From assembly GCA_015068165.1 (NCBI GenBank), contig SVKZ01000003.1, positions 936 through 64,935 on the forward strand: a stretch of 64,000 nt of DNA. Direction: 5' to 3'. The DNA comes from Oscillospiraceae bacterium. GTDB taxonomy: Bacteria; Bacillota; Clostridia; Oscillospirales; Oscillospiraceae. Below, piece by piece: positions 1-64,000 of the stretch. A model generated the notes under the pieces. The model was not told the DNA's origin and did no database searches. It was given only the letters and a program-made list of their open reading frames with translations. A program made the translations under genes and the position numbers. Numbering within the stretch: the first letter of the stretch is position 1; every line of letters begins with the position of its first letter.

Positions 1-9
1 GGCGTGCCA

Positions 10-33
10 GAAAAACCGACAAGTCGGTTTTTC
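10..33. terminator. Palindromic hairpin (GAAAAACCGAC-AA-GTCGGTTTTTC), likely bidirectional terminator or processing stem
   Basis: Perfect 11-bp inverted repeat with A/T tracts on both sides. Confidence 0.55.
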
Positions 34-34
34 A

Positions 35-206
35 ACGAAATAAATCCTAACGGATTTGTGAAATAACGCTACGCGTTGTGAAATAGCTTACGCTGTGAAA
101 TGCCTGCGGGCGTGAGTGGATTTATTTCATTTCACTTTCTGCGTTAGCAGAAAATTTCACTTCGTCGAAGACGAAATTTCGCCGTGAGCGAAGCGAATGA
201 TTTCAC
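35..206. repeat. Structured heptamer-hairpin element, copy A (GTGAAAT-type x4 / ATTTCAC-type x4)
   Basis: ACGAAAT 35-41; GTGAAAT 58-64, 78-84, 95-101; ATTTCAC 129-135, 154-160, 200-206; ATTTCGC 176-182; most heptamers are separated by short hairpins. Confidence 0.85.
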
Positions 207-222
207 TCTTATCTTAATATTT

Positions 223-299
223 GGTGGGTGTAGTTCAATTGGCAGAGCACCGGATTGTGGTTCCGGGCGTTGTGGGTTCGAGTCCCATTACCCACCCCA
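223..299 (+). tRNA. tRNA-His(GTG)
   Basis: Cloverleaf; anticodon arm CCGGA-TTGTGGT-TCCGG; T-loop TTCGAGT; His identity pair G-1(223):C73(296); encoded CCA 297-299. Confidence 0.97.
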
Positions 300-338
300 T
301 AAAAAGAAAGGATACCAATCGGTATCCTTTCTTTTTAT
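299..338. terminator. Bidirectional intrinsic terminator after tRNA-His
   Basis: 18-bp perfect stem ATAAAAAGAAAGGATACC / GGTATCCTTTCTTTTTAT with 4-nt loop. Confidence 0.85.
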
Positions 339-349
339 GTGTAGGAAGG

Positions 350-449
350 AATGGGACTCGAAGATCTAAAATGCAATATGCCGGTGGCATATTGCTGCCA
401 CCAGTGCAAACACCGGTGGCTACCTTGATTAATGAGTCCCATTACCCAC
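350..449. repeat. tRNA-His-associated hairpin cassette bounded by inverted (350-362) and direct (434-449) copies of the tRNA 3' part
   Basis: AATGGGACTCGAA is the reverse complement of tRNA 277-289; GAGTCCCATTACCCAC equals tRNA 280-295; two 10-bp internal hairpins (373-395, 397-420). Confidence 0.8.
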
Positions 450-472
450 TCGGCAAAGGAACGGGTGAGAGT

Positions 473-520
473 GTAGGGGCGTTCAAAGATCGCCCGCAGG
501 CGAACTCAGTTCGCCCCTAC
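473..520. repeat. GTAG-type REP-like doublet
   Basis: GTAGGGGCG...CGCCCCTAC ends with an internal GGCGAAC-TCA-GTTCGCC hairpin. Confidence 0.65.
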
Positions 521-566
521 GGGGTCTAACGATGGGGCGCAAAGCATTCCCACAGGGGAAGGTTTA

Positions 567-604
567 GGCGGTGGAGAAATCTCCACCGCCCGGTTTTTTA
601 TTTT
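567..604. terminator. Intrinsic terminator hairpin
   Basis: GGCGGTGGAG-AAAT-CTCCACCGCC followed by a T-rich tract on +. Confidence 0.7.
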
Positions 605-610
605 CTTGCG

Positions 611-3600
611 TTAGACCTTTTTCTTTCTGTCAATGAAGAACCAGATCACAAATGCAACACCGCCGCAGAGGGTTACACCGGAAACGATTGCCACAATAAT
701 CAGCACTGTCTGCAGTTCATCGGTCTTTGCTTCCAAAGCACGATCCTTTGCTTCCAGCTCTGCCTTAACTGCCTCCAGTTCATTCTGCACAGCTTTAATT
801 GTTGCCTCTAATGTATTATAGGCTTCCTCAATCTTGCTGTTAAGCTCTGCTTTGTTGGCTGCATCCGCCGCTTCCAGAGCAACCTTTGCGGCTTTCAGCG
901 CCTCATTTAAGTCTGCGATCTTCGCTTCCAAAGCGGCATCGCCAGACTTGATAGCCTTCTTCAGCTCGGCCTTCGTGTTATCCAGGTTCTTTTGGACAGC
1001 CTTGATTGCCGCATCGAGGGTGGCGTTGAGTGCATCGACTTTGGTCTCCAGTTCCGCCTTATTTTCTGCATCAGCTGTTTCCAGAGCCGCCTTTGCTGCC
1101 GCCAGGGCAGTGTTCAGCTCAGAAATCTTGCTTTCCAGGGCAGTGTCGCCGTCTGCAATGGCTTTATCAAGCTCTGCTTTGGCATCATCCAAATTCTTCT
1201 GCACAGTCTTAACTGCCGCGTCCAGAGTCTTGTAGTTTTCGCTGATCTTGGCAGTCAGCTCTGCCTTGTCTGCGGCATCTGCGCTTTCAAGGGCGGTCTT
1301 TGCTGCTGTCAGGGCGGTGTTTAGATCGGAAATTTTGCCTTCCAGAGCAGTATCGCCATCTGCAATCGCCTTTTCCAGCTCTGCCTTAGCGTCGTCCAAG
1401 TTCTTCTGCACAGCCTTAACTGCTGCATCCAAAACCTTGTCGGCATTTTCAAACTTCGCTACAAGCTCTGCGTTATTCTTGGCATCGGCTTTTTCCAAAA
1501 GTTCCTTTGTACTTGCCAGCTCCGACTGCAGGGCTGCAATCTTGTCTGCCAAATCCTTGTCGCCGGACTTGATTGCAGCATCCAATTCTGCCGTTGCCTT
1601 ATCCAGGTTGCCCTGCACCTGAGCGATCTTCTCGTCCAGCTTCTTTTCGGCGGCGGCAATCTTTGCTTCCAACGCCTTATCGCTGGAAACGGCGGCTGCC
1701 TTTGCCTCGTCAATGGCCTTGTCCAGTTTTTCGACTGCTTTCGCAAGCTCTTCGGCGTTCTCGGTATCTGCCTTATTGAGTTTTTCTACAGCCTCTTCCA
1801 GATTCTTCTTAATTTCAGCAATTTTGTCTTCGTTTGCCTTTACCCGGCTTTCCAGTTCGGAAATTGCATCGTTTAGTTCTGTCTTGGCTGCTTTAATTTC
1901 TGCTTCCAGTGCAAGCTTCAGCGCCGCATCAGCATCGGTAGCAAAATTCTGCGCGGTGGTCTGTGCAAGGGTAATTGCTGCTTCAAGATCGCTGATTGCC
2001 TTTTCAAGGGCGGTAATGTCCGCTTTCTTTGCAATGGCTGCGTTAAGCTCAGTCTTCGCCTGGGTCAATGCGTTGTCTGCCGCGTCAATCGCTTCCTGCT
2101 TTGCATTTGCAATCGCTGTTTCAAACTGCTGCTTTAATGCGGTGTCCTTTGTATCGGCATAAGCCTTTGCTGCTGCCTCGGCAGTCTCAATAGCGGTTTT
2201 CAGCTCCTGAACCTTTGCATTTAGAGTTGTGGTGTCTGCCTTCTTGTCAATGGCTGTCTGAAGCTCGGTCTTTGCGTCGTTTACAAGGGTTTCCGCCGCA
2301 GAAATCGCTTCGCTCTTTGCTGTGGCAATGGCACTTTCAAGCTGCCGTTTTAAGGTTGCATCTGCACCCTTAAAATCATCCTTTGCTTCCTCAAGGGCTG
2401 TAATCTTGCCCAAAAGCTCATTCAGCTTCTGATTGACCGTGTCGGTGTCCGCTTTCTTCGCAATCAGCTCTTTGATTTCATCCACTGCCGCATTTAACTC
2501 TGTCTTGGTGGCATAGATGCTGCCCAGTGCATCAACTTTCTGTTCCAAGGTCTCGATGCGACTGATAGCCGTCTGCAGCTCTGCATCGGTAGCATAGCCA
2601 TCTATCGCGCTCTCAAGTGTTGCGATCTCCCCTTGGATAATAGCGATCTCGTCGCTAAGTTCTTTATCGGTTGCGAAAGTTTCGTCCAGCTTACTTAGCT
2701 TTTCTTCCAGCATTGCAATCTTAGCTTCAAGCTCTGCGGTGTCCGCAGTAGGCACACCAACCGTCAGTGCCAGCTCGCCCTCGGCAGCGGTATAGTTGGT
2801 AGTTTCGGTGCTCTGGATTTTGACTTTGATGGTAGAGCCGATCGCCACACCGTTATCAATGGTGATGGTGTTGCCTGTAACAGAGTAACCTTCGCCATCC
2901 AAAACGGTAAAGATCGTGGGATTCAAGAAATTGTCAATGGCACTGGTAGTGGGGGTGATTTCCATCACATAGCCACCCATAACCTTGTCCAGCGGCGCAT
3001 CTGCGAAAATGATGGGGGTTGCTTTCTTAATTTCAAAAGTTGCCGTTCCCTCGAAGTTGCCGCTGATAACCACGGTTGCGGTGCCTGCGTTTATATTGTT
3101 GCTGTAAGTAACAGTGCCGCCGTATGCCGTAGCATCAAACGGAATACCGCCAAGGTCAATATATACTGTGGGCTTCTGTTCTGAGCCATTGTAAACGATC
3201 TCCTCGAGAACCGAGCCTACGCTGATCTGACCTGCCGAAAGCTGAATAGGATTGATCGTCATATCGTAAGTAAGCGTAACATCGTTATAGTCGGGAGATC
3301 CGCTGATCTGAACGCAAACCTCATACGCACCTGCATTGGTAGGTGCGCCCATAAGCTGATTGCTGTTCTCATAGTATTTTATGGTAACATATCCTTCGAG
3401 CTCATCGGGCAGATTGGTAATTGTTACACCCTGCACACTCATATTGTACTCGGTGCTAAGACCGCTTATCGTAAAATCCGCTTCCGTAAGGGTAATCTTT
3501 TGGAAGGCAAAGGTAGCCGCCACGGTAACAGCCTTTGCAGGCATTGTGAACTTATTATCTGCCACAGCAACGGGATTGCCGTCTGCATCGGTAACGGTGA

Positions 3601-5371
3601 GAGAAGTCAGTGCGTAATTCTCCGCGGGGGTAACGGTAAGGGTGATGACCTCACCTGCCACCGCGTCAATGTTGCTGGCAGATACAGAGCCTTGTGCTGT
3701 TGCCGTAGGTACAGTTACGGTATAAGTAACCTTATTGAAATATTTTGGTGTTGCAGCTGCGTCGTAGTACACGGTCTTGCCAGTCAGACTGGGGTAATCC
3801 TGATTGCCGATGGTCTGCTTCCAAGCGGTGAACGCGTTTGCATTGGTGGTTCCTTGTGTTGATAGATAATATGTTACCTCACCTGATTTCACCTGCTCGG
3901 TGGTAAATGCTTCTCCTTTATAGGTATATCCCTTGGTAGAATTATACACATCCGAATCATAGGCGCAATAATTGCACGTTGTATAGTCTCCGCCAATCGG
4001 ACCAAAACGCGTACTGGTAGAATTACTCAGGGTAACAGTTGCACTGCTAAAGCAGGAGTAACAGGTTGCGTTGTAACCTGCGATACCGCCCGCAGCAGTG
4101 GTCGAACCATTATAGGTTGCAACGATTGCCATCCCGTGGTTATAACAACCGATAACTTTGGTCTGGAAACCATTTCCAACAATACCGCCAACATTGTAAT
4201 GACCGGTCGCGCTACCCCCGATAACACCACAATTCTTGATCGTATTCATATTAGAGGTGTTGCCATAACTGTAACCAACCACGCCTGCTACCGGGGCACT
4301 CGTGCTGGTAATCGTACTGTTCTCCACGAAGCAGTTTGTAACAGCATTTGTACCATCAACATACTTAAGCTGACCCACAATACCGCCTACATTCTGCGCA
4401 CCAACGGAAATACTGGCATTTTTTACGGTACAATCAGAAACGGAAGCGTCCTCAGCATAGCCGACAATACCGCCATAATTGCTGGTTGCTGCATATGTAC
4501 CGGTAATACTGCACCCGGTAGCGTGGCAGTCAGTTACATTTGCGTTGACTACAGCGCCGACCACACTACCAACGCGCGTCGGAGAACTTGTATAGGATAT
4601 GGCAACATTGGTTGCTGTGCAATTTTTGATAGATGTACCATCCAGATATCCCGCTACCGCACCAACGCCGGGATTGATTGCGGAGATCGTGCCGCCAGTT
4701 ACATGGCAGTTTTCTACAGTGGTGCCGTTCGTCATATAACCGATAATGGCACTTACACCGTACCGCGTAGAACCAAATTTGGTCGATGCAATTGAGGGAT
4801 TCTTTACTGTGATATTCTTTACTGTGCCGCCGTTGCTGTAAGCCACAAGTCCCGCAACATATTGATAAGCGGCAGAAACGACGGGGGCATCCAGCGTCAG
4901 ATTCATTACCGTGCCGCTGAGATTGCCGAACAATCCTCTGTAGCCATTGTAGCCGTAAGCCTCGGCAGGCGTAGTAGAGCTTAAATTAGAAATCGTCATA
5001 CCGTTGCCATCCAGCACACCGGCAAAGTTATTTGCTTTTGCTGTTGCAGCCGTTTGATTTTTAGTGTGATAACCGCCGATAGGCGTCCAGTTATAGGTCG
5101 CACCGGCAAGGTCAAGATTCGCACCCAGCTTAAAATAGGTGTTTGTATAGGTCGTGCCGCCATTTACATCAGCGGCAAGCTTTGCAAGCTGTTCCGCAGT
5201 CATAATGACATAGGGGGTAGCCTCCGAGCCGGAGCCGCTTTCCCACGCCTGAGATGCCGCTGTGCCATCCCAAGTATCTGTTTCCGCAGCACTTGCTGTC
5301 ATCGCAAACGCCGGGAGCATTGCTAAGACCATCACGATAACGAATATGGTGGTTAAGAATCCTTTTTTCAT
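611..5371 (-). CDS. 1586-aa cell-surface fibrillar protein: signal peptide, GLUG-like beta-helical repeats, Ig/MBG-like modules, ~700-aa coiled-coil stalk, C-terminal TM anchor
   Basis: AAGGAGG RBS before ATG 5371; MKKGFLTT...ASA signal peptide; repeated VGGIVG/GAVAG + VxNC motifs; A/K/E/L-rich helical repeats; hydrophobic C-terminus followed by DRKKKV. Confidence 0.9.
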   Translation of the reverse strand: MKKGFLTTIFVIVMVLAMLPAFAMTASAAETDTWDGTAASQAWESGSGSEATPYVIMTAEQLAKLAADVNGGTTYTNTYFKLGANLDLAGATYNWTPIGGYHTKNQTAATAKANNFAGVLDGNGMTISNLSSTTPAEAYGYNGYRGLFGNLSGTVMNLTLDAPVVSAAYQYVAGLVAYSNGGTVKNITVKNPSIASTKFGSTRYGVSAIIGYMTNGTTVENCHVTGGTISAINPGVGAVAGYLDGTSIKNCTATNVAISYTSSPTRVGSVVGAVVNANVTDCHATGCSITGTYAATSNYGGIVGYAEDASVSDCTVKNASISVGAQNVGGIVGQLKYVDGTNAVTNCFVENSTITSTSAPVAGVVGYSYGNTSNMNTIKNCGVIGGSATGHYNVGGIVGNGFQTKVIGCYNHGMAIVATYNGSTTAAGGIAGYNATCYSCFSSATVTLSNSTSTRFGPIGGDYTTCNYCAYDSDVYNSTKGYTYKGEAFTTEQVKSGEVTYYLSTQGTTNANAFTAWKQTIGNQDYPSLTGKTVYYDAAATPKYFNKVTYTVTVPTATAQGSVSASNIDAVAGEVITLTVTPAENYALTSLTVTDADGNPVAVADNKFTMPAKAVTVAATFAFQKITLTEADFTISGLSTEYNMSVQGVTITNLPDELEGYVTIKYYENSNQLMGAPTNAGAYEVCVQISGSPDYNDVTLTYDMTINPIQLSAGQISVGSVLEEIVYNGSEQKPTVYIDLGGIPFDATAYGGTVTYSNNINAGTATVVISGNFEGTATFEIKKATPIIFADAPLDKVMGGYVMEITPTTSAIDNFLNPTIFTVLDGEGYSVTGNTITIDNGVAIGSTIKVKIQSTETTNYTAAEGELALTVGVPTADTAELEAKIAMLEEKLSKLDETFATDKELSDEIAIIQGEIATLESAIDGYATDAELQTAISRIETLEQKVDALGSIYATKTELNAAVDEIKELIAKKADTDTVNQKLNELLGKITALEEAKDDFKGADATLKRQLESAIATAKSEAISAAETLVNDAKTELQTAIDKKADTTTLNAKVQELKTAIETAEAAAKAYADTKDTALKQQFETAIANAKQEAIDAADNALTQAKTELNAAIAKKADITALEKAISDLEAAITLAQTTAQNFATDADAALKLALEAEIKAAKTELNDAISELESRVKANEDKIAEIKKNLEEAVEKLNKADTENAEELAKAVEKLDKAIDEAKAAAVSSDKALEAKIAAAEKKLDEKIAQVQGNLDKATAELDAAIKSGDKDLADKIAALQSELASTKELLEKADAKNNAELVAKFENADKVLDAAVKAVQKNLDDAKAELEKAIADGDTALEGKISDLNTALTAAKTALESADAADKAELTAKISENYKTLDAAVKTVQKNLDDAKAELDKAIADGDTALESKISELNTALAAAKAALETADAENKAELETKVDALNATLDAAIKAVQKNLDNTKAELKKAIKSGDAALEAKIADLNEALKAAKVALEAADAANKAELNSKIEEAYNTLEATIKAVQNELEAVKAELEAKDRALEAKTDELQTVLIIVAIVSGVTLCGGVAFVIWFFIDRKKKV

Positions 5372-5411
5372 TATGTATTTCCTCCTTATGGAAATGATTT
5401 GCAAATTAATA

Positions 5412-5445
5412 ATTGCGGTGTCTGCTCCATTGCGGTGTCTGCTCC
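5412..5445. repeat. Perfect 17-bp tandem duplication ATTGCGGTGTCTGCTCC x2
   Basis: Read directly at 5412-5428 and 5429-5445. Confidence 0.9.
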
Positions 5446-5472
5446 GCAGACGGATTTATACGTTCCGTTTGT

Positions 5473-5496
5473 GGAATGCATAAATGCATTCCCTAC
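5473..5496 (-). repeat. GTAG-type REP-like hairpin
   Basis: Minus strand GTAG-GGAATGCAT-TT-ATGCATTCC. Confidence 0.55.
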
Positions 5497-5511
5497 AATA
5501 CGTTATGCATT

Positions 5512-5868
5512 CTATGCTGGCTTTCGCCTTGCGGTGCAGGTGCAGATACCCAGCAATTCTTCACATTTTTGGTAGTGGGCGCAGTGGAAGCAGGTGCTGT
5601 CGTCGTCCTTTTCACCCTTAAAGTGTTTGCATATGTCTTGCATTGCCGTTGCGAAGGGGATGCCGTCATCCGTATAGACAGGACACGCTGCAAAGTTCGG
5701 ATAGATTTCCACTGGGTCATTATATTTACTGTAACGGTCTTTTTCTTCGTAGTACCCGTAGTAGAGAGGGAATTCCTTCCCGTGGGAGGTAAGCACTTTG
5801 TAGAGCTGCCCTTCCTTGGGAATGACCCGCTCTTCCAAAGCTGCCCCTAAATTTTCAAGACCAAGCAT
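5512..5868 (-). CDS. 118-aa cysteine-rich hypothetical protein (putative metal-binding)
   Basis: AAAGGAGG RBS before ATG 5868; 7 Cys including C-x2-C-x5-C-x6-C-x-C; no signal peptide. Confidence 0.8.
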   Translation of the reverse strand: MLGLENLGAALEERVIPKEGQLYKVLTSHGKEFPLYYGYYEEKDRYSKYNDPVEIYPNFAACPVYTDDGIPFATAMQDICKHFKGEKDDDSTCFHCAHYQKCEELLGICTCTARRKPA

Positions 5869-5996
5869 CGCCTTCCTCCTTTCCAAATTTTGCTAAAAGA
5901 AAATCTGCCATATTTGTTAAATAAAGTATAGCAGACTGTTTTTTGGCGCGGTACTACCTAAAAAGTATTATTTAGATATATAAAACGGTACCTGAG

Positions 5997-6025
5997 TATA
6001 TCTTTTTAGTGGGTAAAAAGATATA
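5997..6025. promoter_or_regulatory. Candidate operator: 12-bp inverted repeat TATATCTTTTTA-N5-TAAAAAGATATA
   Basis: Perfect IR upstream of an extended -10 (TGcTATACT, 5925-5933, minus strand). Confidence 0.45.
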
Positions 6026-6111
6026 TAAATTTTCGACTCGATAACAATTTTTGAAATAAAACAGAGTATTTACCATTAAAACACATTGTTTCCTTATCAG
6101 ATTGTCAATAA

Positions 6112-6160
6112 ATAATATTCGCCAAGACGAACGGTTATCGCTCGTCTTGGCGAATATTAT
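6112..6160 (-). terminator. Long hairpin downstream of the regulator gene (19-bp perfect stem)
   Basis: ATAATATTCGCCAAGACGA / TCGTCTTGGCGAATATTAT. Confidence 0.6.
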
Positions 6161-6176
6161 AAGATGGCTTTTTGTA

Positions 6177-7412
6177 TTACAAAATAGCGGCAAAATCCTC
6201 ACGGGTCAGACCGGACTTTTCACTTACGATACGGATCGCCTGCTTGACGATGGGAATGGATAGGTGGAGATTGTCGGCAATTTCCTGGTTGCTCATACCA
6301 AACGCCGCCAGCTTGGCAACCTCCCGCTCCTTTGCGGAAAGGGTGGTTAGGATCGTCTTTCCGCGAACTGCGCCGGAGAGCTTCGACCAGCCTTCGTTGT
6401 AGGTTTTGTAGAGCTTCTTTACCTCCTGCCAGGCATCCGGATCGATGGCGGACAGCTGCTTTTCCATTAAGCTGTCCAGCGCCCGGCAGTATTCTGCCAG
6501 TAAGCCGTAAAATTTATCGGGAAGGGCAAGGGCTAAGGCTCTGTCGATATGCCGAATGGCCTGCTCGTCGTTGCCGCAGTTGTGATAAACGGCGGCGCAG
6601 GTCAGACGCAGATAAATTTCCGACATAACGGTGTTTTTCTCATTTGCCCAGCAGATCATCGGCTCTAAAGTATAGGGAACGGAGGTCATAACATAAAGAC
6701 CCTCTGCGCCCGGCAATTTCAGCACACCCGTTGCCACGGAGTAGGCTACAGCGTACAGAAACTTTGCGTAATAGACCTTTGCCGCCGGGTAAGCGTCCTT
6801 GTGCAGCGGCTCAAAACAGCCGATTTGGAACCATTTTGGGAAGCTTTGGACATTATAAAGCATAATATCCACCGCGCTGATGGCAAGGAGCATCGTGTCC
6901 CGGTCGTCATCGGATTTGGCGGGGGCTTCGGCAATATGTATTTTGGCTCTTCGCCACATTAGGATGTCGCCCTTCCATATGGCGCACATAGCGAGCAGCA
7001 TACCCGCAGACAAAACCGCATAAAAGCCGGAGTGCTTGCCCAAAAGATAGTTGGCGCTCTCATAGACTTTATCAATATTGCCCCGGGAGTAGGCAACCTC
7101 CGCTTCAAAAAGTACCTGGGCCTCGTGGTTAAAAGCAAGGCTCTCGCCAACAGAGTCAGCAGTGCCGGGGGTGTGGTACAGGTCGGTCATATAAAGAAAT
7201 GGCGTCTTGCGGGGCAGGGGCATATCCTGATTGATAAGCGTACGGCCGGCTTTGGTTCTGCCATCCACCGGCTTTTGGGCGTTTTTGGGGATCATCCAGT
7301 CCCGTCCAAAGCGCACCGCACCCTCGATTTTTCCGCTGGAGCACAGAAGCTGTACACGGCGGATGCCCAGCCCCCATAGTTTTGCGATTTCCTCAATTTT
7401 TAGATATTCCAT
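6177..7412 (-). CDS. Transcriptional regulator: N-terminal excisionase/MerR-like HTH, helical (TPR/MalT-like) middle, C-terminal LuxR HTH
   Basis: N-term LKIEEIAKLWGLGIRRVQLLCSSGKIEGAVRFGRDWMIP; C-term LSAKEREVAKLAAFGMSNQEIADNLHLS; RBS AGGAAGG. Confidence 0.85.
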   Translation of the reverse strand: MEYLKIEEIAKLWGLGIRRVQLLCSSGKIEGAVRFGRDWMIPKNAQKPVDGRTKAGRTLINQDMPLPRKTPFLYMTDLYHTPGTADSVGESLAFNHEAQVLFEAEVAYSRGNIDKVYESANYLLGKHSGFYAVLSAGMLLAMCAIWKGDILMWRRAKIHIAEAPAKSDDDRDTMLLAISAVDIMLYNVQSFPKWFQIGCFEPLHKDAYPAAKVYYAKFLYAVAYSVATGVLKLPGAEGLYVMTSVPYTLEPMICWANEKNTVMSEIYLRLTCAAVYHNCGNDEQAIRHIDRALALALPDKFYGLLAEYCRALDSLMEKQLSAIDPDAWQEVKKLYKTYNEGWSKLSGAVRGKTILTTLSAKEREVAKLAAFGMSNQEIADNLHLSIPIVKQAIRIVSEKSGLTREDFAAIL

Positions 7413-7467
7413 ATGGCGCAATTCCTTCCTGAAAAGCTTCCCTGCATTGCTCGTCTTGACGAACTTT

Positions 7468-7495
7468 ATTATACAACTTTTTCCGCTTTTGTCAA
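7468..7495 (-). promoter_or_regulatory. SigA-type promoter of the dual-HTH regulator
   Basis: TTGACA-N16-TATAAT on minus strand. Confidence 0.65.
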
Positions 7496-7529
7496 TTTGC
7501 CCCTTTTTTCTTGGTTTGCGCTTGCGCAG

Positions 7530-7564
7530 GAAAAATCCCTCCGCGAATGCGGAGGGATCTTTTC
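7530..7564. terminator. Terminator of the NCS2 permease gene
   Basis: ATCCCTCCGC-GAAT-GCGGAGGGAT flanked by A/T tracts. Confidence 0.75.
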
Positions 7565-8929
7565 TTATAGGAAAATGTACTTTAGTGTAAACAGCAGTGC
7601 CAGGACATACATCAGCGGGGAAACCTTCTTTGCTTTTCCGGTAACGGCATTCAAAACCACATAAGAGATGATGCCTAAGCTGATACCCTCGGAAATGGAG
7701 TAAAACAGAGGCATTGCGATAATGGTAATGTATGCGGGAATGGCTTCGCCTAAGTTGTCGTCGTCAAAGCGGATCTCTGTAACGGAGCTGACCATCAAAA
7801 AGCCTACCATAATCAGGGCAGGGGCTGTTGCAAAAGAGGGGATGGCAGTAAATAACGGGGCAAACAGTGTACTCAGCAGGAAAAGTAAGCCTGCCGTCAG
7901 TGCGGTTAAGCCGGTACGGCCGCCGGAGCTGACGCCGGAGGCGGACTCCACGAAGGTAGTAACGGTGGAAGTACCCATCACAGCGCCGACAGTTGTGCCG
8001 ATGGCATCCGCCATCAGGGCGGGCTTGATTCCTGGGAGTCTTCCTTTTTCGTCCAGCATATTGGCTTTGGTAGCTACACCGATAAGCGTGCCGAGGGTAT
8101 CAAACAGATCCACAAACAGGAAAGCAAAAATCACAACGATAAAATCCAGGGGCTTTACCACAGAAAAATCTACTGTGAAGCACTGACCGAGGGTCTCGCC
8201 CAAGCTGGAGAAATCTGCGGAGAGGAACTGGGTGGGGATCAAGGAGTAAAAGCCCGCGTCAGGGGCAGGAACATACAACCCTGTCAGCTGGCAGATAATG
8301 CCAAGTACCCAGGTGGCGATAATGCCCACCAAAATAGAACCCCGGACATTTTTGATATGCAGAGCGGCAGTAATCAGCGTGCCGATCAGTGCCAGCAGTG
8401 CGCAGATGCCGTGGGTGGAGAAATTCTCAGTAAAGCTGGTGATGGTAACCAGGGTAGAAGCGTCTACCGCAAGACCGGCATTTTGCAGACCGATAAAGGC
8501 GATAAACAGGCCGATACCCACGGAAACACCCCTCTTTAATGTCAGGGGAATGGCGTTAAAAATCGCTTCCCGGACATTGGTCAGGGAGAGAACAATAAAA
8601 ATGATGCCCTCGGCAAATACCGCCAGCAGAGCAACCTGCCAGCTGTAACCAAAGCCCAGAACCACGGTGTAGGCCAGGTAGGCGTTCAATCCCATACCGG
8701 CTGACAGGACAAAGGGGAGATTTGCCATAAATGCCATACAGCAGGTGCCGATAAAAGAGGCGATGGCAGTGGCCAGCAAAACGGCGGAGGGGTTCATACC
8801 GGCATCGGAAAGAATGCTGGGGTTGACAGCCAAAATGTAGGCCATAGTCATAAAGGTAGTAATACCGGCCATCACTTCGGTTTTGACGGTTGTTTTGTTC
8901 TTGGAGAGCTTAAATATCTTTTCCAGCAT
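7565..8929 (-). CDS. NCS2 family nucleobase permease (AzgA/PbuG-like purine permease)
   Basis: TTFMTMAYILAVNP, GMGLNA and TFVESASGV..GGRTGLT motifs; about 12 hydrophobic segments. Confidence 0.92.
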   Translation of the reverse strand: MLEKIFKLSKNKTTVKTEVMAGITTFMTMAYILAVNPSILSDAGMNPSAVLLATAIASFIGTCCMAFMANLPFVLSAGMGLNAYLAYTVVLGFGYSWQVALLAVFAEGIIFIVLSLTNVREAIFNAIPLTLKRGVSVGIGLFIAFIGLQNAGLAVDASTLVTITSFTENFSTHGICALLALIGTLITAALHIKNVRGSILVGIIATWVLGIICQLTGLYVPAPDAGFYSLIPTQFLSADFSSLGETLGQCFTVDFSVVKPLDFIVVIFAFLFVDLFDTLGTLIGVATKANMLDEKGRLPGIKPALMADAIGTTVGAVMGTSTVTTFVESASGVSSGGRTGLTALTAGLLFLLSTLFAPLFTAIPSFATAPALIMVGFLMVSSVTEIRFDDDNLGEAIPAYITIIAMPLFYSISEGISLGIISYVVLNAVTGKAKKVSPLMYVLALLFTLKYIFL

Positions 8930-9092
8930 ATAATATCAACCTTTCTTTTTACATTTTATGTGCGGATACCATATAGGTATAATATCAAAGCTATGAAAAT
9001 AATGCAAGAGGTTTTGAAAAATGCTACCGAAGATTTTGCCTTGCGCCTTTATTTGAAGTCCGCTATAATAGGTAAAAAGGAGCGTGGTTTTG

Positions 9093-9909
9093 ATGCCAAT
9101 GACCCGTTTGTATGCGATGAACGGTAAAATTTGTACCTGTGGCCGGGAACATAGCTTTTCTGCGGAGGTACATTGCGGTGCAGGGGCAACGCAGAAGCTT
9201 CCGGACATTCTCCGGGAGAGAAATATTCAAAAGCCCTATATTTGACGGATTTGAACACCTATGACCCGGGATGGGCTGAAGGTTTCTATCAGTACCAAGG
9301 GTGCAGATGTAATCATTGGCGATACGGATATCCTGAAAAATGCGCCCTTGCGGCTGCTGCAGCCGCCCGGCTTCCGGGAATGAGCATTATATTTCCCACA
9401 TTGTGGATATGCGGGCGGTGGAATTTGGAACGGCAGAGGATTTGCACGGCATCCAGTGCGCCATCGGCACTTTGGAGACCTTGCGTTTGTACGAAAAACT
9501 GCAAAAAATCACCCCGGATCGGGAAAAGGCGCTAAGCTTTGTCAAAAGCTTTTCCTATGACGATTGGGTAGCACAATTACGGGCATTTTTGGGTCGCGGC
9601 GCGGAAAGTATGATTACCTTAGAAGAAAAAGAGGGAAAATACGACCCCATTGCCCACGAGGCACGATTGGAAATCGTGTGTGCCCAGTGGGAGAAAATTA
9701 TGGAGATTATCAAGCAGGAGCTGCCTGCTGCTTCGCAGGTAGAAAAGCTGTTGGATTTGATTGGTGCGCCGAAAACGTTGGATGAAATCGGTGTGGACGG
9801 AAAGCTGCTGCCGCAGATATTTAAGGCAACCAAAGATATCCGGGATAAGTATGTCCTCAGCAGATTTGCGTGGGATTTGGGTGTATTAGAGGAGCTTTTG
9901 GAAAAATAA
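9093..9909 (+). pseudogene. Decayed sn-glycerol-1-phosphate dehydrogenase (AraM/EgsA-like)
   Basis: Recognisable fragments in different frames: CTCGREH; (L)TDLNTY; DGLKVSI..IIGDTDILKNAPLRLLQ; SRPASGNEHYISH..LHGIQCAIG..IRDKY. One frameshift and two apparent internal deletions; TATAAT and RBS intact. Confidence 0.8.
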
Positions 9910-9927
9910 TTGGAAATTTATTCAATT

Positions 9928-9947
9928 TATGTGATATATATCACATA
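9928..9947. promoter_or_regulatory. CRP/FNR-family box upstream of trxA
   Basis: Perfect 20-bp palindrome TATGTGATATATATCACATA containing TGTGA-N6-TCACA; TACAAT -10 at 9967-9972. Confidence 0.65.
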
Positions 9948-10007
9948 CTAACCCGGTGTTTTTGGTTACAATAAGATCAGAAAAGAAAACACAAGGAGGA
10001 AAAACAT

Positions 10008-10316
10008 ATGTCAGCTATTCATATTACGAAGGAAAATTTTCAGGAATTGGTTGTAAATGCGGAAAAGAAGGTTCTGGTGGACTTTTGGGCGCCCTGGTGC
10101 GGTCCTTGCCGGATGGTGCTTCCTGTGGTGGAAGAGATCGCGGAGGAACGGGAAGATATTGTAGTGGGCAAGGTCAATGTAGACGAACAGCCGGAGCTGG
10201 CAAACCAGTTTGGGGTTATGACGATTCCCACATTGATTGTCTTTGAAAACGGGCAGGAAGCTGTTCGCTCCGTGGGGGCAAAAAACAAAAAAGCCATTTT
10301 AAGTATGATTGACTAA
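10008..10316 (+). CDS. trxA: Thioredoxin
   Basis: WCGPC active site; 102 aa; AAGGAGG RBS. Confidence 0.97.
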   Translation: MSAIHITKENFQELVVNAEKKVLVDFWAPWCGPCRMVLPVVEEIAEEREDIVVGKVNVDEQPELANQFGVMTIPTLIVFENGQEAVRSVGAKNKKAILSMID

Positions 10317-10322
10317 CAAAAA

Positions 10323-10364
10323 CACCTCCGGGATGGACGGTTTTCGCCCCGGAGGTGCTTTTTT
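10323..10364 (+). terminator. trxA terminator
   Basis: CACCTCCGGG / CCCGGAGGTG stem plus T-tract. Confidence 0.75.
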
Positions 10365-10374
10365 GAAATAATTC

Positions 10375-10403
10375 TTGACATTTTCTGTAATGCTCTGTAT
10401 AAT
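10375..10403 (+). promoter_or_regulatory. Consensus SigA promoter of rpsF-ssb-rpsR
   Basis: TTGACA-N17-TATAAT. Confidence 0.9.
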
Positions 10404-10426
10404 ACTTAGGCCTGTGTGTGCAGGCA

Positions 10427-10482
10427 TATCCTTGCTCCCGACGGCGTCGGGGGCCAAAAGTCCAAAAGGAGGTGCAAACAAA
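10427..10482 (+). promoter_or_regulatory. S6:S18 autoregulatory mRNA leader (putative)
   Basis: TCCTTG can pair with AAGGAGG of the SD; internal hairpin CCCGAC-GGC-GTCGGG; layout resembles Firmicute rpsF leaders. Confidence 0.6.
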
Positions 10483-10779
10483 ATGGCTAAGATCACCGGT
10501 AAGTATGAGGTGCTCTACATCATCGACCCTGCACAGGGCGAGGAGGGCATCGCTGCACTTGTGGAAAAGTTCAAGGCTATGGTGGAAGCGGAGGGTACCC
10601 TGTCCAATGTGGACGAGTGGGGCAAGCGTCGGCTGGCCTACCCCATCAACGACTTGACCGAGGGCTACTATGTTCTGATGAACTTTGAGTCCAATCCCGC
10701 ATTCCCCGCTGAGTTGGAGCGTGTGATGAAGATCACCGAAGGCGTCCTGCGTTGCCTGACCACTGTCGTGGCAGAGTAA
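10483..10779 (+). CDS. rpsF: 30S ribosomal protein S6
   Basis: YEVLYIIDP..WGKRRLAYPI..GYY motifs. Confidence 0.97.
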   Translation: MAKITGKYEVLYIIDPAQGEEGIAALVEKFKAMVEAEGTLSNVDEWGKRRLAYPINDLTEGYYVLMNFESNPAFPAELERVMKITEGVLRCLTTVVAE

Positions 10780-10793
10780 GGAGGAACCTTAGA

Positions 10794-11240
10794 ATGCTCA
10801 ACCACATCATCGTAATGGGTCGCCTGACCCGAGATCCCGAGCTGCGCCGAACCGGCAGCGGCGTCGCTGTGGCATCCTTCACCATCGCGGTGGACAGAGA
10901 TTTTTCTCCCAAGGATGGCGGCGAACGGGAAACGGATTTCATTGACTGCGTAGCCTGGCGGCAGACTGGAGAGTTTGTCTCCAAGTACTTCCAAAAGGGC
11001 CGTATGGCAGTGGTTTCCGGACGGCTGCAGATCCGCAGCTGGACAGACAAGGACGGCAATAAGCGCCGCACCGCCGAAGTCGTTGCAGACAACGTTTACT
11101 TTGGCGACAGCAAGCGGGACGACCAGGGCGCAAGCGCCTTTGGTGCAGCGCCTGCAGGCTTTGGCACTTACTCTGCACCCGCAACTCCTGCATCCGACTT
11201 TGCGATGCTGGAAGACGACGACGCACAGCTGCCCTTTTGA
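10794..11240 (+). CDS. ssb: Single-stranded DNA-binding protein
   Basis: GRLTRDPELR OB fold; acidic tail ending DDDAQLPF. Confidence 0.97.
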   Translation: MLNHIIVMGRLTRDPELRRTGSGVAVASFTIAVDRDFSPKDGGERETDFIDCVAWRQTGEFVSKYFQKGRMAVVSGRLQIRSWTDKDGNKRRTAEVVADNVYFGDSKRDDQGASAFGAAPAGFGTYSAPATPASDFAMLEDDDAQLPF

Positions 11241-11281
11241 TGATCGACTTTTTCACAATGCTTACAAGGAGGTAAAACCCA

Positions 11282-11518
11282 ATGGCTAACGAACAGCGTG
11301 TTCATCCTCGCAAGCGCCGCAAGGTGTGCGCTTTCTGCGTGGATAAGGCAACCGGTATTGACTACAAGGATACCGCAAAGCTCCGCCGTTACCTGTCCGA
11401 GCGTGGCAAGATTCTGCCCCGCCGTACCACCGGTACCTGCGCAGCGCACCAGCGCGACCTGACCACCGCTATCAAGCGCGCCCGTCAGATTGCTCTGCTG
11501 CCCTATGTTGCTGACTAA
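11282..11518 (+). CDS. rpsR: 30S ribosomal protein S18
   Basis: CAFC zinc motif; [13 protein letters not shown]; [13 protein letters not shown]. Confidence 0.97.
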
Positions 11519-11527
11519 TTAACAAAT

Positions 11528-11564
11528 AAAAACCGCCTTCGGAATTATCCGAAGGCGGTTTTTT
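11528..11564 (+). terminator. Terminator after rpsR
   Basis: AAAAACCGCCTTCGGA / TCCGAAGGCGGTTTTT. Confidence 0.85.
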
Positions 11565-11617
11565 CAGCGGAAATTAAGCTTTTCGTGAAAGAATACACAA
11601 AACGAAAGGAGGGTTTT

Positions 11618-12331
11618 ATGGAAAAAACTATTTTTTCATTCCGGCGCGTGGAAAAGAAATATCCCATCACCCTTTCCCAACAGGCGGCCCTGCTTTCCAT
11701 AATTGGTAAGTATTTGATTCCGGACAGCCACGGAAAAAGTACAATCTGCAGCCTATATCTGGATACGCCCTCCTGGCGGCTGATTCGGGAGAGTATAGAT
11801 GCGGTTTCCTATAAAGAAAAGCTCCGTATCCGCAGCTACGGTACCCCCGATTCGCAGACACCTGTATTTTTGGAAATTAAGAAGAAATATAAGGGCGTCG
11901 TGAGCAAACGAAGAATCAAGCTGCCCTTATGTCAGGTAATGGACTATGTTCAGGGCGGGGAAAAGCCCTGTACCGGGCAGATCGCCCAGGAAATTGACTA
12001 TGCTTTGCGGTTTTATAACTATCCGCAGCCGGCAATGCTCATCGCCTGCGAGCGGGAGGCATACTTTGGACGGCACGACCCCGATTTGCGAATTACATTT
12101 GATCGGGATGTCCGCTGCCGGCATACAGAGCTTCATATGGAAGCCGGCAGCCAGGGTAAAAGCTTACTACCGCCGGACAAGGTGCTGATGGAAATAAAAA
12201 CTGCCGGTGCAATGCCTCTTTGGCTGGCAGAAGCGCTGGATGAACTATCTATCTACCCGGGGCGGTTTTCCAAATACGCAGCTGCTTATCAAGAAATCAT
12301 TCGTAAACAAGGAGTGTACCACAATGCCTGA
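11618..12331 (+). CDS. VTC / polyphosphate polymerase domain (CYTH-like) protein
   Basis: RRVEKKY (ExK-like), SLYLDT, KLRIRSY, FLEIKKK, LRITFD, LMEIK, SKY motifs. Confidence 0.88.
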   Translation: MEKTIFSFRRVEKKYPITLSQQAALLSIIGKYLIPDSHGKSTICSLYLDTPSWRLIRESIDAVSYKEKLRIRSYGTPDSQTPVFLEIKKKYKGVVSKRRIKLPLCQVMDYVQGGEKPCTGQIAQEIDYALRFYNYPQPAMLIACEREAYFGRHDPDLRITFDRDVRCRHTELHMEAGSQGKSLLPPDKVLMEIKTAGAMPLWLAEALDELSIYPGRFSKYAAAYQEIIRKQGVYHNA

Positions 12332-12971
12332 ATTTTTAGCCAGCCTTACCTCTGCAAACTTCTTTCTTTGCCTGCTGACCGCATTTTTATGCGGTTGTGT
12401 GATTGCAATTGCGGCTTCTGTAAAGCAGAGCCCCACAGTGAGCTTTCTGTCTTCTTTGGTGCTGCTGCCGATGATCGTCTGCACCGTGATTTTGATGGTA
12501 AACGGCAATATTGGCACCGGAGTAGCGGTTATGGGTGCGTTTTCTTTGGTGCGTTTCCGGTCTGTGCCGGGAAAAGCCCGGGATATTGCGGTAATTTTTA
12601 TGGCAATGACGGCAGGCCTTGCCTGCGCTGCCGGGCAGTTGGGTGTTGCGGCGGTATTTACCCTTGCGGTCTGCGCTGTACTGGTGCTTTTGGCGCTTGT
12701 GCCTGTGAAGCGGGAGCTGGAAATGCGGATCACTGTGCCGGAGAGCTTACAGATAACAGATGCTTTCCGGGATATCTTTGAAGAATACACGAAAAACTGC
12801 CGCCTTGTGCATACAAAGACCACCAATATGGGAAGCCTCTATAAGCTGGAGTATCGGCTGGAAATGAAAAATAACGGCAAGCTCCAGGAATTTATCGACA
12901 AGCTGCGCGTTCGTAACGGCAATTTGGAAATTGCCATTGGAGAAGCAGCGGAGGGGAGCGATGTGCTTTGA
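12324..12971 (+). CDS. DUF4956 family membrane protein
   Basis: GTGVAVMGAFSLVRFRS motif; hydrophobic N-terminal part, ACT-like C-terminal part; overlaps VTC gene end. Confidence 0.88.
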   Translation: MPEFLASLTSANFFLCLLTAFLCGCVIAIAASVKQSPTVSFLSSLVLLPMIVCTVILMVNGNIGTGVAVMGAFSLVRFRSVPGKARDIAVIFMAMTAGLACAAGQLGVAAVFTLAVCAVLVLLALVPVKRELEMRITVPESLQITDAFRDIFEEYTKNCRLVHTKTTNMGSLYKLEYRLEMKNNGKLQEFIDKLRVRNGNLEIAIGEAAEGSDVL

Positions 12972-14689
12972 AAAAATGGCTTATACTGCTGCTTGTATTG
13001 GTGGTGCTGATTTCGGCAGTTGCTGTTTGTTTTAGCTCCTGCAACAAGGAGGGAGTAATTCAGAACAACGGGAAAACAGACAATGCTGACCAAGCAGATA
13101 CTTCGCAAATGGATTTTGGCTTTACTGACCGGGAGCTTTCCGGGTCGGCAGAGGGGGGAGAGATTTTAGCACCCGGTACGACAATTACAAAAGCGGGCAC
13201 TTACCGCATCAGCGGCAGCTTTCCGGAGTGCTTGGTGGTGGATGCAGGAGAAAACAAGGTGCAGATTATTTTGGAAAATGCTAATTTGTCCTGCGCCGAT
13301 GGCCCTGCGATCTATATAAAGGCTGCGGATAAAGTGTTTTTGACTTTGGTGGGAGAAAATACGGTTACCGATGGTGCCACCTATGCAGATACCTACACGG
13401 CAGACGGCGCTGACGGCGCGATTTTCAGCCGGGCGGATCTCGCCATTAACGGCACCGGCAGCTTAACAGTAAAGGGCATCTCCAAGCACGGCATTGTCAG
13501 CAAGGATGATTTGGTGATTGCAGGAGGAACGATAACCGTCGGCGCGGCAAATGTGGGCATTTCCGGTAAGGATTGTGTAAAAATTACCGCCTGTACCCTA
13601 AATATTACCGCAGGAACGGACGGTATTCGCTCCGACAACACAGAAGATACTGCCCGCGGCTATGTATACCTGAAGGACGGAACAATTAACATTCAATCCG
13701 GCACAGATGGCGTACAGGCATCTACGGTCATAAAATCCGAAAGCCCGGTTATGAATATTGAGGCTACAGGAAAGGGTTTCAAGGCAGAATCGGACATTTT
13801 GATCAGCGGAGGCAGTTATACCGCAAATTCTCAGGACGACTGTGTCCATTCCAATCATACGGTTATCATTAGCGACGGCGTACTAATGCTAAATAGCGGC
13901 GATGATGGCGTTCACGCAGACACAGATTTGGACATTTCCGGCGGCGAAATTGTTGTTACCAAGAGCTATGAGGGGCTGGAAGCCAGTAAAATCCTGATTT
14001 CCGGCGGAAAAATGGATGTTACCGCATCAGACGACGGCTTAAATGCCGCAGGCGGTAACGACGGATCTTCCTTAGGTGGCAGACCGGGCATGGGTATGTT
14101 TTCTTCTTCCACAGGAGAAATTCAAATCGGCGGCGGTTATGTTTTAATCAATGCTGCAGGCGACGGTATCGACTCCAATGGACCGATTCATATGTCCGGT
14201 GGCGTGGTTCTTGTCAGCGGCCCTACCAACGGAGGCAACGGCGCTTTTGACTGCGATGGCACAGCAACAGTTACCGGCGGTTATCTCATTGCGGTGGGCA
14301 GTGTGGATATGGCGCAAGGCTTTTCCTCTGCGGAAAACCAGGGAACAGCCCTTTGTTCCTTTAATTCTCTCCAGGGTGGCACTTCGTTTGCGGTTTGTGA
14401 TTCCCAGGGGAATGTGGTGATTTCTTTTACACCGGAAAAGACCTATGGCTCTGCCGCAATTACTGCGCCCGGCATCCAACTAAACGAGACCTATACGGTG
14501 GTCGTGGGAGGAACAGTGGAGGGCGCAGATGAAAACGGCTTTGCGTCCGACCGTACAGTTACCGGCGGTACGACTTTAGGCTCATTTACAATGAGTTCTT
14601 TAGTTATGGGAAGCGGCGGTGGCGCCCCTGGCGGCGGAGGTGGCTACCCCGGTGGCGGTGGTCCTGGTGGCGGCAGACCACCCAGATAA
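12968..14689 (+). CDS. Carbohydrate-binding domain lipoprotein (DUF4353 / Cthe_2159-like beta-helix)
   Basis: TTG start overlapping the upstream stop; lipobox-like FSSC; repeated DDGVHAD/DDGLNA/GDGIDSNG beta-helix motifs; Gly/Pro-rich tail. Confidence 0.85.
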   Translation: MKKWLILLLVLVVLISAVAVCFSSCNKEGVIQNNGKTDNADQADTSQMDFGFTDRELSGSAEGGEILAPGTTITKAGTYRISGSFPECLVVDAGENKVQIILENANLSCADGPAIYIKAADKVFLTLVGENTVTDGATYADTYTADGADGAIFSRADLAINGTGSLTVKGISKHGIVSKDDLVIAGGTITVGAANVGISGKDCVKITACTLNITAGTDGIRSDNTEDTARGYVYLKDGTINIQSGTDGVQASTVIKSESPVMNIEATGKGFKAESDILISGGSYTANSQDDCVHSNHTVIISDGVLMLNSGDDGVHADTDLDISGGEIVVTKSYEGLEASKILISGGKMDVTASDDGLNAAGGNDGSSLGGRPGMGMFSSSTGEIQIGGGYVLINAAGDGIDSNGPIHMSGGVVLVSGPTNGGNGAFDCDGTATVTGGYLIAVGSVDMAQGFSSAENQGTALCSFNSLQGGTSFAVCDSQGNVVISFTPEKTYGSAAITAPGIQLNETYTVVVGGTVEGADENGFASDRTVTGGTTLGSFTMSSLVMGSGGGAPGGGGGYPGGGGPGGGRPPR

Positions 14690-14727
14690 AAACAGAAGGC
14701 AGCATCCCGCAGGATGCTGCCTTTTTT
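14688..14727. terminator. Bidirectional terminator between convergent operons
   Basis: AAGGCAGCATCC-CGCA-GGATGCTGCCTT. Confidence 0.8.
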
Positions 14728-14729
14728 GC

Positions 14730-16628
14730 TTATTCCAACTCAAATGCGCCGGTGTAAAGCTGATAGTAAGTGCCCTTTTGGGCAATCAGTTCTTCGTGAG
14801 AACCGCGCTCGATAATGTGTCCGTGATCCAAAACCATAATACAGTCGGAGTTTTGAACGGTGCTGAGCCGGTGGGCAATGACAAAGGTAGTACGGCCGCG
14901 CATCAACGCATCCATACCCTTTTGCACCAGAGCTTCGGTGCGGGTATCAATGGAAGAAGTAGCTTCATCCAAAATCATAACCGGGGGATCAGCTACCGCT
15001 GCCCGGGCAATGGCGATGAGTTGCCGCTGACCCTGGGAAAGGCTTGCGCCGTTGCCGGTAAGCTGGGTATCGTAGCCTTCGGGAAGGCGGGTGATAAAAT
15101 CGTGGGCATTTGCCAGCTTTGCCGCCTGGATGCACTCTTCGTCGGTGGCATCCAGCTTGCCGTAACGGATGTTTTCCATTACCGTGCCAGTAAACAGGTT
15201 GGTTTCCTGCAATACCACGCCCAAGCTGCGCCGAAGATCGGCTTTTTTGATTTTGTTGATGTTAATACCGTCGTAGCGAACCTTGCCGTCGGCAATATCG
15301 TAGAAGCGGTTAATCAGGTTTGTGATGGTGGTCTTGCCTGCGCCGGTAGCGCCCACAAAGGCAATCTTCTGACCGGGGTGGGCATAGAGGGTTACATCGT
15401 AAAGCACCTGCTTTTCCGGTACATAGGAAAAGTCTACCATATCCATCACGATATCGCCCTTCAGCTCGGTGTAGGTGATGGTGCCGTCTGCCTGATGGGG
15501 ATGCTTCCAAGCCCAGCGGCCGGTGCGCTCAGCGGATTCCTCGATGGTGCCGTCCTCGCAAACCTTGGCGTTAACTAAGGTAACATAGCCGTTATCCGCT
15601 TCCGGCTCCTGATCCATCAGCTCAAAAATCCGTTCTGCGCCGGCAAGAGCCATAATGATGGCGTTAAACTGCTGGGAGATGTTGTTGATGGGCTGGTTAA
15701 AGTTTCTTGACAGGGTCATAAAGGCCATCAGCGAGCCGAGGCTGAGCAGACTGCCGCCGGAAGCGACTACAATAAACCCGCCCACGATTGCCAAAATGGA
15801 GTACTGCACATAGCCTAAGTTGTTATTAATGGGGCCCATCATATTGGTGAACTTACCGGCGGAAAAGGCATTTTCGCAAAGAATCCCGTTAAGCTCGTCA
15901 AATTCTTCTTTACACTTTTCTTCGTGGTTAAAAACCTTGACGATTTTTTGACCGGTAATCATTTCCTCAATATAGCCGTTCAGCTTACCCAAGGATTGCT
16001 GCTGACCGATAAAGAACTTTCCGGCTTTTCCTGCCAATATTTTGGTTACAAAGACAACACCTACAATAGTGATCATAGAGACAAGGGTAAGCAGCCAAGA
16101 GGTGGAAAGCATTGTGACAAACAGCACAATCAGGGTGATTACGGAAGATACCGCTTGCGGAATAGACTGGGAGATCATCTGCCGCAGGGTGTCCACATCG
16201 CTGGTGTACCGGCTCATAATGTTGCCGGCGGTGTTGGTATCAAAATACCGGATGGGAAGGGTTTGCATTTTGGCAAACATTTCGTTACGGATGGTTTTTT
16301 GGATGCCTTGGGTTACGCCGACCATCAGATAGCTCTGCAGAAAACTACCGATGAGTCCCGCTAAAAAGACAAGCATCAGTTTTACAAGAAAATTCCACAA
16401 GGGGGCAAAATCTGTAGACCCGGTGCTTACCATAGGCAGGATAAAATTGTCAACAAGCTTACCTAAGGCAGTGGAGCTGCGGGATTGAGTCAGCGCCACC
16501 GCTACAATACAAAGGCCAACCAAAAGCAGGGTGAACCAGTAGTATTTCAGGTAGCCTACAAGACGGAGAAATGTCTTTTTGGGGTCTTTTGCCTTGCGGC
16601 CGTCGCCGCGCATACGGGGTGGGGGCAT
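14730..16628 (-). CDS. ABC exporter TMD-NBD subunit (consensus-site subunit of a heterodimer)
   Basis: GATGAGKT Walker A; LSQGQ signature; ILDEATS Walker B; AHRLST. Confidence 0.95.
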   Translation of the reverse strand: MPPPRMRGDGRKAKDPKKTFLRLVGYLKYYWFTLLLVGLCIVAVALTQSRSSTALGKLVDNFILPMVSTGSTDFAPLWNFLVKLMLVFLAGLIGSFLQSYLMVGVTQGIQKTIRNEMFAKMQTLPIRYFDTNTAGNIMSRYTSDVDTLRQMISQSIPQAVSSVITLIVLFVTMLSTSWLLTLVSMITIVGVVFVTKILAGKAGKFFIGQQQSLGKLNGYIEEMITGQKIVKVFNHEEKCKEEFDELNGILCENAFSAGKFTNMMGPINNNLGYVQYSILAIVGGFIVVASGGSLLSLGSLMAFMTLSRNFNQPINNISQQFNAIIMALAGAERIFELMDQEPEADNGYVTLVNAKVCEDGTIEESAERTGRWAWKHPHQADGTITYTELKGDIVMDMVDFSYVPEKQVLYDVTLYAHPGQKIAFVGATGAGKTTITNLINRFYDIADGKVRYDGININKIKKADLRRSLGVVLQETNLFTGTVMENIRYGKLDATDEECIQAAKLANAHDFITRLPEGYDTQLTGNGASLSQGQRQLIAIARAAVADPPVMILDEATSSIDTRTEALVQKGMDALMRGRTTFVIAHRLSTVQNSDCIMVLDHGHIIERGSHEELIAQKGTYYQLYTGAFELE

Positions 16629-18373
16629 TATGCAAGACCTCCTTTTTGCTGAGAATAAAATACTTCCTGATAGATGGTGGAAGATTGTATCAGTTCCTCG
16701 TGGGTGCCAACGGCGCTGATCTGGCCGTTATTCAAAACAACGATCATATCCGCATCCTGCACAGAGGCGACACGTTGGGCAATGATGAGTTTGGTAGTGC
16801 CGGGAATCTCCTCCCGGAAGGCCTGCCGGATCAGCGCATCGGTGCGGGTATCCACGGCAGAGGTAGAGTCGTCCAAAATCAGAATTTTGGGCTTTTTCAG
16901 GAGCGCCCGGGCAATACAAAGCCGCTGTTTTTGGCCGCCGGAGACGTTTTTGCCGCCCTGTTCGATATAGGTATCATAGCCGTCGGGGAAAGACACGATA
17001 AAATCATGGGCGCAGGCCAAACGGCAAGCGTGTTCCATTTCCTCGTCGGTGGCATTGGGATTGCCCCAGCGGAGATTATCTTTGATTGTGCCGGAGAACA
17101 GCTCGTTCTTTTGTAGTACCATAGCAATGTTATCCCGGAGCACAGTCAAATCATATTCCCGAACATCTCTGCCGCCAACTTTCAGAGAACCCTCGGAAAC
17201 ATCATAAAGGCGGGGGAGCAGTTGCACAAAAGTAGACTTGCCAGAGCCTGTGCCACCTAAAATACCTACGGTAGCACCACTGGGGATGTGCAGATTGATC
17301 TCCTTGAGGGTGCGGTGTTGTGCGGTGGCGGAATAACGGAAAGATACATTTTCAAAATCAATAGAACCGTCAGGAATGGCCGTAACGGCATTTTCGGGAG
17401 ATACAAGATCCGGTTCTTCTGCCAGCAGTTCGCCACAGCGACGCAGGGGAGTGCGGCTCATGGTGATCATAACAAAGACCATACTGAGCATCATTAAGCC
17501 CCCGAGAATTTGGGTGGTATAAGTAAACATAGAGGATAGCTGACCGGTGGTCAGTCCCAGCAGAGGATCATTACCGGATGACACAACCATCTGTGCGCCA
17601 AACCAGGAAATGGCAAGCATACACACATAAACGCAGGACATCATAATGGGGCTGTTGAGGGCAAGAATTTTCTCGGCTTTAGAGAAATCTCTTGCCAGTT
17701 CCTCGGAAATGTCCAGGAATTTTTCGTTTTCTTTTCCTTCCCGGACAAAGCTTTTCACAACCCGCATACCGTGGACATTTTCCTGAACGACGGTGTTCAG
17801 CCTGTCAATTTTCTTAAAGCCCCGGTCAAAAATCTTAAATACCATTGGCGTTAGCAATACCAGCGCAAGAATTAAAACAGGCATTACAAACAGGTAGACC
17901 CGAGCCAGTTCCGGGCTGATCTGCCAGGCAGAGATCAGTGCCAGCACCAGCATCACAGGACACCGAATCGCCATACGGATCATCATTTGGAAGGTCATCT
18001 GCAAATTTGCCACATCGGATGTAAGCCGGGTAACAATAGAAGCGGAGGAGAACTTGTCGATATTACTAAAGCCAAACTTCTGCACTCGGTAAAACATATC
18101 GTGGCGCAGATTTTTCGCAAAACCGGTACTTGCCCGGGAGGCAAAAATGGCAGAAGCCACGCCGAACATCAGGGAAGCCAGGGCGCAAAGAACCAGTAGC
18201 ATAGATTTTGTGGCAATTACCTGCATGTCCTGCAGTTTTACGCCGTAGTCATACAAATCTGCCATTACCAGAGGGATGGTTACTTCCATTGCTACTTCGC
18301 CAATCATACATGCGGGGCTTAGTATAGCGGCCCATTTATATTCCCGGACACAGCGGAGAAGTCGTCTTATCAT
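16628..18373 (-). CDS. ABC exporter TMD-NBD subunit (degenerate-site subunit of a heterodimer)
   Basis: GGTGSGKS; VSGGQ; ILDDSTS (Asp for catalytic Glu); AQR (Gln for switch His). Confidence 0.95.
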   Translation of the reverse strand: MIRRLLRCVREYKWAAILSPACMIGEVAMEVTIPLVMADLYDYGVKLQDMQVIATKSMLLVLCALASLMFGVASAIFASRASTGFAKNLRHDMFYRVQKFGFSNIDKFSSASIVTRLTSDVANLQMTFQMMIRMAIRCPVMLVLALISAWQISPELARVYLFVMPVLILALVLLTPMVFKIFDRGFKKIDRLNTVVQENVHGMRVVKSFVREGKENEKFLDISEELARDFSKAEKILALNSPIMMSCVYVCMLAISWFGAQMVVSSGNDPLLGLTTGQLSSMFTYTTQILGGLMMLSMVFVMITMSRTPLRRCGELLAEEPDLVSPENAVTAIPDGSIDFENVSFRYSATAQHRTLKEINLHIPSGATVGILGGTGSGKSTFVQLLPRLYDVSEGSLKVGGRDVREYDLTVLRDNIAMVLQKNELFSGTIKDNLRWGNPNATDEEMEHACRLACAHDFIVSFPDGYDTYIEQGGKNVSGGQKQRLCIARALLKKPKILILDDSTSAVDTRTDALIRQAFREEIPGTTKLIIAQRVASVQDADMIVVLNNGQISAVGTHEELIQSSTIYQEVFYSQQKGGLA

Positions 18374-19353
18374 CGTGTTTGGTCGCCTCCTTCAGGCTTT
18401 TTTAGTGCATCATATACGCAGGCGTAGACCGTTTCTACCTGACCGCGGAACAGATAATATAGAATAAATTGCAATATGGCGGAGAAAAGAGTGAAAATCA
18501 TAAGCGCCCATTCTTCAGAGAAGGGGAGGGCAATGCCTGCGGCGGGGAAAAGCAAATCGGCGTAGGAAACGAATGTGGAGACAAAAAGCAAAAGATAATA
18601 CCACCAAAGATGCAGGTCTAATTTCAAAAGACTCATCCGATTGCCTTGCATTAAAAATGTACTTTCGTGCAAAGCTTGGAAAGCGCCGGGTTTTTCGCTA
18701 TCCAAAAGGGCGTAATCGCTCATCCGATAGCGGTAAAAAACAGGAATGGTAAATACTGCAGCGCCTAAAACACACAGACCGTAAAATAGACCAATATCCC
18801 AAAAGCTTAAACGGTCGAGTTGCACAGCCATGATTTCTTCTGCGGTGGCATTGGCAAAGGTAGGATCCTGCGTGATCTGTGTGATGGTGTTGACGAAACT
18901 GTTAGAAAGAGGAGTGGCGGTATAAATCAGAGAGCCCAGAAAAACACCGACAAACATAGCGGCCATATAGCGAAGAGTCCGCAGAAGCATCAGCCGCAAG
19001 GCTGCACCCCATCGGCGGAAGCCTTCTAAAAGATTTTTGGGCTGTGCAGACAGCCCGCGGCTGATCTGCATAGCATTATAAAGCAAACCAAGTTGCCAAA
19101 AAGGCAGAAAAACGCGAATCGTAAAGTTCAGAACCGTTTGAACGGTCTGCAATGTACTGCGGATACCAATATCGGAAAGACCGCCGGTATTTGCAAGCTG
19201 TCCTTCCAAAATTAAGTTGATTGCCGTAACCAAAATGGGAAGAACCAAAGCGGGCAAAGCATAGAGAAGCACTACCCGGCGATTCTGCCCGGCATCTTTT
19301 TCCCAAGCGGCGTTTGCTCTTTGGCAGACAGTGGCAGAAGACTCAAAATGCAT
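18370..19353 (-). CDS. DUF975-like integral membrane protein
   Basis: AAGGAG RBS before ATG 19353; several TM segments; YRYRMSDY..ALHESTFLMQGNRMSLLKLDL motif; ATGA overlap with the ABC gene. Confidence 0.7.
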   Translation of the reverse strand: MHFESSATVCQRANAAWEKDAGQNRRVVLLYALPALVLPILVTAINLILEGQLANTGGLSDIGIRSTLQTVQTVLNFTIRVFLPFWQLGLLYNAMQISRGLSAQPKNLLEGFRRWGAALRLMLLRTLRYMAAMFVGVFLGSLIYTATPLSNSFVNTITQITQDPTFANATAEEIMAVQLDRLSFWDIGLFYGLCVLGAAVFTIPVFYRYRMSDYALLDSEKPGAFQALHESTFLMQGNRMSLLKLDLHLWWYYLLLFVSTFVSYADLLFPAAGIALPFSEEWALMIFTLFSAILQFILYYLFRGQVETVYACVYDALKKPEGGDQTR

Positions 19354-19525
19354 AATAAACTCCTTAATAAAATATGCTAACTTATAGTGTACGGCAAAAC
19401 AGGGGAAATAGCAAATGAAATTTTTGTAAAAGTTAAGAAAAGCGGCTCCGTTTTTCGACTTGCCTTGACTTTTTTGCCCGGGACAGTATAATAAAAAAGT
19501 AAAAACCTGAAATGGAGAGTTTCTT

Positions 19526-20080
19526 ATGAAATACCGTATGACGATCGCAGGCCTCGAGAGAGATCTGCCTATCTGCAAAATCAGCGATAATTTGGCGATC
19601 GGCGCATTTGTTATCTTTGGTGATCAGGAGTTGACCGTGGCTTGCGCCCGGGAGCTTTTGAAGAAAGCGCCGGAGTATGATTATATGATTGCCCCTGAGG
19701 CTAAGGGTATTCCTTTGGTTCACGAAATGGCTCGCCAGTCCGGCGCAAAGCAGTATTTCCTGGCCCGGAAAGCCCCTAAGCTGTATATGCGGGATGTGTT
19801 CTCCGCAACTGTCCGTTCCATTACCACCGCCAAGGAGCAGACACTGTATTTAGATAAAGCCGATGCCGAGCAGATGAAGGGCAAGCGAATCCTGATTGTT
19901 GACGATGTAATCTCCTCTGGTGAGAGCCTTCACGCACTGGAAAACTTAGTGGAAAAGGCCGGCGGTCAGATTGTAGGCCGTATGGCAATTTTGGTAGAGG
20001 GCGAAGCCCAGTACCGTGCCGATCTGACTTATCTTGAAAAACTGCCCTTGTTCCATCCCGATGGAACGGTAATTGCCTGA
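19526..20080 (+). CDS. Type I phosphoribosyltransferase (adenine PRT-like)
   Basis: PEAKGI loop; ILIVDDVISSGES PRPP-binding motif; TTGACT-N16-TATAAT upstream. Confidence 0.85.
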   Translation: MKYRMTIAGLERDLPICKISDNLAIGAFVIFGDQELTVACARELLKKAPEYDYMIAPEAKGIPLVHEMARQSGAKQYFLARKAPKLYMRDVFSATVRSITTAKEQTLYLDKADAEQMKGKRILIVDDVISSGESLHALENLVEKAGGQIVGRMAILVEGEAQYRADLTYLEKLPLFHPDGTVIA

Positions 20081-20111
20081 TGGCATTTGGTACGCCAAAG
20101 GAGACAGGAAA

Positions 20112-21257
20112 ATGAACGAGAATTATGTGGCTCTGGACTTAGATGCCATCTGTCATAACTTGCAAACGGTAGCGGACTGTACAAAAGCATCGGTTTGCGG
20201 TGTAATTAAGGCCGATGCTTACGGGCACGGCGCAGTAACGGTGGCAAAAACGATTGCGCCGTACTGTCGCTTTTTCGGAGTTTCCTGTCTGGAGGAGGCG
20301 TTGGAGCTGCAAAAAGCAGGGCTTACGTTGCCAATTTTGATTCTCAGCCATACAGACCGGGCAGATTACCCGGTTTTGGTATCAAACGGAATCCGACCTG
20401 CTATTTTCTCCCTGGAGGACGGGGAAGCGTTGTCCCGTGAAGCCAAAAAACAAGGCGTAACAGTGCCCTTTCACTTCGTGGTAGATACGGGGATGCATCG
20501 CATTGGCTTTCCGGCAGAGGAAGGCTCTGTAGAGCTGTGCAAAAAAATCGCATCCCTTCCCAATCTGGAGGCAGAGGGCATTTTCAGCCATTTTGCTACA
20601 GCGGATGAACAGGATCTTTCTAAAACAGGACGTCAGCAGAAATTGTTTGACGAATTTTGTGAAAATCTGGAGAAGGAAGGTCTTCACGTAAAATATCGGC
20701 ACTTAAACAACTCTGCGGCGTCCGTTCGTCTTGCGGAACATTACGATATGGTCCGGGCAGGCATTATTATTTACGGACATACACCCAGCGAGGATATGGA
20801 CATCTCCCATTTGGATATTCGGCCGGCTCTGAGCTGGTATAGTAAAATATCCTATATTAAGCAGTTGGAAGCCGGATGTGAAATCAGCTACGGCGGTACT
20901 TTTGTAACCTCCAGGCCTACCCTTGTGGCAACCCTCCCTGTGGGTTACGGCCACGGCTATCCCCGCAGTTTGAGCAACCGCTATTATGTGCTGATTAAGG
21001 GTAAGCGTGCGCCGATCCTGGGTCGGGTTTGTATGGATCAGATGATGGTGGATGTAACAGATATCCCCGGTGTAACCCAGCAGGATATTGCCGTTCTTGT
21101 AGGCCACAGCGGCGAGGAGGAGATTACCGTAGAAGATATCTCCCGGGTCGCCGGAAGTTTTAATTATGAGTTTTTGTGCGGCATTGCCCGCCGGGTGCCA
21201 CGGTTATATTACCGAGACGGTAAGTTGGTGGAAAAGCGAAACTATTTATTGGATTAA
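20112..21257 (+). CDS. alr: Alanine racemase
   Basis: VIKADAYGHG PLP-lysine motif; DTGMHRIG; ISYG; ILGRVCMDQ. Confidence 0.96.
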   Translation: MNENYVALDLDAICHNLQTVADCTKASVCGVIKADAYGHGAVTVAKTIAPYCRFFGVSCLEEALELQKAGLTLPILILSHTDRADYPVLVSNGIRPAIFSLEDGEALSREAKKQGVTVPFHFVVDTGMHRIGFPAEEGSVELCKKIASLPNLEAEGIFSHFATADEQDLSKTGRQQKLFDEFCENLEKEGLHVKYRHLNNSAASVRLAEHYDMVRAGIIIYGHTPSEDMDISHLDIRPALSWYSKISYIKQLEAGCEISYGGTFVTSRPTLVATLPVGYGHGYPRSLSNRYYVLIKGKRAPILGRVCMDQMMVDVTDIPGVTQQDIAVLVGHSGEEEITVEDISRVAGSFNYEFLCGIARRVPRLYYRDGKLVEKRNYLLD

Positions 21258-21518
21258 TGAGGGAAACGCCCACCGTTTTAAGCGGTGGGCGTTTCCAAAA
21301 GGGAATAAAAGAAGAGAGATAGAAAAAAGAAAAGGTTATGTTTGCAGGAAGGATTGTCTCCTCCTGTGCCTACAGTATATCATAGTTTCCCCGGCGGTTG
21401 TTTAAGGAAATGAAAATAAAAAGAAATAAATTTATGAACAACTCTTTATTTTACGGAGATCCTCTTGATTAAAGTGGGAAAAATGTTATAATCAAAGAAA
21501 AAATGTGAGGAAGCAAAA

Positions 21519-22322
21519 ATGGGAAAGTTTTTTGAAGACTTATTAAAAGAATTAAGCCAATTTACATTAGGCAAGCTGCTCCCGGCGCTTATTTTGTTGG
21601 TGGCGGGTCTTGCAATGATTAAGATTATACTGCGGATTGTAAAGGCAATGCTGAAGAAAAGCAAATTAGACGCAGCGGCACATAGTTTAATCCGGTCGGT
21701 AGTAAAGGTTGTTCTGCTTATTCTACTGGGACTGATTGTGGCATCTAGTTTAGGCGTGGATGTAACCGGTATTGTGGCTTTGGCATCCGTTCTCACTTTG
21801 GCAATTTCTCTGTCTGTGCAGGACCTTTTAAGCAATGTGTTCGGCGGTTTTACCCTTTTGTATACCCGCCCCTTTGCCGCAGGCGATTTTGTAGAGATTG
21901 CCGGTCAGACCGGATCTATTATAGAAATCGGCCTTGCCTATACCAAGCTCAACACCGCAGATAATAAGCTGGTTTCTATCCCTAACAGCGCAGTTGTATC
22001 TGCAGAAATCGTCAACTATACTGCTAACGGCACCCGTCGGGCAGAACTGATGGTAACGGCGTCTTATGATGCCCCTGTAGAGGTTGTACTATCAGCCCTT
22101 CGGGAGGCGGCGGATTTGGAAACCGTGGAAAAGACGCCGGAAATCTTTGTGGCGGTCAACAGCTACGGCGACCACAGCATCCAGTATGTCCTGCGCTTCT
22201 GGAGCAAAAACGAAAATTATGGAGTCAATTATTTTGGCGTAAATAAGCGGATCAAGGAAATCTTCGATGCCCGTGGCATTCAAATGACTTATCCGCACCT
22301 GAATGTCCATCTGGACAAATAA
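21519..22322 (+). CDS. mscS: Small-conductance mechanosensitive channel (MscS family)
   Basis: Three N-terminal TM helices; RPFAAGDFVEI; IPNS; FDARGIQMTYPHLNVH. Confidence 0.9.
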   Translation: MGKFFEDLLKELSQFTLGKLLPALILLVAGLAMIKIILRIVKAMLKKSKLDAAAHSLIRSVVKVVLLILLGLIVASSLGVDVTGIVALASVLTLAISLSVQDLLSNVFGGFTLLYTRPFAAGDFVEIAGQTGSIIEIGLAYTKLNTADNKLVSIPNSAVVSAEIVNYTANGTRRAELMVTASYDAPVEVVLSALREAADLETVEKTPEIFVAVNSYGDHSIQYVLRFWSKNENYGVNYFGVNKRIKEIFDARGIQMTYPHLNVHLDK

Positions 22323-22331
22323 AATGTATAA

Positions 22332-22449
22332 TCGCAATTTGTTGGGATAAGCTATTACCGGACAAAACAGAAGCGGCAAAGCTATCACCGCGACGGCGGT
22401 ATATCTTTAGAAGCGGAAATTTGTCAAGTGTATCGCCGGCAAGATGCGA
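22332..22449 (+). ncRNA. Candidate rod-shaped structured RNA (6S-like)
   Basis: End-to-end pairing: TCGCAATTTGTTGGGATA with TATCGCCGGCAAGATGCGA; GACAAA/TTTGTC; terminal ACCGC-GACG-GCGGT; followed by hairpin 22451-22478. Confidence 0.4.
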
Positions 22450-22498
22450 AACAGGGGAAAACGAAAGCTTTCTCCTGTACATAGAAAGGAAGAACCCT

Positions 22499-23260
22499 AT
22501 GGCGAAAAGGTCAGACCCGATCGGCGTATTTGACTCCGGTGTAGGCGGAATCAGCGTTTTACGCGCCCTGGTACAAAAAATGCCCGGGGAGAATTATATC
22601 TATTTTGGAGACTCTGCCAACGCGCCCTACGGCACCCGCACGCCTCAGGAGGTAACAGACCTTGCCTGTGCAGTGGCGGAGAAGTTAGCCCAGCAGGGAG
22701 TAAAGGCGCTGGTAGTGGCTTGCAATACCAGTACTGCGGTGGCGATGGAAAAGCTGAAAGCTGAGCACCCGGATATAACGATTGTGGGCATTGAGCCATC
22801 TGTAGGCTTGGCGGCGGCTTCATACCCCACGGGAAGAATCGGTGTGCTGGCGACACCGACTACCATTGCCGGACGGCGGTTTATGTATCAGGCAGAGCCG
22901 TATCCCCAGGCGCGGATTGATTTGATTCCTGCGCCCAATCTTGTGGAGATTGTGGAAGCGGGCAAGTATGATACAGAGGAAGCCGATGCCTATTTGGGTA
23001 ACCTCCTTGCGCCTTATATCGGCAAGCTGGATGCCTTGGTGCTGGGCTGCACCCATTATCCCTTCGTGGAAAAAGCGCTCCGCCGGGTATTGGGCGACCG
23101 GGTGGCATTTTTTGACGGAAGCAGTTTGACTGCGGCGGAAACCTATGAAAAACTACGGTCTGCTGACCTGCTCAATGAAAACGGCGGCAATGTTCGGATC
23201 GAAAACAGCTCGGCAGATAAAAAGCTTTTGGAACTGTCTATGAAACTTTTAGAAGAGTAA
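22499..23260 (+). CDS. murI: Glutamate racemase
   Basis: IGVFDSGVGG, PYG, VACNTS, LGCTHYP motifs. Confidence 0.96.
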   Translation: MAKRSDPIGVFDSGVGGISVLRALVQKMPGENYIYFGDSANAPYGTRTPQEVTDLACAVAEKLAQQGVKALVVACNTSTAVAMEKLKAEHPDITIVGIEPSVGLAAASYPTGRIGVLATPTTIAGRRFMYQAEPYPQARIDLIPAPNLVEIVEAGKYDTEEADAYLGNLLAPYIGKLDALVLGCTHYPFVEKALRRVLGDRVAFFDGSSLTAAETYEKLRSADLLNENGGNVRIENSSADKKLLELSMKLLEE

Positions 23261-23305
23261 GAAAAGCCTCACCTATGGTGGGGCTTTTTACAAAGGAAGA
23301 TAAGT

Positions 23306-24217
23306 ATGATCGATTTTTTGCCCTTTGATATTGAAAAAAAGACGGATTACGACAAGTATCTTACTACCTGCGGCATTCGTGGCTGCGAATACAGTTTTGC
23401 CAATCTCTATTTGTGGGGTAGACAGAAAGCGGCTTTTTTAGAAGACCAGCTGGTATTTTTCTCGCAGTTTAACCGAAAAAGCGTCTACCTGTTTCCGGTA
23501 GGCCCGGGAGACCGGAAAACGGCCATTGATGCCATTATTGCCGATGCTGCCCAGCGGGGAATCCCTTGCAGACTTACGGGACTTTTGCCGGAAGATATAG
23601 AATTGGTGGAACGTCTGTATCCCGGTAGATTTCGCTTCCACAACGACCGGGACAGCTATGACTATGTTTATGATATTAACGGCCTGGCAGAGCTGCGGGG
23701 AAAGAAATATCAGAAAAAACGCAATCACTTAAACCGGTTTCTCACCCAGTACACCGATTGCCGGGCAGAGCCTGTTTCCGCAGACAATGAAACGGCGGTC
23801 CGGCAAATGATTGATAAATGGTATGCCCTCCGGGAGCAGGAAGACCCGTCTGCGGACTATCATATGGAAAAGGCGGCCATCTATAAGGCGTTGGACAACC
23901 GCCAAAAACTGCAAATGGAGGGCTTTTGCCTGTTTGTGGGCGGTGAGTGTGTGGCAATGAGTATGGCTTCTGCGCTTTCGGAGGCGGTATTTGATGTCCA
24001 TTTTGAAAAGGCACTGGAAAAAACCGAAGGGGCATATGTGGCAATCAATTACTTTTTCTCCCGGTATCTTAGAGAGAAATACGCCGCAGTAAAATACCTC
24101 AACCGTGAGGACGATATGGGCATTCCCGGATTGCGCCACGCAAAGCTCTCCTACCGCCCGGACTATATGGTGGAAAAAAGCTGGGCTTGTCTTTTGGAGG
24201 ACGAATATGACTATTGA
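23306..24217 (+). CDS. DUF2156 (standalone aminoacyl-transferase C-terminal-like, GNAT fold) protein
   Basis: EYSFANLYLW, DYVY, KKRNHLNRF, HFEKA, NREDDMGIPGLRHAKLSYRP motifs. Confidence 0.85.
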   Translation: MIDFLPFDIEKKTDYDKYLTTCGIRGCEYSFANLYLWGRQKAAFLEDQLVFFSQFNRKSVYLFPVGPGDRKTAIDAIIADAAQRGIPCRLTGLLPEDIELVERLYPGRFRFHNDRDSYDYVYDINGLAELRGKKYQKKRNHLNRFLTQYTDCRAEPVSADNETAVRQMIDKWYALREQEDPSADYHMEKAAIYKALDNRQKLQMEGFCLFVGGECVAMSMASALSEAVFDVHFEKALEKTEGAYVAINYFFSRYLREKYAAVKYLNREDDMGIPGLRHAKLSYRPDYMVEKSWACLLEDEYDY

Positions 24218-24947
24218 GAATCCAAAAATATCGGATATTCCTGTTTTGCGGCAGCTTTGGAAAGAGGCTTTTTCTGATACGGATGCTTTTTTGAATAGCT
24301 TTTTCTCTCTGGCTTTTTCACCGGAGAGAGCCTTAGTCATCCGTGAGGATGGAGATATTTTGGCGGCCCTTTACTATTTGGATTGCAGTTGGAATGAGAA
24401 AAAAGTTGCCTATATCTATGCTGTTGCGACGAAGAAAGCTCATCGGGGGAAGGGTTTATGCAAGGCGCTGATGACGGAGCTTCACAACCGGGCAAAAAGG
24501 ACAATCCTTGTGCCTGCCGATGAGAGCCTGCGTGCTTTTTACAGCCGTTTAGGGTATCGGGATTTTGGCGGAATGGAAGAAAACCTGTGTTATCCCGGCG
24601 GTACGGCAGTTATGGCAGAAAAACTGACAGCGGAAAGCTATGCCCAAAAGAGAAGAAAAATGATTCCTGCGGGCGGTGTGCTTCAGGAAGGGGTTTTCCT
24701 GCCTTTTCTGGAAGAAAATCTGGACTTTTACGGCGGAGAGGGCTGGCTCCTTGCAATCGTGAGGGAAAATGACAAAGCCTTTGCGCCCGAGTTTTTGGGA
24801 GATAAGACCTTGCTTCCCGGAATACTCAAGGAGTTGCAATATAAAGAAGCAAGGGTACGCTGCCCGGGAAAAACACCTTTTGCGATGTTTTGGAGTGCAG
24901 ATGGAGGGAATTCCCAGCCCGGATATTTTGCTTTTGCACTGGACTAA
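24207..24947 (+). CDS. GNAT family N-acetyltransferase
   Basis: YIYAVATKKAHRGKGLCKALM motif A; LVPA..FYSRLGY; overlaps the DUF2156 gene. Confidence 0.88.
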   Translation: MTIENPKISDIPVLRQLWKEAFSDTDAFLNSFFSLAFSPERALVIREDGDILAALYYLDCSWNEKKVAYIYAVATKKAHRGKGLCKALMTELHNRAKRTILVPADESLRAFYSRLGYRDFGGMEENLCYPGGTAVMAEKLTAESYAQKRRKMIPAGGVLQEGVFLPFLEENLDFYGGEGWLLAIVRENDKAFAPEFLGDKTLLPGILKELQYKEARVRCPGKTPFAMFWSADGGNSQPGYFAFALD

Positions 24948-25003
24948 GAGAAGAAAAGCGGATATAATGAATGGAAATTACCGATGTTTAGGAGAGACCT
25001 GAT

Positions 25004-26023
25004 TTGAATAATAAGCGTTCCTTAAACCGTTTTATAGGTGCTTTTTGGGCGGTTATCTGTGTTCTATTGCTGCTTGGATTGGGCTTGGCGATGAATGTAT
25101 TGCTTCTTCCGGAGGAAACCTTGCCGGGAGAGACTACGCTGCCTGCAACCGAACCTACAGACCTGCCTACAGACCCTACTGTTCCGGCACTATCCATTCC
25201 GGAGATAACGCTGACAGCCCGGCATAGCTTTGTCTACATACCGGAGACTGGCCAGTTTCTGATGCTCAAGGGCGAAGAGGACGATAAGATTTATCCTGCC
25301 AGCCTTACAAAGCTCTTTTCCACCTATGTGGCTCTTTTGCATATGGACCCGGCAGAAACGGTAACCGTGGGCAATGAGGTCAATACCGTTTCGGCGGATT
25401 CTTCTATTGCAGGATTGAGACCCGGAGACCGCCTGACGGTAAAACAGCTTGTGGAAGCGATGCTTTTGCCCAGCGGCAACGATGCGGCAGTGGTACTGGC
25501 GGTGGCGATGGGCAGAAAGCTGGAAAATAATCCGCAGATGTCTTATACAGCGGCAAAAGCCCGGTTTGTGGAGGAAATGAACCGCTGGGCGAGGACTTTG
25601 GGGCTGACCGGCACTCATTTTGAAAACCCAGACGGTTATCACAATGAGAATCACTATACGACTTGTCGGGATGTGCAAAAAATCGGACAGATGGCCCTTA
25701 CCAATAAGACCATTCGTCAGGCGATGGTTACCCAAAAGGTGGTTGTGGATCTGCAATACGATTATCCCGGTGGCTGGAAAAATACCAATCTTTTGATCCA
25801 ACCCTCCTCCGAGCACTATAATCCTGCAGCTATCGGTATGAAGACCGGCTATACCCGTGCGGCAGGCTACTGCCTGATGTCTGCATTCCGTTTGGAGGGG
25901 AAGACACTTATGGTAGGCGTTTTTGGCTGCCCGGAAAGCAATGACCGCTTCACGGATGCCAATGCAGTTTATGATGCTTATAGGAAAGGCACAGCAGAAG
26001 CAGGCGGATACTTTCTACAATAA
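25004..26023 (+). CDS. D-alanyl-D-alanine carboxypeptidase (peptidase S11), N-terminally anchored
   Basis: SxxK (ASLTK), SxN (SGN) and KTG motifs; N-terminal TM segment; TTG start. Confidence 0.92.
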   Translation: MNNKRSLNRFIGAFWAVICVLLLLGLGLAMNVLLLPEETLPGETTLPATEPTDLPTDPTVPALSIPEITLTARHSFVYIPETGQFLMLKGEEDDKIYPASLTKLFSTYVALLHMDPAETVTVGNEVNTVSADSSIAGLRPGDRLTVKQLVEAMLLPSGNDAAVVLAVAMGRKLENNPQMSYTAAKARFVEEMNRWARTLGLTGTHFENPDGYHNENHYTTCRDVQKIGQMALTNKTIRQAMVTQKVVVDLQYDYPGGWKNTNLLIQPSSEHYNPAAIGMKTGYTRAAGYCLMSAFRLEGKTLMVGVFGCPESNDRFTDANAVYDAYRKGTAEAGGYFLQ

Positions 26024-26053
26024 TTGGGGATTCAAAAAAGCTTTTTGGCAATA

Positions 26054-26427
26054 AAAAACTCCGAAAGGTTTAGCATTGTGTCTAAAAGGACACAATGTAT
26101 CGATATAAATCCCTGACGGGATTTTCGATATACACCTTCGGTGTTCGATATGTGCCGTGCACTCGATATGCCCTGTGGGGCGTGAAGGGATTTATATCAT
26201 ATCGAATTTACCGTAAGGTAAATATATCGATTTTTCCGCAAGGAAAAATATCGAATTGCGAAGCAATATATCGACAAAAAATTACTACCCGAAAAAGAGC
26301 GTTTATTTCTCTTCTTCGGGTAGTTTTGTCTTATACTGTCATAAGCAGGAAATTTATGTGCCAAATTCCAATTAAATTAAAGATAACTGTCCTTGGTGCC
26401 CCTGCTCTTTAACCTTTCGGAGTTTTT
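26054..26427. repeat. 374-bp region bounded by a perfect 17-bp inverted repeat (split terminator or MITE-like ends)
   Basis: AAAAACTCCGAAAGGTT 26054-26070 / AACCTTTCGGAGTTTTT 26411-26427. Confidence 0.7.
26100..26274. repeat. Structured heptamer-hairpin element, copy B (TCGATAT x4 / ATATCGA x4)
   Basis: TCGATAT 26100, 26125, 26145, 26163; ATATCGA 26199, 26224, 26248, 26268; hairpins between heptamers. Confidence 0.85.
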
Positions 26428-26439
26428 CTTATTCAAAAA

Positions 26440-27468
26440 TTACCGCTGGATACGGCCGGAGCCGTCGCCGCCTGCCAGCTTCTCTACCTCAGCGACGGTA
26501 ACCATATTGTAGTCGCCTTCAATGGAGTGCTTCAGCGCGGAAGCGGCTACAGCAAACTCAACAGCTGCCTGGGTGTCCTTGCCGCTTAGCAGGGAGTAAA
26601 TCAGGCCGCCGCCAAAGCTGTCGCCACCGCCAACACGGTCAATGATGTGCAGGTCATACTTCTTGGAGAAGCAGTATTCGTTCTTTGCCACATTGTAGAG
26701 CATTGCGCTCCAGCCGTTGTCAAATGCGGAATGGCTCTCCCGGAGGGTGATGGCAACCATCTCAAAGCCAAACTTGTCGGCTAACTGTTTGGCAACGGAC
26801 TTGTAGCCCTCGTGGTTCAGACTGCCACCGTAAATGTCGGTAGCTTCTGCTTCAATGCCGAATACATCCTTTGCATCTTCTTCGTTGGAGATGCAAACGT
26901 CCACATATTGGCACAGCTCGGTCATAGCTTCCCGGGCTTCTGCACGGGTCCAGAGCTTGCCGCGGTAGTTTAAGTCGCAGGAGATCTTAATGCCGCGAGC
27001 CTTCGCTGCTTTACAAGCCTGCTTGCAGATTTCTACCAGCTCACCGCCCAGCGCGGGGGTAATACCGGTGAAATGGAACCACTGGGCGCCCTCGAAAATG
27101 GCATCCCAATCAAAATCGGAAGCAGATGCCTTAGCAATTGCGGAGTTTGCCCGGTCGTAAATGCAGACGGAGCCACGCTGAGAAGCGCCCTTCTCGTTAA
27201 AGTAGATGCCTACACGGTCGCCGCCGCGGACGATTTTGGAGGTATCTACACCGTAACGGCGCAGGGAGTTGACAGCGGCCTGGCCAATGGCGTGGGTGGG
27301 GAGCTTGGTAACATAAGCGGCATCCATACCGTAGTTCGCCAGAGACACGGCAACATTTGCTTCACCGCCGCCGAAGGTGAACTCTACGTGGTCGCACTGA
27401 ACAAAGCGCTCGTAGTTGTAGGGTTGCAGACGGAGCATCAGCTCGCCGAAAGTAATAATTTTAGCCAT
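26440..27468 (-). CDS. kdgK: 2-keto-3-deoxygluconate kinase (PfkB family)
   Basis: FGELMLRL, GGGEANVA, DRVGGGDSF motifs. Confidence 0.93.
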   Translation of the reverse strand: MAKIITFGELMLRLQPYNYERFVQCDHVEFTFGGGEANVAVSLANYGMDAAYVTKLPTHAIGQAAVNSLRRYGVDTSKIVRGGDRVGIYFNEKGASQRGSVCIYDRANSAIAKASASDFDWDAIFEGAQWFHFTGITPALGGELVEICKQACKAAKARGIKISCDLNYRGKLWTRAEAREAMTELCQYVDVCISNEEDAKDVFGIEAEATDIYGGSLNHEGYKSVAKQLADKFGFEMVAITLRESHSAFDNGWSAMLYNVAKNEYCFSKKYDLHIIDRVGGGDSFGGGLIYSLLSGKDTQAAVEFAVAASALKHSIEGDYNMVTVAEVEKLAGGDGSGRIQR

Positions 27469-27480
27469 AATTATTCTCCT

Positions 27481-27769
27481 TAACCGAAGCCGAGGGGAAT
27501 CGAACACCGACAGCCCCACAGCAGTTCTTGTATTTGTATTTTTCCTTATCTTCCTTGCCTTGCATCAGTAAGGCTGCGTCATCTGCGCAAAAATCCAAAG
27601 CAAAACTCCTTGCTGTGGGGTGCTGCGCAGTTTTGAGCCAGCGACTTTTCGTCAAGACAAGTAAAATCACGAAGGGAATATCCGCCCGATATTTTCGAGG
27701 GATTTTCCGCAGTATTGGCGGAAAGCTGCAGCTCAAAACCTATCGGGGTCCGACTCCCGTCGGCTTAAA
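27481..27769. repeat. ~290-bp palindromic (REP/MITE-like) element between eda and kdgK with tRNA T-arm-like inverted ends
   Basis: Imperfect IR 27487-27509 / 27743-27766; two long internal hairpins (CCCCACAGCA/TGCTGTGGGG; GTTTTGAGC/GCTCAAAAC). Confidence 0.65.
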
Positions 27770-28396
27770 TCAACCGAAAGCTGCCTGACGGGCTTCGGCG
27801 CACAGGGCGGTAATCTTCTCAAAATTGCCTGCGGCAATGTCGGCTTTGGGGCAGACCCAGCTGCCGCCCACAGCGTGGATAAAGGGAGAGTCAATGTACT
27901 CCCGGATGTTGGCGGCATTTACACCGCCGGTGGGCAGGAACTTGATGCCTACAAAGGGAGCAGCCAGGTTCTTCATTGCATTCAGACCGCCGTAAACATT
28001 AGAAGGGAAGAACTTAATGACCTTCAGACCAAATTTCAGGGCTGCGGTAATCTCGGTGGGGGTTACGCAGCCGGGAGTAACGGGGATGTTGTTTTCCACG
28101 CACCAGCCAACTACTTCTGCGTCAAAGCCGGGGGATACGATGAACTTTGCACCCATTTCCACGGCCTTCTTGCACTGCTCCAGAGTCAGGATGGTGCCTG
28201 CGCCTACCAGCATATCGGGGCAGTTTTCACTGACAGCACGGATGGCATCGGGGGCAGCTGCTGTGCGGAAGGTGATCTCCATAACATCAATACCGCCGGC
28301 AAGCATTGCGTTAGCAGTAGCAACAGCGTCTTTAGCATCATCCAAAACAACAACGGGAACAATACCTACCCGGGCAAATCTTTCAAGAACAGTCAT
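27770..28396 (-). CDS. eda: KDPG/KHG aldolase
   Basis: MEITFRT, GAGT, FIVSPG, PGCVTPTEI, KFFP, PTGGV motifs. Confidence 0.95.
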   Translation of the reverse strand: MTVLERFARVGIVPVVVLDDAKDAVATANAMLAGGIDVMEITFRTAAAPDAIRAVSENCPDMLVGAGTILTLEQCKKAVEMGAKFIVSPGFDAEVVGWCVENNIPVTPGCVTPTEITAALKFGLKVIKFFPSNVYGGLNAMKNLAAPFVGIKFLPTGGVNAANIREYIDSPFIHAVGGSWVCPKADIAAGNFEKITALCAEARQAAFG

Positions 28397-28409
28397 TTTC
28401 GGTTCCTCC

Positions 28410-29255
28410 TTACACGCCGGAGTAAGCAGCAAAGCCACAGTCGATGGGCAGAACCACACCGGTGATAGCGGAAGCAGCCTTATCGTCAGTCAGGAAGAAC
28501 AAACCGCCCAGCAGCTCGGCGGAATCTACAAAACGACCCATAGGTGTGCCATTCAGAATCTTTGCGGAACGAGCGGTGGGAGTGCCGTCTTCGTTAAACA
28601 GCAGAGCACGGTTCTGATTGGAAACCAGGAAGCCGGGAGCAATGGCGTTGCAGCGAATGCCGGTGCCGGCAAAGTGGGTAGCCAGCCACTGGGTAAAGTT
28701 GGAAATACCGGCCTTGGCAGCGGAGTAAGCAGGAATCTTGGTCAGGGGAATATAAGCGTTCATAGAGGAAATATTCATAATGTTGCCGGACTTCCGTGCC
28801 ACCATATCCTTAGCAAAGGTCTGGGTGGGAAGCAATGTGCCCTGGAAGTTCAGCTTGAAAACAAAGTCAACGCCGTTGGGATCCAGGTCAAAGAAGGACT
28901 TGCCGCCCTCTTTTGCCTTGTGCTGATACTCGTTGTCGGTGGTAGCCCGGGGATTGTTGCCGCCTGCGCCGTTAACCAGAATATCGCAGGGACCCAGGTC
29001 GCGCAGAACTGCCTGGTGGACTTCCTCCAGAGCTTCGGGGTCAAGCACATTTGCTTTGTAGCCGATGCAGGTAAAGCCTTCAGCGGTCAGTTCAGCGGCC
29101 AGCTTCAGAACAGCCTCTTCATTCAGATCCAGAGCGGCGACCTTAGCGCCTGCCTGGGCGTAAGCGCGAGCCATATCGCCGCACAGGACACCGCCTGCAC
29201 CTGTAATAACAACTACCTTGCCGGAAAAATCAACATTCAGGGGAAGATTCATCAT
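28410..29255 (-). CDS. uxuB: D-mannonate oxidoreductase (SDR family)
   Basis: TGAGGVLC, NGAGGN, YSAAK, NAIAPGF motifs; operon context. Confidence 0.88.
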   Translation of the reverse strand: MMNLPLNVDFSGKVVVITGAGGVLCGDMARAYAQAGAKVAALDLNEEAVLKLAAELTAEGFTCIGYKANVLDPEALEEVHQAVLRDLGPCDILVNGAGGNNPRATTDNEYQHKAKEGGKSFFDLDPNGVDFVFKLNFQGTLLPTQTFAKDMVARKSGNIMNISSMNAYIPLTKIPAYSAAKAGISNFTQWLATHFAGTGIRCNAIAPGFLVSNQNRALLFNEDGTPTARSAKILNGTPMGRFVDSAELLGGLFFLTDDKAASAITGVVLPIDCGFAAYSGV

Positions 29256-29288
29256 AATTTATTACCTCCAAATTATTATTACCGTTTC

Positions 29289-30377
29289 TTATTTGCCGGA
29301 AAGTCTGTCCAGCATATCCCAAACGCCCAGCATATACATAATGCCCAGTGCGCGGTCATACAGACCATAGCCGGGACGGACATTGCCGGGGCCTTCGTTC
29401 CACAGATGTCTGCCGTGGTCGGGACGGATATAGCCTTCAAAACCGCAGTCGTGGTAAGCCTTCAAAATTTCCAGAATGCCGGTGTCGCCGTCGCAATCCC
29501 GATGGGAGGCCTCGGAGAAGTCGCCGTTTTCAAAGTGCTTGACGTTGCGGATGTGGGCAAAGGCAATGCGGTCGCAATGCTTGCGGACAATATCTGCCAC
29601 ATTGTTATTGGGATCCGCGCCCAAAGAACCGGAGCAAAGGGTCAGACAGTTGCAGGGATGGTCAACCATTTTCAGGAACCGGTCAATGTTCTCCTCGTTA
29701 ATCAGCAAACGGGGAAGACCGAAGATGTCCCATGGGGGATCGTCCATATGGATGGCCATTTTAATGCCGCATTCCTCGCAAGTGGGCATAATGGCCTCCA
29801 AAAAGTACTTGAGGTTTGCCCACAGTTTTTCGTGGTCTACGCCTTCGTAAGCCTTGAACAGCTCGTCCAGCTTGGCCATACGCTCAGGCTCCCAGCCGGG
29901 GAAAGACATATTGTACTTTTCAGTAAAGTCCAGTATGTACTTTGCCATTGCGTTATAGTCATCCTGGATCATATTTTTTTCGTAGAACAGGGCGGTAGAA
30001 CCGTCGCCTACTTCGTGGAAGAGATTACTACGGGTCCAGTCAAAGATGGGCATAAAGTTATAGCAGATAACTTTTACACCAAACTTACTGAGATTGCGGA
30101 TGCACTGCTTGTAATTTTCAATGTACTTGTCCCGGGAGGGCAGACCGATTTTAATATCGTCGTGAACATTTACGGATTCTACTACGTCGATATTGAAGCC
30201 GTACTTGTCGCACTGCGCTTTTACCTCGGCAATTTCGGATTCCTCCCAAATTTCGCCGGGCATTTTGTGGTGCAGAGCCCAGACAATGCTTGTTACACCG
30301 GGGATCTGTTTGATGTCAGAAAGCGTGATTTTGTCGTTGCCTTCGCCATACCAGCGAAAACCCATTTGCATAGCCAT
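29289..30377 (-). CDS. uxuA: Mannonate dehydratase
   Basis: FRWYG, VVESV, CYNFMP, AIHMDDPP, RPDHG motifs. Confidence 0.95.
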   Translation of the reverse strand: MAMQMGFRWYGEGNDKITLSDIKQIPGVTSIVWALHHKMPGEIWEESEIAEVKAQCDKYGFNIDVVESVNVHDDIKIGLPSRDKYIENYKQCIRNLSKFGVKVICYNFMPIFDWTRSNLFHEVGDGSTALFYEKNMIQDDYNAMAKYILDFTEKYNMSFPGWEPERMAKLDELFKAYEGVDHEKLWANLKYFLEAIMPTCEECGIKMAIHMDDPPWDIFGLPRLLINEENIDRFLKMVDHPCNCLTLCSGSLGADPNNNVADIVRKHCDRIAFAHIRNVKHFENGDFSEASHRDCDGDTGILEILKAYHDCGFEGYIRPDHGRHLWNEGPGNVRPGYGLYDRALGIMYMLGVWDMLDRLSGK

Positions 30378-30387
30378 AGAAATCTCC

Positions 30388-31782
30388 TTAAATTTCAAAA
30401 TATCTTTTTGCGTTATTTCCGCAAATATCTTCGATTAACGAGCCTAAATAGGCAATATCCCGGGGATATTCGCCCTTTTCTACCCAGTTGCCAAACAGGT
30501 TGCACAGTATCCGGCGGAAATATTCGTGGCGGGCGTAGCTGAGCAAGCTCCGGGAGTCGGTGAGCATACCCACAAAGTTACCCAAAGTACCAAGATTGGC
30601 AAGGCTGATCATCTGATTTTCCATGCCTGTCTTGTTGTCGTTAAACCACCAAGCGGAACCGTGCTGAATTTTGCCGGGGATCTCATCGCTCTGATAAGCG
30701 CCGATGAGGGTGTCCAGCCAAGCATCGTCTGCGGGATTCAGACTGTAAAGAATGGTTTTGGGGAGATTGCCCTCTTTTTCCAGAGCATCCATCACACTGT
30801 GAAGCGCATCACAGCTTTGGGTTACGGCAATGCAGTCAAAACCGCTGTCCGGGCCGAGAGTAGCAAATTTCTGGGAATTGGGGTTGCGTTTACAGCTAAA
30901 GTGGAGCTGCATCACCCAGCCCAGGCGTGCATACTGTCTGCCACAGTGAAGCAGCAGAGAGGTTTGGTAGCTGTCGGCTTCCTCTTTGCTCAGCTTTTCG
31001 CCAGCCAACGCTTTCTGGAAAATGCCTTCCAGCATAGCAGGAGAGGTGGTTCGGAAGGGGACATAATCAAGACCGTGGTCCGCGGCCCGGCATCCATTTT
31101 GATCGAAATATTCAATCCGAGAGGTCAGGGCGTCGGCCACATCTTGGAAGCTGTGGAGCTTCTTGCCTACGGTGTTGCCTAATTTTTCAACATAGGCGGC
31201 AAAGCCTATCTTGTGGGCGTTTAAGGCCGGGTCAGGACGGAAGCTGGGGAGGACTTTTGTTTCAAAACCGTCTTTTGCCAGCAGTTGATGATAGAAAAGA
31301 TCACTGCAGGGGTCGTCGGTGGTGCCAATCATCGCTACGTTGCTCTGACGGATCAGTCCCCGGGCAGAAAAGCTGTCTTCCTGAAGCTTTTTTTCTGCCA
31401 GCTCCCAAACCTGCTGGGCGGTCTCGCCGTTTAACACGCCATCGTAACCAAAGAAATTCTTCAGCTCCAGATGACACCAGTGGTACATAGGATTGCCGAT
31501 GCAACGGGGAAGCGCCTCGGCAAATTTCTGAAATTTCTCCCGATCGGTAGCGGCACCGGTAATGTAATACTCGCTGACACCGTTGCTGCGCATTATCCGC
31601 CATTTGTAGTGGTCGCCCCCAAGCCAAACCTGGGTAATGTTTGCAAATCGGCGATCTTCATAAATATCCTTGGGATCAATATGGCAGTGGTAATCGTGGA
31701 TAGGCATTTTCTTCGCATAGGTGTGGTACAGCATTTGCGCTGTCTCAGTTTGCAGAAGAAAATTCTCAGTCAAAAAGGACAT
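30388..31782 (-). CDS. uxaC: Glucuronate (uronate) isomerase
   Basis: DYHCH, GDHYKWR, TTDDP, WWFND, GMLTDSRS, RHEYFRR motifs. Confidence 0.96.
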   Translation of the reverse strand: MSFLTENFLLQTETAQMLYHTYAKKMPIHDYHCHIDPKDIYEDRRFANITQVWLGGDHYKWRIMRSNGVSEYYITGAATDREKFQKFAEALPRCIGNPMYHWCHLELKNFFGYDGVLNGETAQQVWELAEKKLQEDSFSARGLIRQSNVAMIGTTDDPCSDLFYHQLLAKDGFETKVLPSFRPDPALNAHKIGFAAYVEKLGNTVGKKLHSFQDVADALTSRIEYFDQNGCRAADHGLDYVPFRTTSPAMLEGIFQKALAGEKLSKEEADSYQTSLLLHCGRQYARLGWVMQLHFSCKRNPNSQKFATLGPDSGFDCIAVTQSCDALHSVMDALEKEGNLPKTILYSLNPADDAWLDTLIGAYQSDEIPGKIQHGSAWWFNDNKTGMENQMISLANLGTLGNFVGMLTDSRSLLSYARHEYFRRILCNLFGNWVEKGEYPRDIAYLGSLIEDICGNNAKRYFEI

Positions 31783-31853
31783 AGTCTACCCCTCCTTTTC
31801 AAGATGAATTTAGTATATCGCAAAATAAACGCAATAAAAATTGTAATTATTGT

Positions 31854-31882
31854 TTGACGCATTGTAAATCTTGCGATATAAT
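31854..31882 (+). promoter_or_regulatory. SigA promoter of the AraC regulator
   Basis: TTGACG-N17-TATAAT. Confidence 0.75.
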
Positions 31883-31906
31883 AGGGGAAGAAAGGCGGTG
31901 ATCCCG

Positions 31907-32773
31907 ATGGCAGGGAAAATTCAACAGTTTGACTACCGGCAAAGCATGAAAAATAAGCAGTTTGAGGTGTTCCATTACCGGGAACGCAGACCCGGCAGTC
32001 TGGAGGTTCACCACCACGATTTTTTTGAGGTTTACTTTCTCCTTAGCGGAGAAGTCAGCTTTCGTGTAGAGGGCCGGACCTATACATTGCTTCCGGGGGA
32101 TATACTGCTCATTAACCCTCAGGAGCTCCATCAGGCGCTGATCGACCGGGACACCATCTATGAACGGATGGTGCTTTGGATCGACCGTGGCTATCTTGCA
32201 GAGCTGTCTGCCAGGGGGATGGATTTGGGGGCTTGTTTTGACGACCGTTTGCCAACCCATACTAACCGACTTCACCCCGGAAAAACACAGCGGGCAGAGA
32301 TGCAAAGCCTGTTGGAAAAGTTAGCAAGTGAGTTTTATGGAGAGGATTGGGGGAACAATCAGTATGCCGAGGGCCTGCTGATACAGTTTTTGGTGGAGGT
32401 CAATCGCCTTGCCCTTGCGGAGCAAAAAAAGCAGAGCAAAGAGGAAGAAACGGATTTTGTTGACCGGGTACTTTCCTATATTGCAAGCCACTATACAGAG
32501 GAGATTAATCTGGAACAATTAGCCGGTATATTCTATGTAAGCAAATATCACCTTTCCCATGAGTTTAGTAAGCGGGTAGGTACGGGTATTTATCGGTATA
32601 TTATGTTCCGGCGGCTGATGCACGCCAGAGAGCTTTTGGAGAATGGCGTACCTCCGGGGGAAGTTTATCAGCAGTGCGGATTTGGCGATTACGCTAATTT
32701 TTATCGGTCTTTTAAGTCCTTCTACGGCGTCAGCCCACGGGAATATACCCAGGGGGAAAGAGAAGAGGTATAG
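31907..32773 (+). CDS. AraC family transcriptional regulator (cupin + dual HTH), divergent from the uxaC operon
   Basis: HHHDFFE..HQ cupin; LEQLAGIFYVSKYHLSHEF; CGFGDYANFYRSFKSFYGVSPREY. Confidence 0.93.
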   Translation: MAGKIQQFDYRQSMKNKQFEVFHYRERRPGSLEVHHHDFFEVYFLLSGEVSFRVEGRTYTLLPGDILLINPQELHQALIDRDTIYERMVLWIDRGYLAELSARGMDLGACFDDRLPTHTNRLHPGKTQRAEMQSLLEKLASEFYGEDWGNNQYAEGLLIQFLVEVNRLALAEQKKQSKEEETDFVDRVLSYIASHYTEEINLEQLAGIFYVSKYHLSHEFSKRVGTGIYRYIMFRRLMHARELLENGVPPGEVYQQCGFGDYANFYRSFKSFYGVSPREYTQGEREEV

Positions 32774-32840
32774 TTTTACCTTCTTTTGGATAGAAATAGA
32801 AAGCAGATACCATTTTTTGGAACGAAAGAGGGAAGTTAAT

Positions 32841-33398
32841 ATGAAAAAAGGAATCATTCTTGCCGTGGTTGCCGTGGCTGCTGTGGCGCTGACCGTGCTG
32901 GCTGTAAGTACTATGAAGCCAGCCGAACCTACCGAGCCGACCCAGCCCACGGGCGCATTGGTGCTGACACCGCAGGTGGAGGAAAATACCATCGGCGCAA
33001 AGCAGTGGGCGGAATTTCAGCAGGCGGTAACGGAAAATAACAACGCAACCCCTGAGGAGATTGCCACGAAGCTGGCAGAAAGTACGGCGGATCTGTTCTT
33101 TGGAACATCGTCCCCTTTGGAGGAAAATGCGGAGTTTTTTGCCGGATTTGACAATTACCGGATCACCGGTTATCGCTCCGGCGCGGTGTATATGCCAATG
33201 ATCGGGTCAATTCCTTTTGTGGGTTATGTTTTTGAACTGGAGGATGGCACGGACCCGGCGGCGTTTTTGAAAAGCCTGACGGATAACTGCAATCCCAAGT
33301 GGAATATCTGCGTAGAGGCAGATCAGGTGGTAGCCGGTGCCATCGGCAATCGTGCGTTTTTCCTGATGTGTCCTAAGAGTATGGACGAAAACTCGTAA
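32841..33398 (+). CDS. Exported/membrane-anchored hypothetical protein heading the MBOAT operon
   Basis: MKK + hydrophobic leader, PTEPT linker; RBS; co-oriented with the MBOAT gene. Confidence 0.75.
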   Translation: MKKGIILAVVAVAAVALTVLAVSTMKPAEPTEPTQPTGALVLTPQVEENTIGAKQWAEFQQAVTENNNATPEEIATKLAESTADLFFGTSSPLEENAEFFAGFDNYRITGYRSGAVYMPMIGSIPFVGYVFELEDGTDPAAFLKSLTDNCNPKWNICVEADQVVAGAIGNRAFFLMCPKSMDENS

Positions 33399-33416
33399 GC
33401 GGAAAGGAGGCAGAAA

Positions 33417-34820
33417 ATGCTTTTTTCCAGTATTCCGTTTTTATTTTATTTTCTGCCGTTGGTGCTGATTTGCTACTTTATCCTGCCTTTTCGGTTAAAA
33501 AACGGCGTTTTATTGCTCTTTAGCCTGGTTTTTTATTTTTACGGCGAACCGGTTTATACCCTGCTGATGCTGGGGTCGACCCTGTCTGCCTATATCCACG
33601 GACTGCTGATTGATAAGTACCGGGGGACGAAGCTACAGAAGGTGTTTTTATGGTCATCTGTAAGCATAAGCCTGTTGGCATTGGGCTTTTTTAAGTATGC
33701 GGACTTCTTTATCGGCAATATCAATGAGCTTACCGGGAGCAATATCCCCCTTTTGAAGCTGGCGCTGCCAATCGGCATCAGCTTCTATACATTCCAGACC
33801 CTTAGCTATACCATTGATGTGTACCGGGGGGATGCTACACCGCAAAGAAGTTATGTACGGCTGGCGACCTATGTAACGCTGTTTCCACAGCTGATTGCTG
33901 GCCCTATTGTGCGATATACCACAGTAGAGGAAGAATTGAGCAAACGGCAGCACAGCTTTGAAAACTTTGCGGAGGGAATCCGCAGATTTGCCGTTGGTTT
34001 AGGAAAAAAGGTGCTGTTGGCAGATGTGCTGGGGGCAATGGCGCAGGCGCTGCACGCATCTCCCGACCCTTCGGTTGCCGGGTTTTGGCTTTATGCGGCG
34101 GCAGCGTCGCTGCAGCTGTATTTTGACTTTTCCGGCTACAGCGATATGGCAATCGGCCTTGGCAGAATTTTCGGTTTTCACTTTTTGGAGAACTTCAATT
34201 ATCCCTTCATTTCCAAAAGTGTGGCGGAATTTTGGCGGCGGTGGCATATCTCCCTGGGCTCCTGGTTTCGGGATTATGTGTATATCCCCCTGGGTGGCAA
34301 CCGGGTCAGTACCGCAAAATGGCTGCGAAACATCCTGTTTGTGTGGTTTTTGACCGGTTTTTGGCACGGGGCAGACTGGACCTTTATTATTTGGGGACTT
34401 TATTTTGCGGCCTTTTTGGTGCTGGAAAAATTCTGGTATAACCGGGTGTTTATTCACCTGCCCAAGGTGTTTTCTCACCTGTATGTAACGCTGGTGATTT
34501 TGGTAAGCTTTGTGATTTTCAGCGCAAACGGCGTGGGCGGTATGATTGCTGACTTAAAAGGAATGTTCTTCCTGGACGGCTTGCCCCTTTGGACAGGCGC
34601 AACCGGCTATTACCTGCGAAGCTACAGCGCGCCCCTGATTTTCGGCCTTTTGGGGGCAACACCCCTTGTAAAAATGGCGGTGGAGCGTCTGCGGGAGATG
34701 GGAAAATGCGGCCTTGTGGTAGACCTTTTGGAGCCTGTGTTTTTGGTGGCGATTTTACTGATTGCAACGGCATATTTTGTGGATGGGTCGTTCAGCCCCT
34801 TCCTGTATTTTAGGTTTTAA
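33417..34820 (+). CDS. MBOAT family O-acyltransferase (AlgI/PatA/DltB-like)
   Basis: LPIGISFYTFQ, PQLIAGPIVRY, YFDFSGYSDMA, FWRRWHISL, GFWHGA motifs. Confidence 0.95.
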   Translation: MLFSSIPFLFYFLPLVLICYFILPFRLKNGVLLLFSLVFYFYGEPVYTLLMLGSTLSAYIHGLLIDKYRGTKLQKVFLWSSVSISLLALGFFKYADFFIGNINELTGSNIPLLKLALPIGISFYTFQTLSYTIDVYRGDATPQRSYVRLATYVTLFPQLIAGPIVRYTTVEEELSKRQHSFENFAEGIRRFAVGLGKKVLLADVLGAMAQALHASPDPSVAGFWLYAAAASLQLYFDFSGYSDMAIGLGRIFGFHFLENFNYPFISKSVAEFWRRWHISLGSWFRDYVYIPLGGNRVSTAKWLRNILFVWFLTGFWHGADWTFIIWGLYFAAFLVLEKFWYNRVFIHLPKVFSHLYVTLVILVSFVIFSANGVGGMIADLKGMFFLDGLPLWTGATGYYLRSYSAPLIFGLLGATPLVKMAVERLREMGKCGLVVDLLEPVFLVAILLIATAYFVDGSFSPFLYFRF

Positions 34821-34822
34821 GT

Positions 34823-35917
34823 ATGAAAAAAGAAACGAAAAGCTATATGATAACCCTTGCGTATGTCTGCTTTACGGCATTTTTTGCGGTGTTGTGCCTG
34901 TGCGCGGCTTTCTCGCCCCGGGAGTATTCCGATGCGGAGCGCCGCCCTCTGGCGCAGCTTCCGGAGAAAATCACCTGGGCAGGGATAACGGATGGGTCGG
35001 TTATCGAAAAATTAGAGGATTTTTCTGTGGATCAGTTTCCTTTGCGGGAGACCTTTCGGGGAATAAAGGCGGCTTTCCAATGGAAGCTGCTGGGGCTGAA
35101 AGAAAATAACGGACTTGCCCTGCAGGACGGATATTTTGCCAAAATCACCCCGGAATTTACAGAAGGGTTGGTGCAAGGGTCGCTGCAGCGCCTTGCCTAT
35201 GTCTATGAAAAATACGCACAAGGTAATAGCTGGGTCTGCATCGTGCCGGATAAAAACTACTATTTGGGCAGGGATTACGGCTATGTAATGCCGGATTACG
35301 AGGGCTTAACCGAAGATGTCAAGGCGGCGCTGCCTGGGGCGGCGTATGTGGATATTTTTGAGGATTTGACACTGGAGAGCTATTACCGCACCGATACCCA
35401 CTGGCGGCAGGAAGCCATTTTGGATGCGGCGGCGAAGCTGTGCAAGGCGATGAAAATCCCGGTGGGGGAAAACTATACCCAGCATACCTTGGAGGGTTTC
35501 AAGGGTGTTTATTACGGGCAAAGCGCCCTGTCGCCGGAGCCGGATACGCTTACCTATTTGTCCAACAGTATGCTGGTCAACTGTACGGTTTATGACTACG
35601 AAACCGGGCAGACTACCGGTATTTACGACAGGGAAAAGTTCCACGGCAAGGACGGCTACGATGTGTTTTTGGGAGGCACAAAGGCGCTGCTGCGGATAGA
35701 TAATCCCACGGCAGAAACAGACCGGGAGCTGGTAGTATTCCGGGATTCCTTTGGGTCCAGTATGGTGCCCCTGTTGGTACAGGGATATAAAACCGTTTAT
35801 GTAGTGGATATCCGCTATGTCCATCCCAATGCCATCGCCCATTATGTGGATACCCAAGGAAAGGACACGTTGTTTTTGTACAGCGCCCTGATCCTGAACC
35901 AAAAGGCATTTAAGTGA
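34823..35917 (+). CDS. DHHW-family (AlgJ/AlgX/PatB-like SGNH) protein
   Basis: N-terminal anchor; YYRTDTHW; FRDSF; directly downstream of MBOAT. Confidence 0.85.
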   Translation: MKKETKSYMITLAYVCFTAFFAVLCLCAAFSPREYSDAERRPLAQLPEKITWAGITDGSVIEKLEDFSVDQFPLRETFRGIKAAFQWKLLGLKENNGLALQDGYFAKITPEFTEGLVQGSLQRLAYVYEKYAQGNSWVCIVPDKNYYLGRDYGYVMPDYEGLTEDVKAALPGAAYVDIFEDLTLESYYRTDTHWRQEAILDAAAKLCKAMKIPVGENYTQHTLEGFKGVYYGQSALSPEPDTLTYLSNSMLVNCTVYDYETGQTTGIYDREKFHGKDGYDVFLGGTKALLRIDNPTAETDRELVVFRDSFGSSMVPLLVQGYKTVYVVDIRYVHPNAIAHYVDTQGKDTLFLYSALILNQKAFK

Positions 35918-35998
35918 TAAAAACCGCATCTTACGATGCGGTTTTTATTGTTTTTCCGGAGAGAATGTGGTAGGATAGAGAAAAAAGGAGGGTATGCT

Positions 35999-37006
35999 AT
36001 GGAATATCGTATTTTAGGAAAGACAGGCTTGCGGGTCTCCCGGATGGGCTTTGGTGGCTTGCCTATTCAAAGAGCAGACGACGAAACCTGCAAAGAAATT
36101 CTTACGCAGCTTTTGGATTTGGGTGTCAATTATATTGATACTGCCCGGGCATATACCGTAAGCGAGGAATATATCGGAAAATCCATTGCCGGTATGCGGG
36201 ACAAGTTTATCATTGCCACCAAGAGTATGGCCCGGGATAAGGAAGGTATGGCCCGGGATATTGAGATTTCTCTTAAAAATCTGCAGACCGACTATATTGA
36301 CATTTACCAGATCCACAACCCCAATGCAGAGGTCTATGAGGAGATCGTTGCCCCCGGCGGTGCACTGGAAGCACTGCTGGAAGCAAAGGCAGCGGGTAAA
36401 ATCGGACATATCGGCTTTACCAACCATTTGGCAGAAATGGTAGAGCGGGCACTGGAGGAAGATTGGGTGGAGACGGTGATGTTCCCCTACAACATCGTGG
36501 AGACCCAGGGTGAAAAGCTGATTGAAGCCTGCCGGGAGAAAAATGTGGGCTTTATTGCGATGAAGCCTTTGGCCGGCGGCGCGATTGAGGACGGAGATAT
36601 TGCCCTGCGGTTTATTGCCCAAAACAAAAATGTGGATTTGCTGATTCCCGGTATGGATTACCCCGAGCAGGTGCGGAAAAATTACGATGCCATTGTGGAT
36701 TCTGCGCCTCTGACGGAAGAGGAACAGGCAAAAATTGCGGCAATCCGCAAGGAGTTGGGAACAAATTTCTGCCGGAGATGCAATTATTGTGCGCCTTGCA
36801 CAGTGGGCATTAAAATTCCCACCATTTTTCTTTTTGATGCTTATCTGACCCGATATGGACTGCCGGATTGGGCAAAAAGCAGATATGCGGCGCTGGACAA
36901 GCACGCTTCCGATTGCATCGTCTGCGGCGCTTGCGAAAAGCGCTGCCCCTATCAGCTGCCTATTCGGGATATGCTGCTGAAGGTAGCGGAAAGGTTTGAA
37001 AAATAA
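35999..37006 (+). CDS. Aldo/keto reductase with C-terminal 4Fe-4S dicluster
   Basis: IDTARAY, DIYQIH, AMKPLAGG; CRRCNYCAPC and CIVCGACEKRCP. Confidence 0.92.
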   Translation: MEYRILGKTGLRVSRMGFGGLPIQRADDETCKEILTQLLDLGVNYIDTARAYTVSEEYIGKSIAGMRDKFIIATKSMARDKEGMARDIEISLKNLQTDYIDIYQIHNPNAEVYEEIVAPGGALEALLEAKAAGKIGHIGFTNHLAEMVERALEEDWVETVMFPYNIVETQGEKLIEACREKNVGFIAMKPLAGGAIEDGDIALRFIAQNKNVDLLIPGMDYPEQVRKNYDAIVDSAPLTEEEQAKIAAIRKELGTNFCRRCNYCAPCTVGIKIPTIFLFDAYLTRYGLPDWAKSRYAALDKHASDCIVCGACEKRCPYQLPIRDMLLKVAERFEK

Positions 37007-38349
37007 TGAAAATTCTGATACTTAACGGGAGCCCCAAGGGAAAATACAGCATTACGCTGCAAACAACCCGGTATTTGGAAAAGCTTTACCCCCAGCAAAG
37101 CTTTGAAGTGCTGAATGTGGGACAAAAGACAAAGAGCCTTGAAAAGGATTTTGGTCCTGCCCGGGAAGCGATCGAAAAAGCAGATGTATTGCTGTTTTCT
37201 TACCCGGTATATACCTTTATTGCCCCTTATCAGCTGCACAGGTTTATAGAATTGCTGAAAAGGGAAAATATGGATCTTAGCGGCAAGTTTGCCACCCAGA
37301 TTACCACCTCCAAGCATTTCTACGATGTAACTGCCCACCGCTATGTGCAGGATAACTGCGCCGATTTGGGACTGCGCTATATCCGCGGTTTATCGGCGGA
37401 TATGGACGATTTATTGACCGATAAAGGCCAAAAAGAAGCCCGGGATTTCTTCGATTTTCTCTGCTGGAGCGTGGAAAACGGGAAATTTGAAAATCCCTCT
37501 GCGACATTGGGAACATTTGCGAAAAAACCGGTATCTCCGGCAGAAAGCACCGGGGAGAAGACCGGCGATGTGGTGATTTTGGCAGATTTGGGAGAAAAAG
37601 ACACCCAGCTTGCGGCAATGATTGCCCGTTTTCAGGCGAAATTCCCGAAAAAAACACGCATTATTAACCTCCGGGAGTACCCCTTTAATGGCGGCTGCCT
37701 GGGGTGCTTCAGCTGTGCGGTTTCCGGCAAGTGCGTCCATAAGGATGGCTTTGACGAATACCTGCGCAAAGAAATTCAGACAGCGGAGTCCATCGTCTAT
37801 GCCTTTGCCATCCGGGATCACTCTATGGGCGCGCTGTTTAAGATGTATGATGACCGGAATTTCTGCAACGGACATAGAACGGTTACCATCGGTATGCCGG
37901 TGGGCTACTTGATTAGCGGTGATTTAAGCAAGGAGTTCAACTTGCAGACTATTATAGAAGCCCGGGCCCAGGTGGGAACCAATTTCCTTGCCGGTGTGGC
38001 TACCGATGAAACAGACCCCGACGGGGAAATTGACCGTTTGGCAGAAACCCTTACTTATGCGCTGGAACACAAATATGTACCGCCCCAGAATTTCTACGGC
38101 ATTGGCGGTATGAAGATTTTCCGGGACTTGATTTGGCTGATGCAGGGTATGATGCGGGCGGACCACAAGTTCTACAAAGCCCACGGGCAGTACGATTTCC
38201 CCCAGAAAAAGCGGGGTATGATGCTGAAAATGTACTTAGTGGGTTCCCTCCTTGCCAATGAGAAGATCAAGGCAAAAATGGGCAACAAGATGAACGAGGG
38301 TATGCTGATGCCCTACGAAAAGCTCTTTAAGGAAATGGATAAGAAATAA
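37006..38349 (+). CDS. NAD(P)H-dependent flavoprotein with two flavodoxin-like domains
   Basis: LNGSPKG N-terminal FMN loop; second domain with CLGCFSC..C iron-sulfur-flavoprotein-like motif; 1-nt overlap with the AKR gene. Confidence 0.8.
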   Translation: MKILILNGSPKGKYSITLQTTRYLEKLYPQQSFEVLNVGQKTKSLEKDFGPAREAIEKADVLLFSYPVYTFIAPYQLHRFIELLKRENMDLSGKFATQITTSKHFYDVTAHRYVQDNCADLGLRYIRGLSADMDDLLTDKGQKEARDFFDFLCWSVENGKFENPSATLGTFAKKPVSPAESTGEKTGDVVILADLGEKDTQLAAMIARFQAKFPKKTRIINLREYPFNGGCLGCFSCAVSGKCVHKDGFDEYLRKEIQTAESIVYAFAIRDHSMGALFKMYDDRNFCNGHRTVTIGMPVGYLISGDLSKEFNLQTIIEARAQVGTNFLAGVATDETDPDGEIDRLAETLTYALEHKYVPPQNFYGIGGMKIFRDLIWLMQGMMRADHKFYKAHGQYDFPQKKRGMMLKMYLVGSLLANEKIKAKMGNKMNEGMLMPYEKLFKEMDKK

Positions 38350-38397
38350 GAAACTCCCCTGACAAGACAATGTCAGGGGAGTTTTTGTTAGGAAACA

Positions 38398-38589
38398 TTA
38401 TTTTCGGTAAAGGGCTTCTTCATCTACAGGAATGCTGCCGTTAGCGGCTTCATATTCCTTAACGCAAATTTGCGCAAGGTATTCCAGCTGCGCATTCAAG
38501 GAACGCTTGTTGTCTTTGGCAACATATGTGATTTTGTAAAGAAGCTCCGGGTCAAAACGGATGCCGGTTTGAATTTTATTTGTTGCCAC
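38398..38589 (-). CDS. Arc/ribbon-helix-helix DNA-binding protein (63 aa)
   Basis: GTG start with GAGGTG RBS; QTGIRF strand + RSLNAQLEY helix. Confidence 0.8.
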   Translation of the reverse strand: MATNKIQTGIRFDPELLYKITYVAKDNKRSLNAQLEYLAQICVKEYEAANGSIPVDEEALYRK

Positions 38590-38702
38590 GATAACACCTC
38601 ACTAAAATAATGATAACAGTATAGCAATATTGACATTGAAATTATACAAACAAAGTGTTATCATATAGATAAACGTATTTAGATAGCAAGGAGGTGAAGA
38701 AA

Positions 38703-38843
38703 ATGGTGGATTTGATAGAAGAAATTGCAAAAACAGATGGGGCTGGACTTTTTCCAAATGTGTGCTATAATTTGGGGGACTTTTTTGAAAAGGGGAGTGC
38801 TCTATGGGAACGGTGTTTCTTAACACCCTCACTCCGATGCTAA
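38703..38843 (+). CDS. Possible 46-aa small ORF divergent from the RHH gene
   Basis: AAGGAGGTGA RBS at 38688-38697; TTGAAA-N17-TATCAT with TGn extension at 38636-38664; product not recognised. Confidence 0.3.
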   Translation: MVDLIEEIAKTDGAGLFPNVCYNLGDFFEKGSALWERCFLTPSLRC

Positions 38844-39748
38844 TGATGTTTACCTGTATGGTCATTGGCTTCGTGTTAAACAAGAAAAAAATATGCCCGG
38901 AAAATACGGCAACGGTGCTGTCTAAGTTAGAAACCAATGTGTTGCTTCCGGCGCTGACGATCTACACATTCAGTAAGTATTGCACAGTAGAGTCTTTGTC
39001 GCAACAGTATAGGCAGATTTTGTTCTGCGCGCTTATTTTGGCGGTTGCCATTGGCCTTGCGTTTGCGTTGGCACCGCTGTTTGCGAAGAAGGGCTATAAG
39101 CGGAATATCTATCACTACGCTTTGACCTTTGGTAATTTCGGTTTTATGGGAAATGCCATTGTGCCGGCAATTTTAGGAGAGGTAGCATTGTATGATTATA
39201 TGCTTTTTACCCTGCCTCTGAATATTGCGGCCTATACTTGGGGGATTGCAGGTTTGATACCCAAAAGTGAGGGAAAGCAAAATCCGCTAAAAAGCCTGCT
39301 GAATCCGCCGATGTTTGCTGTGGCGATCGGTATGGTGTTAGGACTGACCGGTGTGTATCGGTATCTCCCTGCTTTTGTAAACAACACGCTGTCCGGACTT
39401 GGTAACTGTATGGGTCCTGTGGCTATGGTTCTTACCGGCTTTTTGATTGGACAATACCCCATTAAAAAGCTTCTTACGGATAAAAAAGTGTATGTTGCTT
39501 CTGTTTTGAGGCTGTTTGTACTGCCGGCGCTGTTTGTTTTGATTTTGAAGCTTTTGGGCGCAGATAACAGGGCGATTTCTATGTGCCTGTTTGCCTTTGG
39601 TACACCGTTGGGATTAAATACTGTGGTATTCCCGGCGGCATATGGCGGAGATCCCTCAACAGGAGTATCTATGGCAACGATCTCGCATACAGCCTGTGTA
39701 ATTACCATTCCGGTTATGTACGCACTTTTAACGACTTTTGTTATATAA
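38804..39748 (+). CDS. AEC (auxin efflux carrier) family transporter
   Basis: About 10 TM segments; FGNFGFMG motif; TGGACT-N16-TATAAT upstream. Confidence 0.88.
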   Translation: MGTVFLNTLTPMLMMFTCMVIGFVLNKKKICPENTATVLSKLETNVLLPALTIYTFSKYCTVESLSQQYRQILFCALILAVAIGLAFALAPLFAKKGYKRNIYHYALTFGNFGFMGNAIVPAILGEVALYDYMLFTLPLNIAAYTWGIAGLIPKSEGKQNPLKSLLNPPMFAVAIGMVLGLTGVYRYLPAFVNNTLSGLGNCMGPVAMVLTGFLIGQYPIKKLLTDKKVYVASVLRLFVLPALFVLILKLLGADNRAISMCLFAFGTPLGLNTVVFPAAYGGDPSTGVSMATISHTACVITIPVMYALLTTFVI

Positions 39749-39787
39749 ACTAATACAGGGATGCCAGTCTTGGCATCCCTGTATTTT

Positions 39788-42571
39788 TTAGATATCTAAG
39801 TCCATTTTTGCAATTACGGCGGCGCAGCGGGGGCAAAGACCCTCGGCGTTTGCTTCCGTGGAGTGCATCCAGCAACGGGGGCACTTTTCGCCTTGTGCTT
39901 CGCTGACACCGATGGTGAGGGCGGGGAAGTTGACACCGGTGCCAACCTCAGCGCCTTCCTCAGCACTTGCCCAGTCGCAGGCAGAAACGATGCAGATTTC
40001 AGCAAGATTCAGACCTTCACAAGCGGCCTTGATGGCATCGTCGCCGGTTTCTAAGGTAACCCGGGCTTCCAGGGCTTTGCCGATCCGCTTTTCGGCTCTT
40101 GCCTTTTCCAGAACGCCGTTGACATCCTGGCGGAGCTTCATAACGGTTTCCCACTTTGCCATAGCGGCCTCGTCCAGGGCGTAAGAAGCAAAATCAGCAG
40201 GCATTTGGTTTAGCAGAACATTGCGGGCATCATCGCCATCCTTATGGGGCATTGCCTGCCAAATTTCGTCGCAGGTGTAAGCCAAAATGGGAGCGAACAG
40301 CTTGGCAAGGGCATCCACAATGAGGTAGAGGGCGGTCTGTGCGCTGCGGCGGCGCAGGCCGTCCTTTTCTTCACAGTACAGACGGTCCTTCAAAATATCC
40401 AAATAGAAGGAGGACAGCTCAACCACGCAGAAGTCGTTAATATCGTGGGTAATGGCGTGGAATTCGTAGCCGTCATATGCCTTACGGCAGTCCTTGACCA
40501 GAGCATCCAGCTTGGTCAGCGCCCACTTGTCCAGCTCTTCCATATCCGCGGGAGCTACCAGGTTATTGGGATCGAAGCCCTCCAGGTTGCCTAAGCAGTA
40601 CCGGGCGGTATTACGGAACTTCAGGTAGTTCTGGGCGATCTGCTTGAAGATCTCCTTGGAGCAGCGCACGTCTGCGTGGTAATCGGAGGAAGCCGCCCAC
40701 AAACGGACAATATCCGCACCGAAATCCTTGATAAGGTCAGCGGGGTCAACGCCGTTACCGAGAGATTTGTGCATTGCGCGACCCTGGCCGTCAACAACCC
40801 AGCCGTGGGTCAGAACCTGCTTGAAGGGAGCGCCCTGATCCAGCGCGCCAACGGAGGTGAGCAAGCTGGACTGGAACCAGCCACGGTACTGGTCTGCGCC
40901 CTCCAGATAGACATCGGCCGGCCACAGCTCGGGGGTGCGGTGCATCAGGGAAGAGAAGTGGGTAGAGCCGGAGTCAAACCAGCAGTCTAAGGTGTCGGTT
41001 TCCTTATCGAAATCCTTGCCGCCGCAGTGGGGGCAGGTGAAGCCCTCGGGAACAAGCTCCATAGCATCTTTCTCAAACCAAACATTGGAGCCATATTCGT
41101 CAAACAGTGCAGAAATTTTGGCAATGGAGTCGGGGGTGGAAACGGGCTTGCCGCAGTCCTTACAGTAGAACACAGGGATGGGCAAACCCCAGCGGCGCTG
41201 ACGGGAAATACACCAGTCGGCACGCTCCCGAATCATCGAAATCATACGGTCCTCGCCCCAGGCGGGATACCACTGGACATTTTCAATGGCCTTTACTGCC
41301 TGATCCTTGAAGGATTCCACAGAGCAGAACCACTGGGGGGTTGCCCGGAAGATAACGGGCTTCTTGCAGCGGTCGTGGTGGGGGTAGGAGTGGATAATCT
41401 CCTCGGAAGCGAACAGCGCACCGCTCTCCTTCATATCGGCAAGGATAATGGGGTTAGACTCCTCGGTCTTGAGGCCTGCGTACTTACCGGCATAATCGGT
41501 GTGGCGGCCGTAGTCGTCCACAGGAACAATCAGCTCCATACCGTAACGCATACAGGTTTGATAGTCGTCTGCACCGAAGCCGGGGGCAGTGTGAACACAG
41601 CCGGTACCGGAATCCATCGTAACATACTCGGCCCAAACAAGGCGGCTGGTCTTGGGGAGGAAAGGATGCTGTGCCAGCATATTTTCAAAGAATGCACCGG
41701 GATAGGTGGCGATGACCTCATAGTTTTCAAAGCCGCCCATCTTCATCGTCTTTTCTGTCAATGCTTCTGCCATAATGTAGGTTTCGCCGTTATCGGCTTT
41801 CACCAGCACATAGCTATCCCGGGGGTGGAGGCAGATTGCCATATTGCCGGGAAGCGTCCAGATGGTGGTGGTCCAAATGACAAAGTAGGCATTCTCCACA
41901 CCGGGGAGCTTGCCCAAATCGTCCTTCAGGGCAAACTTTACATATACAGAGGTACAGGGGTCATCCTTATACTCAATGTCCGCTTCGGCAACGGCTGTAG
42001 CGCAGAAGGGACACCAGGTAACGGGCTTGAGACCCTTGTAAATAAAGCCCTTGTCGAACATCCGGCCAAAGACCTTGACCTCCTGGGCTTCAAAATGCTT
42101 GTCCATCGTGCGGTAGGGGTTTTCCCAATCACCCACAACACCCAAACGCTTGAAGCCGCCCATCTGCTTCTGAATAAAGTCCTCGGCAAAGTCCTCACAG
42201 GCCTTGCGGAATTCAGGAACGGACATATCCTTGTTGAGCTTCTTCTTGGAGTTTTCGATGGCGCGCTCAATGGGAAGACCGTGGTTATCCCAGCCGGGGA
42301 CATAGGGGGTGTAGAAGCCCATCATTGCGTGGCTGCGGACAATAAAGTCCTTCAGGCACTTATTAAGGGCGTGGCCCATATGGATATAGCCGTTACTAAA
42401 GGGAGGGCCGTCGTGGAGAATGAAGGGGGGCAGATCCTTGTTTTTCTCTAACATTGCGTTATAAAGGTCGCTCTCCTCCCAGCGCTGGAGCATTGCAGGC
42501 TCTCTCTGGGGCAGACCCGCTTTCATAGGAAAGTCGGTTTTCGGGGTGATGATCGTGTTTTTGTATTCCAT
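39788..42571 (-). CDS. ileS: Isoleucine-tRNA ligase (type 1, C-terminal Zn finger)
   Basis: KTDFPMKA, HMGH, PGWDNHGLPIE, WCISRQRRWG, EGADQYRGWF, CPRCW. Confidence 0.97.
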   Translation of the reverse strand: MEYKNTIITPKTDFPMKAGLPQREPAMLQRWEESDLYNAMLEKNKDLPPFILHDGPPFSNGYIHMGHALNKCLKDFIVRSHAMMGFYTPYVPGWDNHGLPIERAIENSKKKLNKDMSVPEFRKACEDFAEDFIQKQMGGFKRLGVVGDWENPYRTMDKHFEAQEVKVFGRMFDKGFIYKGLKPVTWCPFCATAVAEADIEYKDDPCTSVYVKFALKDDLGKLPGVENAYFVIWTTTIWTLPGNMAICLHPRDSYVLVKADNGETYIMAEALTEKTMKMGGFENYEVIATYPGAFFENMLAQHPFLPKTSRLVWAEYVTMDSGTGCVHTAPGFGADDYQTCMRYGMELIVPVDDYGRHTDYAGKYAGLKTEESNPIILADMKESGALFASEEIIHSYPHHDRCKKPVIFRATPQWFCSVESFKDQAVKAIENVQWYPAWGEDRMISMIRERADWCISRQRRWGLPIPVFYCKDCGKPVSTPDSIAKISALFDEYGSNVWFEKDAMELVPEGFTCPHCGGKDFDKETDTLDCWFDSGSTHFSSLMHRTPELWPADVYLEGADQYRGWFQSSLLTSVGALDQGAPFKQVLTHGWVVDGQGRAMHKSLGNGVDPADLIKDFGADIVRLWAASSDYHADVRCSKEIFKQIAQNYLKFRNTARYCLGNLEGFDPNNLVAPADMEELDKWALTKLDALVKDCRKAYDGYEFHAITHDINDFCVVELSSFYLDILKDRLYCEEKDGLRRRSAQTALYLIVDALAKLFAPILAYTCDEIWQAMPHKDGDDARNVLLNQMPADFASYALDEAAMAKWETVMKLRQDVNGVLEKARAEKRIGKALEARVTLETGDDAIKAACEGLNLAEICIVSACDWASAEEGAEVGTGVNFPALTIGVSEAQGEKCPRCWMHSTEANAEGLCPRCAAVIAKMDLDI

Positions 42572-42594
42572 TGTATTAACCTCCATTATATATT

Positions 42595-42840
42595 CAAAAT
42601 AAAAATGCCTTTGTCTCCCAATAAGAGACAAAGGCATAATAACCTCTGCGGTACCACTCTTGTTCCGGTTTCCCGGCGCTCGTGTGCACTTTATCGGGTG
42701 CAACCGGCATAGCCTACTGTCTGAAGATTTCGGTATGCTGCTCAAAGGGGATATGTTCACCGAGCTGTTACTGCCTTGCACCAAACGGCAGTTCTCTGAA
42801 AACAGGGGAGCGGGAACACCTGTCCTTATCTACGCATTGC
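42595..42840 (-). promoter_or_regulatory. T-box riboswitch (Ile)
   Basis: T-box AGAGTGGTACCGC (42648-42660); ATC specifier at 42726-42728; terminator ATGCCTTTGTCTC/GAGACAAAGGCAT 42605-42637. Confidence 0.88.
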
Positions 42841-42843
42841 ATA

Positions 42844-43443
42844 TTATCGTTTTTTGCCTGTATCGTAATTTCTGCCAAACTGCAGATTGGCAAACATATC
42901 CGCACTGGGATCATTTTTCAGAGGCGGAATTGTTTTTTGGGGAGCGGGCTTTTCAGGTTCTGCCTTTTCGGGCGCGGGTGCTTCCGGGAGAGGATTTATG
43001 GGCTTATGGGTCTCCCGGATTTGGGCGAGAAGCTGTAAACAGCTCTCTAACTGACCGTACAGATCACCAATCTGCCGGGCGGCTACCTGACGGGCACTTT
43101 CAACCCGGGCTTCCTCCAAGGCAATTTTGGCATCTGCTTCAATGGCGGCGGCCTCTGCGTCCCGAATCATACCGGCGCACTGCACCTTGGTGTCGGCGAC
43201 CATCTGCTCGCAGGAGTTTTTGGTGTCGATCACTGCCTGTTTCATACTCTCTTCCGCGTTGCGGTACTCCTCTAACTTGGAAACGATTACCCGCATCTTG
43301 GTTTTTAGAGAGATGTTTTCGTTATAAAGGTTCTCATAGTCGGCGGTCAGCTGGCCGAAAACGCTATCCACGTCTTCCGTATTGTAGCCACCGCCGAATT
43401 TCTTGCCGAAATTGACAGCGGCAAGCTGTTCAGGTGTGTACAT
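42844..43443 (-). CDS. divIVA: DivIVA domain cell-division protein
   Basis: FGKKFGGGYNTEDVD N-terminal domain followed by coiled coil; position upstream of ileS. Confidence 0.85.
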   Translation of the reverse strand: MYTPEQLAAVNFGKKFGGGYNTEDVDSVFGQLTADYENLYNENISLKTKMRVIVSKLEEYRNAEESMKQAVIDTKNSCEQMVADTKVQCAGMIRDAEAAAIEADAKIALEEARVESARQVAARQIGDLYGQLESCLQLLAQIRETHKPINPLPEAPAPEKAEPEKPAPQKTIPPLKNDPSADMFANLQFGRNYDTGKKR

Positions 43444-43458
43444 AGGGTAACCTCTCTA

Positions 43459-43971
43459 TCAGGTGTAGTTCTCCAGATCTACATTCTCCAGATCGCCCAC
43501 AACATCCATATTGTGGGGGCAGAACAGGTAAGTAGCCTGAGCAATTTTCTTGACACTGCCGTCCAGCGCGTAAACACTGCCGGACAGGAAATCCACAACC
43601 CGGCGGGTCAGGGACTTGTCCACATTTTCCATATTGAGGATGATGGCTTTTCTTCTGCGAAGCTCATCGGCGGCCTTGGCGGCGTCATCGAAGGTCTTGG
43701 CATGGAAAAGAACAACTTCCTGTTTGCCGGAGCCCATACTCAGCACCTGACCGTTAAAACCGCGGCGGCTGTCGGGTTCGGAAGAAGCAGGGGTATAGGC
43801 AGGGGCGGCAGGCTCCTGACGGGTTTCAGCAAAGGGAGAGCTGCGGCGAGGGCGGGGTGCGGGGGCTTCCTGCTCTTCTTCGTAGTCGCCCATTTCTTCG
43901 TCGTATTCTTCGTCGTACTCTTCGTCGGAGTAGGGCTGGGTAAATTTCTTCACATTATCCCAAAAACTCAT
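43459..43971 (-). CDS. sepF: Cell division protein SepF
   Basis: IILNMENV..RRVVDFLSGSVYALDG..YLFCP. Confidence 0.93.
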   Translation of the reverse strand: MSFWDNVKKFTQPYSDEEYDEEYDEEMGDYEEEQEAPAPRPRRSSPFAETRQEPAAPAYTPASSEPDSRRGFNGQVLSMGSGKQEVVLFHAKTFDDAAKAADELRRRKAIILNMENVDKSLTRRVVDFLSGSVYALDGSVKKIAQATYLFCPHNMDVVGDLENVDLENYT

Positions 43972-43996
43972 ATGTCGCATCCTCCAAAATCTATTT

Positions 43997-44710
43997 CTAT
44001 CCTTGTGGTTGTTTTGCTGCGTAGTTTCTGGCACCAAAAATATCGGTACCGATGCGCACCATCGTACTGCCACAGGCGATAGCTTCCCGGTAATCGGCGC
44101 TCATACCCATAGACAGGACAGTACTGCATACATTATCGTATTTTTTTGCCGTTATGTCAACAGAAAGCTGATACATTTTTTGAAAAAATTTGTCATTATC
44201 CCCCGGATTTTGGCAAATTGGGGGGATTGCCATCAGTCCACGGATGAAAATTCCCGGAAAATGGGTTGCGGTATCAAGAATTGTAAAAAGTTCTTCCGGG
44301 GTGAAACCGGACTTGCTTTCTTCGTCTCCAATGTTAATCTCCAACAAAATATCTTGCTGGATACCTTGCCGGAGGGCTTCTTTGTTGACCGCCTCCAGGA
44401 GGTGCAGGGAGTCAATGCTGTGGATAAGAGAGACTTTACCCACTACCTGTTTTACTTTATTGGTCTGCAAGTGCCCGATAAAGTGAATATCTGCTCCTTC
44501 ATAGGCGTTTTCCGATAGCTTTTGCGTCAGCTCCTGCACCCGGTTTTCTCCGCAGCAGGTAACCCCGGCGGCAATGGCCTCCCGGATGGCAGGGGTGCCG
44601 TTCATTTTAGTTGCGGCGCAAAGGCGAATAGAGGCCGGGTCTCTGCCGGCGGCAATGGCGGCTTTGCGTATTTCTTCGCGGATACGAATAACATTTTCTG
44701 TAATGGACAT
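43997..44710 (-). CDS. yggS: PLP homeostasis protein (YggS family)
   Basis: AATK, GENRVQE, HFIGHLQTNK, GLMAIP, LSMGMSADY, GSTMVRIG. Confidence 0.95.
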   Translation of the reverse strand: MSITENVIRIREEIRKAAIAAGRDPASIRLCAATKMNGTPAIREAIAAGVTCCGENRVQELTQKLSENAYEGADIHFIGHLQTNKVKQVVGKVSLIHSIDSLHLLEAVNKEALRQGIQQDILLEINIGDEESKSGFTPEELFTILDTATHFPGIFIRGLMAIPPICQNPGDNDKFFQKMYQLSVDITAKKYDNVCSTVLSMGMSADYREAIACGSTMVRIGTDIFGARNYAAKQPQG

Positions 44711-44768
44711 AAGCGACCCTCTTTCTTATAAGAAACAGGCGGCGAAGCATTGCTCCGCCGCCTGTTTG

Positions 44769-44999
44769 CTATGCACTCAGTGCTGTGGCTTTCAGAGGCC
44801 GGATAGGGACAAGGGTGGAGATGGCGTGCTTGTAGATCATCTGCTGCTTGCCTTCACTGACCAGCACCACCACAAAGCTGTCGTAGCCGGTGATGATGCC
44901 CCGGAGCTGGAAGCCGTTCATTAGAAAGAGAGTTACTGGCACTTTTTCCCGGCGAACCTCACTTAAAACGGCATCCTGTAAATTGATTGCGTCAGACAT
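44769..44999 (-). CDS. hfq: RNA chaperone Hfq
   Basis: [24 protein letters not shown]. Confidence 0.96.
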
Positions 45000-45046
45000 A
45001 TGTATTCCTTCCTTCTTTCTTTGGGATACATCTATCTTAGCATTAT

Positions 45047-45982
45047 TTATTTGTCAAATTCCCGAAGATACTGTCGGGCGCGGGAAAGAATTTCCCCGGT
45101 GGTTTCTCCGGCTGTCCGCCGGAGCCAATGGATGTTTTCGTTCCGGCGGAACCAAGTAAGCTGGCGCTTAGCATAGTGCCGGGAGGCTTTTTTTACCTCT
45201 TCAGCGGCTTCTTCAACGGAGATTTCTCCGGAGAGAGCCTGCAAAAATTCTTTGTAGCCGATGGCCTGCATAGCGGTAGATTTTGCAGGGATACCTTGTG
45301 CTAAAAGGCTTTTAATCTCCTCTAATAGACCTATTTGAAGCATCAAATCCACCCGGCTGTCAATCCGGTCGTAAAGATCCTGACGGTTTTCGTCCTCTAA
45401 GGCAAACCAAACGGGGTTATAGCGGGGCGGGAGTTGCTTTGTTTTTTCATTATGGGCGGTGATGGTTTCGCCGGTCTCCAAGTAGACCTCCAGCGCACGG
45501 ATAATTCGCTTTCGGTCGCTGGGGTGCAGCCGTGCGGCAGAATCGGGGTCTACCGCCTGTAGTTTACATAAAACTGCTTCGATGCCTTCCCGTTCTGCCA
45601 AAGCTTCCAGTTTTTCCCGCCGTCCGGTAGAGGGGAAGGGGGCAAAAGCGTTGCCACGAATTAGGGCATCCATATAAAGACCTGTGCCGCCCACAATAAT
45701 GGCGGTTTTTCCCCGGGCAAGAATATTATCCACAATGGGAGAAGCCATATTGCAGTAGCGGCTGACGGAAAAATCCTCCGTAGGGTCAGCCACATCCAGC
45801 ATATAGTGGGGGATGCCCCGGCGTTCCTCTAAGGTAGGCTTGGCGGTGCCGATATCCATACCCCGATAGATCTGCATAGAGTCGCAGGAGACGATTTCAC
45901 CGCCTAATTCCTCGGCTAAAGCGATAGACAGGGCGGTTTTACCGGAAGCGGTGGGACCGGAAATGCAAATAATCTTGTCCAT
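45047..45982 (-). CDS. miaA: tRNA dimethylallyltransferase
   Basis: [40 protein letters not shown]. Confidence 0.97.
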
Positions 45983-45987
45983 AGGCG

Positions 45988-47892
45988 TCAGCTCCGCTTA
46001 AACTGCTTTTCCAGCTGCTTTTGAGAGAGGGAAATGCAGATGGGTCTGCCGTGGGGGCAATGCTTCAAATCTTCCCGGGACATTACCTCTTTCACAAGCA
46101 CCATCAGCTCTTCTTCGGAGGTTTGCCAACCGGCCTTGATGGCGGCTTTGCAGGCGACAGTGTGGAGAAGCTCGTCCCGGATGGTGTCCCCCTGCTCTAA
46201 ACGACCCTTTTGCAGATCGGATGCCAGGGTTTCCAAGGTGTCGGAAATTTGGGAAAGCTCTAAATCCATAGGAATTTGGCGGACAAGGAGTACATTATCA
46301 CCAAATTCTTCCAACTGGAAGCCGAGAGCTTCCAGCTGCGCCTTGTTTTCCAGCAAAAGCGCCACATTTTCCGGAGAAAGCCGGCAGGAAATGGGGGAAA
46401 TCAGAGTTTGGGAAGAGATCGCTTCCTGATTTTTCTTCAGTTTTTCAAAGAGAATCCGTTCGTGGGCGGCGTGTTTGTCAATAAAAAAGGCATCTTCGCC
46501 CTGCTGAACAAGGATATAGCAATTGTATAGCTCACCTACATATCGCCAGGGTTGCACTTCCGGCATTTGCAGTTCTGCTTGCTCCGGCGGCTCGGGAAGC
46601 ACAGGCGCTTCCGCTTTTTTGGGCAAGGCAGGTGTTACCGGAACGGGCTTTTGCAAGGGGGGCAATTGGAAACCGGGCGCCTGGGGTTTTTGCTGTAAGG
46701 AGGCGGTAGCCGTTCGCTCCACAGCGGCAGCGACGGCTGCGGCGGTCTGGGGAGAGGGACGGGGCGCTTCTTTTACAGCTGTGGTAAAGTTTTTATACTC
46801 CTGAGGGGTCATTGTTCGGAAAAAGCTTTCCTGCCGGGGCGCAGGTTTCGGCGTAGGCTGGGCAGGCTTTTCCGGGGCGGGGGTGAAACGAACCGCAGGC
46901 CTGTCTGTGGCTTTGTTTAGTGCCGCCAAAACGCCGTAATGGATGCAGTTGAAGGCGGCTTTTTCATTGAGGAATTTAATTTCCGTTTTTGCCGGGTGGA
47001 CATTCACGTCCACGGCATTCAACGGCAGTGTCAGGTGCAGCACACAGCCGGGGAATTTACCCTGCATCAGCTGATTGCGGTAGGCTTCCTCCAACGCGGC
47101 GGTTAGCTGCCGGGAACGGACAGGACGGTCGTTGACAAAAAAGGTTTGTAGCGCCCGGCTGGGGCGGGCGTCGGTGGGAAGGGTTACAAAGCCGGTAACC
47201 CGGTAGCCTTCCCATTGGCTGTCCACCGGAACCATCTGCCCGGCGGTTTTGCCGTAGATACAGTATAAAACATCCTGCAGTTTCCCTGTGCCGGGGGTAG
47301 AGAGAACCTCCTTATCATCCCGCAAAAGGCGGAAAGCAATCTCCGGGTGTGCCAGTGCCTGCAGCTGTACGGCGGCAGATACTTTGCTGCCTTCAACTGC
47401 GTCGGCGCGCATAAAGGCCATACGGGCGGGGGTGTTAAAGAACAGATCCCGGACAATAATGGTTGTGCCGTCCGGACAGCCGGCCTCGGTATCCTCCAAA
47501 ATCTCCCCAGCCTCCAAATGGAGGCTTGTACCGCTGATACTGTCCGATGTTTTGGTCAAAAGGTCAATACGGCTGACGGAGGCAATGGCGGCCAAAGCTT
47601 CCCCCCGGAAGCCCATGGTACCGATAGCGGCAAGATCGGCTTCTGTCCGCAATTTGGAGGTGGCGTGGCGCAAAAAGGCAACCCGGGCATCCTCGGCTTC
47701 CATACCGCAGCCGTTGTCCGTTACACGCAGGAAGGTCATTCCGCCGTTGCGGGCTTCCACGGTGATTTGGGTAGCACCGGCATCGACCGCGTTTTCTACA
47801 AGCTCTTTGACTACCGAGGCAGGGCGTTCTACCACTTCGCCGGCGGCAATCAGGTTGGCAATATGGGGAGAAAGTTTTTGGATTTTGGCCAT
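45988..47892 (-). CDS. mutL: DNA mismatch repair endonuclease MutL
   Basis: IAAGEVVERPASVVKELVEN, GFRGEAL, DKHAAHER, ACKAAIK, CPHGRP. Confidence 0.97.
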   Translation of the reverse strand: MAKIQKLSPHIANLIAAGEVVERPASVVKELVENAVDAGATQITVEARNGGMTFLRVTDNGCGMEAEDARVAFLRHATSKLRTEADLAAIGTMGFRGEALAAIASVSRIDLLTKTSDSISGTSLHLEAGEILEDTEAGCPDGTTIIVRDLFFNTPARMAFMRADAVEGSKVSAAVQLQALAHPEIAFRLLRDDKEVLSTPGTGKLQDVLYCIYGKTAGQMVPVDSQWEGYRVTGFVTLPTDARPSRALQTFFVNDRPVRSRQLTAALEEAYRNQLMQGKFPGCVLHLTLPLNAVDVNVHPAKTEIKFLNEKAAFNCIHYGVLAALNKATDRPAVRFTPAPEKPAQPTPKPAPRQESFFRTMTPQEYKNFTTAVKEAPRPSPQTAAAVAAAVERTATASLQQKPQAPGFQLPPLQKPVPVTPALPKKAEAPVLPEPPEQAELQMPEVQPWRYVGELYNCYILVQQGEDAFFIDKHAAHERILFEKLKKNQEAISSQTLISPISCRLSPENVALLLENKAQLEALGFQLEEFGDNVLLVRQIPMDLELSQISDTLETLASDLQKGRLEQGDTIRDELLHTVACKAAIKAGWQTSEEELMVLVKEVMSREDLKHCPHGRPICISLSQKQLEKQFKRS

Positions 47893-47896
47893 AATC

Positions 47897-48595
47897 TCAC
47901 CTCGCGGAGTACTGATAAATCATAGCAAGGACATTGACAAGGGTGTGAAACAAAATAGGGGCAAATATTGTGCCGGAGCGAACATAGGTAAAGCACAAAA
48001 CAATACCGGCCGGCAAATACTGCAAAAATGCCAAGGCAAAGTGCAGGGGAGAGTATTCTCCAATAAATCCAATCAGGTGGATCATAGAGAACAGGATAAT
48101 AGAGGTAAAACAGGCGATAACAGGCCGTTTTTCATAGATATAGTTAAACAGAACACCACGGAAAAGCAGCTCCTCGGACATCGGTACAAGCAGAACTGTG
48201 CCTACGGCAATCAGGGCAAACTGATTTTGCGACATTGCGCCGATATTCTCGTCGTTTAAGTTGAGAAATTCCGGGTCGATAAAGGCTACCAAGTAGCCGA
48301 TACCGGTGGAAATTACATAATACAGTCCATAACCGATGGCAAGGGAGGAAAAAATCTTGCCGGGTCTTTCCACAGCAATTTCCAGCTCTACCCAAAGAAA
48401 GTTCCGGAACAAAACCAGTACAGATATATAATTGATGAGGAAATAGGCAAAGTTCAGCTCCGCATCTGTAGGCGAGAGAGACAGAACTACGGTGCCAAGG
48501 CTCAGCAGTACCGGCAGCACAAGCTGCTGGAAGCAAATCAGCCCCAGTCCACGGCTAAATTCTGTTTTACTAAGGGGAACGGGAAGCTTTTTCAT
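47897..48595 (-). CDS. CPBP (CAAX-protease-like) intramembrane metalloprotease
   Basis: EELLFRG; FSMIH; HTLVN; multiple TM segments. Confidence 0.88.
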   Translation of the reverse strand: MKKLPVPLSKTEFSRGLGLICFQQLVLPVLLSLGTVVLSLSPTDAELNFAYFLINYISVLVLFRNFLWVELEIAVERPGKIFSSLAIGYGLYYVISTGIGYLVAFIDPEFLNLNDENIGAMSQNQFALIAVGTVLLVPMSEELLFRGVLFNYIYEKRPVIACFTSIILFSMIHLIGFIGEYSPLHFALAFLQYLPAGIVLCFTYVRSGTIFAPILFHTLVNVLAMIYQYSAR

Positions 48596-48596
48596 A

Positions 48597-51200
48597 TTAC
48601 TCCAACATTTTTTTAAGTTGATAAAGGGCGTTCATCGCCTCGATGGGGGTCAGCGTTTCCACACTCATTTCGGAAAGCGCATCACAGACCTGGCGGTAGC
48701 GGAGGTCTTCCATACCAACCTGCTCCTCTAAGGCGGGGGCAGTGGCTGCATACGCCGGCTTTTCGCCATTTTCCAATCCCTTAAGAATTTCCCGGGCGCG
48801 GCGTATCACACTGTCGGGCAGGCCTGCCAGCTTGGCAACCTCCACACCGAAGCTATCGTCGGTAGAGCCGGGGATGATTTTGCGAAGGAAAATCATCTGA
48901 TCGCCACGCTTTTTTACGGCGATGTTGTAATTTCTTACGTTAGGTAGTTCGTTTTCAATGACGGAAAGCTCGTGATAATGGGTGGCAAAGAGGGTTTTGG
49001 CGCAAAGCTGCCGGGGAGACGCGGCATATTCCAGCACGGCTCTTGCAATGGCCATACCGTCGTAAGTAGAGGTACCTCTTCCGATTTCGTCCAAAATGAG
49101 TAAGCTCCGGGAGGTAGCGTATTTCAAAATGGAGGCCACTTCTGCCATTTCCACCATAAAGGTAGACTGACCGGAGGCTAAATCGTCGCTGGCGCCGATT
49201 CGTGTGAAAATCCGGTCTACAATGCCGATCTTGGCACTGCGGGCAGGGACAAAAGAACCCATTTGCGCCATCAGCACGATCAGCGCCACTTGACGCATAT
49301 AGGTGGATTTACCTGCCATATTGGGGCCGGTAATAATAGATACCCGGTTGTCCTGCTCGCCCAAATGGGTATCGTTGGGGACAAACAGGGAGTCGGTGAG
49401 CATCCGTTCTACCACAGGATGGCGGCCGTCGGTGATGGAAATAATGCCGTTGTCAGAAATTTCCGGCCGGCAATAGCCGTTTTTCACGGCAACCAAAGCA
49501 AGAGAGCAGAGGGCATCCGCTTGGGCGACGGCTGTAGCAGTGATTTGAATACGACCGGCTTGCGCGGCAAGAAATTCCCGAAGCTCTACAAAAAGCTGGT
49601 ATTCCAGGGTAACAAGATAGTCTTTTGCAGACAGGACCTGCTGCTCCAGCTCCTTTAGTTCCTGGGTGATGTAGCGCTCGCAGTTAGTAAGGGTCTGCTT
49701 GCGAATGTAGTGTTCAGGGACTTGGTCGATAAAGGACTTGGAGACCTCAATATAATAGCCAAATACCCGGTTATAACCCACCTTTAAGGTGCGGATACCG
49801 GTTTTTTCTTTTTCCGAAAGCTCAATGGCGGCCATTGTGCTGGCACCGCCGTTTAAGATGTCTGTTAAACGGTCAACTTCCGGGTTTGCGCCGGGGCGGA
49901 TCAGCCCGCCCTCCCGAACGGTAAGGGGAGGCTCGTCCACAAGTGTGTTTTCAATCCGGGCGGCACAGTCCTGCAGAATGTCAATCTGCTGGCATAGCTG
50001 CTGTAAAAGGGGGGCTTGCATAGTAGAAAGGGTGGCGTGAATTTGGGGCAGAGCCCGCAAACCTCGTGCAAGACCCAACATATCCCGGGCATTTACAGAG
50101 CCGGTAACCACCCGGCTGGTAATACGCTCCAGATCGGAAATATCCCGGAGGGCTTCTGTCAGTTCGCCCCGTTGCCATACCCCATTCAAAAGCTCTTCTA
50201 CCGCATCCTGACGGTGCAAAATAGCGGTTTCATCCAAAAGGGGCTTTTCTATCCAACTGCGGAGCATCCGGCTACCCATAGCGGTACGGGTCTTGTCCAG
50301 CACCCACAGAAGGGTGCCTCTCTTTTCCTTGGAACGCATGGTTTCACACAGCTCCAAGTTTCGTCGGGCATCCATATCCAGCTCCATAAACTGACCGGTG
50401 GTATAGTACTGCAGATCCCGGATGTGCTCCAGAGGATTTTTCTGCACGAATTTCAAATGGCTCAGCAGTATTCCGGCGGCGGTAATGGCTTCCGGCATAC
50501 CGGCAAGTCCTAAAGAAGCCAGATCTTTCCCGAAATGTTGCGCCAAGATGTCGCTGGTCTCGCTCAAATTGGGAACGGTTTCGCCACCCTCATTCACACA
50601 GCAGGAAAGACGGCGGATCAGGGTGTCGCTGATTATGGGGTCAGTTGCGGCAGGTCCGCTACGGATGACTTCCGCAGGAGAAAATCTTCCCAATTCCGAG
50701 GAAGCTCCGGCGGCATCTGCGCAGACAGTTACAAAAAACGCACCGGTAGAAATATCACAAAAGGCAAGACCGTACCGCGTTTCAGAGCCGTACAGACAGC
50801 CCATATAGTTATTCCGGCTTTCATCCAGCATACAGCTTTCCGTAACCGTGCCGGGGGTGATGATGCGGCTGATGTCCCGTTCCACGATGCCTTTTGCCTG
50901 GGCAGGGTCTTCCATTTGCTCACAGATAGCGACTTTATACCCTTTGGCGACCAATCGGGCAATATAGGCATCTACAGAATGGTAGGGAACGCCGCACATA
51001 GGGGTCTGCTCTTCCTTGGGCTTACCTCTATCCCGGGTGGTCAGGGTCAGGTCCAGTTCTTTGGCGGCAAGACGGGCATCCTCGTCAAACATTTCATAAA
51101 AATCACCGAGACGGAAGAACAAAATACTGTCTTTGTTTTGTTCCTTAATCTGGTAATATTGGCGTTTCATGGGGGTCATTTCCGGATTTTTTGAGGACAT
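48597..51200 (-). CDS. mutS: DNA mismatch repair protein MutS
   Basis: TPMKRQY, FFRLGDFYEMF, GPNMAGKST, STFMVEM, DEIGRGT. Confidence 0.97.
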   Translation of the reverse strand: MSSKNPEMTPMKRQYYQIKEQNKDSILFFRLGDFYEMFDEDARLAAKELDLTLTTRDRGKPKEEQTPMCGVPYHSVDAYIARLVAKGYKVAICEQMEDPAQAKGIVERDISRIITPGTVTESCMLDESRNNYMGCLYGSETRYGLAFCDISTGAFFVTVCADAAGASSELGRFSPAEVIRSGPAATDPIISDTLIRRLSCCVNEGGETVPNLSETSDILAQHFGKDLASLGLAGMPEAITAAGILLSHLKFVQKNPLEHIRDLQYYTTGQFMELDMDARRNLELCETMRSKEKRGTLLWVLDKTRTAMGSRMLRSWIEKPLLDETAILHRQDAVEELLNGVWQRGELTEALRDISDLERITSRVVTGSVNARDMLGLARGLRALPQIHATLSTMQAPLLQQLCQQIDILQDCAARIENTLVDEPPLTVREGGLIRPGANPEVDRLTDILNGGASTMAAIELSEKEKTGIRTLKVGYNRVFGYYIEVSKSFIDQVPEHYIRKQTLTNCERYITQELKELEQQVLSAKDYLVTLEYQLFVELREFLAAQAGRIQITATAVAQADALCSLALVAVKNGYCRPEISDNGIISITDGRHPVVERMLTDSLFVPNDTHLGEQDNRVSIITGPNMAGKSTYMRQVALIVLMAQMGSFVPARSAKIGIVDRIFTRIGASDDLASGQSTFMVEMAEVASILKYATSRSLLILDEIGRGTSTYDGMAIARAVLEYAASPRQLCAKTLFATHYHELSVIENELPNVRNYNIAVKKRGDQMIFLRKIIPGSTDDSFGVEVAKLAGLPDSVIRRAREILKGLENGEKPAYAATAPALEEQVGMEDLRYRQVCDALSEMSVETLTPIEAMNALYQLKKMLE

Positions 51201-51202
51201 AA

Positions 51203-52615
51203 TCATCCACCCTTTTTCTGTATTCCTGTAAGGCTCCAAGTGCCGGAGTCAGTAACGGTCAGTTCTGTAAAACTGCCGATCAATGCGTCATCGCCGGTAA
51301 AACGGACAAGCCGTCCACCCTCAGTACGGGCGGTGAGCATATCTTTATCCCGTCCGTCAACCAAGCACCGGAAAGTCTTTCCTACATAAGCCCGGTGGAT
51401 TTCCTCGGAGATGGTATTTTGCAGGGCGCAAAGCTTGTCAAAACGGCGGTTTTTCTCCTCCCTTGGGGTGGGGTCCTCCATTTTTGCGGCAGGTGTGCCG
51501 ATTCGGGGGGAGAAAATAAAGGTAAACAGGGAATCGTAACGCACTTTTTCGATGAGAGATAAAGTCTCTTCAAATTCTTCTTCTGTCTCCCCGGGGAAGC
51601 CTACGATCACATCGGAGGTCAGCACCAAATCAGGCATTACGGATTTGGCGTATTCTACCAGAGAGAGGTATTTTTCCCGGTCATAGTGGCGGTTCATCGC
51701 TTTTAATACCCGGGAAGAGCCAGACTGGAAGGGGAGATGGAGCTGTTTTGCGATTTTAGGCTCAGTAGCCATGGTGTCAAACAGTTTTTTGCCTGCATCC
51801 CGGGGATGGCTGGTCATAAAACGGATGAGAAAATCCCCGGGTATGGCGGCAATCTGCTGCAAAAGATCAGAAAAATCAATTTCTATATCCAAATCCTTGC
51901 CGAAGGAATTGACATTTTGACCCAGCAGGGTAATTTCCCGTGCGCCACCGGCAATGACTTCCCGGCACTCGGCTAAAATATCCTCCGGGCGTCGGCTCCT
52001 TTCGCGACCCCGGACATAGGGAACGATACAATAGGTGCAGAAATTATTACACCCGTACATAATGGAAACCCAGGCCTTTAACTGGCTATCCCGCATTTGG
52101 GGGATACCCTCAGCAATAGAACCGGCCTCATCCTGGGTAAAATAGGTCCGTTTTCCGGTGGTTAGCACCTGATGCAGTAGCTCCGGGAAACGCCACAGGT
52201 GGTGGGTGGAAAAAACACCGTCCACATGGGGATAACTATTTTTAATCCGCAGGGCGACGGCTTCCTCGCCTGCCATACAGCCGCAGAGGAAAATTTTCTG
52301 TCTGGGGTGGCGACGTTTGGTGTGGCTCAGAGCACCCAAATTGCCGAAAACCCGCTGTTCGGCGTGTTCCCGGATGGCGCAGGTATTCATAATGACGACA
52401 TCTGCACCCTCTGCAGATCCCACAATGGCGTAGCCGCATTCTGCCAGCATACCCCGAAGCTTTTCCGAATCAGCTTCATTTTGCTGACAGCCGTAAGTTT
52501 CCACATAGGCTGTGGGAGCGACACCTTCGGAGCGCCAAAGGGCCTGTATTTTCTGACAGAAATCCATCTGCTTGGAAAGCTGTTCTTTTGAAATTACGGT
52601 AGTCTTTCCATCCAT
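51203..52615 (-). CDS. miaB: tRNA-2-methylthio-N6-dimethylallyladenosine synthase
   Basis: TYGCQQNEADS, NTCAIRE, GCM; CNNFCTYC radical SAM motif; LLGQNVNS. Confidence 0.96.
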   Translation of the reverse strand: MDGKTTVISKEQLSKQMDFCQKIQALWRSEGVAPTAYVETYGCQQNEADSEKLRGMLAECGYAIVGSAEGADVVIMNTCAIREHAEQRVFGNLGALSHTKRRHPRQKIFLCGCMAGEEAVALRIKNSYPHVDGVFSTHHLWRFPELLHQVLTTGKRTYFTQDEAGSIAEGIPQMRDSQLKAWVSIMYGCNNFCTYCIVPYVRGRERSRRPEDILAECREVIAGGAREITLLGQNVNSFGKDLDIEIDFSDLLQQIAAIPGDFLIRFMTSHPRDAGKKLFDTMATEPKIAKQLHLPFQSGSSRVLKAMNRHYDREKYLSLVEYAKSVMPDLVLTSDVIVGFPGETEEEFEETLSLIEKVRYDSLFTFIFSPRIGTPAAKMEDPTPREEKNRRFDKLCALQNTISEEIHRAYVGKTFRCLVDGRDKDMLTARTEGGRLVRFTGDDALIGSFTELTVTDSGTWSLTGIQKKGG

Positions 52616-52801
52616 AAGCGGGTCTCCTTTGCCGATACTACTCTAATGACACAGTATAACATTTTTTTGTGGTTTTTGCAAGGCTTTCCCGGTACAGTAA
52701 TGAAAATGTAAACAATTTGGAAATCCCTTGCAATTCGCGGGGAGAAATGGTAAACTGAAAAAGACTACTGGCTATCCTGTGGATGGCGGAAAGAGGATGC
52801 T

Positions 52802-54157
52802 ATGGATTGTAAATTTTGCGGAAAAGAAATTCCGGAGGATGCAAAAACTTGCCCGGAATGCGGTGCGGAATTTGAGCCAATAACGGCAGTACAAGAGATC
52901 GAAAATGATTCGATTGCGCCTATTGAGGAAATACCTGCCGTACAGAAAAAGAAAAAACCGGGATTGCCGGTATGGGCAATCGTTTGTATTGCTGTTCTTA
53001 CTACGGCGGTTGTAACGTTAGGTGTTCTTTGGGGGATAACAGAGCTTCAAAAGGCAACAGAGGAAAACCCTTTTACCATTTATACTGCCACGGATAAAGA
53101 GGTTGTTGCGGCGCGGGACCGCGTGGTTGCTACCGTGGGGGATAAACAGCTGACGATTGCTCAGCTACAGGTGTACTATTGGATTACCGTTTATTCCTTC
53201 ATGGATGAAAACAGTTACTACCTCTCCTTTCTTGGTTTTGATTATACCAAGGATTTAGCTACCCAAGAATGTTATTTTGAAAAAGGTATTTCCTGGCAGG
53301 AGTATCTTTTGAAAACAACATTGTCAACTTGGCACCAATATATGATGCTGAATATAGAGGCAGAGGAACAGGATTTTAAGCTTAACGAGGATGAACAGAA
53401 GTATCTGGATAATTTCAGAAAAACAATGGATGAGCAGGTTAAACAATATGGCTATGCGGATGCTGAGGAAATGATCCAGAAGGAACTGGGCGTTGGCGCT
53501 ACCTTTGATGCCTACGAAGCATACAACAAAGAGACCTTTGTGGGGATGGGTTATTACAATCAGTTTGCAGAAAGCCTGAAAATTACGGAGGAGGATATTG
53601 TCAAGTATTACGAAGACAATCAGACCACATTCGACGAAAATAAGATTAAAAAGGATGACACAGACTTTGCTTGGGTAGGTGTACGGCACATTCTTCTTAT
53701 ACCGGAGGCCACAAAGGACGAAAACGGCAAGGCTGTGTATACTGAAGCGGCTTGGGAAGCCTGCCGTAAGGAAGCACAGGCACTTCTGGATAGCTTCCTT
53801 TCCGGAAAAGAGGTAACGGAAGAGGTATTTGCGGAGCTGGCAAAGGAGCATACCGAAGATCCCGGCTCTAAGGACAACGGCGGCCTTTACGAGCAGTTCT
53901 TCCGGAACGAAATGGTGAAGGAATTTGAGGACTGGAGCTTTGACGCTACACGCAAGTACGGCGATACCGGCCTTGTAAAGACATCCTATGGCTATCATAT
54001 TATGTATTTTATCGAAGGCGAAGCCCAGTGGCATTACTATGCCGATGCCCAGCTTCGTTCGGATGCCTGTCAGAAGTTATTAGACGATCTAAAGGCAAAA
54101 TATCCTCTGGACGCAGATTACAATAAGATTCTGTTAGGCCATGTGGCATTGGGTTGA
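52802..54157 (+). CDS. Membrane-anchored parvulin-type PPIase (PrsA-like) with N-terminal zinc ribbon
   Basis: CKFC..CPEC; single TM helix; VRHILL, EDPGSKDNGG, MVKEFEDW, YGYHIM. Confidence 0.88.
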   Translation: MDCKFCGKEIPEDAKTCPECGAEFEPITAVQEIENDSIAPIEEIPAVQKKKKPGLPVWAIVCIAVLTTAVVTLGVLWGITELQKATEENPFTIYTATDKEVVAARDRVVATVGDKQLTIAQLQVYYWITVYSFMDENSYYLSFLGFDYTKDLATQECYFEKGISWQEYLLKTTLSTWHQYMMLNIEAEEQDFKLNEDEQKYLDNFRKTMDEQVKQYGYADAEEMIQKELGVGATFDAYEAYNKETFVGMGYYNQFAESLKITEEDIVKYYEDNQTTFDENKIKKDDTDFAWVGVRHILLIPEATKDENGKAVYTEAAWEACRKEAQALLDSFLSGKEVTEEVFAELAKEHTEDPGSKDNGGLYEQFFRNEMVKEFEDWSFDATRKYGDTGLVKTSYGYHIMYFIEGEAQWHYYADAQLRSDACQKLLDDLKAKYPLDADYNKILLGHVALG

Positions 54158-54179
54158 GAAAAAACCGTAAAGCGTTTAA

Positions 54180-54219
54180 GCGGGGCTTACTAAGACAGTA
54201 CTGTCTTAGTAAGCCCCGC
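54180..54219. repeat. Perfect loop-less 40-bp palindrome between convergent genes
   Basis: GCGGGGCTTACTAAGACAGT|ACTGTCTTAGTAAGCCCCGC. Confidence 0.9.
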
Positions 54220-54237
54220 CTTTGCTTTGCGGGCTTT

Positions 54238-54597
54238 TTACATAAATAGGTAAAAGGCAAGGGTAAGGAGCGCTGTGCCTTTTTCTTCTTCGCTGTCCCC
54301 CGCCATTAAAAGAAGCAACAGGATAATCAGCAAATCCCCTGTATCGAAATTTTGGGGCAAAAGGTGCCGCAAAAAGCTGGTGATTCCGCTCTGATATGGC
54401 GCAGAACAAAGGGTGGGAGGCGCCGGTGGAGGACATGGTGGCGTTTCCGGCGGCGGACAAGGGGGTATTTCCGGCTGGGGCGGATAATAGGACTGCGGCA
54501 TCTGAGGACGGGGTGGCGGCTGCGGTGGCGGGGAGCGGTCGGGCATTTTATCCCGGCGGTATGAACCGTCGGATTGGGGGGTATAACGGTTATACAT
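54238..54597 (-). CDS. Pro-rich hypothetical protein with hydrophobic C-terminus
   Basis: AGGTGA RBS; MYNRY start; GDLLIILLLLLMAGD motif. Confidence 0.7.
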   Translation of the reverse strand: MYNRYTPQSDGSYRRDKMPDRSPPPQPPPRPQMPQSYYPPQPEIPPCPPPETPPCPPPAPPTLCSAPYQSGITSFLRHLLPQNFDTGDLLIILLLLLMAGDSEEEKGTALLTLAFYLFM

Positions 54598-54602
54598 CTC
54601 AA

Positions 54603-54941
54603 TCACCTGCCTTGCCCGAGATTGCCTAAGAGTCCTGTGGCCATCCGAGCCATTTTTGCTGCCTGCATCGCTTTTTCCAGCTTGGTAATCCGGTGGGCAT
54701 TTATGTAAGGGCTTAAAGCGCTTAAAAGATGCTGCTGGTTTTTGTCCACACCGCCCTGGGTCATAAGCCCGGAGAGCTTTTGCAGCATTGCCGGGTCAAT
54801 GGAAGGCAGTGCCGGCGCTGGCGGTGTCGGGGCAGGCGGCGCTTCCTGGGGCGGCGTGAAATTTTGCGCCATCGCCATAATTTGCTGCATCATCTGGGGG
54901 TTTGACAGCACAGCGTTTAGCTGTTCTTCCAGTCCTGCCAT
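54603..54941 (-). CDS. Hypothetical protein (Q/M/P-rich)
   Basis: Tightly packed operon; LLSALSPY..KLEKAMQAAKMA. Confidence 0.7.
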   Translation of the reverse strand: MAGLEEQLNAVLSNPQMMQQIMAMAQNFTPPQEAPPAPTPPAPALPSIDPAMLQKLSGLMTQGGVDKNQQHLLSALSPYINAHRITKLEKAMQAAKMARMATGLLGNLGQGR

Positions 54942-54942
54942 A

Positions 54943-55167
54943 TTATTTCTCCAATTCCTTCAGCAGTGCCTGCGCCTGCGGAGAGGCCATCAAATCCCGA
55001 AGCTGCTGGGCTGCGTTTTCATAGTTGCCTTGCTGGGCTTGCCGGATTGCGTTGTCCAGAACTTGCTGGTCTGCTTGCTGTAAAAGTGCCGCAAGCTGCT
55101 TTCCTGCCGGAGAATTGGCGAGGCGCATAGCTTCCTTCATAGAAAAATCCTGAGATTTTTTCTCCAT
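54943..55167 (-). CDS. Small helical hypothetical protein (74 aa)
   Basis: AGGAGG RBS before ATG 55167; 1-nt spacing to the next gene. Confidence 0.7.
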   Translation of the reverse strand: MEKKSQDFSMKEAMRLANSPAGKQLAALLQQADQQVLDNAIRQAQQGNYENAAQQLRDLMASPQAQALLKELEK

Positions 55168-55247
55168 TTTATTGCCTCCTGTCAAAATGCCTGCTATAAT
55201 AGTCCTTATGGTATTACTATATGCAAAGCAGAAGGAGTTGGTGCAGG

Positions 55248-55745
55248 GTGCGAATTTTGGTGTTTTCCGATTCCCACGCCGGCCTTAGCTTTATGCGTCG
55301 GTGTGTGGAAAAAATGAAACCTGATACCATTATCCACTTAGGGGATTATTTTGATGACGCGCGGACTCTCTCTGAGGTGTATCCCTATATTCCAATCCAC
55401 GCCGTTCCCGGAAATTGCGACAAATACCGGCTGCTGCAGCCTGTGCCGGAAGTGTTTTGCTATGATATATGCGGGGTAAAGCTCTTTATGACCCACGGAC
55501 ACCGGCATAACGCGAAAATTACAACGGGATTGCTGATTGCAGATGCCGTGAGAAACGATGCAGCAGCAGTTTTGTACGGACATACCCATATTGCCGATTG
55601 CCGGCAGCTCCCGGATGGAATGTGGGTGCTCAATCCCGGCGCTTGCGGCTCTTTTGGCGGCAGCGCAGGCATTATTGAAACGGAGCAGGGGGAAATTCGG
55701 ACCTGTTATTTGATAAACGCTATGAATTTGGAGGAAACAGTATGA
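55248..55745 (+). CDS. YfcE/YsnB-family metallophosphoesterase
   Basis: SDSH, HLGD, GNCD, THGH, GHTH, NPG motifs; GTG start. Confidence 0.92.
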   Translation: MRILVFSDSHAGLSFMRRCVEKMKPDTIIHLGDYFDDARTLSEVYPYIPIHAVPGNCDKYRLLQPVPEVFCYDICGVKLFMTHGHRHNAKITTGLLIADAVRNDAAAVLYGHTHIADCRQLPDGMWVLNPGACGSFGGSAGIIETEQGEIRTCYLINAMNLEETV

Positions 55746-56518
55746 TTCTGACAGTAGATATCGGCAATTCCAATATTGTCATCGGCGGCGTTCGGGAGGA
55801 TGCGGTTTTGTTTGAGGCAAGACTGCGTACAGATGCGACCAAAACCTCCGATGAATACTGCCTGGATTTGAAAAGCCTGATGGATGTTTATCAAGTGGAT
55901 GTGGCAGAAGTAGAGGGGGCAATTATTGCATCTGTGGTGCCTCAGGTTCTGAACTCGCTCCAAACCGCCATCAAAAAACTGACGGGAAAAACCGCCTTTG
56001 TAGTAGGCCCCGGGCTGAAAACGGGCTTAAATATCCTTTTGGAAAACCCCGGACAGACCGGTGCAGACTTGGTGGTAGGCGCAGTGGCGGCTTTGCGGGA
56101 GCATAAGCCGCCAATGACCATTATTGATATGGGTACAGCCACAACCATCTCTGTAATTGATAAAAACGGCGCTTATATCGGCGGCGCAATCATCCCGGGT
56201 GTAAAAATTTCTATGGATGCCCTGACAGACCGGACGGCGCTGCTCCCCGGTCTGCAGCTGGATCAGCCGAAGAAGGCCATTGGCCGCAATACGGTGGACG
56301 CTATGCGCTCCGGCATTATGATGGGCGCAGCCTGTATGCTGGACGGAATGATCGAACGGATGGAAGAGGAGCTGGGCTATCAAACGACGGTGATTGCTAC
56401 CGGCGGTATTGCCAAATTCATTGTTCCCCTTTGCCAACGGGAGATGATCTACGACAAGGATCTGCTGGTTAAAGGCCTTGTAACCCTGTACAAGGAAAAC
56501 ATTAAAAGAAAAGGGTAA
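55742..56518 (+). CDS. coaX: Type III pantothenate kinase
   Basis: VDIGNSN, ASVVP, GADLV, IDMGTATT, GGAIIPG, IATGG. Confidence 0.95.
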   Translation: MILTVDIGNSNIVIGGVREDAVLFEARLRTDATKTSDEYCLDLKSLMDVYQVDVAEVEGAIIASVVPQVLNSLQTAIKKLTGKTAFVVGPGLKTGLNILLENPGQTGADLVVGAVAALREHKPPMTIIDMGTATTISVIDKNGAYIGGAIIPGVKISMDALTDRTALLPGLQLDQPKKAIGRNTVDAMRSGIMMGAACMLDGMIERMEEELGYQTTVIATGGIAKFIVPLCQREMIYDKDLLVKGLVTLYKENIKRKG

Positions 56519-56666
56519 GAAAGACGGCGCAGGCAGAAACACCGGCGCAAATGGCAATAATCAGCAGATGATCAATTAGCTTGTGCAAAACCTCGCGGCG
56601 GGTGGCTGCGTTGGGGCGGGCAACAACGGCCCGGTCCAGATAACGGCAAATAGCGGCAGTAAACAT
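56502..56666 (-). CDS. 54-aa small membrane protein (below the ORF-track cutoff)
   Basis: AAGGAGG RBS at 56676-56682; MFTAAICRYLDRAVVARPNAATRREVLHKLIDHLLIIAICAGVSACAVFLTLFF. Confidence 0.6.
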   Translation of the reverse strand: MFTAAICRYLDRAVVARPNAATRREVLHKLIDHLLIIAICAGVSACAVFLTLFF

Positions 56667-56800
56667 AGAAAATACCTCCTTGGTTTTGTTTGCATCTGTA
56701 ATATATAAACAAAAAGGTACAATAAAACGGACGGTTACACTACTTGCATAGAGAAAAGAAATGTGCTATGATACAGGCACATTGAAAGGGCGGCGAGCTT

Positions 56801-57181
56801 ATGAAAAAGATAAAAAACCCGATTCCGGAAGAGTATTTGGATATTCTGAAGAAGATATGGTCCTATGTAAAGATAGGTGGTCAGTGGATCTATAAGCTTC
56901 GCAGTGTGGTTTTGGCGATTCCTGTGGTAATTGCGGCAATTTCCCTGGCAATAGACAATGCTGCCCGCCTGCCAGTGTTTGTAGGCATCAATTTGCAGGC
57001 AAACGGTGAGTACGCAATGATGATCGAGCGAAATGTGGCGGTTATGGTGCCGCTGCTGATTACCGTTGGGAGCCTACTGATGATGTTCCTTTCCCGAAAG
57101 GTGCTGTATCCCTGGCTTGTAAGCGTATTTTCTTTAGTGATTCCGGTATTGCTTTGGATTACCAATATTTTCCCCGGATAA
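56801..57181 (+). CDS. Hypothetical membrane protein (126 aa, ~3 TM)
   Basis: Open frame with three hydrophobic segments. Confidence 0.7.
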   Translation: MKKIKNPIPEEYLDILKKIWSYVKIGGQWIYKLRSVVLAIPVVIAAISLAIDNAARLPVFVGINLQANGEYAMMIERNVAVMVPLLITVGSLLMMFLSRKVLYPWLVSVFSLVIPVLLWITNIFPG

Positions 57182-57201
57182 GATTTGTATCGCAGGTGAA
57201 A

Positions 57202-57242
57202 GGCGGGGCTTTATAAGACAGTATGCCTTATGATACCCCGCC
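57202..57242. repeat. Degenerate copy of the 54180-54219 palindrome, probable terminator
   Basis: Shares GCGGGGCTT, TAAGACAGTA and CCCCGCC blocks. Confidence 0.65.
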
Positions 57243-57265
57243 CGATACCTGCGGCGTTTTTACCC

Positions 57266-57294
57266 TTGACAAACCTGTACTGCCGTGCTAAAAT
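57266..57294 (+). promoter_or_regulatory. SigA promoter of tRNA-Ser
   Basis: TTGACA-N17-TAAAAT with TGn extension. Confidence 0.85.
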
Positions 57295-57321
57295 AGCGGA
57301 GCAACTGCATATCTTTTATTC

Positions 57322-57414
57322 GGAGTGATACCCAAGAGGCCGAAGGGGCTCCCCTGCTAAGGGAGTAGGCGGTCTTAAAGCCGCGCGAGGGTTCAAATCC
57401 CTCTCACTCCGCCA
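57322..57414 (+). tRNA. tRNA-Ser(GCT)
   Basis: Acceptor GGAGTGA/TCACTCC; anticodon arm CTCCC-CTGCTAA-GGGAG; long variable arm; T-arm GAGGG-TTCAAAT-CCCTC; encoded CCA. Confidence 0.97.
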
Positions 57415-57589
57415 AATAGCCGATTTTGCCAAGTTTTTGGTGGAATTGGCTATTTTTTATGCGAAATTGTTTCTTTTTTCTCTATTCCTTAGTTGGCGAA
57501 AAATCGTGCAAATACGGCGAAATATTACGCAATCTTTTTCTATTGCGTATTCTATTGCGTATGGAACTAATTATGAGGAGGAGAATTTT

Positions 57590-57943
57590 ATGGAAGCGTT
57601 TCACGAAAAAGATGTACAAAAAAGAGTGTCCAGCACACTGCGAAAACTGGGATTTCCGGTATATCGGAATGGGTTTCGATGTCTACGATATGCAATCCCC
57701 AGATTTTCCCAAGATCCAAACCAAAGCATAACAAAGGAACTGTATCCCTATGTTGCAGAACGGCTCCAGTTTACAGGGTGGATGGCTGTGGAGAAAGCGG
57801 TACGCGAAGCAATCTCTGCGGCGTGGAAAAATCGAGACCCGAAGAAATGGGAAGAGCTGTTCCCGGGATGCGAAAAAGCTCCGTCAAACAAACAGCTTAT
57901 TGCTACGCTTGCAGAATTGCTATGCGAACGAATTGAATCGTAA
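57590..57943 (+). CDS. Spo0A C-terminal (effector)-domain-only protein
   Basis: LRKLGFP..GFRCLRYAI..SITKELYPYVA..AVEKAVREAISAAW..PSNKQLIATLA matches the Spo0A DNA-binding domain; no receiver domain. Confidence 0.85.
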   Translation: MEAFHEKDVQKRVSSTLRKLGFPVYRNGFRCLRYAIPRFSQDPNQSITKELYPYVAERLQFTGWMAVEKAVREAISAAWKNRDPKKWEELFPGCEKAPSNKQLIATLAELLCERIES

Positions 57944-57975
57944 AAATTAGGGGGAGGCGTATTGCCTCCCCATTT

Positions 57976-59079
57976 TTATTTTGGTTTTGATAACTTGTTT
58001 ATAGCCTCAAGCATTGGTTCTATCGACACGTGGATATATTGCTCGGTGGTAGAAAATCTGCTGTGTCGCATAATCTTCTGCAAAACGCTTGCCGGTATGT
58101 TTTCTGTGGCTAAGGTGCTTGCAGTGGTATGCCTGCAGCTATAGGGCGGCAGGCGTTTACAGCCAGCTCTTTCAAGAGCCTCGTAGTACTTGTCGTAGAA
58201 AGCGTCCCTGCCGATTTGGATTAACTTATCTCCCGGGGTGTGCTCGCACAGGTCCGCCAGTACAGGCAGGATGATATCTGCCAGAACGATGGGCGTCTGC
58301 TTGCGCTCCTTGGTCTTTTTGCCGGCACCCCATATCTGCTTGCCGTCCCAATCAATTTGGCTCTTGCGGGCGTCCAGCAACTCACCGGGCATCATTCCCG
58401 TGTGGATCATAAGAAGTATGTAACCTGTCCACCAGTTTCCAGCTAAATAATCATCCCAAAGCTTGGAAATGTCGTCCGGACTGAAAGCTTCCCGTTCTTT
58501 TGCATTTAACGGTGGCAGCTCGATGTATTCGGCAAGGTTGAGCGGGACAAACTGATCCGGCAATGCCAACTGGTATAGTTTGGATAGAAGATCTTTAATG
58601 TCCCTGGCGGGATAAAATGTTTTTGCGTGGCGATCCACAATGCCCTGAAGGTCTGATACGGTCAGGAGATCAATGCGGACAAATGCTTCTTTCTCAATTT
58701 TGCGCCAGACAATGGCATATTTCTCCTTCCGGGAAGCAGAGAGCTTATCATACTGCCGGGAATCGGCGTACCGTTCCCAAAGCTCATATAATGTGGGCGC
58801 TTTGCGTGGCCGCTCATTTTTGAGGGTAGGGATGTACTCAATGGCTTCTTTTTTTGTCTTAAAGCCTCTTTTGGTAACCCGGATCGGTACGGCCCTGCCA
58901 TCTACGACTTTGTAACCGAGGACGACGGCAGCTTCCCACGTCCGACCTCTCTTGTAAACAGAGCCGGTACCATTGCCCCGGCGGGTGCCATTGCGGGTGA
59001 TAGACTGCTTTCTTCCGCAAAACGGGCAAAAAATTGCGCCTTCCGGCAGCTCTGCGGCACATTTTATACAATTAGACAT
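57976..59079 (-). CDS. Tyrosine recombinase/integrase with N-terminal zinc ribbon
   Basis: CIKC..CPFC; NGTGSVYKR arm-binding domain; TGMMPGEL, YSCRHT, MRHS..TTEQY; AAGGAGG RBS. Confidence 0.92.
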   Translation of the reverse strand: MSNCIKCAAELPEGAIFCPFCGRKQSITRNGTRRGNGTGSVYKRGRTWEAAVVLGYKVVDGRAVPIRVTKRGFKTKKEAIEYIPTLKNERPRKAPTLYELWERYADSRQYDKLSASRKEKYAIVWRKIEKEAFVRIDLLTVSDLQGIVDRHAKTFYPARDIKDLLSKLYQLALPDQFVPLNLAEYIELPPLNAKEREAFSPDDISKLWDDYLAGNWWTGYILLMIHTGMMPGELLDARKSQIDWDGKQIWGAGKKTKERKQTPIVLADIILPVLADLCEHTPGDKLIQIGRDAFYDKYYEALERAGCKRLPPYSCRHTTASTLATENIPASVLQKIMRHSRFSTTEQYIHVSIEPMLEAINKLSKPK

Positions 59080-59232
59080 AATACCCTCCTTGATTTTTTG
59101 GGAGGGGTATGTTACCATATTATGGCAGAATACCCCTATACTTTGACTGGTGTAACGGGATTTGCGTTGTCCCATAGCGTTGGCGCGCTGGGGACGCTTA
59201 CCGCTTCGGTGTTGGCGCACCGGGGCGGTTTT

Positions 59233-60318
59233 TTATATTTCTTTACCCTTTTCGGCGGCAAGCAGTTTAAGGGTTTGATAGTTTTTTGTGTTTTGGGTTC
59301 TCATGCGCCGGAAACTGGTGATATTTTTAGGTGCTTTAGCGGGGAAATTGTTTTGCAGCCATATTAAGGTGTGATCGTCAAGGTGTTTTTGATATTCGAT
59401 TTCAATTATATGATCTTCGTAGTGCTGTTGTTGTTCTTTCCGCTTGGCTTCTCTTTGCCGTACTTCTTCAACGGCTTTTTTGCAGTCTTTGGTTCGATCA
59501 TCTGCAAAAGGTCTATTACTAAAGGAAACGATATTGCGCTTATAAAAGATATTTTTTATGGGGTGATGAGCCAATGTTATTTTCATACTATTACTTGACA
59601 TATTGTCAATGTATGCGAAAAAACGATGTGTACAACCAGGATGAACGCAACCATATTTTGAGATTTCATAAGGGAGGGGAGGATACTTCTTGCTTTTACC
59701 AGAAATGGAATAAACCCTTCCTTGATATTTGGCACATTCGGAGCAGGCAAATTCTTCCGTGGTCATTATTAAATAATCAGTACCAAGCGTGTGGGCATTT
59801 CTTATTTCTTTGTGCAGGGCGTTTATGGATTCATCACATTCTGCCTTGCCGTAATAGGCATCAATTTCTTTTTTGGTGTTTTTGGCATCTTCGAGGCGTC
59901 CAGATCGTGCGAGCAGACGAACAAGATAGTATGCTTCTGTTCGCCTGTGTGTTGGGTACTTCAATCGCATAAGATCATTCGATTTTTGCTGACACGCTAT
60001 TGCCAAATCGTACTTTTGTTCACTGGCATATTGTTGTGCTTTACTATGAAGATAATAATATACCTCTCCAGTAGGGCCTGACATAATAGAATTTGCGGGG
60101 ACAGGGGCTCTTGGCAGGTCGGCTCTGACAGGAATTGAGTTGATTTGCTCTATAGTATCTGTGCTGTAATTTCTACTTAGCCAAGCTATTTCAAAGTTTC
60201 GGAACTGCCTATAAAGTTCTGGCGGAATGTCAGAGCCAGATGCGTTTAGAGCTGAGATTCTGGATAGTAAAATTCTTTCCGCATAAGTCAGATTATCAAT
60301 GTTGTTACATTTTTCCAT
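59233..60318 (-). CDS. 361-aa lysogeny-module hypothetical protein with MuF/minor-capsid-like Cys-His motif
   Basis: GGAGG RBS; CSECAKYQGRVYS..YPPL..HPGCTH; AT-richer than the flanking genes. Confidence 0.75.
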   Translation of the reverse strand: MEKCNNIDNLTYAERILLSRISALNASGSDIPPELYRQFRNFEIAWLSRNYSTDTIEQINSIPVRADLPRAPVPANSIMSGPTGEVYYYLHSKAQQYASEQKYDLAIACQQKSNDLMRLKYPTHRRTEAYYLVRLLARSGRLEDAKNTKKEIDAYYGKAECDESINALHKEIRNAHTLGTDYLIMTTEEFACSECAKYQGRVYSISGKSKKYPPLPYEISKYGCVHPGCTHRFFAYIDNMSSNSMKITLAHHPIKNIFYKRNIVSFSNRPFADDRTKDCKKAVEEVRQREAKRKEQQQHYEDHIIEIEYQKHLDDHTLIWLQNNFPAKAPKNITSFRRMRTQNTKNYQTLKLLAAEKGKEI

Positions 60319-60338
60319 GATGGTGCCTCCCGGAGCAT

Positions 60339-60992
60339 TTATCTTAATGTGCTTGTAAAGGCAACGGCTTTGCCCAGAATACGAATATTGTTCATTTCTT
60401 CGCCCCAATAGACCATAGGGCGGTACTGGGGGTTTTCCGGCTCCAGGGAGATATGATCTTCAAAGAGCTGCACGCGCTTTAGGGTGGCTTCGCCGTCGAT
60501 CAGGACGGCGGCAATCTCTCCGCTGTCCACGGTATCTTGCTGGCGGATGTAAACAATATCGCCATCGAAGATCCGGGCATTGATCATACTGTCGCCCTTG
60601 CAGGTTAGGGCAAAGTCGGCGTTTATATATTTAGGCATATCCACATATTCCTCTATGTGCTCCTCCGCCAGGATGGGCGCACCGCAGGCGATCAATCCAA
60701 GCAGCGGGATTTGCCGCGTTTCCGGTAGTGGGATAATCCCAAGGTTATCTACAAAAAAATCAACAGGCATATCGTCAATGGTGTTGAGCAACTCCATAGT
60801 TGTGAGCCTCATTCCTTCCGCCAGCTTTTTCAACTGTGGAAGGGTCGGCGTAACAGGCTTTCCTGTGTTTGGGTTAATTCCTTTTTCCAATATGGAGATA
60901 TACCCGTTTGAGAGACCGCACAGATCGGCAAATTGACGTTGAGACAATGCGTGTGCCTCTCTGTATTCACGAATAAGAACACCTAATTCCAA
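60339..60992 (-). CDS. CI-like prophage repressor (XRE HTH + S24 autopeptidase)
   Basis: LSQRQFADLCGLSNGYISILEKG; IACG cleavage loop; GDSM Ser and TLKR Lys; TTG start with AAGGAGG. Confidence 0.93.
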   Translation of the reverse strand: MELGVLIREYREAHALSQRQFADLCGLSNGYISILEKGINPNTGKPVTPTLPQLKKLAEGMRLTTMELLNTIDDMPVDFFVDNLGIIPLPETRQIPLLGLIACGAPILAEEHIEEYVDMPKYINADFALTCKGDSMINARIFDGDIVYIRQQDTVDSGEIAAVLIDGEATLKRVQLFEDHISLEPENPQYRPMVYWGEEMNNIRILGKAVAFTSTLR

Positions 60993-61011
60993 AACCTCGT
61001 CCTCCTTGTTT

Positions 61012-61140
61012 TGTTTAATGTATTGTACAAAATAGGGAGGCTTTTGTCAAGCAAAATGTGAAATTTATTAAACATAAGCAAAAAAAGATATTGACAAGCT
61101 GTTTAATTCGTTATACAATGAGTGTGCAATCGGTTTAACA
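61012..61140. promoter_or_regulatory. Lysis-lysogeny switch: two back-to-back TTGACA-N17-TACAAT promoters and four 18-bp operators
   Basis: Leftward promoter 61050-61022; rightward promoter 61091-61119; operators TGTnnAAT-N2-RTTnnACA at 61012, 61057, 61100, 61123. Confidence 0.85.
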
Positions 61141-61185
61141 TTTACCATAAGCAAAACAAAATCAAAACGGGAGGAGGTTAAGGTT

Positions 61186-61380
61186 TTGGGTTACAGAATT
61201 AAGGAAGCGCGAGAAGAAAAAAAGATGACACAGGAAGAACTCGCCGAAAAAAGCGGTGTAAGCCGCGGAACAATTTCAGCCCTTGAAAGCGGAGTTGAAC
61301 GCACGACCACCACAAAGACGTTACTAAAAATAGCGTCGGCGCTGGATCTAACAGTAGACCAGCTTTTTTTGTCCCCTTAA
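61186..61380 (+). CDS. Cro-like XRE HTH protein
   Basis: RIKEAREEKKMTQEELAEKSGVSRGTISALESG; divergent from CI. Confidence 0.92.
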   Translation: MGYRIKEAREEKKMTQEELAEKSGVSRGTISALESGVERTTTTKTLLKIASALDLTVDQLFLSP

Positions 61381-61398
61381 TGTTAAATTGATTAAACG
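61381..61398. promoter_or_regulatory. Fifth operator directly after the cro stop codon
   Basis: TGTTAAAT-TG-ATTAAACG. Confidence 0.7.
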
Positions 61399-61456
61399 GA
61401 CCTTCGGGGTAATTTTAGCAGAAGGGAGAGCAAATGACAAGAGAAAGGAGAACATT

Positions 61457-61663
61457 ATGCTAACCATTGAAGAATTATGCGCATCTGAAAAGGCGTTTTT
61501 TACGCCCGGGGATGTAAGCGGGGTTTTGGGGTCTAATCCCCAAACCATCCGGGTAACGGCACGCCAGCGACCCGATTTGATAGGGTATGAATTTACCTTC
61601 GTTGGTAACCGAATGAAGATCCCTAAGCTGCCTTTTTTAAGGTTCCTTGGGGTGATCGTTTAG
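61457..61663 (+). CDS. Excisionase-like small DNA-binding protein
   Basis: AAGGAG RBS; FTPGDVSGVLGSNPQTIR..MKIPK winged-helix pattern. Confidence 0.7.
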   Translation: MLTIEELCASEKAFFTPGDVSGVLGSNPQTIRVTARQRPDLIGYEFTFVGNRMKIPKLPFLRFLGVIV

Positions 61664-61674
61664 GAGGTGGGGTG

Positions 61675-61914
61675 ATGTCATTAGAAGACCTTTTGGTAAT
61701 CACAATTGGCATCTTTTTGGTTATCGCCTATCTGGTAATGAAGTGGTGTGAGAGGAATACATACGTATTGGGCGTTGGCTGGGCGATTAAACGCAAAGTA
61801 TACCTATGGCACCAAAACAAAAAGAAAAGCCGCCTCCGGTGTGCGAGACCGGAAGACGGCAAGTGCAAATCTATGCAGTGCTATCGTAGCACAGAAATGG
61901 AGAAAAATCAATGA
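61675..61914 (+). CDS. Small phage protein with N-terminal hydrophobic segment
   Basis: AGGAGG RBS; ATGA overlap with the next gene. Confidence 0.6.
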   Translation: MSLEDLLVITIGIFLVIAYLVMKWCERNTYVLGVGWAIKRKVYLWHQNKKKSRLRCARPEDGKCKSMQCYRSTEMEKNQ

Positions 61915-63851
61915 CTGAGATTAAATTAATTAGCCTATGTTTGGAAAATTTCAAATGCCATCGGCATCTGCGGCTGGACTTTAACGGAAGAAATACAGAA
62001 ATTTCAGGAGATAACGCAAGCGGAAAGACATCTGTATTTGATGCCTTTATGTGGGTGCTATTTTCTAAGAGCTCTACCGGTATCGGAGATAAAAATTTTG
62101 AGGTAAAACCGCTTGACAAGGACGGCAATGTAATTGACCACGATGCTTTGACTTCGGTAGAAGTGGTACTGGAGATAAACGGCGAAAAACTGACACTACT
62201 TCGTACATACCGTGAGAAGTGGGAGACCCGCAGAGGATCGAGCGAGACAGTATTCACAGGGAATACCAGTGAATATTACATTGACGGAGTTCCGGTAAAG
62301 CACAACGCTTTCCAGGATAAAGTCAATGAGCTGGTGAGTGAAGATACCTTCCGTATGCTGACAAACACCACACATTTTGCCTGGGATATTCCTTGGCAGG
62401 AGCGCCGGGCGGTGCTGTTTAAGGTTGCCGGTGTGATGGATGATGCACAGATCCTGGCGACCTGCGAGGGCTTTGCTCCATTGGTAGAGAGTATGGGCAA
62501 GCTCAGTTTGGAGGATTACAAGAAGAAGCTACTGACGGAAAAGAAGAAGTTTGTGGGCGCTAAAACAGAGATTCCTGCCCGGATCAGCGAATGTCAGAAG
62601 ACCATCAAGGACATCCAGGACCTTGACTTTGCCGGTGCTCAGGCGGAAGTGGAAGTTCTGAATGCCAAGAAGGAAGCTATTTCTGCGCAGATCGTGGCAC
62701 TTGAACATAGCAGTGAGGCTGATAAAAAGGCTTTGGAGATCCGGGAAGCGGAACTGGAGCTTTCTACACTGGAAAGCGAAAACCGGGCATACAGGACAAG
62801 CCAGAGCAGCGGCCTCTTAAATGTCCAGAATCTAAAAATGGATCTGAGCGACCTGCGGAAGCGGCTGGACAGAAAGCAGCACGAGCTTGCCAACGAGCAA
62901 GCATACATTGATGGTCTTAATAAGAGCATTACCCAGTACCGGGATCGATGGATCAGCGTCAACGGCGAGACCTTCATCGGCGGCAACTGCCCCACCTGCG
63001 GTCAAAATCTTCCGTCCGTACAGCTTCAAACAGCTAAAGCCCAATTTGAGAATGACAAGCAGAAGCGGCTTGCTGACATTCTACAGACCGCCAATTCCTA
63101 CAAGGAATCCAAAGCCCAGGCAGAGGAACGGCTTGCCGGGCATCAGGAGGAAATTGGGCAGCTTGAAGCAGGTATCCGGCAGAAGGAGCAGGATATCGCA
63201 GCTGCGGAGGCTTCTTTGGTAGAAATTGTGGATATGGCAGACTATGCCCAGCGCAAGAGCGACATTCAGGCTCGCATTGATAAGTTAAACGATGAACTTT
63301 ATGAAATTAATCATAGTGTTTCTGGCCTGAAAATGCGGTTGCGGCAGGAAATGTCCGAGATTAACGGGCAGATCGGTGTGAAGATGGGCATTATCAGTAC
63401 GCAGAATATGCTGGAATACTCCCGGAAGCGGATTGAGGAGCTGCGTGAGGATGCCAAAAATAGTGCGGAATGCCTGGAAGCCATTGAGAAAATGTTGTTC
63501 CTGATGGACGAATACAGCCGCTATAAGACCCGATTTGTGGAGGACAGTATCAACGGCCTGTTCCGTATTGCCCGGTTCCGTCTGTTCCGTGAGCAGGCCA
63601 ACGGTGGTGTTGAGGATCGGTGTGATGTTGCATATGACGGCGTTGTATATGAAAACTTAAACAACGGTATGAAGATTAACCTGGGCATCGACATTATCAA
63701 CACCCTGTCGCAAGCCTACGGTGTGAGAGTGCCGCTGTTTGTGGATAATGCGGAGAGCGTTACTCAGTTGGAGAAATGCGGAAGTCAGATCATCCGGCTG
63801 GTAGTGTGTGAAAAGGACAAGGGGCTGAGAGTGAGCTATGAAAATTCGTAA
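61911..63851 (+). CDS. Phage Rad50/SbcC-like (SMC-type) ATPase
   Basis: GDNASGKTS Walker A; coiled coil with central CPTCG hook; LNNG signature-like; LFVDNAES Walker B. Confidence 0.88.
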   Translation: MTEIKLISLCLENFKCHRHLRLDFNGRNTEISGDNASGKTSVFDAFMWVLFSKSSTGIGDKNFEVKPLDKDGNVIDHDALTSVEVVLEINGEKLTLLRTYREKWETRRGSSETVFTGNTSEYYIDGVPVKHNAFQDKVNELVSEDTFRMLTNTTHFAWDIPWQERRAVLFKVAGVMDDAQILATCEGFAPLVESMGKLSLEDYKKKLLTEKKKFVGAKTEIPARISECQKTIKDIQDLDFAGAQAEVEVLNAKKEAISAQIVALEHSSEADKKALEIREAELELSTLESENRAYRTSQSSGLLNVQNLKMDLSDLRKRLDRKQHELANEQAYIDGLNKSITQYRDRWISVNGETFIGGNCPTCGQNLPSVQLQTAKAQFENDKQKRLADILQTANSYKESKAQAEERLAGHQEEIGQLEAGIRQKEQDIAAAEASLVEIVDMADYAQRKSDIQARIDKLNDELYEINHSVSGLKMRLRQEMSEINGQIGVKMGIISTQNMLEYSRKRIEELREDAKNSAECLEAIEKMLFLMDEYSRYKTRFVEDSINGLFRIARFRLFREQANGGVEDRCDVAYDGVVYENLNNGMKINLGIDIINTLSQAYGVRVPLFVDNAESVTQLEKCGSQIIRLVVCEKDKGLRVSYENS

Positions 63852-64000
63852 CAATGTAAAGCCTACTTTGCCACCGATCCCCGGCGGCACCTATTTGGCA
63901 ATTTGTGTATATTCCATCGGTATTGGCGAGCAGTTATGTGAATATGAAGGGAAATCCAAGAATTACTACAACCAGGTAATGCTCGGTTTTGAAATCTGCG
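63838..64000 (+). CDS. Phage replication/recombination protein (5' partial)
   Basis: MKIRNNVKPTLPPIPGGTYLAICVYSIGIGEQ resembles NGO0469-type phage proteins; truncated by the window end. Confidence 0.55.
   Translation, partial: MKIRNNVKPTLPPIPGGTYLAICVYSIGIGEQLCEYEGKSKNYYNQVMLGFEIC

Follow-up and report, generated by a model that had tools for sequence, protein, structure and literature searches.

A stand-alone Spo0A effector-domain gene as probable prophage cargo at a tRNA-Ser gene in Faecousia (Oscillospiraceae)

The open reading frame at positions 57590-57943 (plus strand) of the window, by which we mean the whole stretch of 64,000 nucleotides that was analysed (G000:C24:936-64935), encodes a complete six-helix Spo0A effector fold without a receiver domain, and its position and distribution indicate that it is very probably prophage cargo. 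We suggest, with a probability of about 0.55, that it is a moron carried by a temperate phage whose integration site is the 3' end of a tRNA-Ser(gct) gene, and that its product may compete at 0A-box-like sites of the host.

A Spo0A effector domain without a receiver

The gene and its local signals are as follows.

57576-57581, plus strand: ribosome-binding site (RBS) AGGAGG, read from the sequence, with the ATG 8 nt further on
57590-57943, plus strand: stand-alone Spo0A_C gene (open reading frame, Pfam, AlphaFold2 model and Foldseek)
57951-57971, both strands: G+C-rich bidirectional terminator hairpin at the boundary of the Spo0A_C and integrase genes (terminator scan of both strands)

In silico translation gives a protein of 117 aa (P0001) that matches the Pfam Spo0A_C profile (PF08769) over profile positions 1-102 of 104, with an E-value of 6.4e-22 and a score of 78 bits, the gathering cut-off being 25 bits. 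The Pfam search returned no receiver domain and no Response_reg match for P0001; only 12 residues precede the effector domain, and the 174 nt upstream of the gene are att arm. Sequence matches to the Spo0A effector domains of PDB 1FC3 and 1LQ1 were obtained at an E-value of about 5e-9. An AlphaFold2 model built on 13 homologues (pLDDT 90.8, pTM 0.84) consists of six helices and is confident across the whole fold. When this model was compared with known structures using Foldseek, chains of 1LQ1 and 1FC3 were the only significant matches (TM 0.78-0.90, rmsd 1.5-1.9 Å), the next fold having an E-value of 0.26, and the match is thus far beyond chance. The initial annotation had described a receiver-less Spo0A effector domain, more exactly a 117-aa Spo0A DNA-binding domain with its own RBS lying between the tRNA-Ser 3' end and the integrase stop; the Pfam score, the TM values and the lack of a receiver match bear out the first description, and the second holds in every particular.

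The hairpin at 57951-57971 carries T-runs on either strand and parts the Spo0A_C gene from the convergent integrase gene, and with its own RBS and terminator the P0001 gene forms a self-contained cassette between the att arm and the integrase. A promoter scan detected no sigma-70-type promoter at 57417-57589, from the tRNA terminator to the gene, and the sole strong promoter near the gene is that of tRNA-Ser itself. The exact P0001 protein occurs on 23 metagenome contigs, with the order tRNA, gene, integrase in all 10 that were listed.

Integration site and prophage genes

The integration site, the att arm and the prophage genes assembled to the right of it comprise the following features.

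57266-57294, plus strand: strong tRNA-Ser promoter, TTGACA-17-TAAAAT (promoter scan)
57322-57414, plus strand: tRNA-Ser(gct), the integration target (ARAGORN)
57392-57416, no strand: att core of 25 bp at the tRNA 3' end, TTCAAATCCCTCTCACTCCGCCAAA (BLAST against the whole assembly)
57417-57458, plus strand: terminator hairpin that the phage contributes to the rebuilt tRNA, with the stem TAGCCGATT/AATTGGCTA and then T6
57526-57561, plus strand: probable arm-type integrase sites, with tandem CTATTGCGTA at 57540-57549 and 57552-57561 and TT between them
57526-57533, plus strand: inverted copy TACGCAAT of the arm repeat (sequence)
57976-59079, minus strand: tyrosine integrase, 367 aa, with Phage_integrase and Arm-DNA-bind_4 domains and an N-terminal zinc ribbon (Pfam, PHROG)
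59233-60318, minus strand: 361-aa gene with a MuF/minor-capsid-like domain in the interval between integrase and repressor (PF06152, PHROG 581)
60339-60992, minus strand: CI/LexA-like prophage repressor (Pfam HTH_3 and Peptidase_S24)
61186-61380, plus strand: Cro-like helix-turn-helix gene, divergent from the repressor (Pfam)

The att core consists of the last 23 nt of tRNA-Ser plus two bases, and BLAST found one further exact copy in the G000 assembly (C38:4064-4088). By alignment, the terminator at 57417-57458 is homologous to those of G078, G070 and the contig that encodes a related protein, P0002 (L090). The 29-nt block of arm repeats is identical in G078, and the repeat is seen again in L077 and L090; since L077 is a locus without a Spo0A_C gene, the arm repeats belong to the att/integrase system. 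The integrase gene, on the minus strand, has its stop at 57976, and the 32 nt between it and the P0001 gene are filled by the terminator.

Further rightward, the prophage encodes an SMC/AAA_23 protein and a metallo-beta-lactamase-fold protein, and longer public contigs add SSB, Dam and a C5 methylase. The walk along the prophage on public contigs reached about 11 kb, where the Dam/methylase module is one that an rve-transposase element also has. With the end of contig C24 at 65117, about 7.7 kb of the prophage are assembled; its attR and late genes fall outside the G000 assembly, and tblastn with the proteins of the G070 prophage found no late genes on other G000 contigs.

Position of the gene relative to the att sites

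In the nearest species (G023, contig C74), synteny at 83% identity extends over coaX, a membrane protein gene, the tRNA promoter and the tRNA, and stops at 57414; beyond the tRNA 3' end, G023 has a terminator and an unrelated integrase, and no Spo0A_C gene. The att core is also duplicated around the G070 prophage and, in G002, around a prophage of 30.7 kb that is unrelated. The cassette of terminator, CTATTGCGTA arm repeats and Spo0A_C gene has homologous counterparts in G078, in G070 and on the P0002 contig, with products of 106 aa (49% identical to P0001), 221 aa (38%) and 116 aa (77%), respectively. The window integrase is 75% identical to that of G070, 72% to that of JAZNZZ01 and 66% to that of G078, all of which are tRNA-Ser prophages.

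The two arms of the G070 prophage are found on separate contigs. Contig C10 carries the intact tRNA, the arm repeats and the Spo0A-like gene, and contig C74 carries the integrase, then CTATTGCGT repeats that are the same as on C10, then a 64-bp partial tRNA. Repeats on both arms are the pattern of arm-type integrase sites, and the Spo0A-like gene of G070 therefore lies inside the att sites. In our window the gene is on the phage side of the att core; together with the homologue inside both arms in G070, this supports the location inside att sites that the initial annotation had put forward as a condition, although the far att copy of this prophage falls outside the assembly.

A prophage without the gene is found in L077 (JAZNZZ010000200), which has the tRNA, the terminator, identical arm repeats and the integrase, and lacks a Spo0A_C gene. 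Its repressor and SMC-like protein are 74% and 64% identical, respectively, to those of the window. The distance from the arm repeats to the integrase stop is 32 nt in L077 and 414 nt in the window, where the interval is occupied by the RBS, the open reading frame and the terminator. Since the cassette is thus present or absent among prophages of one integrase family, the gene is apparently an optional phage gene, that is, a moron.

Alternatively, the gene could be a chromosomal Spo0A_C paralogue that happens to lie next to the prophage, the true att site being downstream of it. Such genes do exist (e.g., a 239-aa protein encoded on contig C54 of the host), a receiver-bearing paralogue is present near tRNA-Ser in G007 and G134, although on the 5' side, and the gene is always co-oriented with the tRNA in the five elements that carry it. 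We consider this reading, already disfavoured, extremely improbable. The 32-nt gap between gene and integrase is a terminator and has no similarity to any repeat; the G023 synteny ends at the tRNA 3' end, which is also the repeated core in G002, G070 and G000; and the tRNA is separated from the gene by phage arm repeats. The distribution of the gene also argues against it. Among 121 Faecousia genomes, the 25-mer of the tRNA 3' end is assembled in 84 (twice in eight), and a cross-match of the 25-mer hits with a protein search placed a P0001-like gene within 1 kb downstream of the tRNA end in three of the 84 (G000, G070 and G078) and left 81 without it at this tRNA. The two nearest species have no P0001 orthologue, their best matches being paralogues of 36-41% identity. 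No prophage-free strain of the same species is among the genomes compared. Retention of the gene beside tRNA-Ser in a genome free of this phage family, which the initial annotation had singled out as contrary to its proposal, was not encountered.

The far end of the prophage was sought as well. A tRNA-Ser 3' repeat, which the initial annotation expected there, does exist as the 25-bp copy at C38:4064-4088, but it most likely marks the boundary of a second island. We considered it as attR of this prophage and rejected it, its left flank being an ECF-transporter operon. The core on C38 is followed by a terminator and TMEM164/ThrRS genes, and the 170-bp arm beside it lacks CTATTGCGTA and carries TTTCCCTTA-type repeats, which elsewhere accompany a different integrase (G023 and G070). 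G012 has the same arrangement of ECF genes, arm and core as C38 without this phage. Based on the TTTCCCTTA arm, the ECF flank and the arrangement in G012, the C38 core copy probably bounds a second, tandem ECF island, and we interpret the tRNA-Ser locus as a hot spot with elements arrayed in tandem.

Scans for an unintegrated attP gave no match for core plus arm on viral contigs; on metagenome contigs, the arm repeat gave three chance matches without integrase, Spo0A_C gene or tRNA core. The scan of genome contigs with the arm pattern yielded loci L077-L079. Half of the public contigs (5/10) start 30-50 nt upstream of the tRNA and were considered as possible attP forms; this was rejected, as all are integrated forms, and the contig breaks are best explained by the conservation of the tRNA and its promoter between species (about 96%).

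Relationship to host Spo0A and to other Spo0A_C proteins

The canonical Spo0A of the host, encoded on contig C35, scores 278.4 bits against the NCBIfam model TIGR02875 (Spo0A equivalog, cut-off 200 bits), whereas P0001 scores 48.8 bits. P0001 is 31-35% identical to canonical Spo0A effector domains, and 35% identical to that of C35. A truncated or recent copy of the host spo0A was therefore rejected as its origin, given this identity and a score far under the equivalog cut-off.

The chromosomal paralogue of the host mentioned above (C54:26297-27016, 239 aa) has a receiver-like domain that, by alignment, lacks the phospho-acceptor Asp and whose Response_reg score is under threshold. It substantiates the reservation in the initial annotation that chromosomal Spo0A_C paralogues also exist, and in a protein search most genomes of the genus gave a second Spo0A_C match, located in an open frame about 250 aa long. 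In a tree of the domain, a strongly supported clade on a long branch unites the canonical proteins, and the remainder is poorly resolved; P0001 and P0002 fall outside the canonical clade, among short and pseudo-receiver forms.

Such proteins are abundant. In a profile search of 1.84 billion cluster representatives, E <= 0.001 was reached by 8,869 clusters and E <= 1e-10 by 2,786. Of the 150 best-scoring clusters (at 50% identity), about 48 represent stand-alone proteins with lengths of 93-160 aa, the majority of the others have 200-250 aa, and about 20 contain between two and five Spo0A_C domains in tandem. IMG/VR viral contigs encode stand-alone relatives of 109-126 aa, which match PHROG 24603 and 37855, both of unknown function. 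GenBank matches labelled 'Bacteriophage sp.' (28-35% identical) were considered as relatives and set aside, the three examined being full-length Spo0A of the canonical type. On these comparisons, P0001 is a member of a large, fast-evolving and divergent paralogue family, and consequently its recognition of TGNCGAA is an assumption.

The 221-aa version with a degenerate N-terminal domain, found at the same position in the G070 prophage, raises the question of whether P0001 might be a decaying, functionless remnant of a receiver-bearing paralogue. This appears very unlikely. The open reading frame, RBS and terminator of the P0001 gene are intact, the model is confident over the whole fold, and stand-alone proteins are frequent among the best 150 clusters, as noted above. 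Further, in a comparison with the P0002 gene, which has 77% identity and the same length (116 aa), the dN/dS ratio is 0.16 (NG86) or 0.23 (YN00), and the gene is, judging from this pair, under purifying selection.

DNA recognition and contact with sigma-A

An isolated DNA-binding domain of Spo0A binds its targets without phosphorylation (PMC3485338), and the statement of the initial annotation that the isolated effector domain needs no phosphorylation to bind DNA agrees with this. In the family alignment, E68, R72, W79 and F91 are invariant, and the TKELYP helix, P98 and N100 are kept. By contrast, the recognition helix reads MAVEKAVRE in P0001 and SRVERAIRH in the canonical proteins (compared with 1LQ1 and 1FC3); by alignment, E213 and R217 are kept and S210M, R211A, R214K and H218E are changed. 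The B. subtilis residue numbers used here are our own count based on mutant names, and we take the base-contacting residues of this helix to be those of the 1LQ1 paper. Since the recognition helix differs from that of canonical Spo0A, the target of P0001 may not be the 0A box.

A second difference concerns the segment after F236 (GYTV), where the loop of P0001 is four residues shorter, and an R occupies the position of G227. The four-residue deletion is common to all short and pseudo-receiver paralogues, and is not seen in the canonical Spo0A of the host. Residues of about 227-240 (B. subtilis) are presumably the region that activates sigma-A. The shortened sigma-A-contact loop and the replacement of G227 favour a role as competitor over a role as activator, and P0001 is predicted to bind DNA independently of phosphorylation and to compete, more probably than to activate.

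The genomic distribution of 0A boxes was considered as a possible guide to the target. TGNCGAA occurs 33 times in the window, compared with 35.7 expected, and by such counts the boxes are enriched neither in the window nor in the prophage. Only one box lies upstream of the P0001 gene (57494-57500); P0004 has a similar box upstream, but the arms of P0002, G078 and G070 do not conserve it. No perfect 0A box was found within 400 nt upstream of the host spo0A. With counts that are not enriched and a single upstream box that is not conserved, this lead was dropped.

Possible roles

Taken together, we hypothesize that the gene is brought in as a moron by a temperate phage that integrates at the 3' end of tRNA-Ser(gct) in Faecousia. 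As nothing gates its helix-turn-helix, P0001 would need no phosphorylation and would bind DNA at any time at which the lysogen produces it. It would then occupy 0A-box-like sites as a competitor or repressor, most likely not as an activator, and part of the Spo0A-controlled stationary-phase and sporulation programme of the host would be uncoupled from the phosphorelay, to the gain of the prophage. A sporulation programme does exist to act on, since the host genome encodes, besides Spo0A, SpoIVA, SpoIIE, SpoIIID and an alpha/beta-type SASP; the genome is 92.5% complete, and a search of it for GPR was negative. We regard an action of P0001 on the host Spo0A regulon as plausible, at about even odds.

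A stronger version is that P0001 is an always-on, dominant-negative mimic of Spo0A that binds Spo0A-type sites but cannot activate, and by which sporulation is blocked or re-timed, and that its expression might also depend on integration; we hold this to be doubtful. All five gene-carrying elements of the integrase family have the gene co-oriented with, and directly downstream of, tRNA-Ser and its strong promoter, irrespective of the orientation of the remaining phage genome: relative to the backbone, the cassette of att site and gene has one orientation in the window and G078 and the opposite one in G070. Transcription from the tRNA promoter might therefore read through into the gene once the phage is integrated. 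Against this, a terminator lies in between, and one short relative located at another tRNA is antiparallel to that tRNA.

Alternatively, P0001 might be a regulator of the phage itself that binds sites in phage DNA, such as a directionality factor for att and int or a lysis-lysogeny switch, with no direct role in sporulation. A small helix-turn-helix protein encoded between att and int occupies a frequent place of excisionase genes, and the gene is directly beside conserved tandem repeats. In addition, the short genes of other prophages are found together with another Spo0A_C gene that forms an operon with the gene of a DUF4367 membrane protein, an arrangement that resembles a regulatory module complete in itself. 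However, the related prophage L077, with an integrase of 72% identity and the same arm repeats, does without the gene, and since the arm repeats occur without it, they are not an operator of P0001. Moreover, the gene runs towards int and ends in a terminator of its own, and the G070 homologue lies across attP from int. We know of no recombination directionality factor of the Spo0A_C fold, and consider this alternative rather unlikely.

It could also be imagined that P0001 serves in anti-phage defence, a constitutive Spo0A mimic silencing incoming phages that sense sporulation through 0A boxes (phi29, Nf). The gene is an accessory one in a part of the prophage where exclusion genes are common; to our knowledge, no defence system has the Spo0A_C fold. 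There is a precedent for such repression by the host protein, as Spo0A represses the early promoters and the replication of phi29-family phages through 0A boxes (PMC2731898). On balance we judge a defensive role improbable, and the reading of P0001 as a phage-borne competitor at host sites is the one we prefer.

Significance

Spore formation governs the persistence and transmission of many gut Firmicutes, and if the proposed role is true, a prophage gene able to override the sporulation decision would be a direct viral lever on it. The locus offers a clean test case, with defined cassette boundaries and natural comparators within one integrase family. Its value is limited by the host being an uncultured MAG, by the great frequency of stand-alone Spo0A_C proteins in databases and by a DNA target that is only predicted.

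Comparison with known systems

The P0001 gene is a further case of an already described type, the phage-borne effector-only spo0A. Schwartz et al. (mBio 2023; PMC10294663) reported spo0A homologues in human-gut viromes (29 sequences) that are truncated to the effector domain, in line with the initial annotation, and proposed that they act without host signals, giving no experiment; we found no later functional study of such genes in the paper library searched. Like those genes, P0001 is effector-only and encoded on phage DNA of a gut Firmicute, and the same phosphorylation-independent interference with sporulation is suggested for it. What is added here is how the cassette is built and where it sits: it adjoins the att site at tRNA-Ser, and among prophages of one defined integrase family some have the gene, some are without it and some encode a form with a receiver-like domain. 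Further, P0001 belongs to a paralogue family that has diverged from the canonical Spo0A clade and is predicted from its sequence to compete rather than to activate.

Compared with canonical Spo0A (C35 of the host, and the B. subtilis and G. stearothermophilus domains in 1LQ1 and 1FC3, respectively), P0001 has the same six-helix fold and TKELYP positioning helix, and keeps the VExAxRxAI recognition helix and W224/F236. It differs in lacking a receiver, in the changes at positions 210, 211, 214 and 218, in the shorter loop and in the replacement of G227 by R. The pseudo-receiver paralogues of Faecousia (C54 and the 221-aa protein of G070) are 36-38% identical to P0001 and share with it the AWKNR..W..FP..KxPSN signature and the shortened loop. 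Unlike P0001, they bear a receiver-like domain, which lacks the phospho-acceptor Asp in C54 and the acidic pocket in G070, and the C54 paralogue is chromosomal.

A parallel in logic only is provided by phage homologues of sporulation sigma factors, in which a phage copy of a host developmental regulator could likewise rewire dormancy. According to the account in PMC10294663, these homologues lowered the spore yield of B. subtilis (Schwartz et al. 2022, bioRxiv 10.1101/2021.11.12.468384). They belong to another protein family and act at another step of the pathway, and their effect was tested experimentally, whereas that of P0001 is predicted from sequence. Finally, the P0001 cassette resembles classical morons in having its own RBS and terminator, in its position between att and int and in its presence or absence among related prophages, and differs from them in that the scan identified no promoter of its own.

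Integration at the tRNA-Ser(gct) 3' end

The 3' end of tRNA-Ser(gct) (window 57390-57414) is an integration hot spot in the genus Faecousia. The 25-mer at this end occurs twice in 8 of the 84 Faecousia genomes in which it is assembled, and at least three mutually unrelated types of element use it, namely phages with a zinc-ribbon integrase, elements with the integrase type of the nearest species (G023), and a 30.7-kb prophage in genome G002, whose integrase lies at its far end. The T-arm sequence of the tRNA (GAGAGGGATTTGAA) also recurs in inverted form about 50 nt 3' of native tRNA-Ser terminators, as listed here.

G000:C38:4137-4150, inverted T-arm copy in the source genome
G078:C48 (L091), inverted T-arm copy past the tRNA terminator, one of two occurrences in this genome, which carries a related prophage

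The second copy of the 25-bp core in the source genome is preceded by an ECF-transporter operon that ends 175 nt ahead of it, and the same arrangement of operon and core copy was observed in another Faecousia genome (G012:C65, L062).

G000:C38:1-4088 (L001), ECF operon encoding DUF4430, a 308-aa protein, and a fused double ABC ATPase plus S component, with the core copy

The arm between operon and core copy contains TTTCCCTTA-type repeats, which in G023 and G070 adjoin an unrelated integrase downstream of tRNA-Ser. This locus probably represents a second integrative island arranged in tandem with the prophage.

Integrase and mosaic gene content of the prophage

All four zinc-ribbon integrases of the prophage's family (window 57976-59079, L065, L074 and L077) have their first catalytic box I Arg replaced by Met or Cys (TGMMPGEL / SGCMPGEL). 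Because the family is found in four different prophages sharing one tRNA, this unusual active site characterises the family as a whole and does not point to decay.

Between integrase and repressor, outside any head module, lies a gene with a MuF/minor-capsid-2-like domain, for which no counterpart was present at the same position in the related prophages L077 and G078.

Window 59233-60318, minus strand, 361-aa MuF-like protein

A comparison of loci L068 and L070-L073 with L069 revealed that the proteins of the prophage's Dam plus C5-methylase module are identical to those of a different element with an rve-family transposase; public assemblies break about 11 kb into the prophage because of this mosaicism.

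Spo0A relatives on chromosomes and in other elements

A chromosomal Spo0A paralogue of the source genome carries Ala at the phospho-acceptor position of its receiver-like domain, and most Faecousia genomes have a second Spo0A-like match of this size.

G000:C54:26297-27016, minus strand, 239-aa Spo0A paralogue

Genomes G007 and G134 have a paralogue with a receiver domain upstream of tRNA-Ser, in divergent orientation. Full-length canonical-type Spo0A (255-286 aa) with a receiver domain was found on three unverified human faecal scaffolds titled 'Bacteriophage sp.' (GenBank MT835504, MT835718 and MT835715; L083-L085), where it clusters with the host's canonical Spo0A; either bacterial DNA is present in the scaffolds or the phages carry an entire spo0A gene. 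The best-scoring matches to the short-family profile include longer proteins (350-1003 aa) in which three to five Spo0A_C domains stand in tandem (P0014, P0015, P0017, P0022 and P0039), an architecture that is not known to have been described before.

Other prophages combine a short Spo0A_C gene, located by a tRNA fragment, with a divergent operon of three genes encoding a second Spo0A_C protein (~145 aa), a DUF4367 protein (~280 aa) and a ~140-aa protein (L086-L089; L092, IMG/VR UViG_3300018495_003362; also G099:C104 and G080:C21). The operon adjoins holin and endolysin genes, and it looks like a regulator/anti-regulator module.
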